Shown piece by piece: positions 1 through 64,000 of a DNA stretch of 64,000 nt (positions are counted from its first letter, which is position 1; the number at the start of each line of letters is the position of its first letter). Source of the stretch: Christensenellaceae bacterium (GTDB taxonomy: Bacteria > Bacillota > Clostridia > Christensenellales > UBA1242). Below the pieces are notes generated by a model. That model did no database searches, was not told the DNA's origin, and worked only from the letters and a program-made list of their open reading frames with translations. Made by a program: the position numbers and the translations under genes. The stretch is taken from positions 229,758-293,757 of the forward strand of contig JAISKJ010000003.1 of assembly GCA_031260975.1 (NCBI GenBank), written 5' to 3'.

Positions 1-3000
1 GTAACACTTTATATGACTTTGACAGACCTATCAATCGTGATACCGTAATTTATGCAGGCTTTGTACGTGAAGTTTATATAGCAGTTTTCTATTCTAACTT
101 TGTAGGCACACAGCCTCAGAGTCAGGAGTTTTTGCGTGACTTAAGGGCATATGACAGTTCTTTTCCGGCTGCTGTGACTACTCCAAGTGATCCAAGCGGA
201 CATTATGAATTTGTCTGCTGGGCAGACAGTCCGATTGTGGGGCCAAATACTCATACATACGAGTTAGGAGCTCCTGTCACAATGCCTATTGACGGCATAA
301 ATCTTTATGCAATTTGGCAGGGTGTGCATCAGACAGTTACATTTGCCTTTAGCGCAGACGCCTACAGTTATGGTCAGCCGCTTGGGCCAAGAGTAGATAC
401 CAGCGGAAGATATGGGCAGTCGTATACTGTTCCTAGCGACTTCGGAACCGTTGACCACAAAAATTTTGAAAAATATTTTGTGGGATTTTATAGGCAGGAT
501 ATAGCAACCGGCGTTGTTGACACAAGCACAATCTACAGAACCGGCAATACTATTAATCTTTTGGGTGATGTATTATTTGTTGAAGCGTGGGAAGCATCAA
601 CAAGTAGCGTAATATTCAGTATGGGTGATTATAACGGCGGCACACCGCCCGCTGCTAAAAATTATGTGGCAGGGCATATGTTTAACCTGCCGATTGCTGA
701 GAGACCGCATTATATATTAAGCGGCTGGTCAGACGGCAAGGGCAGTATATGGGCACCCGAAACGGGTTTTGTTATGCCCGAGAGCACAATGACACTGACA
801 GCAGTATGGTCAGAAATGACATATTTGGTGTCGTATGATCCCAATGCCTTAGTTCAGGGGGTTATGAATTCTACCTCTGTGCTTTATAATTCTATTATGT
901 ATGTTCCGAACAACGGATTTATCTACCCCGACGACAAATGCGAATTTAAGTATTGGGTAACCGAGGAAAACAAGGACCTTTCTTATGAAGATATAGATTT
1001 ATTAGGTCTCACCAAATATGTTGCAGGAAGCTATATGTCTAATATCAGCAGCAATATAACCCTTTATGCTATTTGGGCACCAAAGCCCAAGCCCATGGCG
1101 GTGGAGTATAAGCTGACCAACACAGGAGTTGCGGCGGCGAGTGAAGCCTATGTTCAAGGGCTGTTTGCAAACGATTACACCACAGAATACGGATATTATT
1201 ATACCATTCCAAGCTATGACGCAAGCTTGATTTTGCATGAATATAACGACAAGCTATTTGGCGGGTTTAAGATATTAAATGACTTGACAAACACAGCATA
1301 TACTTCGGGCCAGCAGATTTTAGTGCTTGATGACATTACGCTTGTGTTTAATTGGGTTGACACCGGAAACAACATTATATTTGACCTTGGCGGGGGATAC
1401 ATGACAAGTGTAAGTGTGCCAAGCTATGTTGAAGGCTTTACGTTTACGATGCCGCCGGTTCCGTCACCTGAACGAACCAACTTTGAATTTAGGGGCTGGG
1501 TTTTGCAGAGTTATCTTGATGAGGAGCACGGCGGTGTTGCCCCTGATTGGGATTTGATACCTGATACGTGGCAAACAGAAACTGTAAAGTTTGCAAGTCT
1601 TAGCGGGCTTCTGTTTGTAATGCCCGAGGGAGGTATAACTTTTGTTGCGGTCTGGAGGGCGGCAGCATATAGCATAGAATTCAGCAAGGGCCTTAACACA
1701 TATATAGAAGGCTCAATGTCTATGATATCCACAGTATTTGGTGCGTCATATGTTGTAACAAGTGATTATGATAGTGTAAATTCGGCTGTAGCGGGAAATC
1801 TTAAGGTGGGCTTTAGTTACTATGGTTATGAATTTATGGGTTGGTCGACAAGGGCAAACCAGACAAACCCAGAGTATAGCATAGGCAGCACTATAATTAT
1901 GGACGCCGGCATAGGTAACAGGCATCTGATGCTTTATCCGTGCTTTAAGAGCATTAAAATCGTTATTAAGTATGACGGCAACGGTGGAACACATGAGGGT
2001 ATGAACATTTTTGAAAACCAAAATTATTATTTTGGGCAGTTCATAACACTTAATCAGGCTTTTGAAAAACAGAATTATGAGTTTGTGGGCTGGAGCGTTG
2101 TTTCTGACGCAACACTCACAGGGTATAGTAACGGTGATGTCAGAACTGTTGCTCCCGCAGGGTCAACTATACTTGTTGACAGTCTGTTTATAGAGCAGCT
2201 GGATGCTTTGAGTATATCGCACTTTGCAAACGGTGATATAACAATTACACTTTATGCAATTTGGAGAGGAGCGCAGACGAATATTGTGTTTAGCAGTAAC
2301 GGCGGCTTTGGCACAATGACTGCTCAGAGTGTTAGATATGGCGACACAGGTGTTGTGCTCACAACAAATACTTTTGTGAGAAACGGCTATGAATTTATGG
2401 GCTGGAGCACCAGCTCAAACGGGAGCGTGGAGTATGCTGATGCTGATTTAATTGATATTGCCGGCCCCATAACTCTTTATGCAAAATGGCGCGGTGTGGC
2501 GGTAACTCTGACAATCTATCTTAATGACCATGACTACACCTATTCGCCTGACTTTATAACAATAACACATGCCGGAGGGAATATCCTGCGTTTTGGCGAC
2601 ACATACAATTTTGAATCGATAGGCAATTTTGTGACTGTTAACCCCAATAAGGAGTTTTTTAGGTATAACACTCTGGCAACCGGCACCGGAGCCTCATATG
2701 ACCCGGGCAGTGCTAACTCTCAAGACAGAAGTATTGTGCTTGGAAGCACAAATAACTTCTATGTAATATGGAAGGGAAAATCTAAAAATGTAACTTATGA
2801 CCTGAGTGATGTAAGGCTTGACAACGGAAATACAATGTCAAACAAGACCTCGACAGGCGAATATAATCAGGCCTTTAGACTGACGCACATAAACGTAGAT
2901 TATCAAGTTTACAGGCATTATAGTCCTCTGGGAGACCCATTGAACCACTATATAGTAGCAGGAGACATTGTGGCAGGTTTATGGATAAGCAACATCGGCA

Positions 3001-6000
3001 GCACAAGTTATACTTTTGTTGATGGTGTTACTACAATATATCCGTTGGGTTCAAATATTTTGATAACCGACAACACTGTTCTTAAAATATATTGGACAAC
3101 CGACATGGCTCAGGCGGCAACTGTCACATTTGACCTGAATAACGACACTGATATTTCGACGGCACCGGGCAGTATAAATCCGATGGCCGGCGTGATAAAT
3201 GCTCAGATAACCCTGCCTGTTGGACCCACGCGAAACAACTACATTTTTGACGGCTGGAACACTAAAGCTGACGGCACAGGCATAGGCTATGACGCGGGCG
3301 ACCCTTATACATTAATCAGTGCGGCCTCTACGCTTTATGCACAGTGGACGCCTAAGAATAAGTTTATAAGATATAATGCAAACGGCGGAACGTTCAGCGG
3401 GCTTGCTCTTAACGGCGGCGACTATCTGTCAAGCGGAATTGCAGTCAAAGCTACCACATTGCTTGCTACATTCACTGCAGTGCAGCTTAGCAAGACCGAT
3501 TATGAGCTTGTGGGCTTTAGTTTATCGGCTCAGGGCAATGGCGGCGGACAGCATGTGTATGCTCCGGGTGCGGCCTTCTATATGGCCGAGAGTCTGTTTA
3601 GCAACAGTGGTGCCGAAGTGACAGAAGTTACGCTTTATGCAATCTGGAGAGGTCAGGCGGTCACTATAAACTTCTTGGGTCAGGGCGGCACAATTTCAAG
3701 CAGTTCACCCACTTATAGCATAACAGCAAGAGTGGGCGACACAGTATCGCTGTATAACGACTTTAGCAGAACGGGTTACACCTTTAAATACTTTACTCAT
3801 ACTTCTTCTGACAGTGGAACAAAATATTGCGAAGTCAGCACTCCGTTGTCATTCAGTATTAATATAACAACGGCGGGCAGTATAACGCTTTATGCTCAGT
3901 GGCAGGCGCAGACAATGACCGTTACCATCAAAAAAGATACCACAGGCACCGTAAGTTATGAAATAGAAGTTCCGTATGGTGGCACATGGATTATGTTTGA
4001 CCCATCAAGCACGACAGACGGTTGGAGCTTCCCGACAGGTGACGCTTTGTGGACTACTCCCGACAACGGAACTTTCTTGGGCTGGAAACAGGGCAGCACC
4101 GAATATCCGTGGAATGTTGCTTACCCGGGTGAAATAATTGTTACAGACTTCGTTGAATTTGAGGCTATGTGGAGCGTTACTCCGCCTATTACAATAATAT
4201 TTGACAGAGGAACAGGACTTATAAACGATGCAGGAGTTCTTACGCAAGTATCAATTTCGGCGGCACTCGGCGGCGGATTTACCATACCGGGAAATCTTAT
4301 AACCTACAGCGGCGGTACAGCACAGTTCTCTAAGGCAGGCTTTAGTTTTGACGGCTGGACATATATCACTAATTCCACAGAGTTTTATGTGGGCAGCAAT
4401 GTTATGCTTAACAGTCTATATTTTAACACCTCTGACCTTAGCGCTTATACAATTACATTAACAGCAAGATTTGTTTCAAACACATATATTATAAATTATA
4501 TCGCCGAAAACGGCACATTTGAGGGAGGATACCCAACTATTGTGGTGGTTGACCCCAATGTTATGCCGGCAAATTATGAGGTATATGGCGTCAACACAGT
4601 AACTCATCTTTCGGGAAATTATATTCTTGCAGGCTGGGATTTAATGGTTGCGGGAATATTTGACGGGGTTATAGATTATACACCGCTTCAGATAATTTCT
4701 ACTCCGACAGGCAATATTACGCTCAGAGCGATTTGGGCGCCCAAAACCAAGACCGTTGATATTGTCAGCGGTGAGGCTACCTTTGTGCCTCTGACATCGT
4801 TGTCGTCAGGCGAAAAACTTACAATTGAGGCTGCTATCGCAACAGCTCTTGGCGGCATTGGCGGATTAGGCGGACTTTATGCGTTGACAGCACCCAACAT
4901 TTACTATCCTGAGGTGTCAAACAGCACAATAGTAAGTATAGGTGTGTCTTATGGAAGTAAAATTAATATGTACGGCGAATTTGGAGCCTTTTGGCTTATT
5001 GTCGTTGTTAATGCAAGTGGTAATGTGACTGACATATATGTGGTTGAGATTGATGTGCCCATGGTAGGACTTACCCCCCAAACAGCAAAATTCTTCTCAA
5101 ACGATAACGGAATTACTAAGCATGCAATCGGCGGCGTAAACGCCGGAGGAGCCGCGGTTGTGATTGCGGGCTATGTTGAATATACTATCTTGTGGCAGGG
5201 CGAGCAGCGCAACGTTGTGTTTGAAGGCAACGGCGGAACTTTAGGCAGTCATACGACGGTTTATACTTCAGTGCACTATGTGGGAGAGACTATAAACCTT
5301 GCCAACATATTCGTTAAAGACAACAGCACCTTTGACAAGTGGCTTTATAGCAACGATGCCGAAAGCGGCAGCGAAACTTATATTGCAGTTGGCGGAGCCT
5401 TTACTATTGACACCGGCAGTTACCTTCACAATGGCACTGATATAGTGTTTGTCGCTCAGTGGACGCCTAACAGCGTATATATAAACTATCAGGGCAACGG
5501 CGGTAGCATACTTGTTCAAATTGCAGGTCAAGGAACCCCTTATGACACAACTGACGATGAATACAGTAATCAGACATTGGTTCAGGATGCTGCACCGCTT
5601 GGAGAATATGTATATTATGAGGTTATTTCAAATCCGTTTATTTATTCAAGCTTCCAATTCCTCTATTGGAGCACAAGCAGTGCTTCTGACGCCACAAATG
5701 CCGGCACAAAATATTATCCGGGAAATTTTAGTAGCGGCCGTATAGAAAGCATCTTGGCATCCCTTACGCTTTATGCCATTTGGGGCTTGCCGCAATATAC
5801 ACTGACATTTAATAACAACAACGGCGGAGTAGTAGTTCAGGTTCAGGCAAGGGGCCCTGTAGTGGTTCCGGCACCGGGTGCACAGTTTAATGGTTCGCTG
5901 ATAGATATTTCTAAGCCATATTGCAAGCTGTTGTATTGGAACACAATGCCAAACGGTCTGGGCATTATATACCATCCGGGCGACACCTTAGAAGTTAACG

Positions 6001-6503
6001 ACAATATCACATTGTATGCAATTTGGGCTGACATTCCGGTTTATGTATACTTTGACGCAAATGGCGGAACGGGTAGCGTTTCATATGACCCTGTTGCACG
6101 TTTGGTTGGTGCTTCATATATTACTCCGCAGTGGTTTATTGAATTTACACCGCCTATGGGCGCAACCTTTATGGGTTGGAGCTTTGACCAATGGGCCACC
6201 GAGTTTGAAGCCGTGGCAGCAGGTCAGCCAATTATTATTGACGGCAGTTTTGCGGTGCTTGTGGGCGGCAATCCCGATTATTATGAAATTACATTGTTTG
6301 CAGTTTATGACGGGATATTTGCGGCTCCAAAAGTGTTTAACCAAATCAACACTCCGTTTACATACATGGGTTGGTACCCTAAAACCTTTGTGGGCACGGC
6401 GCTTAATACTACGCTTAATGGTGAGCAGGGTGGTCTTGGTCAATCAATTACAAGTGTTACATATAACATAGGTCTTCGTCCTGCTTTGAGGATAGCTATA
6501 TAA
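1..6503 (+). CDS. Giant repeat protein made of Listeria-Bacteroides (InlB B-type, Flg_new-like) repeats; 5' end lies outside the window
   Basis: The frame of ORF 132..6503 stays open back to base 3 (TLYDFDRPINRDTVIYAGF...), so the gene is truncated by the window edge. About 22 diverged ~70-90 aa units follow the pattern V.F..NGG...........G(Y/F)(E/T)F.GW........Y..G......(I/L)TLYA(I/K/Q)W. One example is NIVFSSNGGFGTMTAQSVRYGDTGVVLTTNTFVRNGYEFMGWSTSSNGSVEYADADLIDIAGPITLYAKW. No C-terminal LPXTG or TM segment is visible. Confidence 0.8.
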   Translation, partial: NTLYDFDRPINRDTVIYAGFVREVYIAVFYSNFVGTQPQSQEFLRDLRAYDSSFPAAVTTPSDPSGHYEFVCWADSPIVGPNTHTYELGAPVTMPIDGINLYAIWQGVHQTVTFAFSADAYSYGQPLGPRVDTSGRYGQSYTVPSDFGTVDHKNFEKYFVGFYRQDIATGVVDTSTIYRTGNTINLLGDVLFVEAWEASTSSVIFSMGDYNGGTPPAAKNYVAGHMFNLPIAERPHYILSGWSDGKGSIWAPETGFVMPESTMTLTAVWSEMTYLVSYDPNALVQGVMNSTSVLYNSIMYVPNNGFIYPDDKCEFKYWVTEENKDLSYEDIDLLGLTKYVAGSYMSNISSNITLYAIWAPKPKPMAVEYKLTNTGVAAASEAYVQGLFANDYTTEYGYYYTIPSYDASLILHEYNDKLFGGFKILNDLTNTAYTSGQQILVLDDITLVFNWVDTGNNIIFDLGGGYMTSVSVPSYVEGFTFTMPPVPSPERTNFEFRGWVLQSYLDEEHGGVAPDWDLIPDTWQTETVKFASLSGLLFVMPEGGITFVAVWRAAAYSIEFSKGLNTYIEGSMSMISTVFGASYVVTSDYDSVNSAVAGNLKVGFSYYGYEFMGWSTRANQTNPEYSIGSTIIMDAGIGNRHLMLYPCFKSIKIVIKYDGNGGTHEGMNIFENQNYYFGQFITLNQAFEKQNYEFVGWSVVSDATLTGYSNGDVRTVAPAGSTILVDSLFIEQLDALSISHFANGDITITLYAIWRGAQTNIVFSSNGGFGTMTAQSVRYGDTGVVLTTNTFVRNGYEFMGWSTSSNGSVEYADADLIDIAGPITLYAKWRGVAVTLTIYLNDHDYTYSPDFITITHAGGNILRFGDTYNFESIGNFVTVNPNKEFFRYNTLATGTGASYDPGSANSQDRSIVLGSTNNFYVIWKGKSKNVTYDLSDVRLDNGNTMSNKTSTGEYNQAFRLTHINVDYQVYRHYSPLGDPLNHYIVAGDIVAGLWISNIGSTSYTFVDGVTTIYPLGSNILITDNTVLKIYWTTDMAQAATVTFDLNNDTDISTAPGSINPMAGVINAQITLPVGPTRNNYIFDGWNTKADGTGIGYDAGDPYTLISAASTLYAQWTPKNKFIRYNANGGTFSGLALNGGDYLSSGIAVKATTLLATFTAVQLSKTDYELVGFSLSAQGNGGGQHVYAPGAAFYMAESLFSNSGAEVTEVTLYAIWRGQAVTINFLGQGGTISSSSPTYSITARVGDTVSLYNDFSRTGYTFKYFTHTSSDSGTKYCEVSTPLSFSINITTAGSITLYAQWQAQTMTVTIKKDTTGTVSYEIEVPYGGTWIMFDPSSTTDGWSFPTGDALWTTPDNGTFLGWKQGSTEYPWNVAYPGEIIVTDFVEFEAMWSVTPPITIIFDRGTGLINDAGVLTQVSISAALGGGFTIPGNLITYSGGTAQFSKAGFSFDGWTYITNSTEFYVGSNVMLNSLYFNTSDLSAYTITLTARFVSNTYIINYIAENGTFEGGYPTIVVVDPNVMPANYEVYGVNTVTHLSGNYILAGWDLMVAGIFDGVIDYTPLQIISTPTGNITLRAIWAPKTKTVDIVSGEATFVPLTSLSSGEKLTIEAAIATALGGIGGLGGLYALTAPNIYYPEVSNSTIVSIGVSYGSKINMYGEFGAFWLIVVVNASGNVTDIYVVEIDVPMVGLTPQTAKFFSNDNGITKHAIGGVNAGGAAVVIAGYVEYTILWQGEQRNVVFEGNGGTLGSHTTVYTSVHYVGETINLANIFVKDNSTFDKWLYSNDAESGSETYIAVGGAFTIDTGSYLHNGTDIVFVAQWTPNSVYINYQGNGGSILVQIAGQGTPYDTTDDEYSNQTLVQDAAPLGEYVYYEVISNPFIYSSFQFLYWSTSSASDATNAGTKYYPGNFSSGRIESILASLTLYAIWGLPQYTLTFNNNNGGVVVQVQARGPVVVPAPGAQFNGSLIDISKPYCKLLYWNTMPNGLGIIYHPGDTLEVNDNITLYAIWADIPVYVYFDANGGTGSVSYDPVARLVGASYITPQWFIEFTPPMGATFMGWSFDQWATEFEAVAAGQPIIIDGSFAVLVGGNPDYYEITLFAVYDGIFAAPKVFNQINTPFTYMGWYPKTFVGTALNTTLNGEQGGLGQSITSVTYNIGLRPALRIAI

Positions 6504-6532
6504 ATTTAAAATATTTTTTGTGAGCAACGGAG

Positions 6533-6564
6533 AAGCTGCCCTCTGAAAAGGGGGGCAGTTTCTT
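6533..6564 (+). terminator. Putative intrinsic terminator after the giant repeat gene
   Basis: Stem CTGCCC/GGGCAG (extendable by A-T and G-U pairs) with an 11-nt loop, followed by a weak T-rich tail (tttctt). Confidence 0.4.
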
Positions 6565-6680
6565 ATAGCCCTAAAAAGTTTAAGCAGATATAAATGATTT
6601 GTATATCAAAACACAAATGAAAACACAAACAGAAGAAAAGATAAACAAAAAATATTATATAAATCAAAGGAGAAAAGAGC

Positions 6681-8081
6681 ATGTCACTTTTGAAAATGCT
6701 GAAAAAAAATTATAAGGAAAATGTTTTGGCTATGCATATGCCGGGTCATAAAAGAAAGCCCATGGGAGGGCTTCCTACCGATATTGACATAACCGAAATT
6801 GAGGGTTTTGGCAATCTTATGCACGTTGACAACATTTTGGGGGACTTGCAGGCTGAGGCTGCCGAGGTTTTTGGGGCGGAGCGGGCTTTCTTTGTTGTCA
6901 ACGGCAGCACGGGGGCAGTGCTTTCGTCGATTGTGGGGCTCACTCAGTATGGCGATGAGGTGATTATGACGCGCAACTGCCATAAGTCGGTTTATAGCGC
7001 GATTGAAATAAACGGACTTAAACCCACATATATTGCGCCAAATCTTGACGAAAACGGCATCGCCCAAAGTATTACTGTGGGACAAATTGAAGAAGCTATA
7101 AAAAAGGCACCTAAGGCCACCATTGTAATAGTTACTTGCCCCACATTTGAAGGTGTGGTGAGTGACATTAAAAGTATTGCTGAGGTTATTCACAAAAGCG
7201 GCAAAAAACTTATTGTAGACAGCGCACACGGGGCGCACTTTGGGTTTTGGGGTATGCCTGAGCACGCCAACAAATGCGGTGCCGATGTTGTAATTTGTAG
7301 CCTTCACAAGACTTTGCCAGCAATGACTTCAACATCCCTTTTGTTTTGTAAAAAAGAATTGGGCGAAATTATTGCCAAGTATGTGACTATGTTTCAGACA
7401 ACCAGCCCGTCGTATGTGCTTATGGCCAGCATAGTTGAATGTGTAAATTTGTTAAAGACAGACGGCAGCAGAATATTTAAAGAATATGTAGTCAACCTTA
7501 AAGAATTTAGTGAAGGCACAAAACAGTTAAAGCATTTGAAGGTGCTTTGTAATGGATTTGATTCAAAACAAAATCATAAAGACTATTTTGATTATGACTT
7601 TGGCAAAATTGTAATACTGACCACCGGCACCAATATTACGGGGCCGGCACTTATGTCAAGCTTACGTAAACAAAAAATAGAGGCGGAAATGAGTTATAAC
7701 AAATATGTTATTGCCATGACCAGCATTTTTGACACTAAAGCAGACTTGAAAAGACTGCTTGATGCTCTCATTTTGATAGACAAAACGCTGTCGCAGAAAG
7801 CTGACAAATATGTAGTTTCTTCGGTATATATTCCCGAATTTGTTTGCAGGTCAAGTGACTTAAAGCCTTTGAAGGCTGTTAAAACCGAAATAGGGCAGAG
7901 TTTAGGTAAGGTTAGTGCTGAATATATATGGGTTTATCCGCCGGGAATTCCGATTGTTGTTCCGGGCGAGAAAATAGACAAAAAGATTTTGGATATTTTA
8001 AAAGTGCTCCAACAAAACGGACTGAAAATCAACAGCACAGGCGGGCAGATGCCCGGGTTTGTTTTTGTGGCTGATAAATAA
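6681..8081 (+). CDS. PLP-dependent Orn/Lys/Arg decarboxylase family protein (SpeA/YaaO-like)
   Basis: N-terminal MHMPGHKRK motif and the PLP-lysine context SLHKTLPAMTSTS. Length is 466 aa. SD AAAGGAG lies 8 nt upstream of the ATG. Confidence 0.85.
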   Translation: MSLLKMLKKNYKENVLAMHMPGHKRKPMGGLPTDIDITEIEGFGNLMHVDNILGDLQAEAAEVFGAERAFFVVNGSTGAVLSSIVGLTQYGDEVIMTRNCHKSVYSAIEINGLKPTYIAPNLDENGIAQSITVGQIEEAIKKAPKATIVIVTCPTFEGVVSDIKSIAEVIHKSGKKLIVDSAHGAHFGFWGMPEHANKCGADVVICSLHKTLPAMTSTSLLFCKKELGEIIAKYVTMFQTTSPSYVLMASIVECVNLLKTDGSRIFKEYVVNLKEFSEGTKQLKHLKVLCNGFDSKQNHKDYFDYDFGKIVILTTGTNITGPALMSSLRKQKIEAEMSYNKYVIAMTSIFDTKADLKRLLDALILIDKTLSQKADKYVVSSVYIPEFVCRSSDLKPLKAVKTEIGQSLGKVSAEYIWVYPPGIPIVVPGEKIDKKILDILKVLQQNGLKINSTGGQMPGFVFVADK

Positions 8082-8114
8082 CTTTTCTGTCGGAAAAAAT
8101 ATTATTTTTAGGTG

Positions 8115-8143
8115 TTGACAACGGTTAGATCTTTGTATATAAT
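8115..8143 (+). promoter_or_regulatory. Consensus sigma-A type promoter for the 8181 ORF
   Basis: TTGACA (8115-8120), 17-nt spacer, TATAAT (8138-8143). Both hexamers are perfect. Confidence 0.6.
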
Positions 8144-8180
8144 AAAAATATAATTTATGTATGGGGGGGGGTAAAGAATT

Positions 8181-8540
8181 ATGGAAAATTTAGGAGTATT
8201 CGGTGAACTTTTCTATTTGGAGGGAGCGGCTTTAGAAAACTCTCAGCCGGTTAAAAGATGTGTAGAGTGTATAAAGTGGCGAGAAGCTTTTAGATGTAAA
8301 TATTTTAAAAAAGTTGAAGACAATGACAATATCTTTACTGATATTATGAAGTGTAGAGCTCTGGATGAACGGGTTCATTATGATTATCCTCTTGAATATG
8401 GTGATTGGAATGTCAGAGCGTTACCAAATTGCCCGCTTATAAAACAACGTGGTGTATTTGTGGAGAGCACTGCCACTGCCGAAACATTTCCGGATTACCT
8501 ACTGATGAAAGATGAGGCTGTAACATTTGAAGGCGGTTAA
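8181..8540 (+). CDS. Hypothetical Cys-containing protein (119 aa); no family recognised
   Basis: The ORF is preceded by a perfect promoter and a G9 tract at the SD position. It has five Cys including CVEC. I recognise no motif. Confidence 0.5.
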   Translation: MENLGVFGELFYLEGAALENSQPVKRCVECIKWREAFRCKYFKKVEDNDNIFTDIMKCRALDERVHYDYPLEYGDWNVRALPNCPLIKQRGVFVESTATAETFPDYLLMKDEAVTFEGG

Positions 8541-8605
8541 TAACAAAAAAAGGTTATGTTATCAAACTATTTTTAACGCAGTAACAGATTTTATGTTAGG
8601 AATAG

Positions 8606-8634
8606 TTGACAGCAGGGCAAAAAAATGCTAAAGT
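8606..8634 (+). promoter_or_regulatory. Putative promoter of scfA-scfB
   Basis: TTGACA (8606-8611), 17-nt spacer, extended -10 TGcTAAAGT (8626-8634). It lies inside the 5' part of the track ORF 8625..8825, which argues for the internal ATG at 8664. Confidence 0.45.
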
Positions 8635-8663
8635 TACGTATACTTATAAGGGCGGTAGATATT

Positions 8664-8825
8664 ATGAAACACATAAAGACTTTGGTCAAAGGGAATTTAA
8701 ATAAAAAGTACGGCGGTTGCGGAGAATGCGCTACCGGATGTCAATCGGCATGCAAGACTTCTAACCCTATGATATATCAAAGATGTGAAGCAAAGGCCAG
8801 AGGCCAGCGTATTAACAGAGATTAA
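8664..8825 (+). CDS. scfA: SCIFF-family ranthipeptide precursor (divergent, five Cys, 53 aa)
   Basis: MKHIKTLVKGNLNKKYGGCGECATGCQSACKTSNPMIYQRCEAKARGQRINRD. It has the SCIFF hallmark N-terminus MKHIKTL and the CGEC...C.SACKTS core, and sits immediately upstream of a radical SAM/SPASM maturase. The start is taken at the internal ATG 8664 rather than 8625. Confidence 0.85.
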   Translation: MKHIKTLVKGNLNKKYGGCGECATGCQSACKTSNPMIYQRCEAKARGQRINRD

Positions 8826-8844
8826 TAAATCAATTTAACAATTT

Positions 8845-8866
8845 TGTCGGCTGAGCCGGCATTTTT
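8845..8866 (+). terminator. Hairpin plus T5 directly after scfA (attenuator or leaky terminator)
   Basis: TGTCGGC-tga-GCCGGCA (7 bp, one G-U) followed by TTTTT at 8862-8866. Confidence 0.5.
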
Positions 8867-8892
8867 GTTGGGGCTGGAGCGGGTATTATGGG

Positions 8893-8981
8893 TGCGGTTT
8901 TGCGCGCCGCGATAGCGCGGCGCCAGCGCAGGCACTCTTTGTGCCTGCGTTGCAAAAACAAAGTTTTTGCGCAAAACCGCA
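8893..8981 (+). other. GC-rich multi-hairpin (cloverleaf-like) element between scfA and scfB
   Basis: A 13-bp perfect outer stem TGCGGTTTTGCGC / GCGCAAAACCGCA encloses three hairpins: GCGCCGCG-atag-CGCGGCGC, CGCAGGCAC-tcttt-GTGCCTGCG and GCAAAAAC-aaa-GTTTTTGC. Confidence 0.5.
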
Positions 8982-9017
8982 TCACTTTTGGTCCGGCAAC
9001 CACTAGGGAGAAAAGAA

Positions 9018-10370
9018 ATGATACATGAATATAAACTAAACGGCAAAAATATTGTGATAGACTGCGGCAGCGGGAGTATCCATTGTATGGATGATTTGGC
9101 GTTTGACATAACCACTGAATATGAAAGAGCTGACAGAAAGAAGCTTTTAGAAAAGATACAGAAACTGTACCCGAAAGTTAGTGAAAAAGATATACTTAAT
9201 GCCATAAGTGAAATTGATGAGCTTAAAAGCCGGGACCTTCTTTTTGTACCTGACCCCCTGTGCAACGGCTGTATGGACTTGACAAATATGAAAAAGGATA
9301 TCAAATCTTTATGTTTGCATGTTTCACATACTTGTAACCTTAATTGCAGTTATTGTTTTGCCGCAGGTGGAAAATATCACGGAGCGGATGCCCTTATGAG
9401 TTTTGACACAGCCAAGGCAGCGATAGATTTTTTGATAAAAAACAGTGGCAGCAAAAAGCTTTTGGATGTTGACTTTTTCGGCGGCGAGCCGCTTATAAAT
9501 TTGGGAGTTGTAAAAGACACCATAAAATATGCCAGAACTCTTGAGAAAAAATATAATAAGGAATTTAGGTTTACTATCACCACAAACGGTATGCTCATTA
9601 ATGACGATTTCATAGATTTTTGCAATAAGGAAATCTATACGCTTGTGCTCAGTCTTGACGGTAGGAAGACAGTCCATGACCGTTTCAGAAGGACACTTGG
9701 GGACACCGGCAGTTATGATATTGTGGTGTCAAAATTTAAAAAGCTGGTGGAAAAGAGAGGCGGCAAGGGATATTATATAAGAGGTACATTCACACATAGC
9801 AACACAGATTTTGCAAGTGATATTTTGCATATGTTTGATTTGGGCTTTAATGAAATCAGTATGGAACCTGTGGTGAGCTCCCCAAAAACACCGTATGCTT
9901 TGACCGACGAGGACTTGCCCAAGATAAAGCAGCAATATGAAATTTTGGCAAATAAAATTTTGGAACTGAAACAGCAGAATAAAATTCTTAATTTTTATCA
10001 TTTAAACCTAAATCTGAATGACGGTCCGTGTATTTATAAGAGATTGTCCGGCTGCGGTGCGGGCAGCGAATATCTGGCAGTTACGCCGCAGGGGGAAATT
10101 TATCCTTGCCATCAGTTTGTAAGTGACCCCGAATATTGTCTTGGAAATGTATTTGACGGAATTAAAGACGCCCAAAAACAGCAACAGTTTAAGGGCTGCA
10201 ATATCAATGAGCGAACCGAGTGTAAGACGTGTTGGGCAAAGTTTTATTGTGGAGGCGGGTGTTTTGCAAATTCTTATCATGCCAAAGGAGATGTAAGTGC
10301 CGTTCATAGTTATAGCTGTGAGATATTCAAAAAGCGGCTGGAGTGTGCCATTATGATGCAGTGTGAATAA
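9018..10370 (+). CDS. scfB: SCIFF radical SAM/SPASM maturase (thioether-forming)
   Basis: CX3CX2C cluster CNLNCSYC. C-terminal SPASM cysteines are present (CIYKRLSGCGAG..., CKTCWAKFYCGGGC). It is adjacent to the SCIFF precursor. The start is set at ATG 9018 (SD AGGGAGAAAAG) rather than the track TTG at 8967. Confidence 0.9.
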   Translation: MIHEYKLNGKNIVIDCGSGSIHCMDDLAFDITTEYERADRKKLLEKIQKLYPKVSEKDILNAISEIDELKSRDLLFVPDPLCNGCMDLTNMKKDIKSLCLHVSHTCNLNCSYCFAAGGKYHGADALMSFDTAKAAIDFLIKNSGSKKLLDVDFFGGEPLINLGVVKDTIKYARTLEKKYNKEFRFTITTNGMLINDDFIDFCNKEIYTLVLSLDGRKTVHDRFRRTLGDTGSYDIVVSKFKKLVEKRGGKGYYIRGTFTHSNTDFASDILHMFDLGFNEISMEPVVSSPKTPYALTDEDLPKIKQQYEILANKILELKQQNKILNFYHLNLNLNDGPCIYKRLSGCGAGSEYLAVTPQGEIYPCHQFVSDPEYCLGNVFDGIKDAQKQQQFKGCNINERTECKTCWAKFYCGGGCFANSYHAKGDVSAVHSYSCEIFKKRLECAIMMQCE

Positions 10371-10422
10371 TATGCATTAATATATGCACATATAATAATC
10401 TGAGCGGAATTGTTGTGTTAAA

Positions 10423-10459
10423 AGCACGGAGGGATATAAAATATCCTCTGTGCTTTTTG
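10423..10459 (+). terminator. Intrinsic terminator after scfB
   Basis: AGCACGGAGGGATAT-aaa-ATATCCTCTGTGCT followed by TTTTT. Confidence 0.7.
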
Positions 10460-10460
10460 G

Positions 10461-10570
10461 TTGACAAACACGGCGAATTGTGATATATTTGGTCTATCAC
10501 CGCATAAGAAAGGTTTTAAAGACTTGGGTCACCTTTGCTTAGCGAGTCCGTAAAATAGGAGGAAGAGAAA
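10461..10570 (+). promoter_or_regulatory. rplU promoter plus ~80-nt structured leader (possible L21 leader)
   Basis: TTGACA (10461-10466), 17-nt spacer, TATATT (10484-10489). The leader contains AAAGGT...ACCTTT pairing. An L21 autoregulatory leader is known upstream of rplU in Firmicutes, but I cannot verify the consensus by eye. Confidence 0.35.
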
Positions 10571-10876
10571 ATGTTTGCAATAATTCAGACCGGAGGCAAG
10601 CAGTATAAAGTTGAAGTAGGCCAGAGTATTGATATCGAAAAGCTTGAATGTCAGGTTGGCGACAAGCTCAAGTTTGATGTGCTTTTGATTAGCGACGGCG
10701 ACAAGATCAGAACCGGCACACCCACACTCAAGGATGCAGTATGCGAAGCTGAAGTTGTGGCTCAGGGCAAGGCTGACAAGATAATTGTTTATAAGTATAA
10801 AGCCAAAAAGAACGAACGCAAAAAACAGGGACACCGTCAGCCCTTTACTCGCGTGAAAATTGTTAGTATAAAATAA
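10571..10876 (+). CDS. rplU: 50S ribosomal protein L21
   Basis: MFAIIQTGGKQYKV... is a typical L21 N-terminus. 101 aa, strong SD. Confidence 0.95.
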   Translation: MFAIIQTGGKQYKVEVGQSIDIEKLECQVGDKLKFDVLLISDGDKIRTGTPTLKDAVCEAEVVAQGKADKIIVYKYKAKKNERKKQGHRQPFTRVKIVSIK

Positions 10877-10901
10877 GCGAAAGTCTCAGCGAGGCAAAGA
10901 T

Positions 10902-11225
10902 ATGACTAAGATAAAAATAACAAAAAAAGACGGTCACATAATATTTTTGGAGTGTGACGGTCACACAGGTTATGGCGTAGAAGGCGAGGACATAGTTTGC
11001 AGTGCTCTTTCAAGCATTGTGCAGACAGCAGTACTTGGTATTGTAGGAGTTGCTGGTATCAACGCCACACTAAAACGTAAGGAAGGCTTTTTGAGCCTTA
11101 AAATCCCTTTTGATATAACCCCAGAACAAAAGCATGATGCTGATATAATTTTAAATACCATGCTTTGCGGAGTTCAGGATTTATACGAAGGATATTCAGA
11201 TTTTATAGAATTGGAGGTGAAATGA
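10902..11225 (+). CDS. prp: Ribosomal-processing cysteine protease Prp (YsxB-like)
   Basis: DGHTGYG...DIVCSALS motif. Positioned between rplU and rpmA as in Firmicutes. Confidence 0.85.
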
Positions 11226-11226
11226 T

Positions 11227-11496
11227 ATGTTTATAAAAATTCAGCTGTTTGCCCACAAAAAAGGCGGAGGCAGCAGCCGTAATGGCAGAGACAGTGAAAG
11301 CAAGCGTTTGGGAGTAAAGACAGGCGACGGCACTCTTGTCAAAGCCGGAAATATTTTGGTGCGCCAGCGCGGCACAAAAATGAAGGCCGGAGCAAACGTT
11401 GGGGTAGGCAGAGACCACACCTTGTTTGCGCTTAAAGACGGCGTTGTGAAGTTTGAGACTAAGGACGGCGGCCGCAAATTTGTATCAATAAAATGA
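11227..11496 (+). CDS. rpmA: 50S ribosomal protein L27 with Prp-cleaved N-terminal extension
   Basis: [31 protein letters not shown]. The propeptide ends in F-A and the mature start is AHKKG. Confidence 0.95.
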
Positions 11497-11515
11497 TGCT
11501 ATACTTGTCACGTTC

Positions 11516-11596
11516 TAGAGGTAGCAGTTGTGTCCGCTGTGTAGTCATGTATCTTTGTATACACACCCTACACATCGTCCACAACTGCTACCTCTA
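11516..11596 (+). other. Long imperfect hairpin downstream of rpmA (terminator-like but no T-run)
   Basis: A 17-bp perfect stem TAGAGGTAGCAGTTGTG / CACAACTGCTACCTCTA, a 5x5 internal loop, a 7-bp stem TGTGTAG/CTACACA, then a 5-bp apical stem. Confidence 0.45.
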
Positions 11597-11726
11597 TTAT
11601 ATGGCAATTATATCGTCATTTTTTCTTTTAACAAGTATTCATTAATGAATATCTTGATATGATTTGAGGCTTTTAGCCTCTTTTTTAATTCCGTGGGAAT
11701 TTCTGGAGTATAGCTAGAGATTTTTC

Positions 11727-11756
11727 TTGCCTGAATGGCAAAAGAAGTGATATAAT
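11727..11756 (+). promoter_or_regulatory. Putative mreB promoter
   Basis: TTGCCT (11727-11732), 18-nt spacer, extended -10 TGaTATAAT (11748-11756). Confidence 0.5.
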
Positions 11757-11764
11757 ATTCATAT

Positions 11765-12790
11765 ATGGGGGTGAAGGGTTTGGCGGCTATAGAAATTGCG
11801 ATAGATTTGGGTAGTAGCTTTACTACGATATATAAAAAAGGCAGCGGTATAGTGCTCAAAGAGCCCAGCGTTGTTTGTATTCAGGCGGGCGGCAAAAATC
11901 TGAAAGTTATAGAGGTGGGACTTAAAGCCAAAAAGATGCAGGGGCGCACGGGCGAAAATCTGGTGATTGTAAGCCCCATATGTGAAGGCATCGTAAAAAA
12001 CATGGAGCTGGCTGTTGTTATGCTCAAAAGCTTTATTCAGAAGATTGTGCCGGCGTCTTTAGTTAAGTCTAAGATCAGTGCGCTTGTTTGCGTGCCTTGC
12101 GGTGTTACAGATGAAGAACTTAAGGACCTTGAAAAGGTTATATATTTGTCGGGTATAGGCAAGCTGCAGTTTGTACCTTCGGTCATAGCTTCTGCAATGG
12201 GGGACAGACTGAAAACTTCTTCACCTAGGGGATATGTCGTTGTAAACATAGGCGGCGGCACTACTGAAGTGGCAGTAATCAGCCTTAATACAATCTTAAA
12301 TGCGTGCAGCATCGGGATTGGCGGCAAACTGATGGATATATCGGTGAGCGAATATATAAAAGATCATTATAATATTTTGATAAGCGGCGCAACAGCTGAA
12401 AAGATACGAAAGGATATAGGCAGTCTTTATGACAGCGACAAAAGTAATATAGAGTTTAGCGGAGCCGATATCAGCAGCAGCAGGCCTGTTACAGATGTGA
12501 TTGGTGCAGGTGACGTTAAAACCGCGGTATGCTATTTTTATGACAGAATTGCCGAAGCGGTTCAAGTAACAATAAACTCCTGCAAGCCGGATATTATTGC
12601 CGATATCACTGACACAGGTATAATTGTGGCAGGTGGTGCAGCTTTGATAACAGGGCTGGAGCAATATTTTAAGAGTTGTCTTAATCTGCCGGTGACGCTG
12701 AGCGAGCAGCCTGAAAATGCAGTTATTTTGGGCGCTGCGGCACTTATTAATGACCAAAGACTTTTGCAAGCGGTGATTGATAATAATTAG
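11765..12790 (+). CDS. mreB: Rod-shape-determining actin homologue MreB/Mbl family
   Basis: IAIDLGSSFTTIYKKGSGIVLKEPSVV is a phosphate-1 motif of the actin/MreB fold. Length ~340 aa. The start is uncertain: ATG 11765 is 9 nt after the -10, and the in-frame TTG at 11780 follows a G-rich SD. Confidence 0.85.
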   Translation: MGVKGLAAIEIAIDLGSSFTTIYKKGSGIVLKEPSVVCIQAGGKNLKVIEVGLKAKKMQGRTGENLVIVSPICEGIVKNMELAVVMLKSFIQKIVPASLVKSKISALVCVPCGVTDEELKDLEKVIYLSGIGKLQFVPSVIASAMGDRLKTSSPRGYVVVNIGGGTTEVAVISLNTILNACSIGIGGKLMDISVSEYIKDHYNILISGATAEKIRKDIGSLYDSDKSNIEFSGADISSSRPVTDVIGAGDVKTAVCYFYDRIAEAVQVTINSCKPDIIADITDTGIIVAGGAALITGLEQYFKSCLNLPVTLSEQPENAVILGAAALINDQRLLQAVIDNN

Positions 12791-12841
12791 GCCTAAAGCA
12801 AATAATTAGTTTGTTTGTAACAATTTGTAGAAAATAAAAAC

Positions 12842-12869
12842 AAGGGGTGTTCGCCCCTTTATTTTTTTT
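12842..12869 (+). terminator. Intrinsic terminator after mreB
   Basis: AAGGGG-tgttcg-CCCCTT followed by a T8 run. Confidence 0.75.
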
Positions 12870-12907
12870 AAGTTTGTCTGTATAATATTTTTAAGGGAGA
12901 GAATTCT

Positions 12908-13693
12908 ATGGCGAGAAAGATTGTTATTACAAGCGGTAAAGGCGGTGTTGGCAAAACCACAATATGTGCCAATCTTGGCATGCATCTGGCTCAGATGGGG
13001 CTGAGGGTTGTTTTAATTGACGTGGACATTGGGCTTAATAATCTGGATGTGGTGATGAGCATAGAAAACAAGGTGGTGTTTGATATTGTGGACGTCATTG
13101 AAAATCGCTGCCGCGTGCGTCAGGCCCTGATACAAGATTTTTTGAATAGTAACTTATATACACTCCCCAGTGTTCACTCACACAGTGCAGTTTTGGTAAC
13201 AGGTGAGAATATCAAGAAGGTTATAGATAATCTTGCTACTTTTTTTGATTATATTCTTATAGACTGTCCGGCCGGCATTGACGCGCCGTTTATGAGGGCT
13301 ATCTTTGGAGCTCAGGAAGCTATTGTAGTGGTAACTCCGCACCTGCCGAGTTTGAGAGATGCTGACAAGGTGATTAATCTTTTATTAAGCCGCGGCATTA
13401 AGCATATCGGGCTTATTATTAACCGCGTGAGGGGCGACCTTATTATAGAAAAGGAAATTATGACGGTGACCGACATATCGCAGGCACTTAATCTGCCTCT
13501 TCTGGGGGTGATTCCGGAGGATGACAAGATGGCAGCGGGGCTCATCAGAACAAATTCGGCAGGTGCATTTAGAGCTATTAATATGTCGGCTAAAAATCTT
13601 CACAACAACACCGACAAAATTTATGACTGCACACTGCAGTTTAAAGGAATTTTTGGGGCAATTAAGCGGAGCCTGAAAAAGAATATTGGATGA
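12908..13693 (+). CDS. minD: Septum site-determining ATPase MinD
   Basis: Deviant Walker A in ITSGKGGVGKTT, 261 aa, followed by minE. Confidence 0.9.
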   Translation: MARKIVITSGKGGVGKTTICANLGMHLAQMGLRVVLIDVDIGLNNLDVVMSIENKVVFDIVDVIENRCRVRQALIQDFLNSNLYTLPSVHSHSAVLVTGENIKKVIDNLATFFDYILIDCPAGIDAPFMRAIFGAQEAIVVVTPHLPSLRDADKVINLLLSRGIKHIGLIINRVRGDLIIEKEIMTVTDISQALNLPLLGVIPEDDKMAAGLIRTNSAGAFRAINMSAKNLHNNTDKIYDCTLQFKGIFGAIKRSLKKNIG

Positions 13694-13940
13694 GGTGGAT
13701 ATGAAAAATGCCGGCAAAACAAAAAATAGATTGAAGCAGCTTTTGGTATGTGACAAAAAGGGGGTATCGCCGCGGCTGCTGGGAATTATAAAAAATGACG
13801 TTGAGGGAGTTTTGTGTAATTACGCTTTCTTAAAGCAGAACGAGACACATGTAAATTTTAATATAGCCGAAAACGGAGAGTATAACATTTGTATAACCGC
13901 TAAGGCCGGCAGAGTTAAGGATTTTGGGATTTATCACTAA
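13686..13940 (+). CDS. minE: Cell division topological specificity factor MinE
   Basis: TKNRLKQLLVCDKKGVSPRLLGIIKNDVEGVLCNY resembles the MinE pattern (KERLKLIL.HDR...SPE.L..IK.EIL.VI..Y). It overlaps the minD stop. The start could instead be ATG 13701. Confidence 0.7.
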   Translation: MDEVDMKNAGKTKNRLKQLLVCDKKGVSPRLLGIIKNDVEGVLCNYAFLKQNETHVNFNIAENGEYNICITAKAGRVKDFGIYH

Positions 13941-13971
13941 TATATTGTTTTTTAAAAACATAAATTAGATT

Positions 13972-14883
13972 ATGGGTAAAACAAGTATTGGGGCTCCGGA
14001 GCAGGTCCGTAAAAATTTTTCTCACCCGCAGATAAAAATATCGTTGGACTTATCGTTCTTGCTTTTTGCGCTACTACTGATATATCTGGGAAGTTTTATT
14101 TTGCTCCTTAACTATATAGCGGTGTTATTTTTGCATGAGTATGCCCATGCGTATGCTGCAAAACGGTTGGGGTATAGCGCAGGACATATAAAAGTTTCAG
14201 CTTTTGGTGTAAGGCTTAATATGAATAACTCCGTAATGCGTCACAGTGATGAAATAAAAATTGCGCTTGCAGGTCCGCTTATGAATATCATACTTGTGGT
14301 TATTTGTTTGGCTCTCTGGTGGGTATTTCCGGTAACATATCACTTTACAAATTTATTCTGTTTATGCAGCCTAATTACCGCCGCAGTCAATCTTATTCCC
14401 GCGCACCCATTAGATGGTGGAAGAGCTATTTCGTGTCTTTTAAGCCGTTTTGCAGGCCCCAGGCCGGCCGGCATAATTTGTGCGGTGCTGAATATTGTGA
14501 TTTCTCTTGGTCTTTTTGCCGTATTTTTTGTGACACTAAAATACGGACTTAATCTTACATATTTATTTATGGGGGCGTTTATTTTGGTATCAAGTATTAA
14601 TAAAAATCCGGGCAGAGGATTTGACTTTTTGAGGTATAAGAATCTTAAGCAAAAAAGCGGAACAAAGGTAAAAACAATTATAATTTCAAGTGATATGCCG
14701 CTTTTTAAAGTTCTGGGATTTGTCGTGGCCGGGAGCTTTTTGCATCTTTTAATAATGCACAACGGCGCTCTTTTGGGCGAGCTTTATGAAAGCGACTTGG
14801 AAAAGGTTTGTTCAGGTTATTCTCCAAACATTGCAATCGGTGAAGTGGACTTTAGAAATTTTGGTGTTAAAGGGCCAAAATAG
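13972..14883 (+). CDS. Site-2 (M50) intramembrane metalloprotease, SpoIVFB-like
   Basis: HExxH in LHEYAHAYAA and the NLIPAHPLDGGR motif, with multiple TM segments. Its position near minD and rplU-rpmA echoes the Bacillus spoIVF locus. Confidence 0.7.
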   Translation: MGKTSIGAPEQVRKNFSHPQIKISLDLSFLLFALLLIYLGSFILLLNYIAVLFLHEYAHAYAAKRLGYSAGHIKVSAFGVRLNMNNSVMRHSDEIKIALAGPLMNIILVVICLALWWVFPVTYHFTNLFCLCSLITAAVNLIPAHPLDGGRAISCLLSRFAGPRPAGIICAVLNIVISLGLFAVFFVTLKYGLNLTYLFMGAFILVSSINKNPGRGFDFLRYKNLKQKSGTKVKTIIISSDMPLFKVLGFVVAGSFLHLLIMHNGALLGELYESDLEKVCSGYSPNIAIGEVDFRNFGVKGPK

Positions 14884-15000
14884 CTATGAAAAACACAGAT
14901 TTTGTGCCAAACGTTTGGTTTTTGAACACAAGTGTGATATCATTACGAAGTAACAAGACTTTGATAAATTAAGCATTGTTTAGTTGGTGAGGATAAAAAT

Positions 15001-17319
15001 ATGAAGATACTTAAGAGTATGGAGGATTTTGAAAGCTATTTGAGGGAGGTGCTTGGTAGCGCTTTTAGTGATAGTTTAACTCAAGAATTGATTGAGTTTA
15101 TAGGTTTTGACAAGGGGGATAATAAAATCCTTAAAAAAGCGAAGGATGAACTTGACGGAGCACCGCTTCCTAATAAGCTTGCTGAATTTGGCGAGTGTAT
15201 TTTTCAGTTGCAAAACTATAAGGGTGTGCTTAAAAATTTTGTGGAGTTTTTGCTGAGCTGTGAGGCGTATGAAAATATATGTGCTTTTGTAAACAGGCTT
15301 TTTGTGCCGCATATCGGAAGTATGCATTATAAAAGCGTGGGAGAATATACCATTGAGCAGCGCTATTTTGATAGATTTGTTGAAATTATTCAGTATTGTG
15401 ATATTGACCGAAACCTGCTTATGCCTTTTTTTGTCAAGATTTTTGAATCAAGCGGCAAGAGTGTGTTGTTTAATTATAAGGCACCGCTCAGTGAGTATAT
15501 GAAAGTCTTTGCTAAAAACGGTGAGGAGGATATATTTAAATATTTTGATATAAGCAGGAGCTTGCAGGGAATTGATTACTTTTTGTCGATTGACAAATTC
15601 AGAACGATAAATGCGCTTATTGATGGGTTTATTTTGCAGCAGACTAATATGGCGGGTGAGATTAGGAGCTTTATTATACATCACAAGACCGAGGCATTGG
15701 AAATTTTGGAACGCAAGCTGCATGATCAGGACCCCAACCGTGCTTTGAGAGCGCTTATGCTACTCAGCACCTTTAAGGGCAGCGTTGAGGTGGACAGCCT
15801 TATTCTTAATATCTATCAAAACACAACAAATGCTAAAATAAAGACATTTATTCAAAAAGAGCTTAATTTTGAAAAGTCACAGAAGTTTTCATCCAAAGCC
15901 GAATTTTTTGATGAAGTCGAGAAAACAACAGACAAAGTTCAACAGCGGCTTTATGGGCTAAGGCTTACCAGATATTTTGAAGAAGAAAACATTAATAACG
16001 ATAAGGTTATGACCTATATTATGGAAAGCTTTAAAAGCCTTGAGAGTGAAGCGATGCTGAAATTTATGAGCGATAGGTTTAAGTTTGTGGACGAAAATAT
16101 CAAGCGGGCACTTGCGCGGATTGTATATAAAGTGGCAACTGAGAGGGATACACTTGAAAGCAGTAAGTGGGCACTGAGGCTTATTGCGGTGCTGGGCTCA
16201 AGCGATATGCTAAGTGAAATGTTAAACACAGTTGTAGGATTATATAAAGCAAACCAAAAGATAGCCGAATATTTTGTTCTCTGTGTAGTTTTGAGTTTGC
16301 GAAATGATGCTATCGGGTTTATTAAAAACTTGAAAGCTCGGCTTGGCGGCAAAGCACAAAAATATCTTGATAAAATGCTTGAGATATATTCTGTAAACTC
16401 AGGCCGAAACATAGAGGAAATTTTTGACGAGCTGGCGGATGACTTTGGGCTGAATATGGGGCAGCGTATATTTGATTTAGGCCGGCGGAAGCTCAAAATT
16501 GTTATCGTCAAAAACAAGGTTACGGCACTAAACGCCCAAACAAATAAAAGTGCCAGAATTTCGGCGGGGCTGATTGCTGAAGATATTAACCTAAAGGAAT
16601 ATATCACAAAGCTTCAAAAAGAGATTAACTTTCAAAATAAGCGCTTTTATCATACCTTTTTAAACAATCGAAAATATAGCAAACAGCAATTTATAAACCT
16701 CATTATTAACCACAATTTGCTGGGGGTTTTGGCAGAGGGTCTTCTTTGGGGAAAATATAAAAACGGCAGGCTTTATGAGACCTTTAAGCTGGTTGAGAAA
16801 AAGCTTTTGCACATAAGCGGAACTTATATTTTGGATAGCGAAGATTATTATATAGCACTAGTAAACCCGCTTGATATTGACGCGGAGCTTTTGAAAGACC
16901 AGATAGGGCACCTTAGTATAAATCAGTTGGGCTTCCCAAAATTTAGGGCCTCTGCGCCAAACGCTGTGTGGGTAGATAGCTTTGCGGGAATGTTTGTAAA
17001 CGCACATATGTTTATCACCCGCCTTCAAAAGCTGACCTATAAATTAAACGGACGCGTGGAGGATATGTATAACACAATGGTTAAGGCTAATAATAGCACC
17101 AATCTGCTGACTGAAGTGGAATTTGACAACATAAAGCTTGGTGGGGAAAAGAATTATACCACAACTATTTCAAAAATCAGGTTTTATAAGCTGGACACTT
17201 TGCTTAAAGACGGAAAGAATTATATCATTAACCGTGCCGAGGCACTGCCTATCGGCAGCATAGATGAGCATATTTTCAGCAACGAATTAGCTTTGATTTT
17301 TATGTCCGCACACAGGTGA
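15001..17319 (+). CDS. DUF4132-like protein (772 aa)
   Basis: The C-terminal third matches my recollection of the DUF4132 pattern: FDLGRRKLKIVI...(K-rich)...NHNLLGVLAEGLLWGKY...IALVNPLDIDAELL...INQLGFPKF. This was not verified by HMM. Confidence 0.55.
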   Translation: MKILKSMEDFESYLREVLGSAFSDSLTQELIEFIGFDKGDNKILKKAKDELDGAPLPNKLAEFGECIFQLQNYKGVLKNFVEFLLSCEAYENICAFVNRLFVPHIGSMHYKSVGEYTIEQRYFDRFVEIIQYCDIDRNLLMPFFVKIFESSGKSVLFNYKAPLSEYMKVFAKNGEEDIFKYFDISRSLQGIDYFLSIDKFRTINALIDGFILQQTNMAGEIRSFIIHHKTEALEILERKLHDQDPNRALRALMLLSTFKGSVEVDSLILNIYQNTTNAKIKTFIQKELNFEKSQKFSSKAEFFDEVEKTTDKVQQRLYGLRLTRYFEEENINNDKVMTYIMESFKSLESEAMLKFMSDRFKFVDENIKRALARIVYKVATERDTLESSKWALRLIAVLGSSDMLSEMLNTVVGLYKANQKIAEYFVLCVVLSLRNDAIGFIKNLKARLGGKAQKYLDKMLEIYSVNSGRNIEEIFDELADDFGLNMGQRIFDLGRRKLKIVIVKNKVTALNAQTNKSARISAGLIAEDINLKEYITKLQKEINFQNKRFYHTFLNNRKYSKQQFINLIINHNLLGVLAEGLLWGKYKNGRLYETFKLVEKKLLHISGTYILDSEDYYIALVNPLDIDAELLKDQIGHLSINQLGFPKFRASAPNAVWVDSFAGMFVNAHMFITRLQKLTYKLNGRVEDMYNTMVKANNSTNLLTEVEFDNIKLGGEKNYTTTISKIRFYKLDTLLKDGKNYIINRAEALPIGSIDEHIFSNELALIFMSAHR

Positions 17320-17323
17320 AGAT

Positions 17324-18019
17324 ATGGATATATATAATCCGAATGATTTAATAGAATATTTTGAAACAAACAAAAAGCCGGGACTTGGGGATTTTCATAG
17401 AAAGCTTATTCCTACCAAATATCATATAATTGGTGTGCCCAGCAAAATTGTGCATAATTTGTCTCGCCAAATTGCGACGGAATGTGATATTGAAAGATTT
17501 TTTGTGCTTGACAACAAAAGATATTTTGAGCTTGTCATGACAAAAGGTTTGGTTGTTGCGGTTTCAAAACTGCCGCCGTTAAAAAAACGGGAGCTTTTGA
17601 AGGAATTTATTCAATATATTGATAATTGGGCCATTAACGATGTTGTGTGCAGCAAAATTAATGTTAAAAAAGATTATGAAGGCTATTTTGATTTTTTTGT
17701 TAACCTGCTTGGCGGCGGGGCTTTTAGTGTAAGGTTTGGGTTGTGCGGGTTTTTAGAATATCTTGATGATAGTCATATAGACCAAGTTTTGAAGCTTGCG
17801 GGGGATATCAAAAGCCAAGAATATTATGTAAGAATGATGCAGGCTTGGCTTATATCGGATGCTTTTATTAAACAAAAAGAAAAAACTTTGAAGTTTTTAA
17901 AAAATAGTCCGCTTGACAGGTTCACTCACAACAAGGCTATTCAAAAAATCAGAGAGAGTCTTAGAGTAAGCTTGGAAGATAAAGAGATGCTGCTGACACT
18001 TAAAAAGAGTAATATATAA
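17324..18019 (+). CDS. DNA alkylation repair (AlkC/AlkD-like HEAT-repeat) family protein
   Basis: 231 aa all-helical protein with DNWAINDVVCS and typical family length. It starts 4 nt after the preceding gene. Confidence 0.55.
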   Translation: MDIYNPNDLIEYFETNKKPGLGDFHRKLIPTKYHIIGVPSKIVHNLSRQIATECDIERFFVLDNKRYFELVMTKGLVVAVSKLPPLKKRELLKEFIQYIDNWAINDVVCSKINVKKDYEGYFDFFVNLLGGGAFSVRFGLCGFLEYLDDSHIDQVLKLAGDIKSQEYYVRMMQAWLISDAFIKQKEKTLKFLKNSPLDRFTHNKAIQKIRESLRVSLEDKEMLLTLKKSNI

Positions 18020-18067
18020 ATATTTATTTAATTTAAAGAACAATAAAAAATAAGGAAGTATTTTTGC

Positions 18068-18529
18068 ATGGCAAGTAACGGAATAGCAGGAGAATTTTTT
18101 GTAGCGGCGGAGTTAACTAAACGCGGTATGATTGCCACGATTACAGGCAAGAATACAAAAGATATTGATGTTTTGGCAGCCAACCCCGAAACAGGTAAAA
18201 CGGTTCTTATTCAAGTTAAAGAAAAATCTTTAACCAATTCGTCCCATCAATGGAAAATGACAGGTGAAGTAAAAGAAAAACAAATCAAAATGGACATTTG
18301 GTATATATTTGTAGATTTAGCTGACTTCAAATGTTATATCATAAGTGCAAAAGAAATGTTCCCATTATTAAAGAAAAGACAGGATGATTGGAATAATGGC
18401 TATAGCAAAAGAACAGGCGAAAAACATAAGCCTGACCCCCATTTCTTTTTTGACCGAACATATGATTTGCTTGATAGTAATGGAAATCCTAAATGTAATA
18501 ATTGGGAGGATTTACCTATTTTTAAATGA
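18068..18529 (+). CDS. Hypothetical PD-(D/E)XK nuclease-fold protein (Hjc/endonuclease-like N-terminus)
   Basis: GIAGEFFVAAELTKRGMIATITGKNTKDIDVLA...VLIQVK fits the E...D...(E/Q)xK core arrangement. 153 aa. Confidence 0.45.
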   Translation: MASNGIAGEFFVAAELTKRGMIATITGKNTKDIDVLAANPETGKTVLIQVKEKSLTNSSHQWKMTGEVKEKQIKMDIWYIFVDLADFKCYIISAKEMFPLLKKRQDDWNNGYSKRTGEKHKPDPHFFFDRTYDLLDSNGNPKCNNWEDLPIFK

Positions 18530-18542
18530 TGTTCAAATAAAC

Positions 18543-18571
18543 AAAAAAACAGTGTTTGGCACTGTTTTTTT
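18543..18571. terminator. Bidirectional intrinsic terminator between convergent genes
   Basis: AAAAAAACAGTG-tttgg-CACTGTTTTTTT. Confidence 0.75.
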
Positions 18572-18573
18572 GT

Positions 18574-19263
18574 TTAGCTGTCTATATTAAGCGTTGTGTT
18601 AATATTAAAGCTGTTCCATGGAGCATCCTGCGGAGGAAAAACGCAAAAGCTCATACGCTTGCCCGTTGTTGGATGATTGAATTTGAGTATGGCTGCCCAG
18701 AGCGCAAGAGGGGTGGAAGCTTTAACTTCTCCATATTTTGTGTCGCCCACAACAGGGCATTTTATTGCACTCATCTGCACCCGTATTTGATGGCTTCTGC
18801 CGGTAAGCAGGTTTATTTTGATCAAGCTCATTTTGTTTTTTGTGTCAATCGTGCGATAATCAAGCTCGGCAAGCTTACTGCCAGTTTCCAGCTGCGTGGC
18901 TATACGCACCATGTTTTCTTTTTCGTCTTTTTTAAGATAGTGGGTAAGTCTGCCGTAACCAAGTCTGGGTTTTCCGGTGACTACCGCAAGATAAGTCTTT
19001 TCAAAGCTACCGTCTTTAATTCCTGTACTAAGCCTAGAAGCCGCTTTGCTGGTTTTGGCAAAAACCATAACCCCGCCCGTGGGGCGGTCAAGTCTGTGCA
19101 CAAGTCCCACAAAAACATTGCCGGGTTTTTGATAGGTTTGTTTGATATAATCCTTAATTTCGCTAAGAAGGTCCAAATCTTTGCTGTTATCTTCTTGCGT
19201 AGGCATATTCTGGGGCTTAATCACCACAATTATATGGTTGTCCTCATATATAATATTTGGCAT
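18574..19263 (-). CDS. RluA-family pseudouridine synthase
   Basis: HRLDRPTGGVMVFAKT catalytic-Asp motif and GRSHQIRVQM. 229 aa. The overlapping 247-aa plus-strand ORF is antisense noise. Confidence 0.85.
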   Translation of the reverse strand: MPNIIYEDNHIIVVIKPQNMPTQEDNSKDLDLLSEIKDYIKQTYQKPGNVFVGLVHRLDRPTGGVMVFAKTSKAASRLSTGIKDGSFEKTYLAVVTGKPRLGYGRLTHYLKKDEKENMVRIATQLETGSKLAELDYRTIDTKNKMSLIKINLLTGRSHQIRVQMSAIKCPVVGDTKYGEVKASTPLALWAAILKFNHPTTGKRMSFCVFPPQDAPWNSFNINTTLNIDS

Positions 19264-19311
19264 AAAATACCTCTGAAAACAGTATATCGCAAACTTTAGA
19301 TTATTGCAAGT

Positions 19312-19342
19312 AAAAACTCCCCGCGCTTTTTGCGTGGGGAGG
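19312..19342 (-). terminator. Intrinsic terminator of the epimerase gene (minus strand)
   Basis: On the minus strand: CTCCCCACGC-aaaaa-GCGCGGGGAG followed by TTTTT. Confidence 0.7.
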
Positions 19343-19363
19343 GTAATTTGCTGCTGTCGGGTT

Positions 19364-20431
19364 TTATTTCAAAATATTTTGTGCCGGTGAGCTTTTTAGA
19401 AGAACAATAGACCCCTTACTTTTATTGTCTGTTATTTTGGCCTTTTGAGCCATATAAAATTTGGTATGGTCTTTGAGAGACTCTTCAACCGGTCGCGGAG
19501 TATATCCTGTGAGTTTGGTCAACCTAGCATGAGAAAAATTACAGTTATCTTGCAATACTTTCATTGAATAGGGTGTGAATGTGGGTTTGCGTTTTTTTCT
19601 TAAGGCATGTTTTTCGGCAATACCGGCAAACATTTTCACTAAGAAAAGAGGAACAAAATGCTTAATTCTTTTAATTCCGGCAGTTTCCGCTACGATGTTC
19701 ATCATTTCTTTTACTGTAATAACATTGCCGCTTACTATATAACTTTGGCCATTTTCACCTTTCTGTGCCAAATCGCAAAATGCGCAGGCCAAGTCACGTA
19801 CGTCTACAAAATCATATTTACCTTTGATAAAGATGCGCAAATTGCCGTCTGCTACCTGTGCTACCATTTCTCCGAAGTTGGAGTTTGTAAATTCATAAGG
19901 GCCTATAATTCCGGAAGGTAGAACTAGCACAACATCAAGTCCTTTTTCTTTGGCATCCAAAACCAAATTGGCGGCTATTGCCTTTGATTTTGCATAGCCT
20001 CCGTAAACTGTGTCGGGATTAAACCTGTTCGGCTCCATAATAATGCCGGTTTTGTTGTCTGTTTCGAGCATGTGCACCGAACCGGTGTGAATTAACCTTT
20101 TTATATTATGCCTCAGGCAGCCGTCAATTACGTTTTGTGTTCCTTTTATATTAACTTCCTCAAGCAGTTTGGTGGGCTTGCTTTCAATGGATACGATTCC
20201 CGCTAAGTGATATACAAATGTTCCGCCGCCAAAAGCTTGGTCTATATTATGCGGATTGGTTACGTCGCAATAAACAACCTCGCATCCCAAAGCTTTAAGC
20301 TGCTCGGTTGCTTCGTTTTCTACTATATCCAAGGCTCTGACTTTTGCCCCTCGTTTAATTAGTTCTAGGCACAAAGGAAATCCCGTTCTTCCCGCAGCAC
20401 CGGTCACTATATGAATATCATTATCTTTCAT
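19364..20431 (-). CDS. NAD-dependent epimerase/dehydratase (extended SDR) family protein
   Basis: N-terminal Rossmann VTGAAGRTG, a YxxxK context (YAKSKAIA), 355 aa. Confidence 0.8.
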   Translation of the reverse strand: MKDNDIHIVTGAAGRTGFPLCLELIKRGAKVRALDIVENEATEQLKALGCEVVYCDVTNPHNIDQAFGGGTFVYHLAGIVSIESKPTKLLEEVNIKGTQNVIDGCLRHNIKRLIHTGSVHMLETDNKTGIIMEPNRFNPDTVYGGYAKSKAIAANLVLDAKEKGLDVVLVLPSGIIGPYEFTNSNFGEMVAQVADGNLRIFIKGKYDFVDVRDLACAFCDLAQKGENGQSYIVSGNVITVKEMMNIVAETAGIKRIKHFVPLFLVKMFAGIAEKHALRKKRKPTFTPYSMKVLQDNCNFSHARLTKLTGYTPRPVEESLKDHTKFYMAQKAKITDNKSKGSIVLLKSSPAQNILK

Positions 20432-20495
20432 TTTCTCTCCGCAGATTATTTTTTTAACAAAATCTTTTAATTTATAAAAAACATGTATTTTGTAT

Positions 20496-20523
20496 TATAT
20501 AGGTAATTCTGTTGTATTGTCAA
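20496..20523 (-). promoter_or_regulatory. Putative promoter of the epimerase gene
   Basis: Minus strand TTGACA (plus 20518-20523), 16-nt spacer, TATATA (plus 20496-20501). Confidence 0.5.
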
Positions 20524-20565
20524 ACATTTTTCTTGTATGTCTTTTTATTTTTTAAAAGATAAAAT

Positions 20566-22382
<1,817 letters not shown>

Positions 22383-22510
22383 AATGTTTTCTCCTTTTGC
22401 GGCGGTTGAGTGTCACACTTGATACTGCCGCTGTTGACTTTTTTGATGTGATATTGATATTCGGTTTTTGTAATATATTCATAAAAGCCTAAAGAATTTC
22501 GTATTTTTAT

Positions 22511-22538
22511 ATTATAGAAGTAATTATATACTTGTCAC
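22511..22538 (-). promoter_or_regulatory. Putative groES promoter
   Basis: Minus strand GTGACA (plus 22533-22538), 16-nt spacer, TATAAT (plus 22511-22516). This leaves a ~120-nt leader. Confidence 0.45.
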
Positions 22539-22580
22539 ATCCAATATAATTATAAACGCAGGCCGGAGGATTTTCAAGAT

Positions 22581-23339
22581 TTGATGACACACAGGATTTG
22601 TTGTAAGAAAAATAAACCGCAAAAAACACGGGTGCTTGGCACGCTGTTTATTTTGGCGTTAGCCGGACTTTCGTTTTTTGTAATTTTGAACATAGCGGAT
22701 TTTATTTCAAGCACGCTTATGAGTAAATCCAGCATATTTTATGGCGGAAATGTAAGAACTAACGGATACGTAATGTATGGAATATGCTTCTATCAAGTCA
22801 GCGGAAAGCCGGAGGCAGAGGCGCTTTCAAAGAGCATACAAAATCAGGGTGGAGCTGGCTATGTAAATCAGCAGGGGGATTATTTTATATATGCGTCTAT
22901 GTATAGCAGTTTCTCTGACGCCACCAGCGTAAAAGAAAAGCTGGGGGGAAGTGCTGGTATCATAAATATAAGTGTTCCTGCCATCAGTTTTAAGTTTGGC
23001 GGAAACGCTGATGAGGTTGTGGCGGCTATAGGGGATTTAAAGAAAATTTATCAGTCGCTTTATCAAACATCAATAGATTATGATCAGGGGGTTATAGATA
23101 CAATCGGTGCAAAAGGTGCTATTGAAGACTGTATGGAGTTGGTGCAGCAAAACATTGAGAAGATATCAGATATAAAAGACAATAAGATAAAGCTTGTTGT
23201 TAGTTATTTAAACAAAACTTTGGAGCATCTTGAAGCTCTTGTTCAGCGGGGGTATTGGGGGCTGGAGTTTAATGCGGCAATAAAATATGCATATTTTGAA
23301 GCGATTTTTAATAATATCGCTCTTGCAAAGGCGCTTTAG
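22581..23339 (+). CDS. Membrane-anchored protein with possible SPOR-like domain
   Basis: N-terminal TM (LGTLFILALAGLSFFVILNI). The segment YVMYGICFYQVSGKPEAEALSKSIQNQGGAGYVNQQGDYFIYASMYSSFSDATSVKEKL resembles a SPOR repeat. The start may be ATG 22584. Confidence 0.4.
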   Translation: MMTHRICCKKNKPQKTRVLGTLFILALAGLSFFVILNIADFISSTLMSKSSIFYGGNVRTNGYVMYGICFYQVSGKPEAEALSKSIQNQGGAGYVNQQGDYFIYASMYSSFSDATSVKEKLGGSAGIINISVPAISFKFGGNADEVVAAIGDLKKIYQSLYQTSIDYDQGVIDTIGAKGAIEDCMELVQQNIEKISDIKDNKIKLVVSYLNKTLEHLEALVQRGYWGLEFNAAIKYAYFEAIFNNIALAKAL

Positions 23340-23402
23340 CGGGCTTTTTGATGTCCGTTTAAAATTTGATTTTTTGCATAAACTACTCCTAAGGAGGAGA
23401 TT

Positions 23403-23543
23403 ATGGAAAAGATAGTTACCGGAACGTCCCCCGGAGGCGGAGTATATAACTGCCGCAACTGCGGGCAGAGAATAGACCTTGGGGCAAACGACACCATGCC
23501 GCCATGCCCCCGGTGCGGAAACACCACTTTCAACAAGCATTAA
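23403..23543 (+). CDS. Small zinc-ribbon protein (46 aa), absent from the ORF track
   Basis: MEKIVTGTSPGGGVYNCRNCGQRIDLGANDTMPPCPRCGNTTFNKH has CxxC...CxxC. Strong SD AAGGAGGAG lies 5 nt upstream and a terminator follows. The two minus-strand track ORFs here lack such signals. Confidence 0.6.
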   Translation: MEKIVTGTSPGGGVYNCRNCGQRIDLGANDTMPPCPRCGNTTFNKH

Positions 23544-23552
23544 TGGTGTGTG

Positions 23553-23586
23553 AAAAAAATATTGCCGATGGTAGGCAATATTTTTT
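23553..23586. terminator. Bidirectional intrinsic terminator
   Basis: AAAAATATTGCC-gatggta-GGCAATATTTTT. Confidence 0.75.
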
Positions 23587-23590
23587 ATGT

Positions 23591-24427
23591 TTAAAATTTT
23601 ATGTCAGCTAAAAGATCGGCAAAGTAAGGCTTTATTTCAAAGGTTTTTTCATTTAGGTATTTTAGTGTTCCGTTAAAGTTAAACTCAAGCTTATATGCGC
23701 ACAGACATTGTTTGTGCACATGATATTTTTGGTTGATTATGCGATCTCCATATTTGTTGTCACCCAAAACCGGGTAACCCGCGAAAGCCAGATGTGCCCT
23801 GATTTGATGTGTGCGTCCTGTTATAATCTGAATTTTAAGCGCTGAAATATCACCGAAACTGCTGAGTAGTTCATAATTTGTTTTGACGGATTTGCTGTCA
23901 GGCGTCTTTGTTTGAGATATTGTCACAACCGAGTTTTCGGCGTCTTTTGTGAGATACGCACTAAGCGTTGCTGCCTTTTCTTTTGGAGTGCCGGACACCA
24001 ACCCCAGATAATATTTGTTTATAAGTCCTTTTTTGAAAGCGTCCAGAATTTCTTTATGAGCCTCAGTGGTTTTGCTGAAAATCACAAGTCCTGCTGTATT
24101 GGTGTCAATGCGGTGACAAGCTGTGATATTAGGTTCATTTTGTTTGAGAAGGGTTTCAAGGCTGTTTTCGCCTACCGTAGCTATGCCCATAGACTTGTTC
24201 ACAATTATTATATTTTGGTCCTCAAACACAACCTCATAGCGTTTTGGCGGCTCGGCGTAGGCTATAATTTCGTCGCCTTGGTTTACTTTTATGTTTTTAT
24301 TGATACGCTTGTCGTTTATTTTAATATCTTTTTTCCGAAGCAGTTTGCTTACAGCCGAAAAAGGAAGACCTTCATGCACAAGAAGTTTGGCTATGTATTC
24401 GTTTTTTGAGGCTATAAGTTTTATCAT
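23591..24427 (-). CDS. RluA/RluD-type pseudouridine synthase with N-terminal S4-like domain
   Basis: HRIDTNTAGLVIFSKT and GRTHQIRAHLAFAGYPVLGDNKYG. The start is taken at the internal ATG (MIKLIASKNE...) because a promoter sits just upstream. The track start at 24526 is a GTG with no SD. Confidence 0.8.
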   Translation of the reverse strand: MIKLIASKNEYIAKLLVHEGLPFSAVSKLLRKKDIKINDKRINKNIKVNQGDEIIAYAEPPKRYEVVFEDQNIIIVNKSMGIATVGENSLETLLKQNEPNITACHRIDTNTAGLVIFSKTTEAHKEILDAFKKGLINKYYLGLVSGTPKEKAATLSAYLTKDAENSVVTISQTKTPDSKSVKTNYELLSSFGDISALKIQIITGRTHQIRAHLAFAGYPVLGDNKYGDRIINQKYHVHKQCLCAYKLEFNFNGTLKYLNEKTFEIKPYFADLLADIKF

Positions 24428-24674
24428 AGGTATAATATAACACAACCACTTAATAACTGCAATCAAATCAACCCATAATAGGTTGTCTTGAAATTCATCT
24501 TCGCTCGCATATATCTGTGCAAGCACGATATTTTATTCGCTTCAGTTGAATTACAACGTAAAACGACGATTTAATAAAGAAGAAAAGAGTGTGTTTTGTT
24601 AAATCTCACCAATTTGGTTGCAAAAAAAAGGTTAATATTATAAAATAAAGAAAGAAGAAAGAGGCGGGAATATT

Positions 24675-25511
24675 ATGAAAACGGGAGAAGATATGAGAGT
24701 AGTTGTAATTACCGGCGGAACAAGCGGAATAGGCAAGGAATGTGCCGAATATTTTGTTGCGCACGGTGACACCGTTGTGGTGCTGGCCAGAAAGCCTGTG
24801 GGTGGAGTAAAAAACTTTTATATGTGCGACGTATCAATCAATCAGATGGTGCACGATGTCTTTGCGCAGATAAATCAGAAGTTTGGAAAAATTGATATTT
24901 TGATTAACAACGCAGGTTACGGCGTGAGCGGAGCTACCGAAATCATCAAAGATGAGGTGGCAAGAGAAATATTTGACGTAAACTATTTTGGTGCGTTAAA
25001 CTGCATACGTAATGTTCTTACGTATATGCCCAAAACAGGCAAAATAATTAATGTAAGCAGCATCGTGGGATTTTTCCCCATGCCATACAGGGCCTTTTAT
25101 GCGGCAAGCAAGGCGGCCCTCAATTCGCTGTCAGCATCAGTTGATGCTGAGCTTAAGCCTTATGGCATAAGGTCGGTTGCGGTTTGTCCGGGGGATGTTG
25201 CCACAAACTTTGGCACAAACCGAGTTAAGAGCTTTGAAACCAACGAGCGGTATGGAGAACGGGTTAAAAATGCAACCATGTGCATAAACGAGGATGCTTC
25301 AACGCGTATGCCTCCTATCAAGATTGCAAAAATTGTTTATAAAATAAGCCTTAAAAAAGACCCCAAACCTTATACTTTAATTGGCGGGGGATATAAAACG
25401 CTTTATGCGGCCAGCCGTATATTCAGACTAAAAACGGTATATAAAATCTTGGGCAAAATTTTTGACGGCAGAAAGCCGAAAAAACAAAAAGACCCCAAAG
25501 ATGAAAAATAA
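24675..25511 (+). CDS. Short-chain dehydrogenase/reductase (classical SDR)
   Basis: VVITGGTSGIGKE, NNAG and YAASKAAL motifs. Confidence 0.85.
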   Translation: MKTGEDMRVVVITGGTSGIGKECAEYFVAHGDTVVVLARKPVGGVKNFYMCDVSINQMVHDVFAQINQKFGKIDILINNAGYGVSGATEIIKDEVAREIFDVNYFGALNCIRNVLTYMPKTGKIINVSSIVGFFPMPYRAFYAASKAALNSLSASVDAELKPYGIRSVAVCPGDVATNFGTNRVKSFETNERYGERVKNATMCINEDASTRMPPIKIAKIVYKISLKKDPKPYTLIGGGYKTLYAASRIFRLKTVYKILGKIFDGRKPKKQKDPKDEK

Positions 25512-25520
25512 GGAAAGGTT

Positions 25521-26441
25521 ATGGAATCTGAAAAGTATCAGGCACGAATAGAGCAAGTGAACGATTTGGCCATGAAGGATATAGGACACCTTATCAGGCA
25601 GTCTGAAAACAACTATGCCAATCAAATCACAAGGCTTGTAGATAGTATAATAGGTGGGGGCAAAAAGATTGTGCTTGTGGCCGGTCCGTCGTCTGCCGGA
25701 AAGACTACTTCGGCATATAAAATTAAGCAGGGGCTTATTGGCAGAGGCATAAATGCTTTTGTAATATCCCTTGATGATTTTTTATTTTCGGTGGATGAGT
25801 TGCCGCTGAAACCCAACGGTAAGCCCGACTTTGAAACGGTTTATTCGCTTGATATTCACTGTGTGCAGCAGTGCCTCAATGAAATTTTATTTAAGAACCG
25901 AACTGCGTTGCCTATCTTTGACTTCAGGCTTGGAAGGCGCTCTGACAAGTGGATAATTTGTTCGCTTAAGCCCAACGATGTTGTAATAATAGAGGGGCTA
26001 CACGCACTTAACCCTTTGATTATAGGTTCCCTTGACAGTGACAAGTTTTTTAGAGTGTATGTTCAGACGAATACTGTGTTCAGTTATAATGATAAGCCGC
26101 TTATAAGCGGAAGAGAATTAAGACTGTTCAGGCGTATAATAAGGGATAGCCGCGAGCGGAATACCAATCCTCTCAGGACTGTTACCATGTGGGCGGATGT
26201 GTGTCATGGTGAGGATATATATATACGGCCACATATGCATCTGGTTGAATATTTTCTTGACACAACACATTTGTTTGAGCCGCTTATGTATAAAAATATA
26301 GCAATAAAACAACTGTCTCCTCTTGACAATTCACTTGCCAAAACCATGCTCAGCAAGCTTAATTTTGTGGGCACGATAGATGGAACTCTGGTGCCTTCAG
26401 ACAGCTTGGTCAGAGAGTTTTATAAAAATGACGACCTATAG
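25521..26441 (+). CDS. P-loop nucleoside/uridine kinase family protein
   Basis: Walker A in VAGPSSAGKTTSA. ISLDDF...DFE...PIFDFRLGRR is typical of the uridine kinase / PRK family. Confidence 0.6.
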   Translation: MESEKYQARIEQVNDLAMKDIGHLIRQSENNYANQITRLVDSIIGGGKKIVLVAGPSSAGKTTSAYKIKQGLIGRGINAFVISLDDFLFSVDELPLKPNGKPDFETVYSLDIHCVQQCLNEILFKNRTALPIFDFRLGRRSDKWIICSLKPNDVVIIEGLHALNPLIIGSLDSDKFFRVYVQTNTVFSYNDKPLISGRELRLFRRIIRDSRERNTNPLRTVTMWADVCHGEDIYIRPHMHLVEYFLDTTHLFEPLMYKNIAIKQLSPLDNSLAKTMLSKLNFVGTIDGTLVPSDSLVREFYKNDDL

Positions 26442-26482
26442 TTTATAGGCGTTTTTTGTTTAAGTGCGGCATAGAGTATGAT

Positions 26483-27007
26483 ATGAGTTTAATTTTTGGT
26501 GTTCTGGCGCTGGTGTTTTCCGCTTTCAGTTTGTTTTGCAAAAACAAAGTAAAGATGCTACTTTGTCAAATTCCGGCAAATATTTTTTATTGCTTAAGTT
26601 TTGTTTTTGCCGGAGCTTTTGCTCCCTTTGTGGGGGTGGCTGTTGCAACTGTCAGAACGACGGTGTTTTTTGTGTTTGACCTAAGGCGCTTTCGTCCCAA
26701 TATTTGGTTTTTGATTTTATTTGAGGTTTTGACCATAGCCGCCGTTATAATAGTTTTTAAGTCTACACTTGACTTGCTTCCGCTTTTGGGGCTACTTATG
26801 TTCACCTACGGAATGTGGCAGAATAGTGAAGATGTGCTGCGGGTCTGTGCTATAGTATCCTCAGTTTTATTTGTGATATTTAATTTAATATTTGGGCTGT
26901 ATGTGGGTGTTTTGCAAGAGGGTATTATGATTGCGGCGGGTATTGTTTCTGTCATAAAATACGGAAAAAATTCACAATACACCACAATAGGTTTGGATAA
27001 ATTATGA
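26483..27007 (+). CDS. Small polytopic membrane protein, YgjV-like
   Basis: ~174 aa with 5-6 TM segments, and size and topology like YgjV. The start is set at ATG 26483 rather than TTG 26456. The family call is tentative. Confidence 0.4.
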   Translation: MSLIFGVLALVFSAFSLFCKNKVKMLLCQIPANIFYCLSFVFAGAFAPFVGVAVATVRTTVFFVFDLRRFRPNIWFLILFEVLTIAAVIIVFKSTLDLLPLLGLLMFTYGMWQNSEDVLRVCAIVSSVLFVIFNLIFGLYVGVLQEGIMIAAGIVSVIKYGKNSQYTTIGLDKL

Positions 27008-27067
27008 TAGTTTGATATACTTAAACAGTAGTTTCTTTTATGTCCGATATCCGTTTAAGGAGGGGTT

Positions 27068-29992
27068 ATGCTTACGCTTAAAAACATAAAAAAGACCTAT
27101 AAAAGTAAGAAGGGGACAGCGTCTGCTGCCCTTAAAGGGATCAACATACAATTCCCTGATAACGGTCTGGTTTTTATACTTGGCAAGTCAGGAAGCGGAA
27201 AAAGTACGCTTCTTAATATTGTGGGCGGACTTGATTCACCTGACAGCGGACAGATTATTATAAAGGGCAAAAGCAATAAAGATTTCAGCGGACAGGATTA
27301 TGATTCATACCGAAACACTTATCTGGGGTTTATCTTTCAAGAGTATAACGTTTTGGATGAGTTCAGCGTTTATGATAATGTGGCACTGTCACTCAGGCTT
27401 CAGGGCAAAAAAGCTGAAAAAGAAGCCGTCGGAAAAATATTGCATCAGGTGGGGCTTAATGGGTTTGAAAAACGAAAGCCCAATGAACTGAGCGGAGGGC
27501 AGAAGCAGAGGGTGGCTATTGCCCGGGCACTTGTTAAGGAGCCTGAAATAATCTTTGCCGATGAGCCTACCGGGAACCTTGACAGCGCAACTAGTGCTCA
27601 GATTTTTAATTTGCTTGGGAAGCTTTCAAAAGAAAAGCTGGTAGTGATAGTAAGTCACGACCGCGATTCGGCCGAACGTTATGCTGACCGCATAATTGAG
27701 CTTGCTGACGGGATTGTTATAAGTGATATAACAAAACATAATGCATCTGAAAATGAATTTGAGATAAATAGCGGCGTAATTTCAATTCCTAAATCCAGAG
27801 TTCTTAATGGCACTGAAATTGAACAACTTAATCAGACTATACAAAAAAGTAAGGGCAAGGTTACAATACAACATTCGACAGCCAACTCGTTCAGCAATAC
27901 CGGCGAAGTCAAAACAGAAAAGACCGACGGGTTTAAGCTGATAAAATCACGTCTTCCCAATAGGTTTGCTGCGTCAATCGGTGCGTCAAATTTTAAGACC
28001 AAAAAGTTCAGATTGATTGTTACAATTTTTTTGACGGTGGTGGCTCTGGCGCTTTTTGGCCTAAGTCAGATTTTTTCGGGCTATAACATAGCATATGCTT
28101 CTGCTCAGAGCTTTGAAAAGAACGGTATAACGAATATAATTTTGAAACAGGGTCAGCATATAGAACAATATAATACCTTTAATAGAAACACTGTTGAAGT
28201 GTTTAATGTGCAGTCATATAACAAAATTAGGGAATATTTGGATGACGAAGATGTTATAAATTTTTATGGCAACGGCATCAGTTTTGGGCCCTATTCTATC
28301 ACCAATGTGAGAGATATGCTAAAAAGGCTTATTGGAAAGACGCTTTCAAGCCCTATTACCAGTGAAAGCGAAGGTTTGGTTGTGATGAGTGAAGAGCAGC
28401 TCAAAAAATATTATTTGAAACCCGGTAAGACAGAGATAGAATATCTTACAATTCCGGCGTTTCCGCCGCTGTTTAGCGTGCCTTTTACTTTTGGAGGATA
28501 TCCGACTGAGCAGGATAGCATAGACGGCAAAGTGCTTATTACTGACTATCTGGCTTGGTGCCTGCTTGTTTATCAGATGGATGAGCGTCCTGATATGTTA
28601 TATCCTCTTAATGATGATTACAACTATGTTCACAATTTGATTATGCTTTATCAAAATGGATTTACCGACCCAAATGGGTTTCATATAAACATAAGCGGAA
28701 TTATAGACACAGGATTTATTGACCAGACAGGATTTTATAAAAAGTGGGAAAATATTTTTAAAAATTCAGAAGATTTTTCAGAGAACCCTGATTATTATGA
28801 TTATGTAGATGCCGCAGTTAACTATTATTCACTTATGATAGCGGGAGACACGGAGTATATAAATCAATATGTTGTGCAAAACAAAGCAACCTCAAGCATT
28901 AAGAACGTAAAAATTCAGGCATACAGCATGTCTGGCAGTGAGCCAAAGTATTCGCAGAGTACGCCTGGAAATCTTGGAATTATTAAAATCGGAGAGTTGC
29001 TCAAATATTATAGTGAAACTGATTTATATGACAACGACTATTTGACTGAGGACAGTTTGCTGAGACTTAGTGACACAAGTATTGAAAATCCTATTATTCT
29101 AACGGCTCAAAGATATGACAGTATTTTTGCAACCGACATATCAAAACTACTCAAAAACGGTATCTATGATATACATAACGATTTTACTCCCAGACAGTTT
29201 ACTGTAGGTAATTTTAAACCTTTCAGTGAAAAAGACCCGCCGCTGAGTGAAACTGTTTATACTGTGGTTGGAATACTTAACGATGAGCAAATAATTGAAG
29301 ATATGCCAACAACACCCGCGACATTAGCTTACGCGTTGCAAGGTATTAGGCGTCTTGTGTCGAGTGGTGCTTTGGGATGGGTTCCCGATGAAGTCGTAGA
29401 GCCTTTGATTGCCGAGGATTATCAGATTAAGGGTATGTATATAACACTGCCTTCGTCAGTGCATACCAGCGAAGCTATGCTTAAGTTTGCCAATGACCAC
29501 TATATATATCATGAAAGCGGAATATCCAACACTGTTTATATGATAGCTCAGGTATTTGATATTTTTGCAATAATTTTTAGATATTTAGCACTTATTCTTG
29601 GGATATTCTCAACAATATTGCTGTTTAACTTTGTATCACTGAGTGTAATTAATAAACAAAAGGAAATAGGAATTTTGCGGGCAATCGGGGCACGCGGCAT
29701 AGATGTGAGCAAGATATTTTTGATAGAGGCATTTATTATCGCAGCAATCACTGTGGCTTTTGCGTGGCTACTAATGTTTGTTGGAGTGTGGGCCGTGAAT
29801 GCTTTGCTTATAGACAACCTTCAAACCTTTTTACAGTCAAATGTTATTACAAAAATTTCGCTGCTTGCAGTCAGTGTTTCTCCGCTGGTGTTTGTATTGG
29901 TGGCTTGCGGGATAATTACGCTTATTGCAACGCTTATTCCGGTGATAAAAATAAGCCGCATGCGGCCGGTTGATGCCATAAAGAAGATTTAA
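27068..29992 (+). CDS. Fused ABC transporter: MacB/LolD-type ATPase plus FtsX-family permease with large extracytoplasmic domain
   Basis: [12 protein letters not shown] (Walker A), [15 protein letters not shown] (signature) and IIFADEPTG (Walker B). The C-terminal FtsX block is [20 protein letters not shown]. 974 aa. Confidence 0.85.
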
Positions 29993-30026
29993 AAACTTTT
30001 ATAATAATACGTTTAGGTGAATAAAT

Positions 30027-30602
30027 ATGCAAATTCAAATAAATCTTGTTAAAGGCTTGTGTAATGTATACGTTATAAAATATAATGATAAAGCCGTAGT
30101 AGTTGATGCTGCGGCTGATATAAAAGCGCTCTGCGAGGTCATAGGGGACTTAGAAGTTGTCGGTGTAATTCTTACGCACGGGCATTATGACCATATGAGA
30201 GGCTTATCTGAAATACTTAAACATTTTAATACTAAATGCTATTTGCATAAAAATGCAATTGATAAGCTGCATAAACCTGACACAAACTGCAGCGTTTTTT
30301 TCGGACTTAGGTTTATAAGTGATGCGGACAAAAAAGATCTGAGGATTTTGAGTGAGGGCAAGCTTGATTTGTTGGATTTGCCGATTAACATAGTTTTTAC
30401 ACCGGGGCACACCGATTGCAGTGTGAGTTTCGAAATTGACGGCGTTGTGTTTACGGGGGATACATTGTTTAAGGGTGGTGTAGGAAGATTTGATTTGCCC
30501 ACTTCAAACGAAGATGATTTGATTAGGTCTTTAGATAAACTGAAAAAGCTATATAGCGGGCATCAGTTTTTGCCGGGGCATGGCTCGGGAGGCAGTATTT
30601 AA
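30027..30602 (+). CDS. MBL-fold metallo-hydrolase
   Basis: THGHYDHMRG (HxHxDH motif), 191 aa. Confidence 0.8.
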   Translation: MQIQINLVKGLCNVYVIKYNDKAVVVDAAADIKALCEVIGDLEVVGVILTHGHYDHMRGLSEILKHFNTKCYLHKNAIDKLHKPDTNCSVFFGLRFISDADKKDLRILSEGKLDLLDLPINIVFTPGHTDCSVSFEIDGVVFTGDTLFKGGVGRFDLPTSNEDDLIRSLDKLKKLYSGHQFLPGHGSGGSI

Positions 30603-30628
30603 AATTCAATCCGTAACAAAATTCAATC

Positions 30629-30656
30629 TTGACAAACAGCACTTATAAAGTATAAT
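30629..30656 (+). promoter_or_regulatory. Sigma-A type promoter of the 414-aa orphan
   Basis: TTGACA (30629-30634), 16-nt spacer, TATAAT (30651-30656). Confidence 0.55.
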
Positions 30657-30674
30657 ATAATAGGGGGGTGCAAT

Positions 30675-31919
30675 ATGAAAAAGATAAGCGAAGAAAGGAC
30701 TAAAAAAGAACTGTTAAGGTGTCTTGATGCTGACGGATTTATTAGAGATTTAGGAACCAGAAATCCGGCTCTTTATAGCAGATTTAGGGGGCAGGTCAGA
30801 CGTGAAGCTTTGGCGGAAACAGCCGCAAACGGCGATGCTGCTGAGCATTCCTTTGCCTCTTTGTTGGCTGCTCGCATAGAAGAAATAACAGGCTATCCTT
30901 ATGACCCTAACCAAAATCACCTAAGGGAAGAGAAAAATATTCAATTATTTATGGGGCTGATTAATCATTTAGATTATGACGGGGTTATCAGGGTTGAAAG
31001 AGGCGACTTGTTTCATAAAGATTTGACAAATTCCAGCCGTAATTCCAGCTTTCCGACGGGTTTTAAGAAGAATGATTATGTAGAGGCCATAACAGGTTTA
31101 TCCTATGACAGCGGTATGCGTTTTAGAGATGAAGAGGGTTTTATAGGTTATGTAGACAAACTTGCGCAGGAAAATGGCGGTTGTATTGACATATTGAGAG
31201 AGGCGCGTTCCGACATAACTAATTTTTGGAATTATGCGTATAGAAATGACATGTCACAGTACGCTTATGCTAAGAGCCATGGATGGTATTTCAGTAAAGG
31301 CTACATGGATATAGATGCAGTGGCATACGCAAAGTATAAACTTCATCAGCCTGAATTTCCTGATTTTGAAACTAATGGGAATTGGTTTAAAGATTGCACA
31401 GGGCTACGCGAGCGTGACAGGAGCTTATATAATCTTGTATCATCAATAAAAAGAAGTTTTCCCGAGTACGCCAACGGTACTATATCGGATATGCTGTTAA
31501 AGTGGGGTTGTTGGGATCCTCCTAAACAACTGAATCAGGATGGACCAATAATACATACTGATGAACATGTTGATGAGTTGATAGAAAAATCGGTTAAAAA
31601 ATATGGCCGCTTAAGTGTCACTCGTGACGACGAATTGGGAACGGGTCTGGCAACTCTTTCAAGAAGAGAATGTAAAAGTAATAAGGAAGTAGCTGAAAAG
31701 AAAGGAGTTATTACTGATAATCTATATGATATGGATCCGGAAAAATATCGCTTAACAAGTATGGAATATAATAATACTGAGGAATTAATGGAGCTTGAAA
31801 GCATTAAGGAAACTGATTTGTATAAATATTTTTGCAAAGAAACCAAGGATTTGTATGCTCGCAACCGAAACTGGATAAAAGAAAACGGATATAGCGATAA
31901 AACCGGAACTTTGATTTAG
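30675..31919 (+). CDS. Hypothetical protein (414 aa); no family recognised
   Basis: Long ORF with its own promoter, G-rich SD and terminator. No TM or catalytic motif recognised. Confidence 0.6.
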   Translation: MKKISEERTKKELLRCLDADGFIRDLGTRNPALYSRFRGQVRREALAETAANGDAAEHSFASLLAARIEEITGYPYDPNQNHLREEKNIQLFMGLINHLDYDGVIRVERGDLFHKDLTNSSRNSSFPTGFKKNDYVEAITGLSYDSGMRFRDEEGFIGYVDKLAQENGGCIDILREARSDITNFWNYAYRNDMSQYAYAKSHGWYFSKGYMDIDAVAYAKYKLHQPEFPDFETNGNWFKDCTGLRERDRSLYNLVSSIKRSFPEYANGTISDMLLKWGCWDPPKQLNQDGPIIHTDEHVDELIEKSVKKYGRLSVTRDDELGTGLATLSRRECKSNKEVAEKKGVITDNLYDMDPEKYRLTSMEYNNTEELMELESIKETDLYKYFCKETKDLYARNRNWIKENGYSDKTGTLI

Positions 31920-31931
31920 GAATTTTAAGAG

Positions 31932-31957
31932 AAAAAAACACCTAAAGGTGTTTTTTT
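31932..31957. terminator. Bidirectional intrinsic terminator
   Basis: AAAAAAACACC-taaa-GGTGTTTTTTT between convergent genes. Confidence 0.75.
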
Positions 31958-31958
31958 A

Positions 31959-32597
31959 TTATAGTGCTGATGGGAAGATTGGAAGACTCATTGCACCGCT
32001 GCATATTTGTTGGGTGTAGTCTTTGCATTGGGGCGGAGTGCTGTAACCGTAGGTGGGAACGAGAATGTCGGCGTTTACCACAACTTTAGCTACAACTGTC
32101 ATACAACACGATATTGAGAATGTGCTGCCTTCAACAAAATTGCCGATTGCGCCGTTGATTGAACCGAAAACTTCTATTGAATATGGTGTGATTGCAGGCT
32201 GCGGAACAAATAAGACCACATCCAGGCTTGACGTAAGTATACCTTCACCCGAGCCGGGTACGCCGTTGGCGTCAGTATAGCTGATTGTTATCGGAATTGT
32301 AACATTGGCGGAAACTCTTGCAAAGTTTGGTTTGTCAAGAAGTCTGTCAACCACAAGATTGCTGATTTCGGCAGGGCCATTATTTCCGGCACTGACAAAA
32401 GTTAGCGGAAGAGCAGGATTTATCGGAGTAAGGTTTGTTATTGTAACCTGAACATTTTGAAGCTGTGTTTGTTTCATGCAGGCGTCAAGAACTTTGTTGA
32501 CTTCAATTACAGCCCGTTCACAAATTCCGTTTAGTGCGTTTCCGTTGAGCGGCCCGGGGCAGTTACCTCTGCTGTTGCCGCAAGTATAATAAGACAT
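31959..32597 (-). CDS. Hypothetical Cys-containing beta-rich protein (212 aa)
   Basis: Strong SD AAGGAGG. N-terminal CGNSRGNCPGP...GICERAVIEVNKVLDAC and C-terminal ISCC / PPQC / QQIC cysteines. No family recognised. Confidence 0.6.
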   Translation of the reverse strand: MSYYTCGNSRGNCPGPLNGNALNGICERAVIEVNKVLDACMKQTQLQNVQVTITNLTPINPALPLTFVSAGNNGPAEISNLVVDRLLDKPNFARVSANVTIPITISYTDANGVPGSGEGILTSSLDVVLFVPQPAITPYSIEVFGSINGAIGNFVEGSTFSISCCMTVVAKVVVNADILVPTYGYSTPPQCKDYTQQICSGAMSLPIFPSAL

Positions 32598-32735
32598 AAA
32601 AAATACCTCCTTTTTTAAATATATGAAAACTGTTTTTTAATTGTTACAAAGGAGGGTTGGGCAGCGCATATATATATCCGTTCACTTAAAAATGGGTATT
32701 TACAAAGTGCCCAAAAGATGATAATATATAAGTAC

Positions 32736-32764
32736 TTGTCAAGCAGGCCAAAATGTGGCATAAT
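32736..32764 (+). promoter_or_regulatory. Promoter abutting the phosphoesterase start codon
   Basis: TTGTCA (32736-32741), 17-nt spacer, extended -10 TGgCATAAT (32756-32764). The ATG at 32771 is 6 nt after the -10. Confidence 0.55.
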
Positions 32765-32770
32765 GGATAT

Positions 32771-33475
32771 ATGAAAGTTTTTGCAATTAGTGATTTGCAT
32801 ATGTCTATAAACAATCCAAAGCCTATGGATATTTTTGGGCCGGTCTGGGATAATTATCTTGACGATATATGGGCCGATTGGCGAAAAAAAGTTACTGATG
32901 ATGATGTTGTAATAGTGGCAGGTGACATAAGTTGGGCTATGACTCTTGAAAATGCTCAGGCTGACCTAAAACTTCTTTCAGAAAACGCCGGCAAAAAGAT
33001 AATCATACGTGGTAACCATGACTATTGGTGGAGTAGCATATCAAAGCTGAGAAGTACTTTGCCGCAAAAGATGTATGCCATTCAAAACGACTGCCTGAAA
33101 TTTGGAGATGTAATTTTTTGCGGAACAAGAGGTTGGATGGTGCCGGAGGGTAGCGGACCTATGGGGCCGCAGAACCAAAAAATTTTTGAAAGAGAAGTTA
33201 TCAGGCTGGAGCTTACGCTAAAGGCTGCCAAAGAGCAGCAGACAAACGGCGAAAAAATAGTCTGCATAATGCATTATCCGCCGTTTAACAAAAGGCAGGA
33301 TGACAGCGCATTTACCAAACTTCTTGAAGATTACGGTGTGCACAGTGTTATATATGGGCATTTGCATGGGGCAAAATATATAAAAAATCCAATCAAACTT
33401 GTTAAAAGTGGCATACCATACTACCTGACATCTTGCGACTTGCTGCAAAATAAGCTGATAGAAATAGAAATTTAA
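32771..33475 (+). CDS. Calcineurin-like metallophosphoesterase
   Basis: MKVFAISDLH..., GDISW, GNHDYWW, HYPP and GHLH motifs. The start is set at ATG 32771. Confidence 0.8.
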   Translation: MKVFAISDLHMSINNPKPMDIFGPVWDNYLDDIWADWRKKVTDDDVVIVAGDISWAMTLENAQADLKLLSENAGKKIIIRGNHDYWWSSISKLRSTLPQKMYAIQNDCLKFGDVIFCGTRGWMVPEGSGPMGPQNQKIFEREVIRLELTLKAAKEQQTNGEKIVCIMHYPPFNKRQDDSAFTKLLEDYGVHSVIYGHLHGAKYIKNPIKLVKSGIPYYLTSCDLLQNKLIEIEI

Positions 33476-33485
33476 GGGGGAGCAT

Positions 33486-34034
33486 ATGAAAAACATATTT
33501 ATACTTCACGGAACGGAAAAAACTTTTTACGGAGCTACTTTTGACAAAGTAAACAAATACTTTGCTGAGCGCGGCAGACAAGTTTATGTGCCGACATTGC
33601 CTACTGTTCAGGGAATGAACTACAAAAATTGGGAGAAAGTTCTTGAAGGCTTTTTGGATGCGGGGCTTATAACCAAAGATACCACTTTTGTTTGTCACGG
33701 AATTGCTGCGGTGTTTTTGGTAAAATTTATTTTGCGTCATAAGTCAAATATTAAAAGAGCGGTTTTGGTAGACGGATTTTATGCTCCGACTGGCGACGCA
33801 AGCATAGACAGTGCTTATGCCGACTTTTTTGAGATTGACCTGCGCTCGTTTAAGGAATATTGTTCTGAGCGAATTTGTATATATGCCCAGAACGGCAACA
33901 AAACCGTAAGCTTTGATGTGCTAAAAACCTTTGCCGACTTTATTTATGCCGAGAGCGTATATAACCAAGGCGGAAACTCCGAAGTAATTGCAGCTACTCT
34001 TGAGCAGATTATAAGATATGTAAACCGCAGATAA
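33486..34034 (+). CDS. Putative alpha/beta-fold protein (YdeN/RBBP9-like); nucleophile motif degenerate
   Basis: 182 aa starting IFILHG. The position of the expected GxSxG reads CHGIA, with no Ser. The family call is tentative. Confidence 0.35.
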   Translation: MKNIFILHGTEKTFYGATFDKVNKYFAERGRQVYVPTLPTVQGMNYKNWEKVLEGFLDAGLITKDTTFVCHGIAAVFLVKFILRHKSNIKRAVLVDGFYAPTGDASIDSAYADFFEIDLRSFKEYCSERICIYAQNGNKTVSFDVLKTFADFIYAESVYNQGGNSEVIAATLEQIIRYVNRR

Positions 34035-34050
34035 TCAATATTTCAACTTA

Positions 34051-34078
34051 AAAACCTCACCAAACGGTGAGGTTTTTT
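34051..34078 (+). terminator. Intrinsic terminator
   Basis: AAAACCTCACC-aaac-GGTGAGGTTTTTT. Confidence 0.8.
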
Positions 34079-34270
34079 GCGGGTATGCACCTGCCGGCGA
34101 TATTGGTCAAACGTGAAAACCTAATTTAATGTAAAAATAGATAAATGTGTTTTATCTACTTTGTGGTCTGCAGAATTTTTCAGTGATACTTATTGCACCG
34201 CTATAATAGAGGAGAAAAGAGGGAAAGGGTGAGGTATTTTTATGATTTGTGCATGTGCACAAAATTTTTT

Positions 34271-34317
34271 AAAAGTGGTCAAAAGTGGTTGAAAGTGGTC
34301 AAAAATTATGCTACAAT
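34271..34317 (+). promoter_or_regulatory. Pmra promoter overlapped by three MraZ-box direct repeats
   Basis: AAAAGTGGTC AAAAGTGGTT GAAAGTGGTC, i.e. AAAGTGG with 3-nt spacers and a 10-bp period (34271-34300). TTGAAA (34289-34294), 17-nt spacer, extended -10 TGcTACAAT (34309-34317). Confidence 0.6.
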
Positions 34318-34423
34318 ATCCGTAACGTCAGAATAGGCCCTTTCTATTTTAGGTCAGTTCTGTCAAGAAGCGTAAATTGTGAGGGTTTTGTCTCAAGTAA
34401 ATGAGCGCTTTAAAAGGAGAGTT

Positions 34424-34855
34424 ATGTTAAGCGGAGAGTTTAAGCATGTGGCCGATGAAAAATTCAGACTGCGCCTGCCGCCTAAGTTCAAAAAAGAACT
34501 AGGGTCAGGTTATGTTGTCACGCGCGGAAACGACGGGTGTCTGTTTGTGTTTTCTCACGAACAGCTCGAAGCACTTCTTAACAAAACTTCTTCAATTCCA
34601 ATGTTCAGTAGCAATCTCCAACAGCCGCTGAGGCTTTTGTATTCATCAGCCTATGAAGTTGCTGAGGACAATCAGGGGAGGTTCCTGCTTCCGCAAAGCT
34701 TGAGAGACGCGGCAGCCATCAAAAAGGAAGTATATTTTGTGGGTGTTGGCACACGTGCCGAAATTTGGAGCGCCGAGCGGTGGGAGGAGTATAAAAAACA
34801 GGGTAGCGTAAACTTTGACGATATAGTAGAAGAGCTGGGCAAATATGGAATTTAG
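34424..34855 (+). CDS. mraZ: Transcriptional regulator MraZ
   Basis: MLSGEFKHVADEKFRLRLPPKFKKEL... with a duplicated SpoVT/AbrB-like half (DNQGRFLLPQSLR). The start is set at ATG 34424 (SD AAAGGAGAG) rather than GTG 34379. Confidence 0.9.
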   Translation: MLSGEFKHVADEKFRLRLPPKFKKELGSGYVVTRGNDGCLFVFSHEQLEALLNKTSSIPMFSSNLQQPLRLLYSSAYEVAEDNQGRFLLPQSLRDAAAIKKEVYFVGVGTRAEIWSAERWEEYKKQGSVNFDDIVEELGKYGI

Positions 34856-35777
34856 GCATATACCGGTTTTATTTGATGAGTGCATTGAGGCTCTTAGTAT
34901 AAAATCCAGCGGCATATATGTTGACGCCACTATGGGCGGAGCGGGCCACAGTTGCGGCATTATAAACAAATTAAGTTCGCGTGGCACATTTGTGGGTATT
35001 GACAAAGACGCCGAGGCTATAGCCGCTGCAACTCAAAAACTAAAGTATGTCAAATGCAAGGCTCATATAATCAAAAGCGACTTCAAAAACTATGCTCAGA
35101 TTTTGAAGGACTTAAATTTAACGGGCGTTGACGGTGTGCTTATAGACCTGGGAGTATCATCCCATCAGATTGACAGCAGTGAGAGGGGTTTTAGTTATAA
35201 TCAAGACGGCCCGCTTGATATGCGGATGAATAGAGATGACAAAACTAGTGCCAAAGATATAGTAAACACCTATAGCGAAGAAGAGCTCACAAAGATATTT
35301 TTTAAATATGGTGAGGAACCATTAAGCCGCAGGATTGCAAAAAAGATTGTAAGTGAGCGAAAAGAAAGAGAAATCAAAACAACCGTGCAGCTTGCGGATA
35401 TAATAAAAGGCGCAGTACCTATTAAACTTCAGCTTAAAAACAACAGTGTGGCAAAAATATTTCAGGCTTTGAGAATTGAAACCAATCATGAGCTGAAAGA
35501 CTTAGATAAGTGTCTTGAAGATATGATAACAAGTCTGAATTCAGGCGGCAGACTTTGCGTGATAAGCTTTCATTCGCTTGAAGACAGAATTGTAAAGAAT
35601 ATATTTAGAAAAGAAAGCACGGATTGCTTATGTGACAAAAATTTGCCGATATGCGTGTGCAAGCACAAGGCAAGCGTGAAACTCATAAACAAAAAACCTA
35701 TAGAAGCTAACCCGAAAGAAACAGAACAAAACAAACGAAGCAGCTCGGCAAAGTTAAGAATCTGCGAAAAATTATGA
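34845..35777 (+). CDS. rsmH: 16S rRNA (cytosine1402-N4)-methyltransferase RsmH
   Basis: HIPVLFDECIEAL, DATMGGAGHS and SFHSLEDRIVK. Confidence 0.9.
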   Translation: MEFRHIPVLFDECIEALSIKSSGIYVDATMGGAGHSCGIINKLSSRGTFVGIDKDAEAIAAATQKLKYVKCKAHIIKSDFKNYAQILKDLNLTGVDGVLIDLGVSSHQIDSSERGFSYNQDGPLDMRMNRDDKTSAKDIVNTYSEEELTKIFFKYGEEPLSRRIAKKIVSERKEREIKTTVQLADIIKGAVPIKLQLKNNSVAKIFQALRIETNHELKDLDKCLEDMITSLNSGGRLCVISFHSLEDRIVKNIFRKESTDCLCDKNLPICVCKHKASVKLINKKPIEANPKETEQNKRSSSAKLRICEKL

Positions 35778-35807
35778 CAAAAACAAAATAAAAAAGGAGG
35801 CGTTTTA

Positions 35808-36404
35808 ATGTTAAAAAGCACATATGATATAGACCAGGCAAACATATCCAAAATGGAAAGCGTCAGCAAGGTTGCGCAAGAGCAATTAGAACGCTTCAAT
35901 CAGACCAGCACTGAAGCATATAATCAGATGCGCAGTGACTTAATGGAAGTAGAGGCTCCGGCGCAGACGGCTTATGAGCTTGAGGTCTATGAGCCCGAGG
36001 GGCTTCCGACTATTATAAATGAAAATAAACAGATTTCTGCCGTCGAACAGACGGTTGCATTTAAGCTTAATCTGCGAGGCAAGCTTATTGTTGCCATTAC
36101 GGCGTCTATTTTGGCGCTCCTTAGCATATTATTGATATATAATGCAATATCAATCAGTAATTACAACACTCAGATATTGGCCAGCCAGCAGGAGCTTGTA
36201 ATTGAGCAGGAAAGGTATAATACCTTGATGACGGAGCTTGAAGCTCTGATAGATGGTATCTCGCCCGAGGCTCTGGGAATGACGCAAAATATACCTTCGG
36301 TGGGTCTTGGCGGAGTGACTGTCGGGACTACCGAAACATATAGTGCGCCCACAAACTGGTTTGATGCATTATGCAACTTTATTGCAAGTATTTTTGGAGG
36401 CTAA
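35808..36404 (+). CDS. FtsL-like bitopic cell-division protein
   Basis: Single TM (LIVAITASILALLSILLIYNAI) followed by a coiled-coil segment. It sits between rsmH and the class B PBP. Confidence 0.5.
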   Translation: MLKSTYDIDQANISKMESVSKVAQEQLERFNQTSTEAYNQMRSDLMEVEAPAQTAYELEVYEPEGLPTIINENKQISAVEQTVAFKLNLRGKLIVAITASILALLSILLIYNAISISNYNTQILASQQELVIEQERYNTLMTELEALIDGISPEALGMTQNIPSVGLGGVTVGTTETYSAPTNWFDALCNFIASIFGG

Positions 36405-38291
36405 ATGCATTTCTCATTATTAAGTTTACAAAAGAGGTTATTGGTATTGGTTTTACTGATAACCTTTATTTTTTGTGCGCTGTTCATTAGACTATTTGTA
36501 ATCGGCGGCATTTACAGTGACAATCTTATGATTAAGGCAGCACCTCAATGGGTGCGTAGTCTTCCGCTGTCAGCTAAGCGTGGCAGTATTATAGATAGCA
36601 GTGGCTGCACTCTGGTGCACTCCCATACCTTATATGACGTGTATGTGCGGGCAAAAAACGTGGAGAATCCCGAAGAAGTTACGCGGTTTTTATCCGCTCT
36701 TTTAGGTCTTGATTATCAAAGCCTTTATAAAAAAGTTACCAATAAAGGTGTGAGTGAGGTTTTGATTAAGCTTGACATAGACGATGAAACCGCTCACATA
36801 ATTATGGATAAAAGCCTTAAGGGCATAGTGCTTGGTGAAAATATTGGAAGAAACTATAATAATGGCAATTTTTTAAGTCAGGTTTTAGGTTTTATTACAG
36901 TTGACAATGTGGGGCAGGCGGGGCTTGAAGCATATTATAACACTTTTCTAAAGGGAGTTGACGGCAAGGTCCTCAACCAAAGTGATGTTAAGGGTATTGA
37001 GATTGAAGATACGCTAAAATATTTTATTGAACCTGTTGCCGGACTGAATTTGCAGCTTAATATTGACAGCAGCATTCAAAAAATTGTTGAGGGTGTGCTT
37101 GGCGAAATTATGACGGAACACAACCCTAAATCGGTTTCGGCAATTGTTATGGATACTCAGGGCAGAATTGTTTCAATGGCAAAAACGCCATCGCTTGACA
37201 ACAATAATTTGCCGAGAGATGATGTTAAAATGCTTATGGAATACACTAAAAACTCCATGATAACCGACATCTATGAGCCGGGTTCAACCTTCAAAATTCT
37301 GACATTGGCAGCGGCCTTGAGTGAAGGACTGACAAACGTAAATGAGTATTTCTATTGCCCGGGATATAGAATTGTGTCAGGGGAGAAGATAAAGTGCTGG
37401 AAAACTACGGGACATGGCTCACAGACATTGGTGGAGGGAGTCAGAAATTCGTGCAACTGTGTGTTTATGGATTTGGCAATGAGGCTTGGGGCGGATAAGT
37501 TATATCAATATCTCACTGCCTTTGGTCTGGGTTCTCCTACGGGTGTAGACTTTTTGGGTGAAAGCGGCGGAATTATTATGCCAAAGCAAAGTATTCAGCC
37601 CGTTGACCTTGCGCGCATTGGTTTTGGGCAAGCGGTGGCCACAACTCAGCTGCAGCTGCTGAGTGCCTTTACGGCGGCGGTAAATGGCGGTATGCTTTAT
37701 CAGCCATATTTTGTTGACAATATTTATACCGATGCAGGCGTAAAGGTTCAGCAGAATATGCCTATCAAAAAGAAGCAGGTCATAAGTCCGCAGGTGAGTG
37801 AGACAATAAATTATCTGTTGTATAACGTGGTCAACAAGGGCGAGGGGCAGGACTTTTTAAGCGGCTATGATATAGGCGGAAAAACAGGAACTGCGCAGAA
37901 ATATGAAAACGGCAAAATCGCTCAGGGTAAGTATGTATCAAGCTTTTTTGGAATGTATCCAACCAAAAATCCGCAGTTTGCAATACTTCTTTGCGTGGAT
38001 GAACCCGGAAACGGTGTGTATTATGGCAGCGTAGTTGCGTCTCCGTTTGCAAAAAAAATATTTGAGGGAATCTTTGAATATAAAAATATATGCCCCAATA
38101 CTGCTACTGCGGCGACCACAAGTGTTGAAGTGCCAAATCTCGTGGGAATGAGTTTGTCTGCAGCAAACATTTTGCTGAACAATCTGGGGTTTTATATGGA
38201 GCTTGACGGCGAAGGGCTGTATGTTAAAAACCAATATCCGAGAGCAGGCACAGTTCTTAGCCGTGGAAGCGATGTTATGGTCATGACGTAG
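36405..38291 (+). CDS. Class B penicillin-binding protein (FtsI/PBP2B/SpoVD type) with C-terminal PASTA domain
   Basis: Active-site STFK (YEPGSTFK), SxN (NSCN) and KTGT (GGKTGTAQ). PASTA-like VEVPNLVGMSLSAANILLNNLGF. Confidence 0.85.
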   Translation: MHFSLLSLQKRLLVLVLLITFIFCALFIRLFVIGGIYSDNLMIKAAPQWVRSLPLSAKRGSIIDSSGCTLVHSHTLYDVYVRAKNVENPEEVTRFLSALLGLDYQSLYKKVTNKGVSEVLIKLDIDDETAHIIMDKSLKGIVLGENIGRNYNNGNFLSQVLGFITVDNVGQAGLEAYYNTFLKGVDGKVLNQSDVKGIEIEDTLKYFIEPVAGLNLQLNIDSSIQKIVEGVLGEIMTEHNPKSVSAIVMDTQGRIVSMAKTPSLDNNNLPRDDVKMLMEYTKNSMITDIYEPGSTFKILTLAAALSEGLTNVNEYFYCPGYRIVSGEKIKCWKTTGHGSQTLVEGVRNSCNCVFMDLAMRLGADKLYQYLTAFGLGSPTGVDFLGESGGIIMPKQSIQPVDLARIGFGQAVATTQLQLLSAFTAAVNGGMLYQPYFVDNIYTDAGVKVQQNMPIKKKQVISPQVSETINYLLYNVVNKGEGQDFLSGYDIGGKTGTAQKYENGKIAQGKYVSSFFGMYPTKNPQFAILLCVDEPGNGVYYGSVVASPFAKKIFEGIFEYKNICPNTATAATTSVEVPNLVGMSLSAANILLNNLGFYMELDGEGLYVKNQYPRAGTVLSRGSDVMVMT

Positions 38292-38292
38292 G

Positions 38293-38402
38293 CTTAAACT
38301 GTGAATAACAAAATTGTGCACTTCAAAAAATTTACAGCGTTCAAGAAGTAATAAAAATGTAAATTTTTTGTGCATTAGCAATTTTGTTATTCACAGTTTA
38401 AG
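38293..38402. repeat. 110-nt near-perfect inverted repeat (long hairpin) between the PBP gene and murE
   Basis: A 24-bp perfect stem CTTAAACTGTGAATAACAAAATTG / CAATTTTGTTATTCACAGTTTAAG, a 5-bp stem TGCAC/GTGCA, a 12-bp perfect stem AAAAAATTTACA / TGTAAATTTTTT and a 21-nt apical loop. No flanking T-run. Confidence 0.6.
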
Positions 38403-38432
38403 AAAAATGAGCGAGGGAAGGAGGAGGGGGAT

Positions 38433-39872
38433 ATGCAGCTAAAAAATTTAATTAAAAATATAGAATGTGAAATCAGAGGCGAGGGCAGCGTCAGTATAAA
38501 AGCACTCAGTCTTAACCCAAACGATTGCAAAAATGCTCTGCTGTTTTGTTATAAGGGTGTTAAAAGCGACGGACATGATTATTTAGAAATTGCACAAAAT
38601 TGCGGTGCTACGGCGCTTGTGGTAGAACGATTTCTAGACACAGCATTGCCTCAGATAAGGGTGCTGAACACGCGAAAGGTTATGGGACCTATTTGTCGGG
38701 ATTTTTATTTAAGCCCAAACAGAGGGCTTAAGATGATAGGGGTATGCGGTACAAATGGCAAAACAACAACAACCTTTATGCTGAAGCAAATTTTTGAAGC
38801 AGCGGGGCATAAGGTGTGTCTTATAGGTACTTCAGGTGTGATGATGGGAAGTAAGCTGCTTCCTGCAACCCTTACTACTCCGGACCCGCCTGTGTTGCAC
38901 AAATTATTGAGGCAGGCTTATGACAACGGCTGCACGGTGGTTGTGATGGAAGTTTCGGCTCATGCGATGGACCTAGATAAGCTTGAGGGCATCAGGTTTG
39001 ACATGGGAGTTTTTAGCAATCTTACACAAGACCATTTGGATTATTTTGGTACGATGGAAAATTATGCCGCTGCCAAACAAAAGTTTTTTGACAGATTTTG
39101 TGAATTTTGTATATTTAATTTAGATAATGCTTATGGAAAGCTCTTTTTTAAAAGCTGCCCGTCACACAAAATCGGTTTTGGGCTTATGAGCGGAGAATAT
39201 AGAGCGAGCGTAACAAAAAGCACGCTTGAGGGCAGTGATTTTAGTGTAGTTAAGGAGGGAAATCCTTCTTTGCATATTAAAATTAATATGGCCGGCAGGT
39301 TTAATGTTTATAATGCGTTATCCGCCGCCGCTGCGGCAAATGTAATGGGTATCAGTGATAATTCTGTCATAAAAGGACTTCACAGCCTCAGTCAGGTTGA
39401 TGGCAGATTTAATGTAACAAGGTTTGACAAAGTGTTTATTGTAATTGATTATGCTCACAGCCCGGACGGTGTTCTAAATATATTAAAAGCAGTTAAAGAA
39501 GTTGTATACGGAAAGATTTTGACTGTGTTTGGCTGCGGAGGGGAGCGCGATAGTTTAAAACGCCCTATTATGGGCAGAATTGTAGCGGAGTTGAGTGATG
39601 AAATAATTATCACCAGCGACAATCCGCGAAGCGAAAATCCTGACGATATAATAGCGCAAATCAAAGCGGGTGTATCACATGAGTGTGTTTGTATAACAGA
39701 CCGAAGAGAAGCGATTCTTTATGCGCTTAAAAGTGCACACCCGGGCGACACTGTGGTGATTTTGGGCAAGGGGGCCGAAACTACGCAGGAGATAGCGGGG
39801 ATTAAATACCCTTTCTGCGATACAAGTGTAGTACATGAGTTTTTTGAAGGCGGGCCTAAGGAGAGCGTATGA
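38433..39872 (+). CDS. murE: UDP-MurNAc-L-Ala-D-Glu:meso-diaminopimelate ligase MurE
   Basis: GVCGTNGKTTT P-loop. The DNPR motif (ITSDNPRSE) indicates DAP specificity. Confidence 0.9.
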   Translation: MQLKNLIKNIECEIRGEGSVSIKALSLNPNDCKNALLFCYKGVKSDGHDYLEIAQNCGATALVVERFLDTALPQIRVLNTRKVMGPICRDFYLSPNRGLKMIGVCGTNGKTTTTFMLKQIFEAAGHKVCLIGTSGVMMGSKLLPATLTTPDPPVLHKLLRQAYDNGCTVVVMEVSAHAMDLDKLEGIRFDMGVFSNLTQDHLDYFGTMENYAAAKQKFFDRFCEFCIFNLDNAYGKLFFKSCPSHKIGFGLMSGEYRASVTKSTLEGSDFSVVKEGNPSLHIKINMAGRFNVYNALSAAAAANVMGISDNSVIKGLHSLSQVDGRFNVTRFDKVFIVIDYAHSPDGVLNILKAVKEVVYGKILTVFGCGGERDSLKRPIMGRIVAELSDEIIITSDNPRSENPDDIIAQIKAGVSHECVCITDRREAILYALKSAHPGDTVVILGKGAETTQEIAGIKYPFCDTSVVHEFFEGGPKESV

Positions 39873-40852
39873 CAAATTTCATTTTTGTATTTTTGTTTGG
39901 ATTTGTGTTGTGTGCGGGACTCACTCCGCTTGTTATCATTTTGTCGCGAAGGCTTAAGTTTGGGCAGAATATACTCCATTATGTAGAAAGCCACACCGCA
40001 AAACAGGGTACCCCTACTATGGGCGGCATAGCCTTTGTGTTAAGTACGGTTCTGGCCAGCTTGTTTTTTATCAACACCAACTATTCATTTGGTTTTTTGA
40101 TTTTGGCGCTGGGGCTTGGTTTTGGCGTGCTTGGGTTTTTGGATGATTTCATAAAAATAAGGTTTAAGCGAAATATGGGCTTGCGGGCCTATCAAAAAAT
40201 TATCGGACAAGCATCTCTTGCAATTATAGCAGCACTTTTTGTTTATCTTAATCCAAATATTGAAAACAGTGTAATTCTGCCGTTTAGCAACACGAGTATT
40301 GAGCTGGGCTTTTTTGTGGTGCCGCTTATCGTTTTTGTGTTTCTGGCCTTGACCAACAGCGTAAATCTGACTGACGGCCTTGACGGGCTTGCCTCAGGGG
40401 TGAGCCTTATGTATCTGCTGGGCTTTGCGTTTATAACCTATTTTTATATAGGCACAGGCCTCACTCACACCATGAACAGCGATGTTATATTGATTTCTCT
40501 GGCTCTTGTGGGCAGTCTGTTTGCCTTTTTAATGTTTAATTGCTATCCTGCCAAAATATTTATGGGTGACACGGGCTCTCTTGCAATCGGAGCGTTTCTT
40601 GCTTCGCTTGCGTGTTTTAACGGGATGATGCTTTATGTGCCTATATTGGGTTTTATGTTTGTTTTGTCGAGTATATCTGTAATTATTCAGGTGCTTCACT
40701 TTAAGCGAACCAAAAGACGTGTGTTTTTGATGACGCCTCTTCATCACCATTTTGAAAAGAAAGGAGTGCATGAAAGCCGGATTGTCGCCATATATATAGT
40801 AATAACAGCGGTGATAGCATTATTTTGTTTGCTGCTTTTGGGGGGCATATGA
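39869..40852 (+). CDS. mraY: Phospho-MurNAc-pentapeptide translocase MraY
   Basis: NLTDGLDGLA, MGDTGSLAIGA and TPLHHHFE motifs, 10 TM. Confidence 0.9.
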   Translation: MTNFIFVFLFGFVLCAGLTPLVIILSRRLKFGQNILHYVESHTAKQGTPTMGGIAFVLSTVLASLFFINTNYSFGFLILALGLGFGVLGFLDDFIKIRFKRNMGLRAYQKIIGQASLAIIAALFVYLNPNIENSVILPFSNTSIELGFFVVPLIVFVFLALTNSVNLTDGLDGLASGVSLMYLLGFAFITYFYIGTGLTHTMNSDVILISLALVGSLFAFLMFNCYPAKIFMGDTGSLAIGAFLASLACFNGMMLYVPILGFMFVLSSISVIIQVLHFKRTKRRVFLMTPLHHHFEKKGVHESRIVAIYIVITAVIALFCLLLLGGI

Positions 40853-42189
40853 AATTAAAAAATTGCAATATTCTGATTTATGGATTGGGTAAAAGCGGAA
40901 GGGCGGCGTTGAAGTTGCTTTACAGCGAAAAATCCCGTTTCTTTTTGTTTGACGATGACACCAAACAGTTTGAAAACTTGCTTGGCAAAGTGAAGGGCCT
41001 TGATAATATATTTTTGCTAAATAAACTCACTAAGGATATGGTTGACGAGATGGATTTGATTATCCTCAGTCCCGGTGTGAGCGTAGACAACGCGATTTTG
41101 AAATATGCAAAAACAAAAAATAAGCGCATTATGGGCGAGCTCGAGCTGGGCTTTGTCAGCTGCAAAAATGACTTTTTATGTGTTACCGGAACAAACGGAA
41201 AAACCACTACAGTAAATCTGTTATGGGCCATATTCAATCAGGCAAAAAAACGGTGCTCGGTTGTGGGTAATGTGGGTGTACCGGTATGTGATAAGATATC
41301 TAAAGAAACCAAGAAAGATATTTTTGTATGCGAGGTCAGCAGCTTTCAACTTGAGAGTATCAAAAACTTCAGGCCCAAGATTGCGTCTATCCTCAATATT
41401 GATGTAGATCATCTAGACCGCCATAAGACAAAAAAAGTTTATGCTCAGGCAAAGTATAAGATTGCGCAGAATATGAAAAAGAAAGATTGTCTTGTGCTCA
41501 ACCAGAACTGCGCCGTCAGCATGAAGCTTGCCCCAAAGACCCGATGCAAGATATATTATTTTAATACTGAGAAGGAATGCATTGGTGCATACATAAAAGA
41601 TGATAAGGTATGTATAAACATAAAAAAGCCGATAGAGATTATGAATGTGTCGGATATTAAGCTTGTAGGGCGGCATAATCAGGAAAATATTTTATGTGCA
41701 GCTTTGATGGCATATCTATATAAAATTAGGCCTATACATATCAAACAGGCGATAAGTGAATTTGTTTTGCCTCATCACAGAATTGAAAAGGTTGATACGA
41801 TAGGCGGAGTTACATACATAAACGACAGCAAGGCCACCAACATAGGTGCTACTATCGCCGCCCTCAAAGCTATAACCGAGCCCATAAATCTGATTTTGGG
41901 TGGCAGTGACAAGGGCTATGATTATATGCTTTTGTTTAAGCATTTGCCAAGTAATGTCATAAGAATTGCAGCAGCGGGCGCCGTGGGTGACAAGATTATG
42001 GCGGCGGCAGGTGAGTTTAGCGAAATTACAAGAGTAAAAACACTTAAGGATGCGGTTACGCTTTTAAAGAATAAGGCACAGGCGGGGGAGGTTGTGCTTT
42101 TGAGTCCTGCCAGCGCCAGCTTTGACGAGTTTAACGGATATGCCGAGCGGGGTCAGAAGTTTTGTGAATATGTGAGGGCAAATGAATAG
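40849..42189 (+). CDS. murD: UDP-MurNAc-L-Ala:D-Glu ligase MurD
   Basis: ILIYGLGKSGRA Rossmann motif and VTGTNGKTTT. The start is set at ATG 40849, which overlaps the mraY stop (ATGA). Confidence 0.9.
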   Translation: MKLKNCNILIYGLGKSGRAALKLLYSEKSRFFLFDDDTKQFENLLGKVKGLDNIFLLNKLTKDMVDEMDLIILSPGVSVDNAILKYAKTKNKRIMGELELGFVSCKNDFLCVTGTNGKTTTVNLLWAIFNQAKKRCSVVGNVGVPVCDKISKETKKDIFVCEVSSFQLESIKNFRPKIASILNIDVDHLDRHKTKKVYAQAKYKIAQNMKKKDCLVLNQNCAVSMKLAPKTRCKIYYFNTEKECIGAYIKDDKVCINIKKPIEIMNVSDIKLVGRHNQENILCAALMAYLYKIRPIHIKQAISEFVLPHHRIEKVDTIGGVTYINDSKATNIGATIAALKAITEPINLILGGSDKGYDYMLLFKHLPSNVIRIAAAGAVGDKIMAAAGEFSEITRVKTLKDAVTLLKNKAQAGEVVLLSPASASFDEFNGYAERGQKFCEYVRANE

Positions 42190-43276
42190 GCTCACAGGGG
42201 CTGTCACAATTACGCTTACTATAATTCTGCTGCTGCTGGGGCTTGTGTTTGTATACAGCGCAAGCAGTTATTCAGCGCAGGTGTATTATGGGAACGAGTA
42301 TTATTTTTTGTTTAAACAGATTATAGGCGTGCTTTTGGGTGTTGTGGCGCTTATTATTATGTCTTTTTTGGATTATAACAAGCTAAAGAGATTTAAGTGG
42401 TGGTTCGCGGGCCTTGGTTTTGTTCTGCTGGCTATAGTATTTATTCCGGGTGTGGGAATAGAAAATTACGGCGCCAAACGCTGGATTGGAATCGGAAGCT
42501 TTACTATTCAAAGCAGTGAGATTGCCAAATTCTGTTTTGTTATATTTGCGGCAATTCATCTGAGTCAGCATTATGACAAGGTCAAGACCTTTAAGGGAAT
42601 TCTGCCTGTGGTGCTTGTGGGCAGCTTATTTTGCGCGCTTATTTTGCTGGAACCCAATATGTCGGTGACAATATGCTGCGGAGTGGTTTTGGTCAGTATG
42701 CTGTTTGTGGGCGGAATAAAATTTAAGCATATGGCATTTTTACTCATTCCGGCGCTCGTTTTAGTGCCGCTGCTGATTATTATTGAGCCTTATAGGCTTG
42801 ACAGACTTATGGCTTTCATTAACCCATGGGCCAGCCCTCAGGGGGAAGGGTATCAGCTGATACAATCTCTGTTCTCTATCGGCAGCGGCGGTTTGTTTGG
42901 CGTAGGGTTATTTGCGTCAAGGCAAAAATACTTATTTTTACCTTTTGCTGAAAGTGATTTTATATTTTCGATAATCACCGAAGAGATAGGAATTGTGGGC
43001 GCGGGCTTTGTGCTTTTGTTGTTTTTGGCGCTTATAATTTGCGGAATAAAAATTGCAAAATCAGCCAAAGACAGGTTTGGAAGCTATCTTGCTGCAGGAA
43101 TTACCTCGCTTATTGCAATACAGGTTTTGGTTAATGTGGCGGTTGTCACGGGGGCTATTCCGCCAACGGGGCTTCCGCTGCCGTTTATCAGTGCCGGCAG
43201 CAGCTCAATTATTGTGCTTATGGCAGCGGTAGGTGTGCTTGTTAATATTCACCGCAGTGGCGTTAAAGCTAAATAG
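42182..43276 (+). CDS. ftsW: SEDS family peptidoglycan polymerase FtsW/SpoVE
   Basis: 364 aa polytopic protein. Conserved ESDFIFSIITEE, GLPLPFISAGSSS. Confidence 0.85.
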   Translation: MNRLTGAVTITLTIILLLLGLVFVYSASSYSAQVYYGNEYYFLFKQIIGVLLGVVALIIMSFLDYNKLKRFKWWFAGLGFVLLAIVFIPGVGIENYGAKRWIGIGSFTIQSSEIAKFCFVIFAAIHLSQHYDKVKTFKGILPVVLVGSLFCALILLEPNMSVTICCGVVLVSMLFVGGIKFKHMAFLLIPALVLVPLLIIIEPYRLDRLMAFINPWASPQGEGYQLIQSLFSIGSGGLFGVGLFASRQKYLFLPFAESDFIFSIITEEIGIVGAGFVLLLFLALIICGIKIAKSAKDRFGSYLAAGITSLIAIQVLVNVAVVTGAIPPTGLPLPFISAGSSSIIVLMAAVGVLVNIHRSGVKAK

Positions 43277-43321
43277 TCACCAATTTATTGCTGTAAGCGT
43301 AAAATGGACTAGGAGAGTATT

Positions 43322-44581
43322 ATGGATAAATTTGTTATAAACGGGGGCAATTCTCTTGAGGGAGAACTTGATATTCCGTGTTCGAAAAATGCTTATCTTC
43401 CAATTCTCGCAGCCTGTATGCTTCACAGCGGCAAAATAATGCTAAAAAAAGTGCCTGACTTCAGTGACATAAATAAAATGATAGAGATTTTGGTTACACT
43501 TGGCTGCAGGGTTCAAAAGACAGACCAAACACTTTTGATAGACTGTGAGAATGCCACCAAATATGAAATACCCGGCAAACTCGCCGGTGAGATAAGGTCC
43601 TCCATTTTTTTGATGGGGGCGATTTTGGGAAAATTAAAAAAGGCAAAGGTAGCTTATCCCGGTGGGTGCGACATAGGAGCTAGGCCTATTGATTTACATC
43701 TTAAAGGACTGCGTAACCTTAATATAGATATAACCGAGCATTTCGGAATGATAGAGTGTGACGCAAGAAATTTTAAAAATGATATTGTACATCTGGACTT
43801 TCCTAGCGTCGGCGCCACCGAAAACATTATGATGGCGTCGGTCTTGTCAAAGGGAACAACCTACATATTTAACGCGGCAAAGGAGCCTGAGATTATAGAC
43901 CTAGCGGGTTTCATAAACTCTATGGGCGGCAAGGTGTATGGTGCCGGAACAAGTACTATTACTATTGTTGGTGTTGAAGGACTTCATGATACTGAATATA
44001 CCGCTATTGCCGACAGGATAATAGCCGGTACTCACATAATCGCTGTGGCTTCCTGCGGCGGTGATGTTTTGCTTAATTATGCTAACTTTAATCATATATA
44101 TCCGCTTATTACAAAATTCAAAAATTCTGCTTGCAAAATAGTGCAGACTAGTGATAAAATAAGGATAGTATCGACAGGAAAGTTAAAAAGCTTCGGCAAT
44201 ATCGAAACTTCGCCCTATCCGGGATTTCCGACTGACCTTCAGGCGCAAACTATGGTCTTGCAGACAATCAGCCGCGGCACTTGTGTAATTTTGGAAAATC
44301 TTTTTGAAACCAGATTTAAGCATGTGCCAGAACTTGTTAAAATGGGAGCTAAAATTATTATGCGTGACCGTATGGCAGTGGTGAGCGGCGTTGACCGGCT
44401 TTATGGCACCGAGGTCACAGCAACTGACCTAAGAGGCGGGGCAGCTCTGACTATAGCGGGACTTGTGGCAAAAGGGCAGACGGTGGTTAGTGGTGTGGGG
44501 CATATAGACCGTGGCTATGAGCATCTCGACCGGCAGTTTAAAAAGTTGGGGGCTGATATAATCAGGACATCAGACACTTAG
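43322..44581 (+). CDS. murA: UDP-N-acetylglucosamine 1-carboxyvinyltransferase MurA
   Basis: MDKFVINGGNSLEGELDIPCSKNAYLPILAA. Active-site Cys context YPGGCDIGARPIDLH. Confidence 0.9.
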   Translation: MDKFVINGGNSLEGELDIPCSKNAYLPILAACMLHSGKIMLKKVPDFSDINKMIEILVTLGCRVQKTDQTLLIDCENATKYEIPGKLAGEIRSSIFLMGAILGKLKKAKVAYPGGCDIGARPIDLHLKGLRNLNIDITEHFGMIECDARNFKNDIVHLDFPSVGATENIMMASVLSKGTTYIFNAAKEPEIIDLAGFINSMGGKVYGAGTSTITIVGVEGLHDTEYTAIADRIIAGTHIIAVASCGGDVLLNYANFNHIYPLITKFKNSACKIVQTSDKIRIVSTGKLKSFGNIETSPYPGFPTDLQAQTMVLQTISRGTCVILENLFETRFKHVPELVKMGAKIIMRDRMAVVSGVDRLYGTEVTATDLRGGAALTIAGLVAKGQTVVSGVGHIDRGYEHLDRQFKKLGADIIRTSDT

Positions 44582-44588
44582 GAGGATT

Positions 44589-45548
44589 ATGAAAAATAAG
44601 GTTCTTATTTCAATATTGTGCTGTTTTGCATTTGTGGTGCTTATTGTTGTGCTGTCGTCAACGGTTTTTACGCTTAAAGAGGTCAGGGTGGAGTTTTATG
44701 ACACCAACGACCAGCTGATAACCGATTATAACACGCTTAAACACTTTACTGCCGCTGACACCCAGAGTATTATTGACAGCGCAAATTTTAATATGGGCCA
44801 AAATATATTTTTAGTCAAAAAAGAACAATACACAAACAGTCTTGAAAAGAATAATCCCTATCTTAAGGTAATTACGCTTACTACATATTTCCCAAATAAA
44901 ATTATAATCAAAGTGCACGAGCGAGAAGAGTTGTTTGCGGTGCCGTATGGAAGCAGCGGGCTATATGCCATAACTGACGGAGAAATGAAAGTGCTTTATA
45001 CCACCGACACACCTGACCCATTCGGAGCGGTTGTGGTGAGCGGTCTTGACATAGATGCTGCCGGTGTGATTGTAGGGCAGAAACTGACGGGAGGTAATGT
45101 TGATGTGGCGGCGCAGCTAAATTATGGACTTCAAAAGAGTTTGGACATAGTTCTGGCGCTGAAAAATCAGGTAATACTTCAGGTGTTTAAAAGTGCCGTG
45201 TTTGAGGTTGACACCTTAAATAGTGAACACATTATGCTCAGGATGATGACACGGGATCATATCCCTTTGTATGACACAAACGGTAATCCGATTCTTGACT
45301 CGATAACAGGACTTCCAAAGAGCATAACAATAGCCGGAATGAAGATTGAAATTCATAATGCAGCATATAGGCTTGATTATAAAATCCAGAGTGCTTTTCA
45401 GATTTTTGAATATATCGTAAATCAAGAATACGGTCAAATTGAGGTTGAGGGCAGCGGCACAATAGAAGAATATAAGGGTACCATAAAAATTTTTGATGAC
45501 GCCGGCTCACCCAACGGACTTAAAAAAGTGTATGTTCCGGCACTGTGA
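44589..45548 (+). CDS. ftsQ: FtsQ/DivIB-type cell-division protein
   Basis: N-terminal TM, a POTRA-like FTLKEVRVEF segment, and a position upstream of ftsA. Confidence 0.6.
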   Translation: MKNKVLISILCCFAFVVLIVVLSSTVFTLKEVRVEFYDTNDQLITDYNTLKHFTAADTQSIIDSANFNMGQNIFLVKKEQYTNSLEKNNPYLKVITLTTYFPNKIIIKVHEREELFAVPYGSSGLYAITDGEMKVLYTTDTPDPFGAVVVSGLDIDAAGVIVGQKLTGGNVDVAAQLNYGLQKSLDIVLALKNQVILQVFKSAVFEVDTLNSEHIMLRMMTRDHIPLYDTNGNPILDSITGLPKSITIAGMKIEIHNAAYRLDYKIQSAFQIFEYIVNQEYGQIEVEGSGTIEEYKGTIKIFDDAGSPNGLKKVYVPAL

Positions 45549-45630
45549 CCCAATTGGTTATTGCGAAGCGGTATAATTATCATTTTAAAGCCACAGGCGA
45601 TTAGTTGTCGTCATTTAATAATAAATTGAT

Positions 45631-45655
45631 AGAGGGATTTTTTAGCCCTCTTTTT
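45631..45655 (+). terminator. Putative terminator after ftsQ
   Basis: AGAGGG-attttttag-CCCTCT followed by TTTT. Confidence 0.55.
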
Positions 45656-45706
45656 ATTGTTTTTTGTGCCAAATATAAAAAAATATTCAAATCTTCTCAA
45701 AATGGG

Positions 45707-45735
45707 TTGACATTATTTCTATTAGAAAGTATACT
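45707..45735 (+). promoter_or_regulatory. ftsAZ promoter
   Basis: TTGACA (45707-45712), 17-nt spacer, TATACT (45730-45735). Confidence 0.6.
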
Positions 45736-45788
45736 ATCTACACATACTAATCGGGGCAGTTTTAAAGGCCAAAAATGAAGGAAGTATT

Positions 45789-46970
45789 ATGCCAAAGAAA
45801 GAAGAAGTTGCAGTTTTAGATTTTGGGTCAGAGCGGATAACTGTTGTTATCGGAACCAGGGATGTTAACAACACCTTTAGGGTCATGGGCAGCGGCGAAG
45901 CTGAATACGCTGGATTTATGGACGGCGAATTTTTGGAAATTCAGGAGCTTAAGCTTGCCATGGGTATGGCAATCAGCAACGCTGAAGGAAACAGTAAAAC
46001 CGAAATTAAGGAGCTTTTTATCGGTGTGCCTACCGAGTTTTTGTTTTGCGTCTGCAAAAATGTGGGGCAGAATTACCCCAAAGCGCGAACTATAAAACAG
46101 CGCGATATTGATGAGCTTTTTTTTAGAGCAAGCGACTTTTCAAAATATAACACCCATTCGGTTATTAACCAATCGGCAGTATATTATGTTTTAGATGACG
46201 GGCAGGCGGTGACCAACCCTATAGGTCAGGTTACCTCAAAGCTTAATGCATGTCTTTCATATATCCTGGTTGAAAAGGGCTTTATAGACCTGATTAACGG
46301 TTTTGTGAGGGATTTGGGGCTCAGCCGCGTAACATATATTTCGAGCGACTTGGCTCAGATGCAGTATTTGTTTGATGAGGACGAGCGTGAGCGTTATGTT
46401 ATTATGGTGGATGTTGGATATATTACCACAAGCGTGTGTCTTATTAAGGGCAGCGGAATGCTGAGCATGAGCAGCTTCAGTATGGGAGGGGGACATATCA
46501 CGGCAGACCTCAGTGAGTGTCTTAAAATCAGTTTCAGCGAGGCCGAAGCGCTCAAGCGCAAGATTGTGCTTAGCATAGAGCCCAAGCTAAAAGACGTATA
46601 TGAAGTTATGGTTGACGGAAATGTCGTTCCGATAAACGCTAAAAACGCAAACGATATAGTGAGAGCCCGCATAGACATTATCGGGGCGGGAATATCAAAG
46701 TCGCTCAGTGTATGTAAGTATGAGTATCCTGATTATATTCCAATCAGCCTCACGGGCGGCGGACTTAATTATCTTAAAGGTGCAAAGGATTATTTGGGCA
46801 AAGTTATGGGTAAAGCGGTTGAACCGGTCAACATATCAGACCCGAACATAGACAAGCCGCACCTCTCATCAGTATTAGGGCTGCTGGACGCAGCACTTAG
46901 ACAAAAAGAGCAAATAAAATCGGGGTTTGGTTCAAGAATAATAAAAGCAATCAAAGGTATCTTTGGATGA
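45789..46970 (+). CDS. ftsA: Cell-division protein FtsA
   Basis: [16 protein letters not shown] actin-fold phosphate motif and GGGHITADL. Immediately upstream of ftsZ. Confidence 0.85.
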
Positions 46971-46983
46971 AAAGGAGAGAAAT

Positions 46984-48189
46984 ATGTATAACACAAATAA
47001 CCCAATTGACCAGGTAGCAAGTATAAAAGTAATAGGTGTAGGCGGAGGCGGAGGAAATGCCGTTAACCGTATGGTGGCAGCAGGTATTAGAAGTGCGCAG
47101 TTTGTGGCAATCAACACTGACAAACAGGCCCTTCTGATGAGCCAGGCCACTCACCGCATTCAGATAGGAGAAAAACTCACCCGCGGTCTTGGTGCCGGTG
47201 CTGACCCTGAAATCGGGCTTAAAGCCGCCGAAGAGAGCAAACAGGTAGTAACCGAAATGCTAAAAGGTTGTGACCTTGCTTTTATAACGGCAGGTATGGG
47301 CGGCGGAACGGGAACGGGAGCAGCTCCTGTTGTGGCGCAGATAGCCAGAGAAATGGGAATTCTGACCATTGCCGTTGTAACCAAACCCTTTAACTTTGAA
47401 GGTAAACGCCGTATGGAAAACGCTGAAAAGGGTATTGACGCGCTCAAAAAATACGTTGACACGCTGGTTGTTATTCCAAACGACAAGCTTTTGAAGATTG
47501 TTCCTAAAGGAACACCTATTGTAGAAGCTTTTAGATGTGCCGATGATGTTTTAAGACAGGGTATTCAGGGCATAAGTGATTTGATTGTAACACCAAGCCT
47601 TATTAACCTTGACTTTGCCGATGTTAAGACCATTATGAAAAACAAGGGCCTTGCTCACATGGGTATAGGCTATGGAAAAGGCGAAAACAAGACAATTGAA
47701 GCTGTTAAACAGGCTGTTCAAAGTCCTCTTCTTGAAACCACTATTGAAGGCGCAACAGGCGTACTTTTGAATGTTAAGGGTGGGTTGGACCTGCCTATTG
47801 ACGAGGTTAACGAGGCCGCTGAGCTTGTGCGTGAGGTTCTGGACCCCAGCTGTAACATTATATTTGGTGCGGGCATTGATGAAAGTTTGCAGGAGCAGGT
47901 TGAAATTACTATTATTGCAACAGGTTTTAACGGTGCCGGAGAAGAAAAACAAAAGCCCCGCAATGCTGATGCTGAAATCCGCCCCAACTTTGGCGGCTAT
48001 GACAAAGACAAGTATGAACAGATGCTGAAAGGCAACGCAAAACCCAAATTGTATGAAGAAAAGGCAGGCGGCTCACCCGCTACGCCCACGAGAGAAGCGG
48101 AGCCTCAAGAGACAGGTAAACCCACTTCACGTATTAAAGTTGACGACAGCAGTATACCTCCATTTTTGAGAAGAATTAGAAAAGATTAA
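46984..48189 (+). CDS. ftsZ: Cell-division GTPase FtsZ
   Basis: [17 protein letters not shown] and [13 protein letters not shown] tubulin signature. C-terminal IPPFLRR peptide. The start is set at ATG 46984 (SD AAAGGAGAG). Confidence 0.95.
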
Positions 48190-48212
48190 GAAGAGGTAAA
48201 AAGCAAAACGAT

Positions 48213-48248
48213 AAAAAAAGACAAGGTTATGTTAAACTTGTCTTTTTT
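48213..48248 (+). terminator. Intrinsic terminator after ftsZ
   Basis: AAAAAAAGACAAG-11 nt-CTTGTCTTTTTT. Confidence 0.7.
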
Positions 48249-48252
48249 CTTT

Positions 48253-48282
48253 TTGTAAAATGGTAATGCGTTTTTATATAAT
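48253..48282 (+). promoter_or_regulatory. spoIIGA-sigE promoter abutting the start codon
   Basis: TTGTAA (48253-48258), 18-nt spacer, TATAAT (48277-48282). ATG 48289 is 6 nt after the -10. Confidence 0.5.
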
Positions 48283-48288
48283 ATAGTT

Positions 48289-49050
48289 ATGAGTTTTGTG
48301 GGTGAACTTATTTTTATAGCGGTGTTGCTTCTCACCAACTTCAGCCTGAGGCAAAAAATGCATCTGGGGCGCATTCTCAGTGCCTGCGTTTTTGTGTGCA
48401 GTTTTGCCGGTTTTTTTCCTGTGATAAACCTTGGCGGAGTGTTTTTGTTTTGCTATCGGATTTTAACAGGTCTCATTGTTTGTGTGATTGCAACAAACCT
48501 GAAGTTGCGTCAGTTTTTGCTGTATTTTTTGGTCTATTTAATTCATATGTTTGTGCTGTTTGGAGTGGGCGATTTTGTGAGCCGCACGCTGGGAGGAGCC
48601 GATATTTGGCTTAGAACGTCCTTAATGGCATTGTTTAGTGTTGTTATGGTTAAGATTATCAACCTGTTTTATGCAAAAAAACGCATACATAATTTTGTTT
48701 ATAAAGTTTCTATAACAGTAAAGAAAACCATAAAAATAAACGCCTTTTTGGATAGCGGAAACGGGCTTAAAGACCCTGAAACAGGTATTCCGATTGTGAT
48801 AATAAACCTGCGGGCATTTGTCAAACTCTTTGGGGTAGACGCAAAGAGTGTGATGAAAGGAAAGTTAACCGATCACGCTGACGGGAGATATGTTGAGTGT
48901 AATACGATTGCAGGCGGTCACAAAATCTTTGTGTTTGAACCTAAGAGCATAACTGTTGAAGGTAGAAGCGTGACGGCTCTTGTGGGTCTGAGCCTTAATA
49001 ACTTTGGCGCAGAATTTGACTGTCTGCTTAATAGATATGTGGAGGTATAA
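48289..49050 (+). CDS. spoIIGA: Sigma-E processing aspartic peptidase SpoIIGA
   Basis: Five N-terminal TM segments, the FLDSGNGLKDPETGIPIVI (DSGN) motif, and a position directly upstream of sigE. Confidence 0.8.
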   Translation: MSFVGELIFIAVLLLTNFSLRQKMHLGRILSACVFVCSFAGFFPVINLGGVFLFCYRILTGLIVCVIATNLKLRQFLLYFLVYLIHMFVLFGVGDFVSRTLGGADIWLRTSLMALFSVVMVKIINLFYAKKRIHNFVYKVSITVKKTIKINAFLDSGNGLKDPETGIPIVIINLRAFVKLFGVDAKSVMKGKLTDHADGRYVECNTIAGGHKIFVFEPKSITVEGRSVTALVGLSLNNFGAEFDCLLNRYVEV

Positions 49051-49746
49051 ATGCTGAAAAAACTTATAAAATTTATTAAACGTGTATTTGGTGCCGACCT
49101 GGAGCTGCTTATAGCCTATATTTGTGGGGGAGAAGCTCTTCCTCAGCCGCTTGAGCCTGAAGAGGAGCGCAAGCTTATTATAAAGCTTGGTGAGGGTGAT
49201 GAGAGTGCTAAAAACACTTTGATTGAACGCAATCTGCGGCTTGTGGTATATATCGCTAAAAAGTTTGAAAATACCAGAATTGACATGGACGACCTAATTT
49301 CGGTTGGTGCTATCGGCCTTATTAAAGCTGTAGGCTCGTTTGATACCACTAAAAATATTAAGCTTGCCACTTATGCCTCAAGGTGTATTGAAAACGAAAT
49401 TTTAATGTATCTGAGGAAAGTCACCAAACACAAACAGGAGGTCAGCCTTGACGAGCCTCTTAATTTTGACAAAGACGGCAACGAGCTTTTGCTGGCAGAT
49501 GTGCTTGCTACCGAAAACGACATTGTGAGCAAAGACATTGAACTAAATGCCGAAAAACAGCTTTTGATGTGTGCCATCGGAAAGCTGAACCCACGCGAAC
49601 AGCAGATTATGTGTTTGAGGTTTGGCCTCAAGCAGCATGAAGAGAGCACTCAAAAAGAGGTGGCTGATATGCTGGGGATATCACAGAGTTATATTTCGAG
49701 AATAGAAAAGAAGGTGCTAACACGCCTGAAAAAAGAAATCAGTTGA
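49051..49746 (+). CDS. sigE: Sporulation sigma factor SigE (pro-sigma-E)
   Basis: Pro-sequence [14 protein letters not shown]...[17 protein letters not shown], region 2 LVVYIAKKF and region 4 [18 protein letters not shown]. Confidence 0.9.
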
Positions 49747-49773
49747 TTTTTAAACAAAAATAATGTATTTTTA

Positions 49774-49800
49774 TTGCCGGTATTATGCCGGCATATTTTT
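49774..49800 (+). terminator. Hairpin terminator between sigE and sigG
   Basis: TGCCGG-tattatg-CCGGCA followed by tatTTTTTT. It contains the ATG (49785) that the ORF track used as the sigG start. Confidence 0.6.
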
Positions 49801-49868
49801 TGTCTTTATGTATAATTTTGTTGGGTTTGGGGGAATATATCACAAAACCATTCAATGGAGGGTTCCCT

Positions 49869-50639
49869 TTGGCAAACAAAGTTGTTATTTGTGGGGTTAA
49901 TACTTCACTTCTTCCAAAACTTAAGGGTAAAGAGATAGCTGAGCTTATGGTCAGACTTAAGGCCGGCGACAGAGAAGCACGGCAGCTTTTTATTTTCAGT
50001 AATATGCGTTTGGTGCTTAGTGTAGTGCAGCGTTTTTGCATGCACAAAAGCAACGTCGATGATGTGTTTCAGGTGGGTTGCGTAGGTTTGATTAAGGCCA
50101 TGGAAAACTTTGACGAAGGTTTTAACGTAAAGTTTTCAACTTACGCTGTGCCTATGATTATTGGTGAGATAAGAAGGTATCTTCGGGATAACACCAGTGT
50201 TAGGGTGAGCAGAAGCTTAAGGGATATAGCCTATAAGGCACTGCAGTCAAGGGAGCGTCTTGGGGCAAACAAAACAGAGGAGCCTAGGCTTGAGGATATT
50301 GCAAACGATATTTGTGAGCCGCTCATAAATGTAATCAGCGCACTTGATGCCATAAGCGATCCTGTTTCGCTTTATGACCCTGTGTATAATGATGGTGAGG
50401 ATACTATGGTGATGGACCAAATTGGAGACAGCAAAAACACCAGCGAAAATTTGATAGAGCAGGTAGCTTTGCAAGAGGCTATGGGTAAGCTGGGTGAGCG
50501 CGAAAAGCAGATTTTAAGACTTCGGTATTTTTTGGGTAAGACCCAGACAGAAATAAGTGATGAAGTGGGCATAAGTCAGGCGCAGGTAAGTCGTCTTGAA
50601 AAAAATGCTTTGAGTGAGTTGAAGAAGTCATTAGTCTAA
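49869..50639 (+). CDS. sigG: Sporulation sigma factor SigG
   Basis: (M/L)ANKVVICGVNTSLLPKLKGKEIAELMVRLKAGDREARQLFIFSNMRLVLSVVQRF is the typical SigG N-terminus. The start is proposed at TTG 49869 (SD GGAGGG 6 nt upstream). The upstream part of the track ORF covers a terminator. Confidence 0.85.
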   Translation: MANKVVICGVNTSLLPKLKGKEIAELMVRLKAGDREARQLFIFSNMRLVLSVVQRFCMHKSNVDDVFQVGCVGLIKAMENFDEGFNVKFSTYAVPMIIGEIRRYLRDNTSVRVSRSLRDIAYKALQSRERLGANKTEEPRLEDIANDICEPLINVISALDAISDPVSLYDPVYNDGEDTMVMDQIGDSKNTSENLIEQVALQEAMGKLGEREKQILRLRYFLGKTQTEISDEVGISQAQVSRLEKNALSELKKSLV

Positions 50640-50862
50640 ACTTTTGTTTTAAACCTGTATTAGATATTTATTGGATTTTAGCTGTTCGGCAAAAGAGACA
50701 AAGAAGATGTGAAAAATTTTGCCTTACATCTAAAAGTCCAAGTAAACATATCATACAGGTTTTTTTACTATATATCCATAATAAAGGGAAAAAGCGGGTT
50801 ATTTTATGTAATGTTTTGTTCTTTCCGGGCGAAAAATCGCATATAATACGGCGAGGTGGATT

Positions 50863-51327
50863 TTGGAAAGTTCATTTAGCGAAATGAGGTGTAAGCATGT
50901 TATTAATGTGGCTGACGGCAGCCTGCTCGGTCATATTATTGATCTTGTGTTTGATATCAGAACAAGCAGAATTTTGGGCTTTGTTGTGCCGGGTTGCAGG
51001 TCGTCTTTTAATTTTTTTAAGTCCCCGCCAGAAATTTTTATTCCGTATTGCAACATTTGTAAAATAGGGGAAGACGTAGTTTTGGTAGAGGTGCATAACC
51101 TGCCTTCGAGGCATAAGCGCATAAAGGTATTAAACGATGCTAAAACGCTTGGTTCCCCCGCGGGGCAATATCAGAACCCGCAAGATTATGAAAATGTTAC
51201 GGCTACAAATAAACCAAACACAAACCCTAACATAAAAAATACTATGGAAAAGGGCAGTAGTCCCAATTATTATATAGGTGACTATGAAACAAACGATGGA
51301 AAAGATGACATTTTTTTGAATAAATAA
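50863..51327 (+). CDS. YlmC/YmxH-family PRC-barrel sporulation protein with long low-complexity C-terminal tail
   Basis: CKHVINVADGSLLGHIIDLVFDIRTSRILGFVVPG...ICKIGEDVVLV matches the YlmC/YmxH pattern. An extra ~70 aa N/P-rich tail follows. The start is TTG 50863 or ATG 50884. Confidence 0.7.
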   Translation: MESSFSEMRCKHVINVADGSLLGHIIDLVFDIRTSRILGFVVPGCRSSFNFFKSPPEIFIPYCNICKIGEDVVLVEVHNLPSRHKRIKVLNDAKTLGSPAGQYQNPQDYENVTATNKPNTNPNIKNTMEKGSSPNYYIGDYETNDGKDDIFLNK

Positions 51328-51436
51328 AGTCAATAATACAAAAATTGGCAATATGCTCAAAAATGCTAGCGCAAAACCTCGATATGTTGTATAATCAAAA
51401 CAAGTTTAGCAATATACGTGGGGGAGGGGCCTGCCT

Positions 51437-51880
51437 ATGAAATGTGTTTTTTGCGGATTTGAAGAAAGTAAAGTTATAGACTCGCGGTCAACCGAAGATT
51501 CTAATTCGATCAGAAGGCGCAGAGAGTGTCTTAAGTGCGGAAAGCGTTTTACTACCTATGAGACGGTGGAAAGTGTTCCTATTTTGGTGATTAAGAGCAA
51601 TGGCTCAAGACAGCCGTTTGATGTTCAGAAGATTAAGAGAGGCATAATTAAGGCCTGTGAAAAACGCCCTATAACACTTTCGCAGATTGAGGATGTTGTG
51701 ACGGGTATAGAAAAGAAAATCACCAATAGCCTTGATCAGGAAGTTTCAAGCAATTATATCGGTGAGCTGGTTATGGAGGGGTTAAAGCCCCTTGACGAAA
51801 TAGCTTATGTAAGATTTGCGGCAGTCTATCGCAAATTTAAGGATATATCCATGTTTAAAACTTTTATAAACGAAATATGA
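51437..51880 (+). CDS. nrdR: Transcriptional repressor NrdR
   Basis: MKCVFCGFEESKVIDSRSTEDSNSIRRRRECLKCGKRFTTYE zinc ribbon plus ATP-cone. Confidence 0.95.
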   Translation: MKCVFCGFEESKVIDSRSTEDSNSIRRRRECLKCGKRFTTYETVESVPILVIKSNGSRQPFDVQKIKRGIIKACEKRPITLSQIEDVVTGIEKKITNSLDQEVSSNYIGELVMEGLKPLDEIAYVRFAAVYRKFKDISMFKTFINEI

Positions 51881-51907
51881 GCAGGACAGTACCCTGCTTT
51901 ATTTTTT
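51881..51907 (+). terminator. Intrinsic terminator after nrdR
   Basis: GCAGG-acagtac-CCTGC followed by TTTATTTTTT. Confidence 0.75.
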
Positions 51908-51950
51908 GTTTAAATACTCTTGAAATTTTTGATTTTTTTTGTTTTGGGTA

Positions 51951-51979
51951 TTTACATTTGACATAAACTGTGGTATAAA
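51951..51979 (+). promoter_or_regulatory. Promoter of the two-gene orphan operon
   Basis: TTTACA (51951-51956), 17-nt spacer, extended -10 TGgTATAAA (51971-51979). Confidence 0.5.
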
Positions 51980-52016
51980 TAGAATGCATAGGTTGCAGGA
52001 GAGAAGGTGGGAGTTA

Positions 52017-52712
52017 ATGGCACAAAAACAGTTTAAAATTTTTAATAAGGGAATGCATTATTTTGATCCCGATAAAATGATTATAACTGAAACCGAGGCT
52101 GATGCGGATGTGGTTGTAGAAAGGCTTATAGTTAATTATGTCAGAGAAAACAAAGAAGCTCCGTTTGAAGTAAAGTCAGTAAAAAGTGATCACAGAATAA
52201 TAACTATGAAGAAAATAGAAACCCGTGATTTTTATGATCATTTTAGGCAAGAGCGGTCCCTTGTTTCAAGTCCGCTTAGTTGGACTGTGACTGCTTATCA
52301 TGTAACGGTATTTGATGTTGATGAAACTGCACAATTTCTTGGCGGCGGATATTCTCCCAGATGGGATGAATTTAGAAAGCTGGAAGAAGATATGAAAATA
52401 GAACAGGCTGAGAGCTTGGAAAATTTTGAGAAAGAAGAGGAGAAAATTGATATGGTTGGAATTGGAAGCAACTGTTTTGGAAGAGGCGTAAACTTTAAGA
52501 AGCCTGAGGTTAAAAAAGAAGTGCCTGAGGTTGTAGGGAGTATTGAAATAACCGGAAATCCGATATTTGACGAAGAAATTAGAGATGATGTTGCTATTTT
52601 TGGTTTTTCTGGTAATGAACCTGAAATTGCTGTAGTGGCAGGAGAGGTTTCTGTTGATGAAACTACAGTGGAAGCAAAGGCGGCAATTCCGCCGCGAACG
52701 TGGTGTTGTTAA
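52017..52712 (+). CDS. Hypothetical protein (231 aa, acidic C-terminal half, ends ...PPRTWCC)
   Basis: ATG 52017 with SD AAGGTGGGAG. The upstream part of the track ORF covers the promoter. No family recognised. Confidence 0.55.
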   Translation: MAQKQFKIFNKGMHYFDPDKMIITETEADADVVVERLIVNYVRENKEAPFEVKSVKSDHRIITMKKIETRDFYDHFRQERSLVSSPLSWTVTAYHVTVFDVDETAQFLGGGYSPRWDEFRKLEEDMKIEQAESLENFEKEEEKIDMVGIGSNCFGRGVNFKKPEVKKEVPEVVGSIEITGNPIFDEEIRDDVAIFGFSGNEPEIAVVAGEVSVDETTVEAKAAIPPRTWCC

Positions 52713-52777
52713 TTAAACTATAATATAAATTGTTTAAAGTTAGTAAACTAAAAAAAACAAGGGGGGGGGGTGAGCTT

Positions 52778-53506
52778 ATGGCAGAAATCTTTTCTAAGGA
52801 AGATGATGTTTTGTCGGGCAAGGAAGCGATGAAGTCGCTCATGTGTTTGGTGCGCAACTACATAAGACACATAAACAAACCCAAATACAGCAAAGAAGCA
52901 ATTATAAAAGACCAATTTATGGCAGCAGCTATTTGCGCCAATATGGTAAATGCCATATCGCTTGGCAAAAAGGATTTTTCATACTTCGGAATTACTGCTT
53001 CTCAAGTGCTTGAATGGAGTACTAAAAAGAATAATCCGTTTTCGAGGGCAGCATGTAATGTTAGAAAGGACTGTTGGCGTGATATGTTTAAGGATTGGGC
53101 GGTAAATTACAAAAGAGGCCAAAGCGGCATAGAGAGTGATGATATTTGTAAAAACATAATGAAATTTGAGGGAAATCCGCATATAAACAGCAACCTAGAG
53201 TTTAAAACCAAATGGTTTTTAAAAGAAGTGTGCTCTAAAGAGGAGATTAAATCTGCTAAGGACGAAGGCGATGAAGGTATAAAAACTTTGGCGAATACAT
53301 CCGTCATAAAAGTGCTCAATGATTTGGTTTCGGTAAGCGAACAGCGAATGGAAATTGAAGGTATGCCAAAATTCGGATTGCCGCACATACACAATAAAGT
53401 TAAAGAGAGTGATATTAGTGTTGCTCAGTGGATGGCGGGAACTTCTAAAGACAATACGCATATAAAAGCACACAAAACCGAAACTCCGCAAGCGCATGCT
53501 TTTTAA
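52778..53506 (+). CDS. Hypothetical protein (242 aa)
   Basis: ATG 52778 lies 7 nt after a G10 tract that serves as the SD. No family recognised. Confidence 0.55.
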   Translation: MAEIFSKEDDVLSGKEAMKSLMCLVRNYIRHINKPKYSKEAIIKDQFMAAAICANMVNAISLGKKDFSYFGITASQVLEWSTKKNNPFSRAACNVRKDCWRDMFKDWAVNYKRGQSGIESDDICKNIMKFEGNPHINSNLEFKTKWFLKEVCSKEEIKSAKDEGDEGIKTLANTSVIKVLNDLVSVSEQRMEIEGMPKFGLPHIHNKVKESDISVAQWMAGTSKDNTHIKAHKTETPQAHAF

Positions 53507-53508
53507 TC

Positions 53509-53540
53509 AAAAAACATCAAAACTAAGTTTTGGTGTTTTT
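53509..53540 (+). terminator. Intrinsic terminator after the orphan operon
   Basis: AAAAAACATCAAAAC-taa-GTTTTGGTGTTTTT. Confidence 0.7.
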
Positions 53541-53642
53541 CTTTTTAAAACCACATCGAGGCATACTGAAACACCTACATAATTATTAAGAATAAGTCTA
53601 TTAGTTTTTCATGAAATATTTAGCATGTAAATATAATATGGT

Positions 53643-53864
53643 ATGATAAGTTTGAGTGAAGGTAAGGTTGGTGTGCCTTATATGGTAGTGGAAATTGAGG
53701 GAGAGCCCAAAGTGAAACGCAGGCTTTGTGACTTAGGTTTTTTGGGGGCAACAGTAAAGATTGACAAGATATCAAGCCTTAAGGGAGTATATCTTATAGA
53801 AATAAGAGGCGCTCTTTTGAGCCTTAGAGCACGGATACTTAAAAACATAAGGGTGAGGGTATGA
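53643..53864 (+). CDS. feoA: Ferrous iron transport protein FeoA
   Basis: 73 aa SH3-like FeoA pattern (L.EGKVG..Y.VVEIEGE....RRLCDLGF..G..V). It overlaps the feoB start. Confidence 0.8.
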   Translation: MISLSEGKVGVPYMVVEIEGEPKVKRRLCDLGFLGATVKIDKISSLKGVYLIEIRGALLSLRARILKNIRVRV

Positions 53865-55960
53865 AAATTGTTTTGACGGGCAACCCGAATGTGGGAAAGA
53901 CAAGCTTGTTTAACAAAATCACCCGCAGCTCCCTTCATGTGGGAAATTGGCACGGGGTGAGCGTAGAAATAAAACACAAGCGCATAAAAAAGGGCGTGGA
54001 TACGCTGGATGTTGTTGACCTTCCGGGGTTATATGCTTTGAGCGCCTTAGGTGAGGATGAACAAGTCCCCATAGATTATATTTTAAGCAGCTATGACGCC
54101 CATTTTGTAAATATACTTGATGCTAATATGTTGGGGCGCAATCTCTATTTTTTGCTTCAGCTTTTGGAGGCGGGGCTGAATGTTTCGTTGTATATTAACT
54201 TTGCTAAGGAGGCCGGTAAGCGCGGCACGATAATAGACAAAACCAAGCTTATGAGCGTACTTGGAGTGAGAGTAGTTGATAATCCGCTTGATATAAAACA
54301 GGGCAAAAGTGAGTATTTGCTACCGTATTTAAGTGACAGGACCATTAAGCAACTGAGGGCGATAATTGAGCTAAATGCCAACAATAGCGGTTTAAACCCA
54401 AATTTCTGTGCCATTAAGCTGATTGAATGTGATGAAACTATAAAAAGCAGGCTACACCTGAGCCCTGAACAGACCCGTCAAATAGACCGTATTTTAGATG
54501 ATGTTGACATAGGATACATTGCAAGACTGAGATATGAATATATCGACAAAGTCGTCAGTCAGTGTGTAATAAAATCAAAAAAGTGTGTCGGAAAATATAA
54601 AATAGACAAAATTATTCTCAATAAATATTTGGCTTTGCCCATATTTATTTTGATATTGGGAGTTATATTTTTTATCACCTTTTCTTATCCGGGGCAGGCG
54701 TGTTCAAGGTTTATTAAGTCATCTATAAATAAATTCTTAGGCATACCCATAAATGCCTGGCTGGTGGACCATGAAGCTCCGCTGTGGGTGATTGATATGG
54801 TAAGCTCAGGTATAATGTCGGGAGTAGGCGGTCTGCTTAGCTTCTTGCCGCAGATTGTACTGCTGTTTTTGTTTCTGACTATTCTTGAAGACAGCGGATA
54901 TTTAAGCCGCCTGGCCTTTTCGCTGGAAGATATCTTCAAAAAGGTGGGGCTTAGCGGCAAAAGTGTATTTACGCTCCTTATGGGTTTTGGCTGTGCTACA
55001 AGCGCTGTAATAACCAGCCGCAACCTTGAAGATAAAAATAGCAAAATTAAAACTGCTATGATAACGCCTTATATGAGCTGCAGCGCAAAGCTCCCGCTTT
55101 ATGCAATTTTAGGCGGATGCTTTTTTGGCGTGGGCAACATTTTTGTGGTGATGGGTCTCTATCTTTTGGGTGTTATTGTGGCGCTGCTTTTGTCTGTGAT
55201 TTTAGAAAAAACAATGCTGAAAAGCAAAACCGACAGTTTTATGCTGGAGTTTCCGCCCTATCGGATGATTAGGTTCCGCAGAGTTCTGGGGGCAATATGG
55301 CAAAACTCCAAGATATTTATAATAAGAATAGGTTCATTTTTGCTGGCGCTGAACATAATTGTTTGGCTGCTTCAGAGCTTTTCGTTCAGCTTTGAGTATA
55401 TTGTGGGCACCACACACAAAAGTATGCTTCAGACGATTGGCGAAATCGTGGCACCGCTCCTTGCCCCAATCGGGCTCAATAATTGGGGAATTGCCGTAAG
55501 TCTGCTTGTGGGGATTGTAGCCAAAGAAATGGTAGTAAGCTCAATTGCTATAATAAACAATGTGCCAAGCAGCGTAAATTTTAACGCCATGGTGGGAGCA
55601 ACTATATTAAGCTCGGCGTCAGTTATACATTTTGACCCGCTTACGGCAGTTGTTTGCATGATTTTTGTGCTTCTTTATTGCCCTTGCCTTTCAACCTTCA
55701 GTGTTATGAAAAGAGAAATAGGCTTTAATATGGCAGCTTTCAGCGCATTGCTTCAGTTGGCGGTGGCATACAGTATATGTTTGGTGGTATATAATGTTGG
55801 CAGATTGTTCATAAATTTTGGAGGGGTTATGATATTCGGTGTTTTGGGTGCGATTGTGGTAGCGCTAAGTATTTGGTTTGTAATAAAAAAAATTGTCAGT
55901 AAAAAAACCTGCGGATATTGCAAGAACTGCGACAGGTGCAATGTTAAGAGAAGTAAGTAG
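53861..55960 (+). CDS. feoB: Ferrous iron transporter FeoB
   Basis: MKIVLTGNPNVGKTSLFN G-domain with DLPG. Polytopic C-terminal gate domains and a Cys-rich tail CGYCKNCDRC. Confidence 0.95.
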   Translation: MKIVLTGNPNVGKTSLFNKITRSSLHVGNWHGVSVEIKHKRIKKGVDTLDVVDLPGLYALSALGEDEQVPIDYILSSYDAHFVNILDANMLGRNLYFLLQLLEAGLNVSLYINFAKEAGKRGTIIDKTKLMSVLGVRVVDNPLDIKQGKSEYLLPYLSDRTIKQLRAIIELNANNSGLNPNFCAIKLIECDETIKSRLHLSPEQTRQIDRILDDVDIGYIARLRYEYIDKVVSQCVIKSKKCVGKYKIDKIILNKYLALPIFILILGVIFFITFSYPGQACSRFIKSSINKFLGIPINAWLVDHEAPLWVIDMVSSGIMSGVGGLLSFLPQIVLLFLFLTILEDSGYLSRLAFSLEDIFKKVGLSGKSVFTLLMGFGCATSAVITSRNLEDKNSKIKTAMITPYMSCSAKLPLYAILGGCFFGVGNIFVVMGLYLLGVIVALLLSVILEKTMLKSKTDSFMLEFPPYRMIRFRRVLGAIWQNSKIFIIRIGSFLLALNIIVWLLQSFSFSFEYIVGTTHKSMLQTIGEIVAPLLAPIGLNNWGIAVSLLVGIVAKEMVVSSIAIINNVPSSVNFNAMVGATILSSASVIHFDPLTAVVCMIFVLLYCPCLSTFSVMKREIGFNMAAFSALLQLAVAYSICLVVYNVGRLFINFGGVMIFGVLGAIVVALSIWFVIKKIVSKKTCGYCKNCDRCNVKRSK

Positions 55961-56036
55961 GCACCTTGCAGTGACAGTTAGAATTGTCGTGCCTTGCGGG
56001 TTGCAATGACAATTATTCTTCTATCATGTGTTTTAG

Positions 56037-56066
56037 TTGCGCGTATACGAGTATTTGTGTTAGAAT
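56037..56066 (+). promoter_or_regulatory. der promoter abutting the start codon
   Basis: TTGCGC (56037-56042), 18-nt spacer, extended -10 TGtTAGAAT (56058-56066). ATG 56073 is 6 nt after the -10 and there is no SD. Confidence 0.5.
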
Positions 56067-56072
56067 ATAGAT

Positions 56073-57395
56073 ATGAAAAAACCGCTTGTTGCCATTGTGG
56101 GCAGGCCTAATGTGGGCAAGAGTACATTTTTTAATAGAATTAACGGCAAACGTATCAGCATTGTGGAGGACACTCCCGGTGTTACCCGTGACCGTATTTA
56201 TGCCGACGCCGAATGGTGCGGGCATTATTTTACTATGGTTGACACGGGCGGGCTGGATTTTTCCGACAAGGGCGAAATGCAGAGAAATATATTCAATCAG
56301 GCGCAAATTGCTATGGATTTGGCGGACGTTATATTGTTGATGGTTGACGGCAAGCAAGGGCTTGTAAGCAGCGATATTGAAATTGCTGAGTACCTTAGAA
56401 AAAGTAAAAAGCCTATAGTTTTGGCAGTGAATAAAATAGATAATAATGAGGTTGAGCTGACTTATGATTTTTATAAGTTGAACCTTGGCGAGCCTTATGC
56501 GATATCTTCAGCTCAGCCTAAGGGGCTCGGGGATGTTTTGGACGCCGTTGTAGCAAACTTTGAGCGCAGTGTTAAAGAAGGCGACAAGGAGCCCGGCATA
56601 AAGATAGCTATAGTTGGCAAACCTAATGCCGGAAAGAGCAGCCTTACAAACAAAATTCTGGGTGAAGAAAGAGTTGTGGTAAGCTCAATAGCCGGAACCA
56701 CACGTGACGCTATTGATACGCCTTTTAGATATAACGGAAAGGATTTTGTTTTGATTGACACGGCCGGAATGAGAAAAAAGAGCGCAATTGACAAGGAAAG
56801 TGTTGAAAGATATAGCATAATCAGAGCTCTTGAAGCAGTGAAACGCTCAGACATTGTTCTTGTTATGATTGATGCAAATGAAGGTATAAGCGAACAGGAC
56901 GTTAAGATTGCCGGTTTTGTGCATGAGCAGAACAAGCCGAGTATTATTGTGGTCAACAAGTGGGATGTAGTAGAAAAAGACGATAAGACAATAAATGAAT
57001 ATAACGCAAGGCTCAGCGAGGACCTTAAGTTTATGGGCTATTTTGTGCCGCTATATGTTTCGGCGCTCACAGGTCAGCGGCTGAATAAAATTATGCCGAC
57101 GGTAGAGAAGATATTAGAAAACACCAATCGAAGAATCACCACCGGAGTTTTAAACGATATTATTCAGCAGGCAATAACGGTAAAAGAACCTCCGATAACG
57201 GGTGGGAGACGGTTAAAGATTATGTTTGCTACGCAGGTGTCTGTTGCTCCTCCAACCTTTGTGCTGTTTGTAAACGACGCCAAGCTTATACACTTTTCAT
57301 ATCAGCGGTATCTTGAAAACTGCATCAGACGCAGTGTTGACTTCAGCGGCACGCCGATTAAGCTTGTTGTGAAGTCAAGAGAAGATAAAGATTAA
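56073..57395 (+). CDS. der: Ribosome-associated GTPase Der (EngA)
   Basis: Two G-domains (GRPNVGKSTFFN and GKPNAGKSSLTN) plus a KH-like C-terminus. Confidence 0.95.
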   Translation: MKKPLVAIVGRPNVGKSTFFNRINGKRISIVEDTPGVTRDRIYADAEWCGHYFTMVDTGGLDFSDKGEMQRNIFNQAQIAMDLADVILLMVDGKQGLVSSDIEIAEYLRKSKKPIVLAVNKIDNNEVELTYDFYKLNLGEPYAISSAQPKGLGDVLDAVVANFERSVKEGDKEPGIKIAIVGKPNAGKSSLTNKILGEERVVVSSIAGTTRDAIDTPFRYNGKDFVLIDTAGMRKKSAIDKESVERYSIIRALEAVKRSDIVLVMIDANEGISEQDVKIAGFVHEQNKPSIIVVNKWDVVEKDDKTINEYNARLSEDLKFMGYFVPLYVSALTGQRLNKIMPTVEKILENTNRRITTGVLNDIIQQAITVKEPPITGGRRLKIMFATQVSVAPPTFVLFVNDAKLIHFSYQRYLENCIRRSVDFSGTPIKLVVKSREDKD

Positions 57396-57756
57396 AAATG
57401 GCGAGAGTGTGTACATGTATCTTTTATTAAAGTTGTGGCTGCTTGCATGCGGGATTTAAAATTGTTCATTCCAAAAATTTTACAGAACCAAGGCCCGTCT
57501 GATGGTTGAAATGTAAAATTTTGTGTGCACTCACAATTTCAAAACTTACATTGCAGCCTGCATATTGACTACAAGATTGTTCATGACTGATCACTCCACC
57601 ACCTGAGGGAGAAAAGGGGCGGATTATATGGTTTGCATAAATGTTTAGAGACATATATACATATTTGACGGATGAGGATAGAAGAAATGCGAGATATCAA
57701 GCTTGCAGGCATTTGTAGAATTATCGGTAAGAAATTTTAAATAAAAAGGAGTTCCT

Positions 57757-58485
57757 ATGGGAGTGGAGTTGTGGAAGTATGTTGTCATTATAATTTTTGG
57801 TTACTTAATGGGCAACATATTTTTTGGAAGGATAATTGCAAGGATAAAAAGGATTGACTTGTCAAGGGGTACAGGCAATCCGGGTACCATGAATATGCTG
57901 CGAAACTATGGCATGGGTATGGGAATGCTTACACTTGTTCTTGATGCTCTTAAGGGGGCAATTCCGGCAGTTGTTGGGTTCTATTTATTCAACGATTTTA
58001 ACAACATTCAGCATTTGGGCCAGGCTTTAAGCGACGCCAATGTGCGTTGTTATCTAGGGCTTTATATTGGAGGACTGAGTGCTTTGGTTGGGGCTGTTTA
58101 TCCGGTGTTTTATAAGTTTAAGGGCGGCAAGGGTGCGGCTACAATATACGGTATGTATCTGGTTGCCGATTGGAAGCCGGGGCTCATAATTTTTGGAGTT
58201 GGCATCTTGTGGCTGCTGCTTATGGACTACGGTTCGCTGGCATCTTTCACCATGGTGACAATCTATACCGTTGTGCAGGGCATAAACGCCTATGGACATA
58301 TTGCCATCAGCATAATTTTATTTGTGATATTTGCGCTTATGTGGTTTGCTTTCAGGTCCAATATATTTAGACTTCTTATAGGCAAAGAAAACAAGGTAAA
58401 CTTCATTAGAGGACTTAAGAAACTTAAAAAGAAACGGCTTGAGAAAATTGAGGCTAAGGCGCGCAACTCAAATGAGCTGGGATAA
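57757..58485 (+). CDS. plsY: Acyl-phosphate:glycerol-3-phosphate acyltransferase PlsY
   Basis: GTGNPGTMN (variant of GSGNxGATN), LDALKG and KGGKGAAT. It has an extra Lys-rich C-terminal tail. Confidence 0.85.
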   Translation: MGVELWKYVVIIIFGYLMGNIFFGRIIARIKRIDLSRGTGNPGTMNMLRNYGMGMGMLTLVLDALKGAIPAVVGFYLFNDFNNIQHLGQALSDANVRCYLGLYIGGLSALVGAVYPVFYKFKGGKGAATIYGMYLVADWKPGLIIFGVGILWLLLMDYGSLASFTMVTIYTVVQGINAYGHIAISIILFVIFALMWFAFRSNIFRLLIGKENKVNFIRGLKKLKKKRLEKIEAKARNSNELG

Positions 58486-58523
58486 GTTAGTATGGGTTGT
58501 GCATATATCTATCATTTCACTAA

Positions 58524-58683
58524 GGCTTCGACCATTACGTGGTCTGCAGAAACGTTCAGTGATAGATGTGCGCACAACCCTGAGTATAGAGAATAGACGA
58601 GGCTTCGGCGCTACGCGCCTGCAGAAATGTTCATTGATAGCTACATAAACAATTCTGAATATAGAGAATAAGCGGGGGCTTCG
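58524..58683 (+). repeat. Two tandem copies of a ~77-bp intergenic repeat, each starting with a small hairpin
   Basis: GGCTTCG anchors at 58524, 58601 and 58677. Each unit has a 5-bp hairpin, then TGCAGAAA(C/T)GTTCA(G/T)TGATAG, a variable 15 nt, then TGA(G/A)TATAGAGAATA. Confidence 0.7.
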
Positions 58684-58740
58684 AAACCTTTTTATGAAAA
58701 GAGATGAGTGACTGATGCTTGCCGCTTTTTTCATGTTTTG

Positions 58741-58770
58741 GCATAACTAAAATCGGCGCAACATATACAT
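58741..58770 (+). promoter_or_regulatory. Possible sigma-E type promoter of spoIVA
   Basis: GCATAAC (58741-58747), 14 nt, CATATACAT (58762-58770). This loosely resembles the mother-cell sigma-E consensus (ATA... / CATACA-T). It is a hand match only. Confidence 0.3.
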
Positions 58771-58796
58771 TTATTAGCTTTTATTAGGAGGAGAGT

Positions 58797-60275
58797 ATGA
58801 AGTCATATAATGTATATGAAGATATAGCAAAACGGACAAACGGCGATATTTATGTGGGTGTAGTAGGACCTGTCAGGTGCGGTAAGTCCACATTTATTTC
58901 AAAGTTTGTAAATACATTGGTTTTGCCAAACATAAAGGATGAATTCAGCAAAACAAGAGCAATTGATGAATTGCCGCAGAGTGCTGACGGAAAAGCAATC
59001 ATGACCACTCAGCCCAGATTTGTGCCCAACGAGGCGGTGGAGATAAGAGTAAAAGACAGTGTAGACCTAAAAGTTCGCCTGGTGGACTGCGTAGGTTATG
59101 TTGTGGCGGGAGCCACAGGACATACTGACGGCAGCAAACCAAGACTTGTCAAAACTCCGTGGAGTGATACGCCTATGCCTTTTGAACAGGCGGCAGAGAT
59201 TGGCACCAAAAAAGTTATCACTGAGCACAGCACAATAGCGGTGGCTGTTACCTGTGACGGAAGTTTCACTGACATTGAGAGGCAGAGTTATATTCAGGCA
59301 GAAGAAAGGATAGTGAAAGAGCTTAAAGCCACTAAAAAACCATTTGTGCTTGTTTTGAATACCGTAAAACCCCAGCATCCCGATACGCTTAATCTTTTGG
59401 ATACACTTAAAGCTAAGTATGAAGTACCCGTTCTGGCAATGGATATAGCCAACCTGAACACTGAAAACATAGATGAGGTTTTTGAAGGTATTTTGGGTGA
59501 GTTTCCACTGACATCTCTTCAGGTCAAAATGCCGCAGTGGATGCAGGCGCTTCCGTTTGATGATGAGATAATAAAAGAGGTGGTGCTTGAAGCTAAAAAT
59601 CTGATTGGGAACGTTGGCAAAATTGGTGAAATTGATACTGCTAGGGTAGCGTTTGAGAGCAGCGGATCATTTGAACCTCTCAGCATATCACAAATCAGGA
59701 TGGGTGAAGGAGTTGTGAGCATTGAGGTTGTACCCAAGCCCGACTTGTTTTATAAGGTGCTTTCTAAACAGTGCGGACAGGAAATTTTGAGCGACTTCCA
59801 TCTGGTGAGTTTCTTAAAAAAGCTTTCGCACGCAAAGGTTGAGTATGACAAAATAAAGGACGCACTTTTGCAGGTGGAGGAACATGGCTATGGAGTGGTC
59901 AGCCCCAGACTTGACGAAATGAAGCTTGAGGAGCCTGAGATTGTGAAGCAGGGCTCAAGATATGGGGTTAGGCTTAAAGCTTCGGCGCCTAGCTTGCATA
60001 TGATGAAGGTAGATGTTGAAACGGAGATAAGTCCGATTGTAGGCACTGAGCAACAGAGCGAGGATATAGTGCGTTTTTTGCTAAAAGAATTTGAAAGCGA
60101 CCCTAAAGGGTTGTGGGAAACAAATATGTTTGGAAAAAGCTTACACACTCTCGTGAACGAAGGACTTAATAACAAGCTTGTTCAGATGCCGGTCGAGGCA
60201 CAGAAAAAGATGCGCAGGACACTTGGACGCATCGTAAACGAAGGTAAAGGCGGAATTATTTGTATATTGTTATAA
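58797..60275 (+). CDS. spoIVA: Stage IV sporulation protein A (coat basement-layer ATPase)
   Basis: MKSYNVYEDIAKRTNGDIYVGVVGPVRCGKSTFISKF, 492 aa, ends GGIICILL. Confidence 0.95.
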   Translation: MKSYNVYEDIAKRTNGDIYVGVVGPVRCGKSTFISKFVNTLVLPNIKDEFSKTRAIDELPQSADGKAIMTTQPRFVPNEAVEIRVKDSVDLKVRLVDCVGYVVAGATGHTDGSKPRLVKTPWSDTPMPFEQAAEIGTKKVITEHSTIAVAVTCDGSFTDIERQSYIQAEERIVKELKATKKPFVLVLNTVKPQHPDTLNLLDTLKAKYEVPVLAMDIANLNTENIDEVFEGILGEFPLTSLQVKMPQWMQALPFDDEIIKEVVLEAKNLIGNVGKIGEIDTARVAFESSGSFEPLSISQIRMGEGVVSIEVVPKPDLFYKVLSKQCGQEILSDFHLVSFLKKLSHAKVEYDKIKDALLQVEEHGYGVVSPRLDEMKLEEPEIVKQGSRYGVRLKASAPSLHMMKVDVETEISPIVGTEQQSEDIVRFLLKEFESDPKGLWETNMFGKSLHTLVNEGLNNKLVQMPVEAQKKMRRTLGRIVNEGKGGIICILL

Positions 60276-60280
60276 CAAAA

Positions 60281-60308
60281 ACGGGGAAGGAGCTTCCTCG
60301 TTTTTTTT
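60281..60308 (+). terminator. Intrinsic terminator after spoIVA
   Basis: ACGGGGAAG-gag-CTTCCTCGT (one G-U) followed by a T8 run. Confidence 0.65.
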
Positions 60309-60313
60309 GACGG

Positions 60314-60403
60314 GCGGCCTTACTGCGCACTCTGTGAGTGCGCCAGAGCGCCGAATGGCGCTCCGCCTCAAAACCGTGCCACGGTTTTGAGGCATAAGGC
60401 CGC
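60314..60403 (+). other. GC-rich four-way-junction-like element
   Basis: A 9-bp outer stem GCGGCCTTA / TAAGGCCGC encloses GCGCACTC-tgt-GAGTGCGC, GAGCGCC-gaat-GGCGCTC and a 12-bp GCCTCAAAACCG-tgcca-CGGTTTTGAGGC. It is followed by agCTTTTTc. Confidence 0.5.
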
Positions 60404-60444
60404 AGCTTTTTCACCAATTCTTCTGAATTTTCATAAAATTATAT

Positions 60445-60795
60445 ATGAAAAACAAAAGATTTTTGATAAGTTTGCGCAATGCTCTAAGAGGTCTAATGCG
60501 GGTTTTTGCTCTTGAAAGAAACTTTAGAATACATACAATAATTACACTTATTATTTTAATTTTGGGAGTGTATTTTAATTTAAACGCCTTGGAATGGGGC
60601 GTATTGCTGGGCTTTGTCGGTTTGGTGGTTATAACCGAAATAATAAACTCATGTTTAGAGCGCTTTTTAGATGCTACGCTTGCCTTTAGAAACAATCGGA
60701 CGAGAGACATAAAAGATATGGCGGCAGGGGCGGTTTTGGCGGCTTCTGTTTTGGCGGTTATAGTGGGGTTGCTTATATTTTTACCAAAATTTTAA
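60445..60795 (+). CDS. dgkA: Diacylglycerol/undecaprenol kinase DgkA family
   Basis: 116 aa with 3 TM. SLRNALRGL...ERNFRIH and EIINSCLERFLD motifs. Confidence 0.8.
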   Translation: MKNKRFLISLRNALRGLMRVFALERNFRIHTIITLIILILGVYFNLNALEWGVLLGFVGLVVITEIINSCLERFLDATLAFRNNRTRDIKDMAAGAVLAASVLAVIVGLLIFLPKF

Positions 60796-60862
60796 GCTGT
60801 CAACAAATTATAAATTGTTGCCTTTTGCTGTGATTTTTGATATACTGCTTTTGAGGTTTTAT

Positions 60863-61393
60863 ATGAAAAGCAAAAATTTGGATAAGATTATAATGCTCCA
60901 GCTTGTGCTGTCACTCTTGTCTAGTATAGCGCTACCGGTCGGAGTGGTAGGCACGGTTTTGTGTGCTGTAAATCTTGGGTCAGTGTTAAGCATACTTGGA
61001 ATGGCATTTTTTATAGCGTGCATTTTGGTTGGCTTTTATGGAACACCGCTGCTATGGACATCTTATGCAAAATATAAGGGCATGGAAAAGATAAAGCGCG
61101 CCATCATTGACGAAAAAATTTCTGACACGCTACAGCTTTCAACTCACTGCAACACAAGCCAGAAAGAAACAAACCGCAGGATTGCCGCGCTTATTTCAGG
61201 GGGATATCTTAAAGGATATACGGTAGACAGAGGGTATACTCAGATTATAAATCTGGCTGAACAAAGTAAGCAGCAGGAGGTAAAGGCCGCCAACAATATT
61301 TGTGTAGTAAAATGCAGCGGCTGCGGCGCTAAATATGAAGTTAGCGCAGAGAGCAGAAAGTGTCCTTATTGCGGAAGTGCTAATGTAAGCTAG
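60863..61393 (+). CDS. Hypothetical membrane protein with C-terminal zinc ribbon
   Basis: Two TM segments and CSGCGAKYEVSAESRKCPYCGS at the C-terminus. The start is set at ATG 60863 (SD GAGG). Confidence 0.45.
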   Translation: MKSKNLDKIIMLQLVLSLLSSIALPVGVVGTVLCAVNLGSVLSILGMAFFIACILVGFYGTPLLWTSYAKYKGMEKIKRAIIDEKISDTLQLSTHCNTSQKETNRRIAALISGGYLKGYTVDRGYTQIINLAEQSKQQEVKAANNICVVKCSGCGAKYEVSAESRKCPYCGSANVS

Positions 61394-61442
61394 AATAATA
61401 AAAATTTGCCAAGCAATAAGGCCGCACATTTTAAAGAAAAAC

Positions 61443-61468
61443 AACAGCAATTATGCTGTTATTTTTTT
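61443..61468. terminator. Bidirectional terminator between convergent genes
   Basis: AACAGCA-atta-TGCTGTT followed by aTTTTTTT. The hairpin overlaps the MMPL stop codon. Confidence 0.55.
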
Positions 61469-64000
61469 GCTTTTTCTTTTCCGGACTTATTTTCATATTC
61501 ATAGCTCAAATACAGAGGCTCAGCAGTTTTGTTTGCACTGAAGTCTGCCTTGTAGGTCGTCTTTTTTATTATTTTGTCACAGAGTATGAGTATTTGAGGA
61601 AGTGAGAATATTATAACCAGCATGGATATCAAACATCCCAGCCCCAGAAGCTTGCCGAAGGCTGATATCAAAGCAACCTCGCTCATAAATCCTACAACAA
61701 AACTTGAAAGAGTGATAATCAGTCCGCTTGTGAGGATTGTTGTGATGGAACGCTCCAGCGCAATAGCAGCGCTTTTATATTTGTTGTTTGTTTTGCGCGC
61801 TTCAATATATCGGTCGGAAATAAGAATTGCATAGTCTATGGTGGCACCCATCTGAATGCACATAACAAGCAGATAGCAGATGAAAAATATGGGAGAACCT
61901 AGTATTGCATTGCTGCCCATTGTTATGAAGATGGCCCCCTGAATGAGCAAAGTCAGCAGCAGCGCAATAGAAATTGAACGAAAACTCATCAACAATATAA
62001 GTAAAATTGCAAGAAAGGCAATCAGGTTGATAGTGATTATGTCACTGTTAAAGGTTTCGCTTATGTCAAGCATAGTGGGGCTGCCGCCTGCTATGTAATT
62101 TTCACCGTAAAGCTGGTCGGTATAAACCCTTAGGTCTTTAATAAACGCAAAAGCGTTGGGGTCAGTAACGGCAAGATTAATATTGAAAATCAATCTGGAG
62201 TAGCTGCCGTTTTCAAACATGCTGCGGGCTGTATTTGCTGCCATGTATGCAGCGTCTATTTCCTGCTGATAGTCTGCTGCGAGAGTTGTTACTGTTTGGT
62301 TTTGGCTTAAATATTCAAATAATTCATAGACAGTGTCAAGCGGAGGAATGTCAAGGCTGTTTATCATATCTGCAAGCATAAAAGCGTATTCGTTGGGTAA
62401 ATAAGGAAAGCTTCCCTGTTCGAGCATATCCACAATATCCACAAGCTGAAGGTTGGAAATCTGATATAGTGAATATATTGCGATAAACTGTGCCTGAGCC
62501 ATTGGGTTTTGAGTAATTTGTATAAACGAAATATTTTGCACGATATAACTGATTATTATATGTGTTTCTATCGGTGTGTTAAAACTTTGCCCGAGGTCTG
62601 TCCAAATTTCTTCGGCATGAGTAGGGTCTGTGTTGTAGACCGCTGCAAACTGATAGGCGTCAAGCGGAACGGTGAGTGCCGCAACATTTTGATAAAGGTT
62701 GTCGATGACTGTCTGAAGCGGCTGCAAATAGGTTATCGCAAACTGCGAGGTGCTGGCCGCCTCTAAAAAGTCAATTAACATCACGCTGTCGGTGTCAGGG
62801 TCTTTTTGCATTAGGGCAAATACTCCCATAACTATGGGGTTGGGTATATTAAATTCGCTGACAAATTCGTTTGCGGAATATTCTTTTAAAAGACCGGTAT
62901 TTAGGAATGTAAAGCTGCTGTTGATTATGTTTTGGCCGTGAGCCTGATAGTTTAGGATATAATCCTCAAGGAGCTTTTCTTTTTCATAGTCGCCCTTAGG
63001 CACCATAACAACAAGCCCGTTTTGAAGTCCGAATCTTTCCTGTATTTTTTTGCTGTCAACGTTTACCGCTGCGTTTTTATCGGTTGCTGTATTAATGCTG
63101 TAGGTATACTGAAGATTTGTCTGCTGAAAGTATGTTCCGACAACGATAAGTACCAGAATTATGCACGGAATGATAACTTTGGTTGCCTTTTGAAAACTTC
63201 CGAAGGTAAGTACTTTTTTGGGTTTATAAACTTTAGGTTCCTGTCCATTTGACAGGGCAGTGGCAAAGTTCTGATCGGCATTTGTGTTAAGTGAGTGAAT
63301 TTCGTTATATCTTTTGTTCACACCGTTGAGAATTAGCGCGTGCATGCTTCGGTGTTTGGTTTTTTCAAGCGGTTTAGCCATCAGTAGAAGCACTCCCGGC
63401 ATAAATAGAAATACGCAGAGCATGCTGATTAAAACACCCTTTGCAAGCACTAATCCTACGTCAAGGCCTATGGTGAACTGCATAAACATAAGCGCTGTCA
63501 GACTTGCAATTGTGGTAAGGCTACTGGATGACACCAGCCCAAATGTGCGGGCAAGAGCTGTGCTGAGTGCTTCCTTCCGGTTTTTATTTTTTTGTTTTTC
63601 TTCGTTAAAGCGATGCAACAGCATGATTGAATAATCCATTGCAAGAGCCATCTGCATTATGACACATATTGAGTGTGTTATAAACGAAACATTCGGCAGC
63701 AGAGCGTTTGTGCCTAAGTTTATGGCAATAGCTCCGCCCAGAATAATTGCAAAGATGAGAGGGTCTATCCATGAAGTGGAAGTGAAAATAAGTATCAATA
63801 GAATTATTACACAGGAAATTGCCAGAATAATCGGCATATTTCTGCTAAGAACAGTGTCCATATAAGAAGAGGAGATTACGTCACCCGATAAGTATATGTC
63901 GTATAGGTTCAATATTTGCCTTATATTTTCAATCACGTCTTTGGCCTCAGAACTATAGCCGTCATAATCCATGTTTACAACAAATAAGGCTGAATTGTCT
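61459..64000 (-). CDS. MMPL/RND-superfamily membrane transporter; 5' end outside the window
   Basis: Two clusters of ~5-6 TM helices are separated by a ~450-aa soluble loop. The frame stays open upstream of the ATG at 63972 to the window edge (…DNSALFVVN-MDYDG…), so the N-terminus is missing. Confidence 0.8.
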   Translation of the reverse strand, partial: DNSALFVVNMDYDGYSSEAKDVIENIRQILNLYDIYLSGDVISSSYMDTVLSRNMPIILAISCVIILLILIFTSTSWIDPLIFAIILGGAIAINLGTNALLPNVSFITHSICVIMQMALAMDYSIMLLHRFNEEKQKNKNRKEALSTALARTFGLVSSSSLTTIASLTALMFMQFTIGLDVGLVLAKGVLISMLCVFLFMPGVLLLMAKPLEKTKHRSMHALILNGVNKRYNEIHSLNTNADQNFATALSNGQEPKVYKPKKVLTFGSFQKATKVIIPCIILVLIVVGTYFQQTNLQYTYSINTATDKNAAVNVDSKKIQERFGLQNGLVVMVPKGDYEKEKLLEDYILNYQAHGQNIINSSFTFLNTGLLKEYSANEFVSEFNIPNPIVMGVFALMQKDPDTDSVMLIDFLEAASTSQFAITYLQPLQTVIDNLYQNVAALTVPLDAYQFAAVYNTDPTHAEEIWTDLGQSFNTPIETHIIISYIVQNISFIQITQNPMAQAQFIAIYSLYQISNLQLVDIVDMLEQGSFPYLPNEYAFMLADMINSLDIPPLDTVYELFEYLSQNQTVTTLAADYQQEIDAAYMAANTARSMFENGSYSRLIFNINLAVTDPNAFAFIKDLRVYTDQLYGENYIAGGSPTMLDISETFNSDIITINLIAFLAILLILLMSFRSISIALLLTLLIQGAIFITMGSNAILGSPIFFICYLLVMCIQMGATIDYAILISDRYIEARKTNNKYKSAAIALERSITTILTSGLIITLSSFVVGFMSEVALISAFGKLLGLGCLISMLVIIFSLPQILILCDKIIKKTTYKADFSANKTAEPLYLSYEYENKSGKEKAKK

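Follow-up and report, generated by a model that had tools for sequence, protein, structure and literature searches.

The locus described here is best read as a working scfA–scfB ranthipeptide operon whose precursor peptide belongs to a rare, lineage-restricted five-cysteine subfamily of SCIFF, with a likely Cys30–Thr32 link in the product and a structured intergenic element, E1, that was probably inserted later; we put the probability of this combined reading at roughly 0.7. The Cys-x-Thr site mapped in cells for a characterised relative is kept, and we therefore regard the locus as an unusual SCIFF member, not as a broken or a new system. Few RiPP systems are as widespread in Clostridia as SCIFF, and there is dispute over the structure of the mature product (whether the acceptor is Thr34 or Thr37, and whether there is one link or several), on which natural variation within the family bears. 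The features of the window (the whole 64 kb stretch of DNA that was analysed) that enter the argument are:

8181..8540, + strand, gene of a small Cys-containing protein of 119 aa, upstream of scfA
8606..8634, + strand, promoter-like site of scfA, TTGACA-17-TAAAGT, TG-extended, with 10/12 consensus matches
8648-8655, + strand, Shine-Dalgarno-like motif of scfA, AAGGGCGG, kept in relatives
8664..8825, + strand, scfA, 53-aa five-Cys SCIFF precursor
8845..8871, + strand, intrinsic-terminator-like hairpin and T-run directly after scfA (7 bp, 5 GC), from a terminator scan
8891..8983, + strand, E1, GC-rich four-way-junction element of 93 nt between the scfA terminator and scfB
9006..9010, + strand, Shine-Dalgarno sequence GGGAG of scfB, as read from the sequence
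9018..10370, + strand, scfB, radical SAM/SPASM SCIFF maturase of 450 aa
60314-60403, E2, an element with the architecture of E1, from an architecture scan of the window

The translation of scfA is exactly as quoted in the preliminary description, and its assignment to SCIFF holds: the peptide scores 53.1 bits against TIGR03973 (E 2e-14), a narrow 3 bits above the cutoff of 50, and 54.3 bits against PF13165 (cutoff 27). It consists of a leader (M1 to about G18), a core (C19–E42) and a basic tail of 11 residues (A43–D53). An identical peptide is already present in NCBI, from a Christensenellaceae MAG, with the annotation “six-cysteine ranthipeptide SCIFF”; the peptide has five cysteines (C19, C22, C26, C30 and C41), the fifth family position being Asn, and fails the six-Cys pattern C-x2-C-x3-C-x3-C-x3-C-x6-C (within about 45 residues). 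We aligned the core using an HMM built from 39 canonical SCIFF peptides. The sole gap, of two residues, falls in the leader and the core aligns ungapped, so the register of the earlier hand alignment was right: N34 is equivalent to canonical C36 (the fifth cysteine), P35 to T37, C30 to C32, and T32 to T34. Judged against column counts, all residues of the leader motif MKHIKT(L/I) and of the invariant block C24...C28-Q-S-A-C32-K-T34-S are kept. The stretch G18–S33, where the family varies least, is intact and includes the C30-K-T32 motif, and the C-x-[E/T/S/T] pattern can be read at C19, C22, C26 and C30. The real oddities of scfA are the missing fifth cysteine and the replaced C36–N40 segment, where NPMIY stands for C(T/G)V(G/A)N. 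C36 and N40 are normally invariant, and with their replacement the mature fold, or any further C36-dependent cross-links, must differ.

The five-Cys form makes up one 50%-identity cluster among 1085 SCIFF matches (136.6 bits, with the next match at 79.9). It was found in four lineages, represented by independent assemblies, all of which keep the segment NP[M/V]IYQ[R/K]CEAK, and the sequence of the basic tail diverges inside this clade. Across the four lineages pN/pS is 0.08–0.12 at pS values of 0.50–0.86, and five-Cys scfA is under purifying selection. The variant is both rare and conserved. C36 occurs in 251 of the 262 family peptides; among SCIFF-like database sequences without it are evident frameshifts (P0095, P0114, P0150, P0363 and P0371). 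A degenerate DNA pattern for NP[MV]IYQ[RK]CEA gave no match among metagenome contigs, and a ScfB scan of species-representative genome contigs, a set outside which the source MAG lies, returned just two loci, both distant (56% and 47% identity).

The gene 192 nt downstream of scfA, on the same strand, encodes the radical SAM/SPASM maturase claimed for it. ScfB scores 652.1 bits against TIGR03974 (cutoff 425) and 486 bits against CteB (PDB 5WGG) over its full length (residues 1-448), and its 510.9 bits against NF040492 (not_ScfB) stay under the cutoff of 855. It bears CNLNCSYC and CKTCWAKFYCGGGC, and its cluster-Cys motifs CNLNCSYC, GPC, GCGAG, PCHQF, CKTCW, YCGGGC and CEIFKKRLEC all align to counterparts in CteB. 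Residues 1-100 align to the CteB N-terminus by sequence alone, and the PqqD/RRE family PF05402 was, among several Pfam families, found on 1 of the 120 listed ScfB relatives. We place the start at ATG 9018 (MIHEYK), 7 nt downstream of GGGAG; GGGAG or GGAG is kept before this ATG in loci L004 and L005, and TTG 8967, which opens the ORF, was set aside in its favour. scfA lies directly upstream of scfB also in L004 (where only the first scfB codons are on the contig), L005 and L006.

According to passages of two reviews (PMC8326336, PMC8172795), in vitro assays assigned a Cys32–Thr37 link (Bruender 2016; Grove 2017), E. coli co-expression mapped the Cγ thioether to Cys32–Thr34 (Hudson 2019), and the discrepancy is not settled. 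Of 262 distinct SCIFF peptides, 260 retain Thr34, the other two looking frameshifted, and position 37 is Thr in 209, Gly in 44 and Pro in 4. The near-invariance of Thr34, the variability of position 37 and the canonical ScfB favour the Cys32–Thr34 link found in cells. The five nearest ScfB relatives (56-59% identity) are all paired with KTSCGVANQ peptides, which suggests that Thr37 was probably already gone before the five-Cys clade arose. Variants without Cys32 itself (P0018, P0071 and P0092) are rare, and because they exist the C32–T34 link may not be universal. The preliminary description held that the published cross-link cannot form; this is correct for the Thr37 acceptor, whose equivalent is Pro35, but not for Thr34, whose equivalent Thr32 is intact within C30-K-T32. 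That a lost Thr acceptor is the informative feature is accordingly not supported, since in the passages cited the in-cell link is Cys32–Thr34 and the Thr34 equivalent is kept. Nor does a basic tail set the peptide apart, given that at least 9 residues follow C43-E44 in 122 of the 262 peptides. The statement that the role of SCIFF peptides is unknown needs softening, a quorum-sensing role having been proposed (Chen 2020, as cited in a passage of PMC8326336).

We infer the cross-link chemistry of this scfA/scfB pair from homology to its characterised relatives. Transcription of scfA would start at a promoter of its own, and with a leaky terminator hairpin behind the gene less scfB than scfA would be made. 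The MKHIKTL leader would be bound by ScfB through an N-terminal RRE-like domain; the enzyme, using the radical SAM cluster and two SPASM clusters, would remove a hydrogen from the side chain of a Thr and then bond that carbon to the sulfur of a Cys. A link between Cys30 and Thr32 Cγ is the likeliest, corresponding to the Cys32–Thr34 link mapped in cells for CteA. In this scheme the loop between the fourth and the last cysteine would alone have been remodelled, from C(G/T)V(A/G)N to NP(M/V)IY, at the cost of one cysteine and leaving the mapped cross-link untouched.

The remodelled segment could instead alter the cross-link pattern and give a structurally new ranthipeptide whose thioethers differ from, or add to, the canonical one; C41 or C30 might, for instance, be joined to a residue of NPMIYQ, or C22 to T24. 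A run of five core residues, the invariant C36 and N40 among them, has after all been replaced and then strictly conserved, the retained C-x-[E/T/S/T] pattern would offer sites, and cross-linking of the other SCIFF cysteines is left open in the literature (PMC8326336). However, the canonical C-K-T site is intact, and the six residues that line the CteB active site (named in PMC10288494) are identical in the ScfB of the window and in P0166, so the enzyme gives no sign of a new specificity; we consider an altered pattern, including the links just named, rather unlikely. That Thr37 is the true physiological acceptor, the scfA peptide a poor substrate or none, and ScfB retained for another role or substrate would agree with the two independent in vitro studies as given in the reviews, but is very improbable: Gly37 occurs in 17-25% of SCIFF clusters, all with ScfB and including 5/5 of the nearest relatives, and a residue lost so often is not a universal acceptor. 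scfA and scfB are, moreover, under clear constraint and remain neighbours in the variant clade, and a second SCIFF ORF was sought in the 64 kb window and none was found. Several C36-less database sequences being evident frameshifts, one might also suspect a decaying or mis-assembled gene. However, four independent assemblies all carry the variant core, at near-saturated synonymous divergence; the frame runs unbroken through C41-E42, and the promoter, the Shine-Dalgarno motif and the terminator are likewise kept. On a pN/pS of about 0.1 we reject the pseudogene reading, which is effectively refuted, and a sequencing artefact is scarcely credible.

The non-coding features around scfA are shared to different extents. 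The −35 box of the promoter-like site, at 8606, recurs with the same spacing and −10 box upstream of scfA in L003, L004 and L005, and the site probably acts as a promoter, judging from its sequence. Every related locus has a hairpin with a T-run, seen at the matching place in L003, L004, L005 and L007, and that of scfA may cause partial termination. The 119-aa protein encoded upstream, whose gene is preceded by a perfect TTGACA-17-TATAAT at 8115-8143, has no Pfam or NCBIfam match. Weakly similar proteins (23-39% identity; CxxC...C...C) are encoded between a decarboxylase gene and scfA in L005, and weakly similar small Cys proteins also lie upstream of scfA in L003 and L004. The gene is syntenic in the variant clade only and is absent from L010; its product is a possible member of the system, as a candidate only.

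Of all 100-nt stretches in the window, that of E1 is the most stable; E1 (MFE z-score −8.6) folds into an outer stem of 13 bp enclosing three hairpins (8, 11 and 8 bp) and leaves a single base unpaired at the junction. The L005 orthologue has the same fold (z −8.4). In a comparison of these two orthologous sequences only, 5 of the 40 pairs carry compensatory changes on both sides, all three loops differ, and only at the outermost pair of hairpin 2 is there an unpaired cell; two G-U pairs fit the + (sense) strand only. Neither L004 nor any of six canonical loci has E1, a probable later insertion common to two of the four lineages. Rfam gave no match at E<=1 over 8000-11000, nor at gathering score over the whole window, and ARAGORN found no tRNA; on both grounds a tRNA-like reading of the four-way junction was rejected. 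Overlapping ORFs (46 aa on the + strand, 57 aa on the − strand) were dismissed as coding, the + ORF not being conserved in L005 and the stem changes being compensatory, not codon-wise. BLAST of E1 and E2 against plasmids and of E1 against phages returned nothing, and a four-way-junction 3' pattern had no match among metagenome contigs.

We infer that E1 most likely acts as a sense-strand RNA, as a stabiliser or protein-binding site; it would be one of at least two terminator-adjacent elements in the genome. Alternatively, E1 may be REP/BIME- or MITE-like DNA, a palindromic repeat that is selfish or neutral, came to lie beside terminators and has no part in scfA–scfB expression, its paired changes arising through hairpin-templated repair and not through selection on RNA. 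Two copies of the same architecture but different sequence, E1 and E2, each lie just after the terminator of an unrelated gene within 64 kb (a comparison of the two for sequence homology was not convincing); they are GC-rich (0.59-0.67) in a 41% GC genome, and E1 is missing from L004 of the same clade. Against this, an E1 covariance model picks out no other copy, either in the window or in L001-L007, and E1 is kept at an orthologous site where ScfB identity is 78%, with loops that vary and stems that are compensated. The strand-specific G-U pairs also speak against it, as does the lack of target-site duplications, none of which, nor terminal inverted repeats beyond the outer stem, was found around E1. 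We hold the repeat reading as a tentative alternative of some weight. That NP(M/V)IY gives a new cross-link topology and, jointly, that E1 and E2 represent an undescribed class of structured sense-strand RNA tuning read-through or stability is improbable; if true, E1-type RNA would here set the precursor-to-maturase ratio.

On the preferred reading of a working operon, the five-Cys form shows that at least one lineage can do without Cys36, and the variant scfA/scfB pair would offer a compact test substrate. The Thr34/Thr37 argument comes mostly from the large Gly37 subfamily, which leaves the locus itself of modest interest as a curiosity. Separately, the four-way-junction elements give a small lead on intergenic RNA/DNA structure in an uncultured Christensenellaceae-like lineage.

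The closest known systems are CteA/CteB (thermocellin, Clostridium thermocellum; PDB 5WGG/5WHY) and Tte1186a/Tte1186, which have the same two-gene layout and share with scfA the MKHIKTL leader and the GGCGEC-x3-CQSACKTS core; the likeness of ScfB to CteB extends to the cluster cysteines and the active-site-lining residues. Unlike CteA and Tte1186a, scfA has Asn as fifth Cys, P-(M/V)-I-Y instead of (T/G)-(V/I)-(G/A)-N at 37-40, Ala for Q25, Gly for S27, a leader shorter by two residues and the 11-residue basic tail, and the spacer of 192 nt with its 93-nt structured insertion contrasts with 63-94 nt at canonical loci. The nearest maturase relatives belong to the Gly37-type subfamily (KTSCG[IV]ANQ; L001 and L007-L010, from a Lachnospiraceae MAG, Qingrenia yutianensis (L009) and Ruminococcus sp.), which likewise lacks Thr37 and in several cases has the same decarboxylase–scfA–scfB neighbourhood, but keeps six Cys and N40, has no small Cys protein upstream and has short spacers with a single hairpin. 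In PapA/PapB (freyrasin) and QhpC/QhpD, too, the enzyme is of radical SAM/SPASM type and makes non-alpha thioethers (ranthipeptide class), as for ScfB. PapB is the third-best NCBIfam match of ScfB (292 bits, cutoff 340), and the QhpD model is well below its cutoff (281 bits against 453); the PapA and QhpC precursors carry Cys-x3-Asp or Cys-Asp/Glu motifs, which scfA lacks.

REP/BIME-type sequences are bacterial intergenic palindromic elements. By general description E1 and E2 resemble them in being short, GC-rich, intergenic, highly structured, located downstream of genes or terminators and present in more than one copy per genome, with low sequence but high structural similarity. They differ in being closed four-way junctions, with three perfect hairpins inside an outer stem of 9-13 bp, not single or paired hairpins, and in their number, just two in 64 kb, one of them kept at an orthologous site with compensatory changes.

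The open reading frame at 8664-8825 (+ strand), scfA, encodes the peptide MKHIKTLVKGNLNKKYGGCGECATGCQSACKTSNPMIYQRCEAKARGQRINRD, identical to the translation in the preliminary description, and its assignment there to the SCIFF family is confirmed by above-cutoff scores with both curated models (TIGR03973, 53.1 bits, cutoff 50; PF13165, 54.3 bits, cutoff 27). The identical peptide is present at NCBI, from a Christensenellaceae MAG, labelled 'six-cysteine ranthipeptide SCIFF'. In an alignment to an HMM built on 39 canonical SCIFF peptides, the core is ungapped and the sole gap is of two residues in the leader, so the register drawn by hand in that description is correct: C30, T32, N34, P35 and C41 correspond to canonical C32, T34, C36, T37 and C43, respectively. 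The features of the locus are:

8606-8634, promoter-like site (TTGACA-17-TAAAGT, TG-extended), conserved in all four variant lineages
8664-8825, + strand, scfA
8845-8871, terminator-like hairpin and T-run 3' of scfA, recurring in all related loci
8891-8983, GC-rich four-way-junction element of 93 nt, which accounts for the extra length of the scfA-scfB spacer
9018-10370, scfB, the radical SAM/SPASM maturase

The downstream gene is scfB, as had been proposed: its product scores 652 bits with TIGR03974 (ScfB equivalog, cutoff 425) and aligns end to end with crystallised CteB (5WGG) at 486 bits, and with the 'not_ScfB' orphan model it reaches 510.9 bits, far under the cutoff of 855. Translation starts at ATG 9018 (MIHEYK, GGGAG 7 nt upstream) and not at TTG 8967, where the reading frame opens. 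The cluster-binding motifs are all identical to those of P0166, the closest ScfB (78% identity), and the same holds for the six residues lining the catalytic cavity of CteB (PMC10288494): the Phe after CxxxCxxC, the second Phe of DFFGGEP, the first Thr of TTNG, the Ser of VLSxDG and the His-Gln of PCHQF. Nothing in this sequence suggests new chemistry.

When 1.84 billion cluster representatives were searched exhaustively with HMMER, using a profile of variant peptides, 1085 SCIFF matches were returned. The five-Cys form makes up just one 50%-identity cluster among them (136.6 bits; next-best 79.9 bits), in line with the rarity first supposed. Three members were recovered by word-indexed searches of 5.8 billion proteins, and a fourth, MKHIKTLVKGNLNKMQGGCGECATGCQSACKTSNPVIYQRCEAKTRQDAKTRN, lies on the P0166 contig (locus L005). 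KTSNP(M/V)IYQ(R/K)CEAK is retained in 4/4 members. Pairwise pN/pS for scfA is 0.08–0.12 despite differences at 50–86% of synonymous sites, which rules out a decaying gene and indicates a maintained one. Synteny between L005 and the window is complete, running from a giant Flg_new repeat protein through an Orn/Lys/Arg-type decarboxylase, a small Cys protein, scfA and scfB to rplU-prp-rpmA, mreB and minD. We conclude that the five-Cys variant is genuine, rare and conserved, and that its maturase is canonical.

What sets the peptide apart is the loss of Cys36, which is present in 251 of 262 distinct SCIFF peptides. Asn occupies this position only in the variant clade and in P0071; the remaining losses are evident frameshifts, apart from single substitutions in P0293 (C36F) and P0018 (C36S). 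In the variant clade the whole segment C36-N40 is replaced, with Q25 changed to Ala and S27 to Gly. The basic tail, previously singled out, is not distinctive: 122 of the 262 peptides have a tail of 9 residues or more, and across the variant clade the tail stays basic without being conserved in sequence. Cys32 itself is missing from a few rare forms (P0018, P0071, P0092), making the family more heterogeneous than its name implies. P0071, MKHIKTLNKPKFKESVKKGGCGECQATCQSYQKTSNGLPHQKCEKEQSDT, is a four-Cys SCIFF-like peptide that lacks Cys36 and Cys32, the reported donor, and keeps Thr34. At locus L009 (1134-1415, Qingrenia yutianensis-type), two full SCIFF units (leader and core) lie head-to-tail in one 93-aa reading frame upstream of a single ScfB; P0017 and P0018 are also fused units, the latter a similar tandem with Ser at Cys32 and Cys36 in both.

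RiPP precursors are usually made in excess over the enzyme, and the terminator-like hairpin after scfA would fit this pattern. The scfA-scfB spacer measures 192 nt in the window and 176 nt in L005, and 63–94 nt in related loci L001, L002, L004, L007, L008 and L010. No other 100-nt stretch of the window is as stable as the one at 8891-8983 (-61 kcal/mol vs a mean of -19.5, sd 5.8), where the element is predicted to fold (z -8.6) into a closed four-way junction with an outer stem of 13 bp, hairpins of 8, 11 and 8 bp and one unpaired junction base. It is not a tRNA, and neither an Rfam match, a BLAST match in plasmids or phages, nor a further copy by covariance model was found. The element may be either a structured sense-strand RNA or a REP-like palindromic element. 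The G-U pairs are compatible with the + strand only. The orthologous L005 element has an identical predicted fold (z -8.4). Of 40 pairs, 5 carry changes at both bases (four of them in hairpin 1 and the fifth in hairpin 3) and two go from G-U to G-C or A-U; in L005 one outermost pair of hairpin 2 is open, and none of the three loops matches. The conservation of the element in L005 with compensated stems tips the evidence towards selection on structure. L004, a locus of the variant peptide clade, lacks the element. Scanning the full 64-kb window on both strands for this architecture revealed exactly one further junction:

60314-60403, GC-rich four-way junction (outer stem 9 bp; hairpins 8, 7 and 13 bp; z -8.3)

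This second element lies directly 3' of a terminator hairpin (60277-60308) downstream of a 492-aa gene (58797-60275), a putative spoIVA judging by sequence alone, and shares size and architecture, with little sequence similarity, with the first.

Several neighbouring features were observed:

132-6503, 2123-aa protein with many Listeria-Bacteroides (Flg_new, PF09479) repeats; positional counterpart in L005, 2197 aa
6681-8081, PF01276 Orn/Lys/Arg-decarboxylase-family PLP enzyme; also L005 3851-5305, L007 1773-3194, L009 1-1085 and L010 1-1212
8115-8143, perfect consensus promoter of the next gene
8181-8540, small fast-evolving Cys-containing protein; also L005 5378-5569, L004 455-661 and L003 2-118
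10461-10489, strong promoter-like site
10488-10557, sub-threshold RF00559 match (ribosomal protein L21 leader; 26.7 bits vs gathering 36, E 0.02)
11516-11597, long near-perfect AT-rich hairpin (17-bp perfect core, z -12.3), then a T-run

The decarboxylase adjoins scfA-scfB in several distant lineages (four upstream, one downstream). The small protein (63–119 aa, CxxC...C...C, matching neither Pfam nor NCBIfam) is encoded upstream of scfA in the variant clade, with the decarboxylase gene on its other side where the contig reaches far enough, and is absent from L010. The RF00559 match is directly 5' of rplU and just 3' of the promoter-like site, and is therefore plausibly a true divergent L21 leader. 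The 11516-11597 hairpin separates rpmA from the mreB-like gene and probably terminates the rplU-prp-rpmA operon.

Two agreeing reviews (PMC8326336, PMC8172795) recount that in vitro work on Tte1186a and CteA placed the link between Cys32 and Thr37, that a Cγ thioether from Cys32 to Thr34 was obtained when CteA and CteB were co-expressed in E. coli (Hudson 2019), and that the two results have yet to be reconciled. The preliminary description rightly placed P35 at T37; its conclusion that the published cross-link cannot form fails, since only the in vitro assignment stands behind it and Thr37 is dispensable in much of the family. With C30-K31-T32 retained, the variant can form the cross-link that was mapped in cells. 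Thr34 is found in 148 of 149 cluster representatives and in 260 of the 262 distinct peptides (both exceptions in the latter set are evident frameshifts). At position 37, the counts are 107 T, 37 G and 2 P for the representatives and 209 T, 44 G and 4 P for the distinct peptides. The five nearest ScfB relatives (L001, L007, L008, L009, L010; 56–59% identity) are all paired with KTSCGVANQ peptides. The ancestor of the variant clade therefore most likely lacked Thr37 already, and the absence of this residue is nothing unusual across a large share of the family. Of the two acceptors assigned for CteA, the family-wide counts favour Thr34 over Thr37 as the physiological one.

Follow-up and report, generated by a model that had tools for sequence, protein, structure and literature searches.

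The tandem array in the spacer between plsY and spoIVA of this Christensenellaceae genome is probably an intergenic repeat that is specific to the lineage and dispersed, with units of about 75 to 77 nt; it is probably not a conserved regulatory RNA. As in a dispersed-repeat family in the broad sense, non-coding copies of the unit occur in several unrelated spacers, and the repeat is restricted to one lineage, being absent from relatives. An earlier note on this DNA had described two tandem units, each opening with a small hairpin, together with a long enclosing stem. The features that it described are present and are beyond chance, while its reading of them as products of selection on structure fared less well, as discussed below.

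Organisation of the plsY-spoIVA spacer

The gene order plsY-spoIVA is widely conserved across this bacterial order. In the window (the whole stretch of 64,000 nucleotides that was analysed) the spacer between the two genes is 311 nt long (58486-58796). The array starts 8 nt past the plsY stop codon and takes up 204 nt, in agreement with the previous description of it as filling most of the spacer. The SpoIVA protein encoded in the window is identical to MDR0850226.1. A Logan contig from SRR14710919 yields no variation, because it is 100% identical to the window over 15.2 kb. The features of this region are as follows.

57757-58485, + strand: plsY (glycerol-3-phosphate acyltransferase), the gene 5' of the array; open reading frame with Pfam PF02660
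58489-58493, no strand: AGTAT, left copy of a 5-bp direct repeat around the 87-nt palindrome, read from the sequence
58494-58580, + strand: 87-nt imperfect palindrome with left arm 58494-58516 and right arm 58558-58580, enclosing small hairpin 1
58524-58600, + strand: repeat unit 1 (77 nt), consisting of GGCTTCG, hairpin 1, CTGCAGAAA, the right arm and TGAGTATAGAGAATAGACGA
58530-58544, + strand: small hairpin 1, GACCAT-TAC-GTGGTC, 6 pairs including one U.G, -5.5 kcal/mol
58601-58676, + strand: repeat unit 2 (76 nt), the faster-diverging copy, with a decayed version of the right arm
58607-58619, + strand: small hairpin 2, GGCGC-TAC-GCGCC, 5 G-C pairs, -7.1 kcal/mol
58677-58683, + strand: third GGCTTCG anchor, where the stretch corresponding to the plsY terminator of relatives (decayed here) begins
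58693-58735, + strand: A-U-rich hairpin followed by GUUUUGG, the sole remaining terminator-like candidate between plsY and spoIVA, -13.9 kcal/mol, z -2.5
58741-58769, + strand: putative sigma-E-type spoIVA promoter, GCATAAC (58741-58747), 14 nt, CATATACA (58762-58769)
58786-58791, + strand: ribosome-binding site AGGAGG of spoIVA
58797-60275, + strand: spoIVA, the gene 3' of the array; Pfam SpoIVA_ATPase, SpoIVA_middle and SpoIVA_C

The three GGCTTCG anchors pointed out previously (58524-58530, 58601-58607 and 58677-58683) do delimit tandem units of 77 and 76 nt. A repeat search returned the two units as a direct repeat of 59 nt (58544-58602 versus 58619-58677) with 75% identity and a spacing of 75. 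Local alignment of unit 1 with unit 2 gave a score of 46, as compared with 13.0 ± 2.3 (maximum 28) for shuffled sequences, none of which reached 46 in 500 trials. Tandem Repeats Finder made no call on the array, as would be expected because there are just two copies at 75%. The array is not a CRISPR array, as the earlier note had recognised: its units of 76-77 nt are contiguous with zero spacers between them, whereas in CRISPR arrays, repeats of 28-49 nt are separated by unique spacers about as long as the repeats.

Both small hairpins were found where they had been placed (58530-58544 and 58607-58619); folded with short flanks and compared with shuffled sequences, neither is unusual (z -1.7 for hairpin 1 and z -0.6 for hairpin 2). 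The long inverted repeat also exists (58494-58514 and 58560-58580; 21 nt, 86%), forming the described long stem around hairpin 1. The 87-nt palindrome has a folding energy of -40.0 kcal/mol (z -7.4) on the + strand and of -34.7 kcal/mol (z -6.0) on the - strand. Unit 2 by itself does not fold significantly (z -0.4). On the + strand, the 23 pairs of the palindrome arms comprise 19 Watson-Crick pairs, 3 G.U pairs and 1 mismatch; on the - strand, there are 1 G.U pair and 3 mismatches. Inferring a strand from the G.U pairs of the long stem was considered and rejected, as a 3:1 split is not significant. The AGTAT at the left of the palindrome has a right copy at 58583-58587, the extended copies (TTAGTAT and TGAGTAT) being alike at 6 of 7 positions. 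This flanking repeat is a candidate target-site duplication, too short to be told from chance.

Two other derivations of the unit were tried and rejected: a duplicated plsY 3' end, for which a 13-nt match (GAGGCTAAGGCGC versus GAGGCTTCGGCGC) exists but the alignment score equals the shuffle mean; and an integron attC site, for which inspection revealed arms (GGGTTGTGC...GCACAACCC) on both strands in the reverse order of attC core sites. An IS200/IS605-derived element with two end hairpins is not favoured either, as the stems differ in sequence and there is no TnpA or TnpB gene nearby.

The motif xxATAxx-14-CATAxxxT occurs at the position of the spoIVA promoter in 29 of the 33 sequences tested. 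Its final T is an A in the window, L204 and L206, and L019 does not have the motif. The motif is in keeping with a promoter of the sigma-E type. For spoIVA of C. difficile, a mapped sigma-E promoter has been reported, and for sigma-E promoters of that species an ATA -35 motif and a -10 element that sigma-K shares (PMC3789822). Since the promoter lies at 58741-58769, the array is upstream of the conserved spoIVA promoter and 3' of the plsY stop codon, outside the spoIVA leader. The earlier note had implied a link to spoIVA control; the location of the array 5' of a conserved promoter and its absence from relatives speak against such a link. At the same promoter in L007, L009-L015 and L020, a conserved TTTTGACAAAA or TTTTGACGAAA element stands about 5-20 nt 5' of the -35 motif. 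Some of its copies fit the TGNCGAA form of the Spo0A box, and the element is absent from the window and the closest relatives.

Comparison with relatives and further copies of the unit

The closest relatives found are L204 and L205, whose SpoIVA is 89% identical. Their plsY-spoIVA spacer of 120 nt consists of a canonical terminator (AAAAGAGGTGTAAGCCTCTTTT plus a T-run) and then the promoter, and it is an array-free site. From about 58666 on, the window aligns with the terminator of these relatives and the region downstream, while the roughly 190 nt before this point have no counterpart. The array stands in the same place as the relatives' intrinsic plsY terminator, directly after the plsY stop codon, and its 3' end aligns with that terminator and its T-run. 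Neither the array nor its words were found in any of 19 GTDB relatives with a syntenic plsY, and profile searches with the unit gave no match in 726 kb from 86 related loci. Because the counterpart in the spacer is missing in all relatives examined, we regard the array as an insertion specific to this lineage.

For the whole window, Rfam 15 returned nothing at the gathering score, and for the spacer, with E up to 10, it returned weak chance matches only, hairpin-shaped microRNA-type families being the best; no tRNA genes were found in the window. Of the marks expected of a conserved cis-regulatory RNA, neither conservation at the same position nor a match to a curated RNA family was observed. 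The matches of two viral pattern scans for the unit were chance matches with no similarity past the pattern. Two metagenome scans had 0 and 16 matches, the 16 being likewise chance matches that align over 23-36 nt, little beyond the core.

Between plsY and spoIVA, a consensus terminator scan of 58000-59200 found no canonical site, and the identical scan does detect the plsY terminator of L204. The old terminator position (58664-58700) folds at -4.0 kcal/mol (z +0.4), as compared with -8.2 kcal/mol (z -2.4) for the terminator of L204. An intrinsic terminator consists of a G+C-rich stem followed by a U-tract, whereas the array has no such tract, there being no U-tract directly 3' of any of its hairpins. 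The hairpin at 58693-58735 was missed by the consensus scan.

Another relative, L018 (3730-4000), carries its own unrelated set of G+C-rich hairpins inserted in a plsY-spoIVA spacer of 270 nt, and the spacer seems to take insertions repeatedly. In L206 (1-239), one of two relatives at 89%, plsY-spoIVA synteny is lost and a divergently oriented gene appears to begin upstream of the spoIVA promoter.

The search for further copies covered the 64-kb window plus 6 kb of this genome, in which four units at three loci were seen. Besides units 1 and 2, the following matches were obtained.

34150-34224, + strand: c3, a degenerate third copy of the unit, aligning to 58539-58602; nhmmer E 1e-3 with the two-unit profile
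57617-57693, + strand: c4, probably a fourth copy, more degenerate than c3 and located in the der-plsY spacer, aligning to 58534-58600
32658-32686, + strand: c5, a borderline and tentative match confined to the left arm, with 23 identities in 29 positions; score reached by 3 of 500 shuffles, nhmmer E 1.5

In a window-wide scan of both strands, c3 stands out clearly, scoring 23.5 (mean 9.3, sd 1.6). It is placed between the terminator of the preceding gene and the mraZ promoter, and it has no significant fold (z +0.4). The score of the der-plsY spacer against the array, which defines c4, was reached by 1 of 1000 shuffles; c4 is among the top windows of the window-wide scan, yet it is not cleanly apart from the tail. 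With a four-member profile, no further copy was obtained in the window, where the next best E was 0.83, and none in relatives. A search of the window and the related loci for GGCTTCG, a variable hairpin and CTGCAGAAA in succession, with one mismatch tolerated in each flank, gave no further instance that has a hairpin. All unit copies share the orientation of the flanking genes.

The copies c3 and c4 both align to unit 1 between the loop of its small hairpin and its end; they share the inner and right part, and no other copy with both arms was seen. As no other copy has the left arm or the whole palindrome, the array departs from a classical element, which would carry terminal inverted repeats at each of its sites. 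Neither the ORFs examined in the window nor the genes called in L081 and L082 include a transposase. A 22-nt core, CTGCAGAA-NNN-TTCAKTGATA, has the same letter at each of its 17 fixed positions in unit 1, unit 2 and c3, and this invariance could be a sign of constraint.

The der-plsY spacer, in which c4 lies, is 361 nt long (57396-57756), while in 54 related loci it ranges from -23 to +23 nt (median -3), the genes adjoining or overlapping. It is a mosaic of inserted repeats, containing c4 (57617-57693) and a segment at 57458-57540 that is akin to a palindrome at 38293-38402 (score reached by 0 of 1000 shuffles). Because this spacer has expanded and holds both c4 and a second palindrome family, the spacers of this genome appear to be being filled by inserted repeats. 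The palindrome at 38293-38402 is 110 nt long with perfect 24-nt outer arms (-43.8 kcal/mol, z -10.6). It is located 2 nt past the stop of a penicillin-binding-protein gene and 30 nt before murE, in a division and cell-wall cluster. Another palindrome, of 133 nt (11490-11622), has 55-nt arms at 80% (-62.1 kcal/mol, z -11.3) and a sequence unrelated to the other palindromes; it begins at the last codons of rpmA (L27, 11227-11496), with a canonical-looking terminator next to it at about 11667-11690. The array shows no similarity to either of these two palindromes, and kinship with them was rejected.

These copies bear on a purely local origin of the array, according to which the palindrome formed in place by template switching and was then duplicated by slippage, c3 and c4 being a short shared motif or chance matches. 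Template switching is documented for perfect hairpins and multi-base matched changes (PMC8794818), the palindrome would have been near perfect when duplicated (see below), and neither a second copy with both arms nor a transposase turned up in the window. However, the c3 match extends over about 60 nt, far past the core, whereas the 16 chance matches to the core in metagenomes extend over only 23-36 nt; c4 lies in a spacer of 361 nt that measures at most 23 nt in 54 related loci; and a second, unrelated palindrome family is found at two loci as well. We consider the local origin unlikely, although it is still to be reckoned with because both arms were seen in no further copy within the window and the additional 6 kb.

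The mraZ region near c3 shows repeats of its own. The direct repeats AAGTGGTCA, AAGTGGTTG and AAGTGGTCA (34265-34320) overlap a TTGAAA-17-TACAAT promoter just 5' of mraZ (34379-34855), and we presume that they are probably the MraZ operator. Between c3 and this promoter there is a perfect 8-2-8 palindrome, TTTGTGCA-TG-TGCACAAA (34243-34262). The word TTGTGCA is not enriched in the window, with 18 found versus 17.5 expected.

Divergence of the units and selection on structure

Units 1 and 2 differ by 17 transitions, 3 transversions and 3 indels. The earlier note had read the small hairpin as maintained by compensatory changes, with three of the five pairs differing and pairing fully kept. Pairing is indeed kept, but the count of differing pairs depends on the alignment. 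In a more parsimonious alignment of the stem, one internal C-G pair is deleted, two A-T pairs become G-C by double transitions and one U.G pair becomes C-G, all of the substitutions being transitions. RNAalifold, run on the two units, placed the gaps asymmetrically and missed the hairpin, and for this reason the stem pairs were tabulated by hand. Under a uniform substitution model, the probability that pairing is retained is 0.007-0.011. When five random transitions were placed on the stem, all pairs were kept in 21% of the simulations, and all were Watson-Crick in 4.7%. Given the observed substitution spectrum, the transition-only null is the relevant one. As there are just two informative sequences, no covariation statistic has power here.

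At the same time, the differences cluster in the small stem: they affect 5 of 10 stem positions versus 0 of 17 flanking positions (Fisher p 0.003), so the flanks, described before as conserved, are identical between the units. In addition, two symmetric 1-nt deletions keep the small stem in register. Because the changes concentrate in the stem and the deletions are symmetric, we conclude that some process "seeing" the hairpin acted on it, either selection or hairpin-templated mutation. The latter, by template switching, can make perfect hairpins and multi-base matched changes, with no need of selection on RNA (PMC8794818). In the other copies of the unit, the stem is reduced to 4 weak pairs in c3 (-0.6 kcal/mol) and is gone in c4.

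These results suggest that a structured cis-acting RNA or small RNA selected for its fold, for example a protein-binding or processing module that sets spoIVA expression, is an improbable description of the array. Both small hairpins do survive five substitutions and two indels in the stem, at the low probability that the uniform model assigns to this; the long stem is slightly better on the + strand; and every copy is oriented as its flanking genes. However, with transition bias the chance of retention rises to 0.21, or 0.047 with all pairs Watson-Crick; the G.U pairs do not significantly favour either strand; the array is bracketed by neither a promoter nor a terminator and stands 5' of the spoIVA promoter; and both its absence from this position in all relatives and the failure of the Rfam searches argue against a selected fold, as does the state of the hairpin in c3 and c4. 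The claim of selection on structure is therefore a weak one, given the absence from relatives, the lack of an Rfam family and the 21% retention by chance with transitions. The earlier note had itself named a lack of other copies, or a hairpin not conserved among them, as what would count against it, and this is largely what was found, the further copies being partial and the stem weak or lost in them.

A related possibility is that the unit is a functional module which was spread and then co-opted by this lineage, the array having replaced the canonical terminator and acting as an RNA or protein-bound insulator that keeps vegetative der-plsY transcription out of spoIVA, a gene specific to the mother cell. 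The parts of such a module would be the invariant 22-nt core and the adjoining hairpin, whose stem changes yet stays paired. We assign little probability to this.

It is still less probable that a transcription factor controls the spoIVA promoter by binding to the array as tandem DNA sites, with blocks about 76 bp apart. Perfectly identical blocks (GGCTTCG, CTGCAGAAA and TATAGAGAATA) do adjoin strongly diverged segments. The candidate factor motifs, for example a 0A-box-like TTCGnC in the GGCTTCG anchors or a SpoIIID-like ACA motif, are of low information. Resemblances of the conserved blocks to Spo0A-box, SpoIIID and IHF-like motifs are likewise of low information and absent from relatives. 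Moreover, the blocks are missing upstream of spoIVA in all relatives despite the conserved promoter, and the unit also occurs upstream of mraZ and in the der-plsY spacer, loci that are unrelated to sporulation.

Finally, the reading of the array as a small protein gene, either an 88-codon ORF on the - strand (58468-58734), which crosses the array in a single frame, or a 58-codon ORF on the + strand (58472-58648), is close to refuted: the spacing of the 59-nt block (75 nt) is a multiple of three, the - strand ORF is open through both units and the + strand ORF is called a hypothetical protein by JGI and Logan, but among 5.8 billion proteins the + strand ORF matches itself alone and the - strand ORF has no match (no word-sharing candidate gave a score, so that the ORF itself is apparently not in the collection), no Pfam family scores above threshold, no ribosome-binding site precedes the - strand ATG, and the final part of plsY and the + strand ORF overlap in different frames.

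Possible history of the array and its likeness to known repeats

On the favoured reading of the array as an inserted, dispersed repeat, its history may have been as follows, the order of events being inferred. A copy of the unit with an inverted partner would have come to adjoin the plsY stop codon, within the plsY terminator or beside it, and partner and unit together would have made a near-perfect palindrome. A 77-bp segment would then have been duplicated in tandem between two GGCTTCG(A) microhomologies, one in the element and one in the terminator region, the latter presumably represented by the third anchor (58677-58683). Duplication between short direct repeats is suggested because three identical anchors bound the two units, which is the pattern expected of it. 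Thereafter, the units would have diverged, chiefly by transitions, and the array may have been decaying since.

The arms provide some information on the state of the palindrome at that time. At the 10 sites where the right-arm copies differ, the left-arm partner agrees with unit 1 at 6, with unit 2 at 3 and with neither at 1; the simplest reading of this agreement is that the palindrome was almost perfect when it was duplicated. The left arm matches the presumed ancestral right arm, in which no more than 1 of 23 positions would have been mismatched. Since the duplication, the arm of unit 1 would have changed at 3 sites, 2 of which give G.U pairs, and that of unit 2 at 6; unit 2, having no pairing partner, would thus have changed about twice as fast in the arm region.

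The array is probably transcribed as part of the plsY 3' untranslated region. If so, the long stem-loop would occupy the place of the relatives' canonical terminator in the transcript. Any function that the array has today would be a general one, for instance in blocking 3' exonucleases or in stopping read-through into the spoIVA promoter, which is specific to the mother cell; the array would not switch spoIVA in particular. It may have been co-opted as a transcript-end structure or insulator, and it may also be without any function.

If the main reading is true, the array has little bearing on the control of sporulation. It would instead document that an uncultured Christensenellaceae genome contains small intergenic repeats belonging to two or more unrelated families; that such repeats can expand spacers which are essentially fixed in relatives; and that they can displace a terminator ahead of a developmentally regulated gene. 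The array would matter more if it were a true working barrier between the housekeeping operon and spoIVA. There is also a caution for the reading of DNA from its letters: matched changes in a hairpin present in two copies are weak evidence when nearly all of them are transitions and templated mutation is possible.

Several known repeat systems resemble the array, and it would appear to be similar in kind to BOX, MITE and REP-type elements, although membership in none of these classes can be demonstrated. BOX elements of Streptococcus pneumoniae (boxA-boxB(n)-boxC) are transcribed with neighbouring genes (PMC3184786). Like them, the array is short, non-coding, lineage-restricted and located in spacers, and it is modular, with an inner unit whose number of tandem copies varies and outer parts that pair with each other as a long stem-loop. 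However, BOX elements have zero sequence similarity to the array, number over 100 copies and are believed to move with the help of an insertion sequence, whereas the array amounts to four units at three loci within 64 kb and has no known mobilising enzyme.

The 87-nt palindrome is in the size range of MITEs, such as Correia elements of Neisseria, RUP of S. pneumoniae, ERIC of Enterobacteriaceae and bcr1 of the Bacillus cereus group. As with these elements, the palindrome has terminal inverted arms, would form a long RNA hairpin, lies in a spacer and has an empty site in a sister species (PMC3184786), and it is located within or beside transcription units (PMC3184786). Of the usual marks of a MITE, terminal inverted repeats and an empty orthologous site in L204 and L205 were observed, while several dispersed copies of the whole element, with both arms, were not seen within the 64-kb window. 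The copies of the array elsewhere share the inner and right part and not both arms, and there is no known parent insertion sequence.

The REP and BIME sequences of Enterobacteria are, like the array, small hairpin-forming repeats clustered in spacers 3' of genes. Such clusters can affect mRNA stability, and REP sequences have been hypothesised to act in transcription termination (PMC3184786, PMC3733652). REP units differ from the array in being 20-40 nt long, G+C-rich and present in hundreds of copies, none of which was seen for the array. They also often have a GTAG or CGTC tag tied to a dedicated transposase, whereas the array has neither.

A further observation concerns another part of the window. 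A 519-aa protein of the Cpn60_TCP1 family (E 1e-60) is encoded on the - strand at 20566-22125. We take it to be of the thermosome-like type and not an ordinary GroEL, a type of Cpn60 that is uncommon in bacteria.
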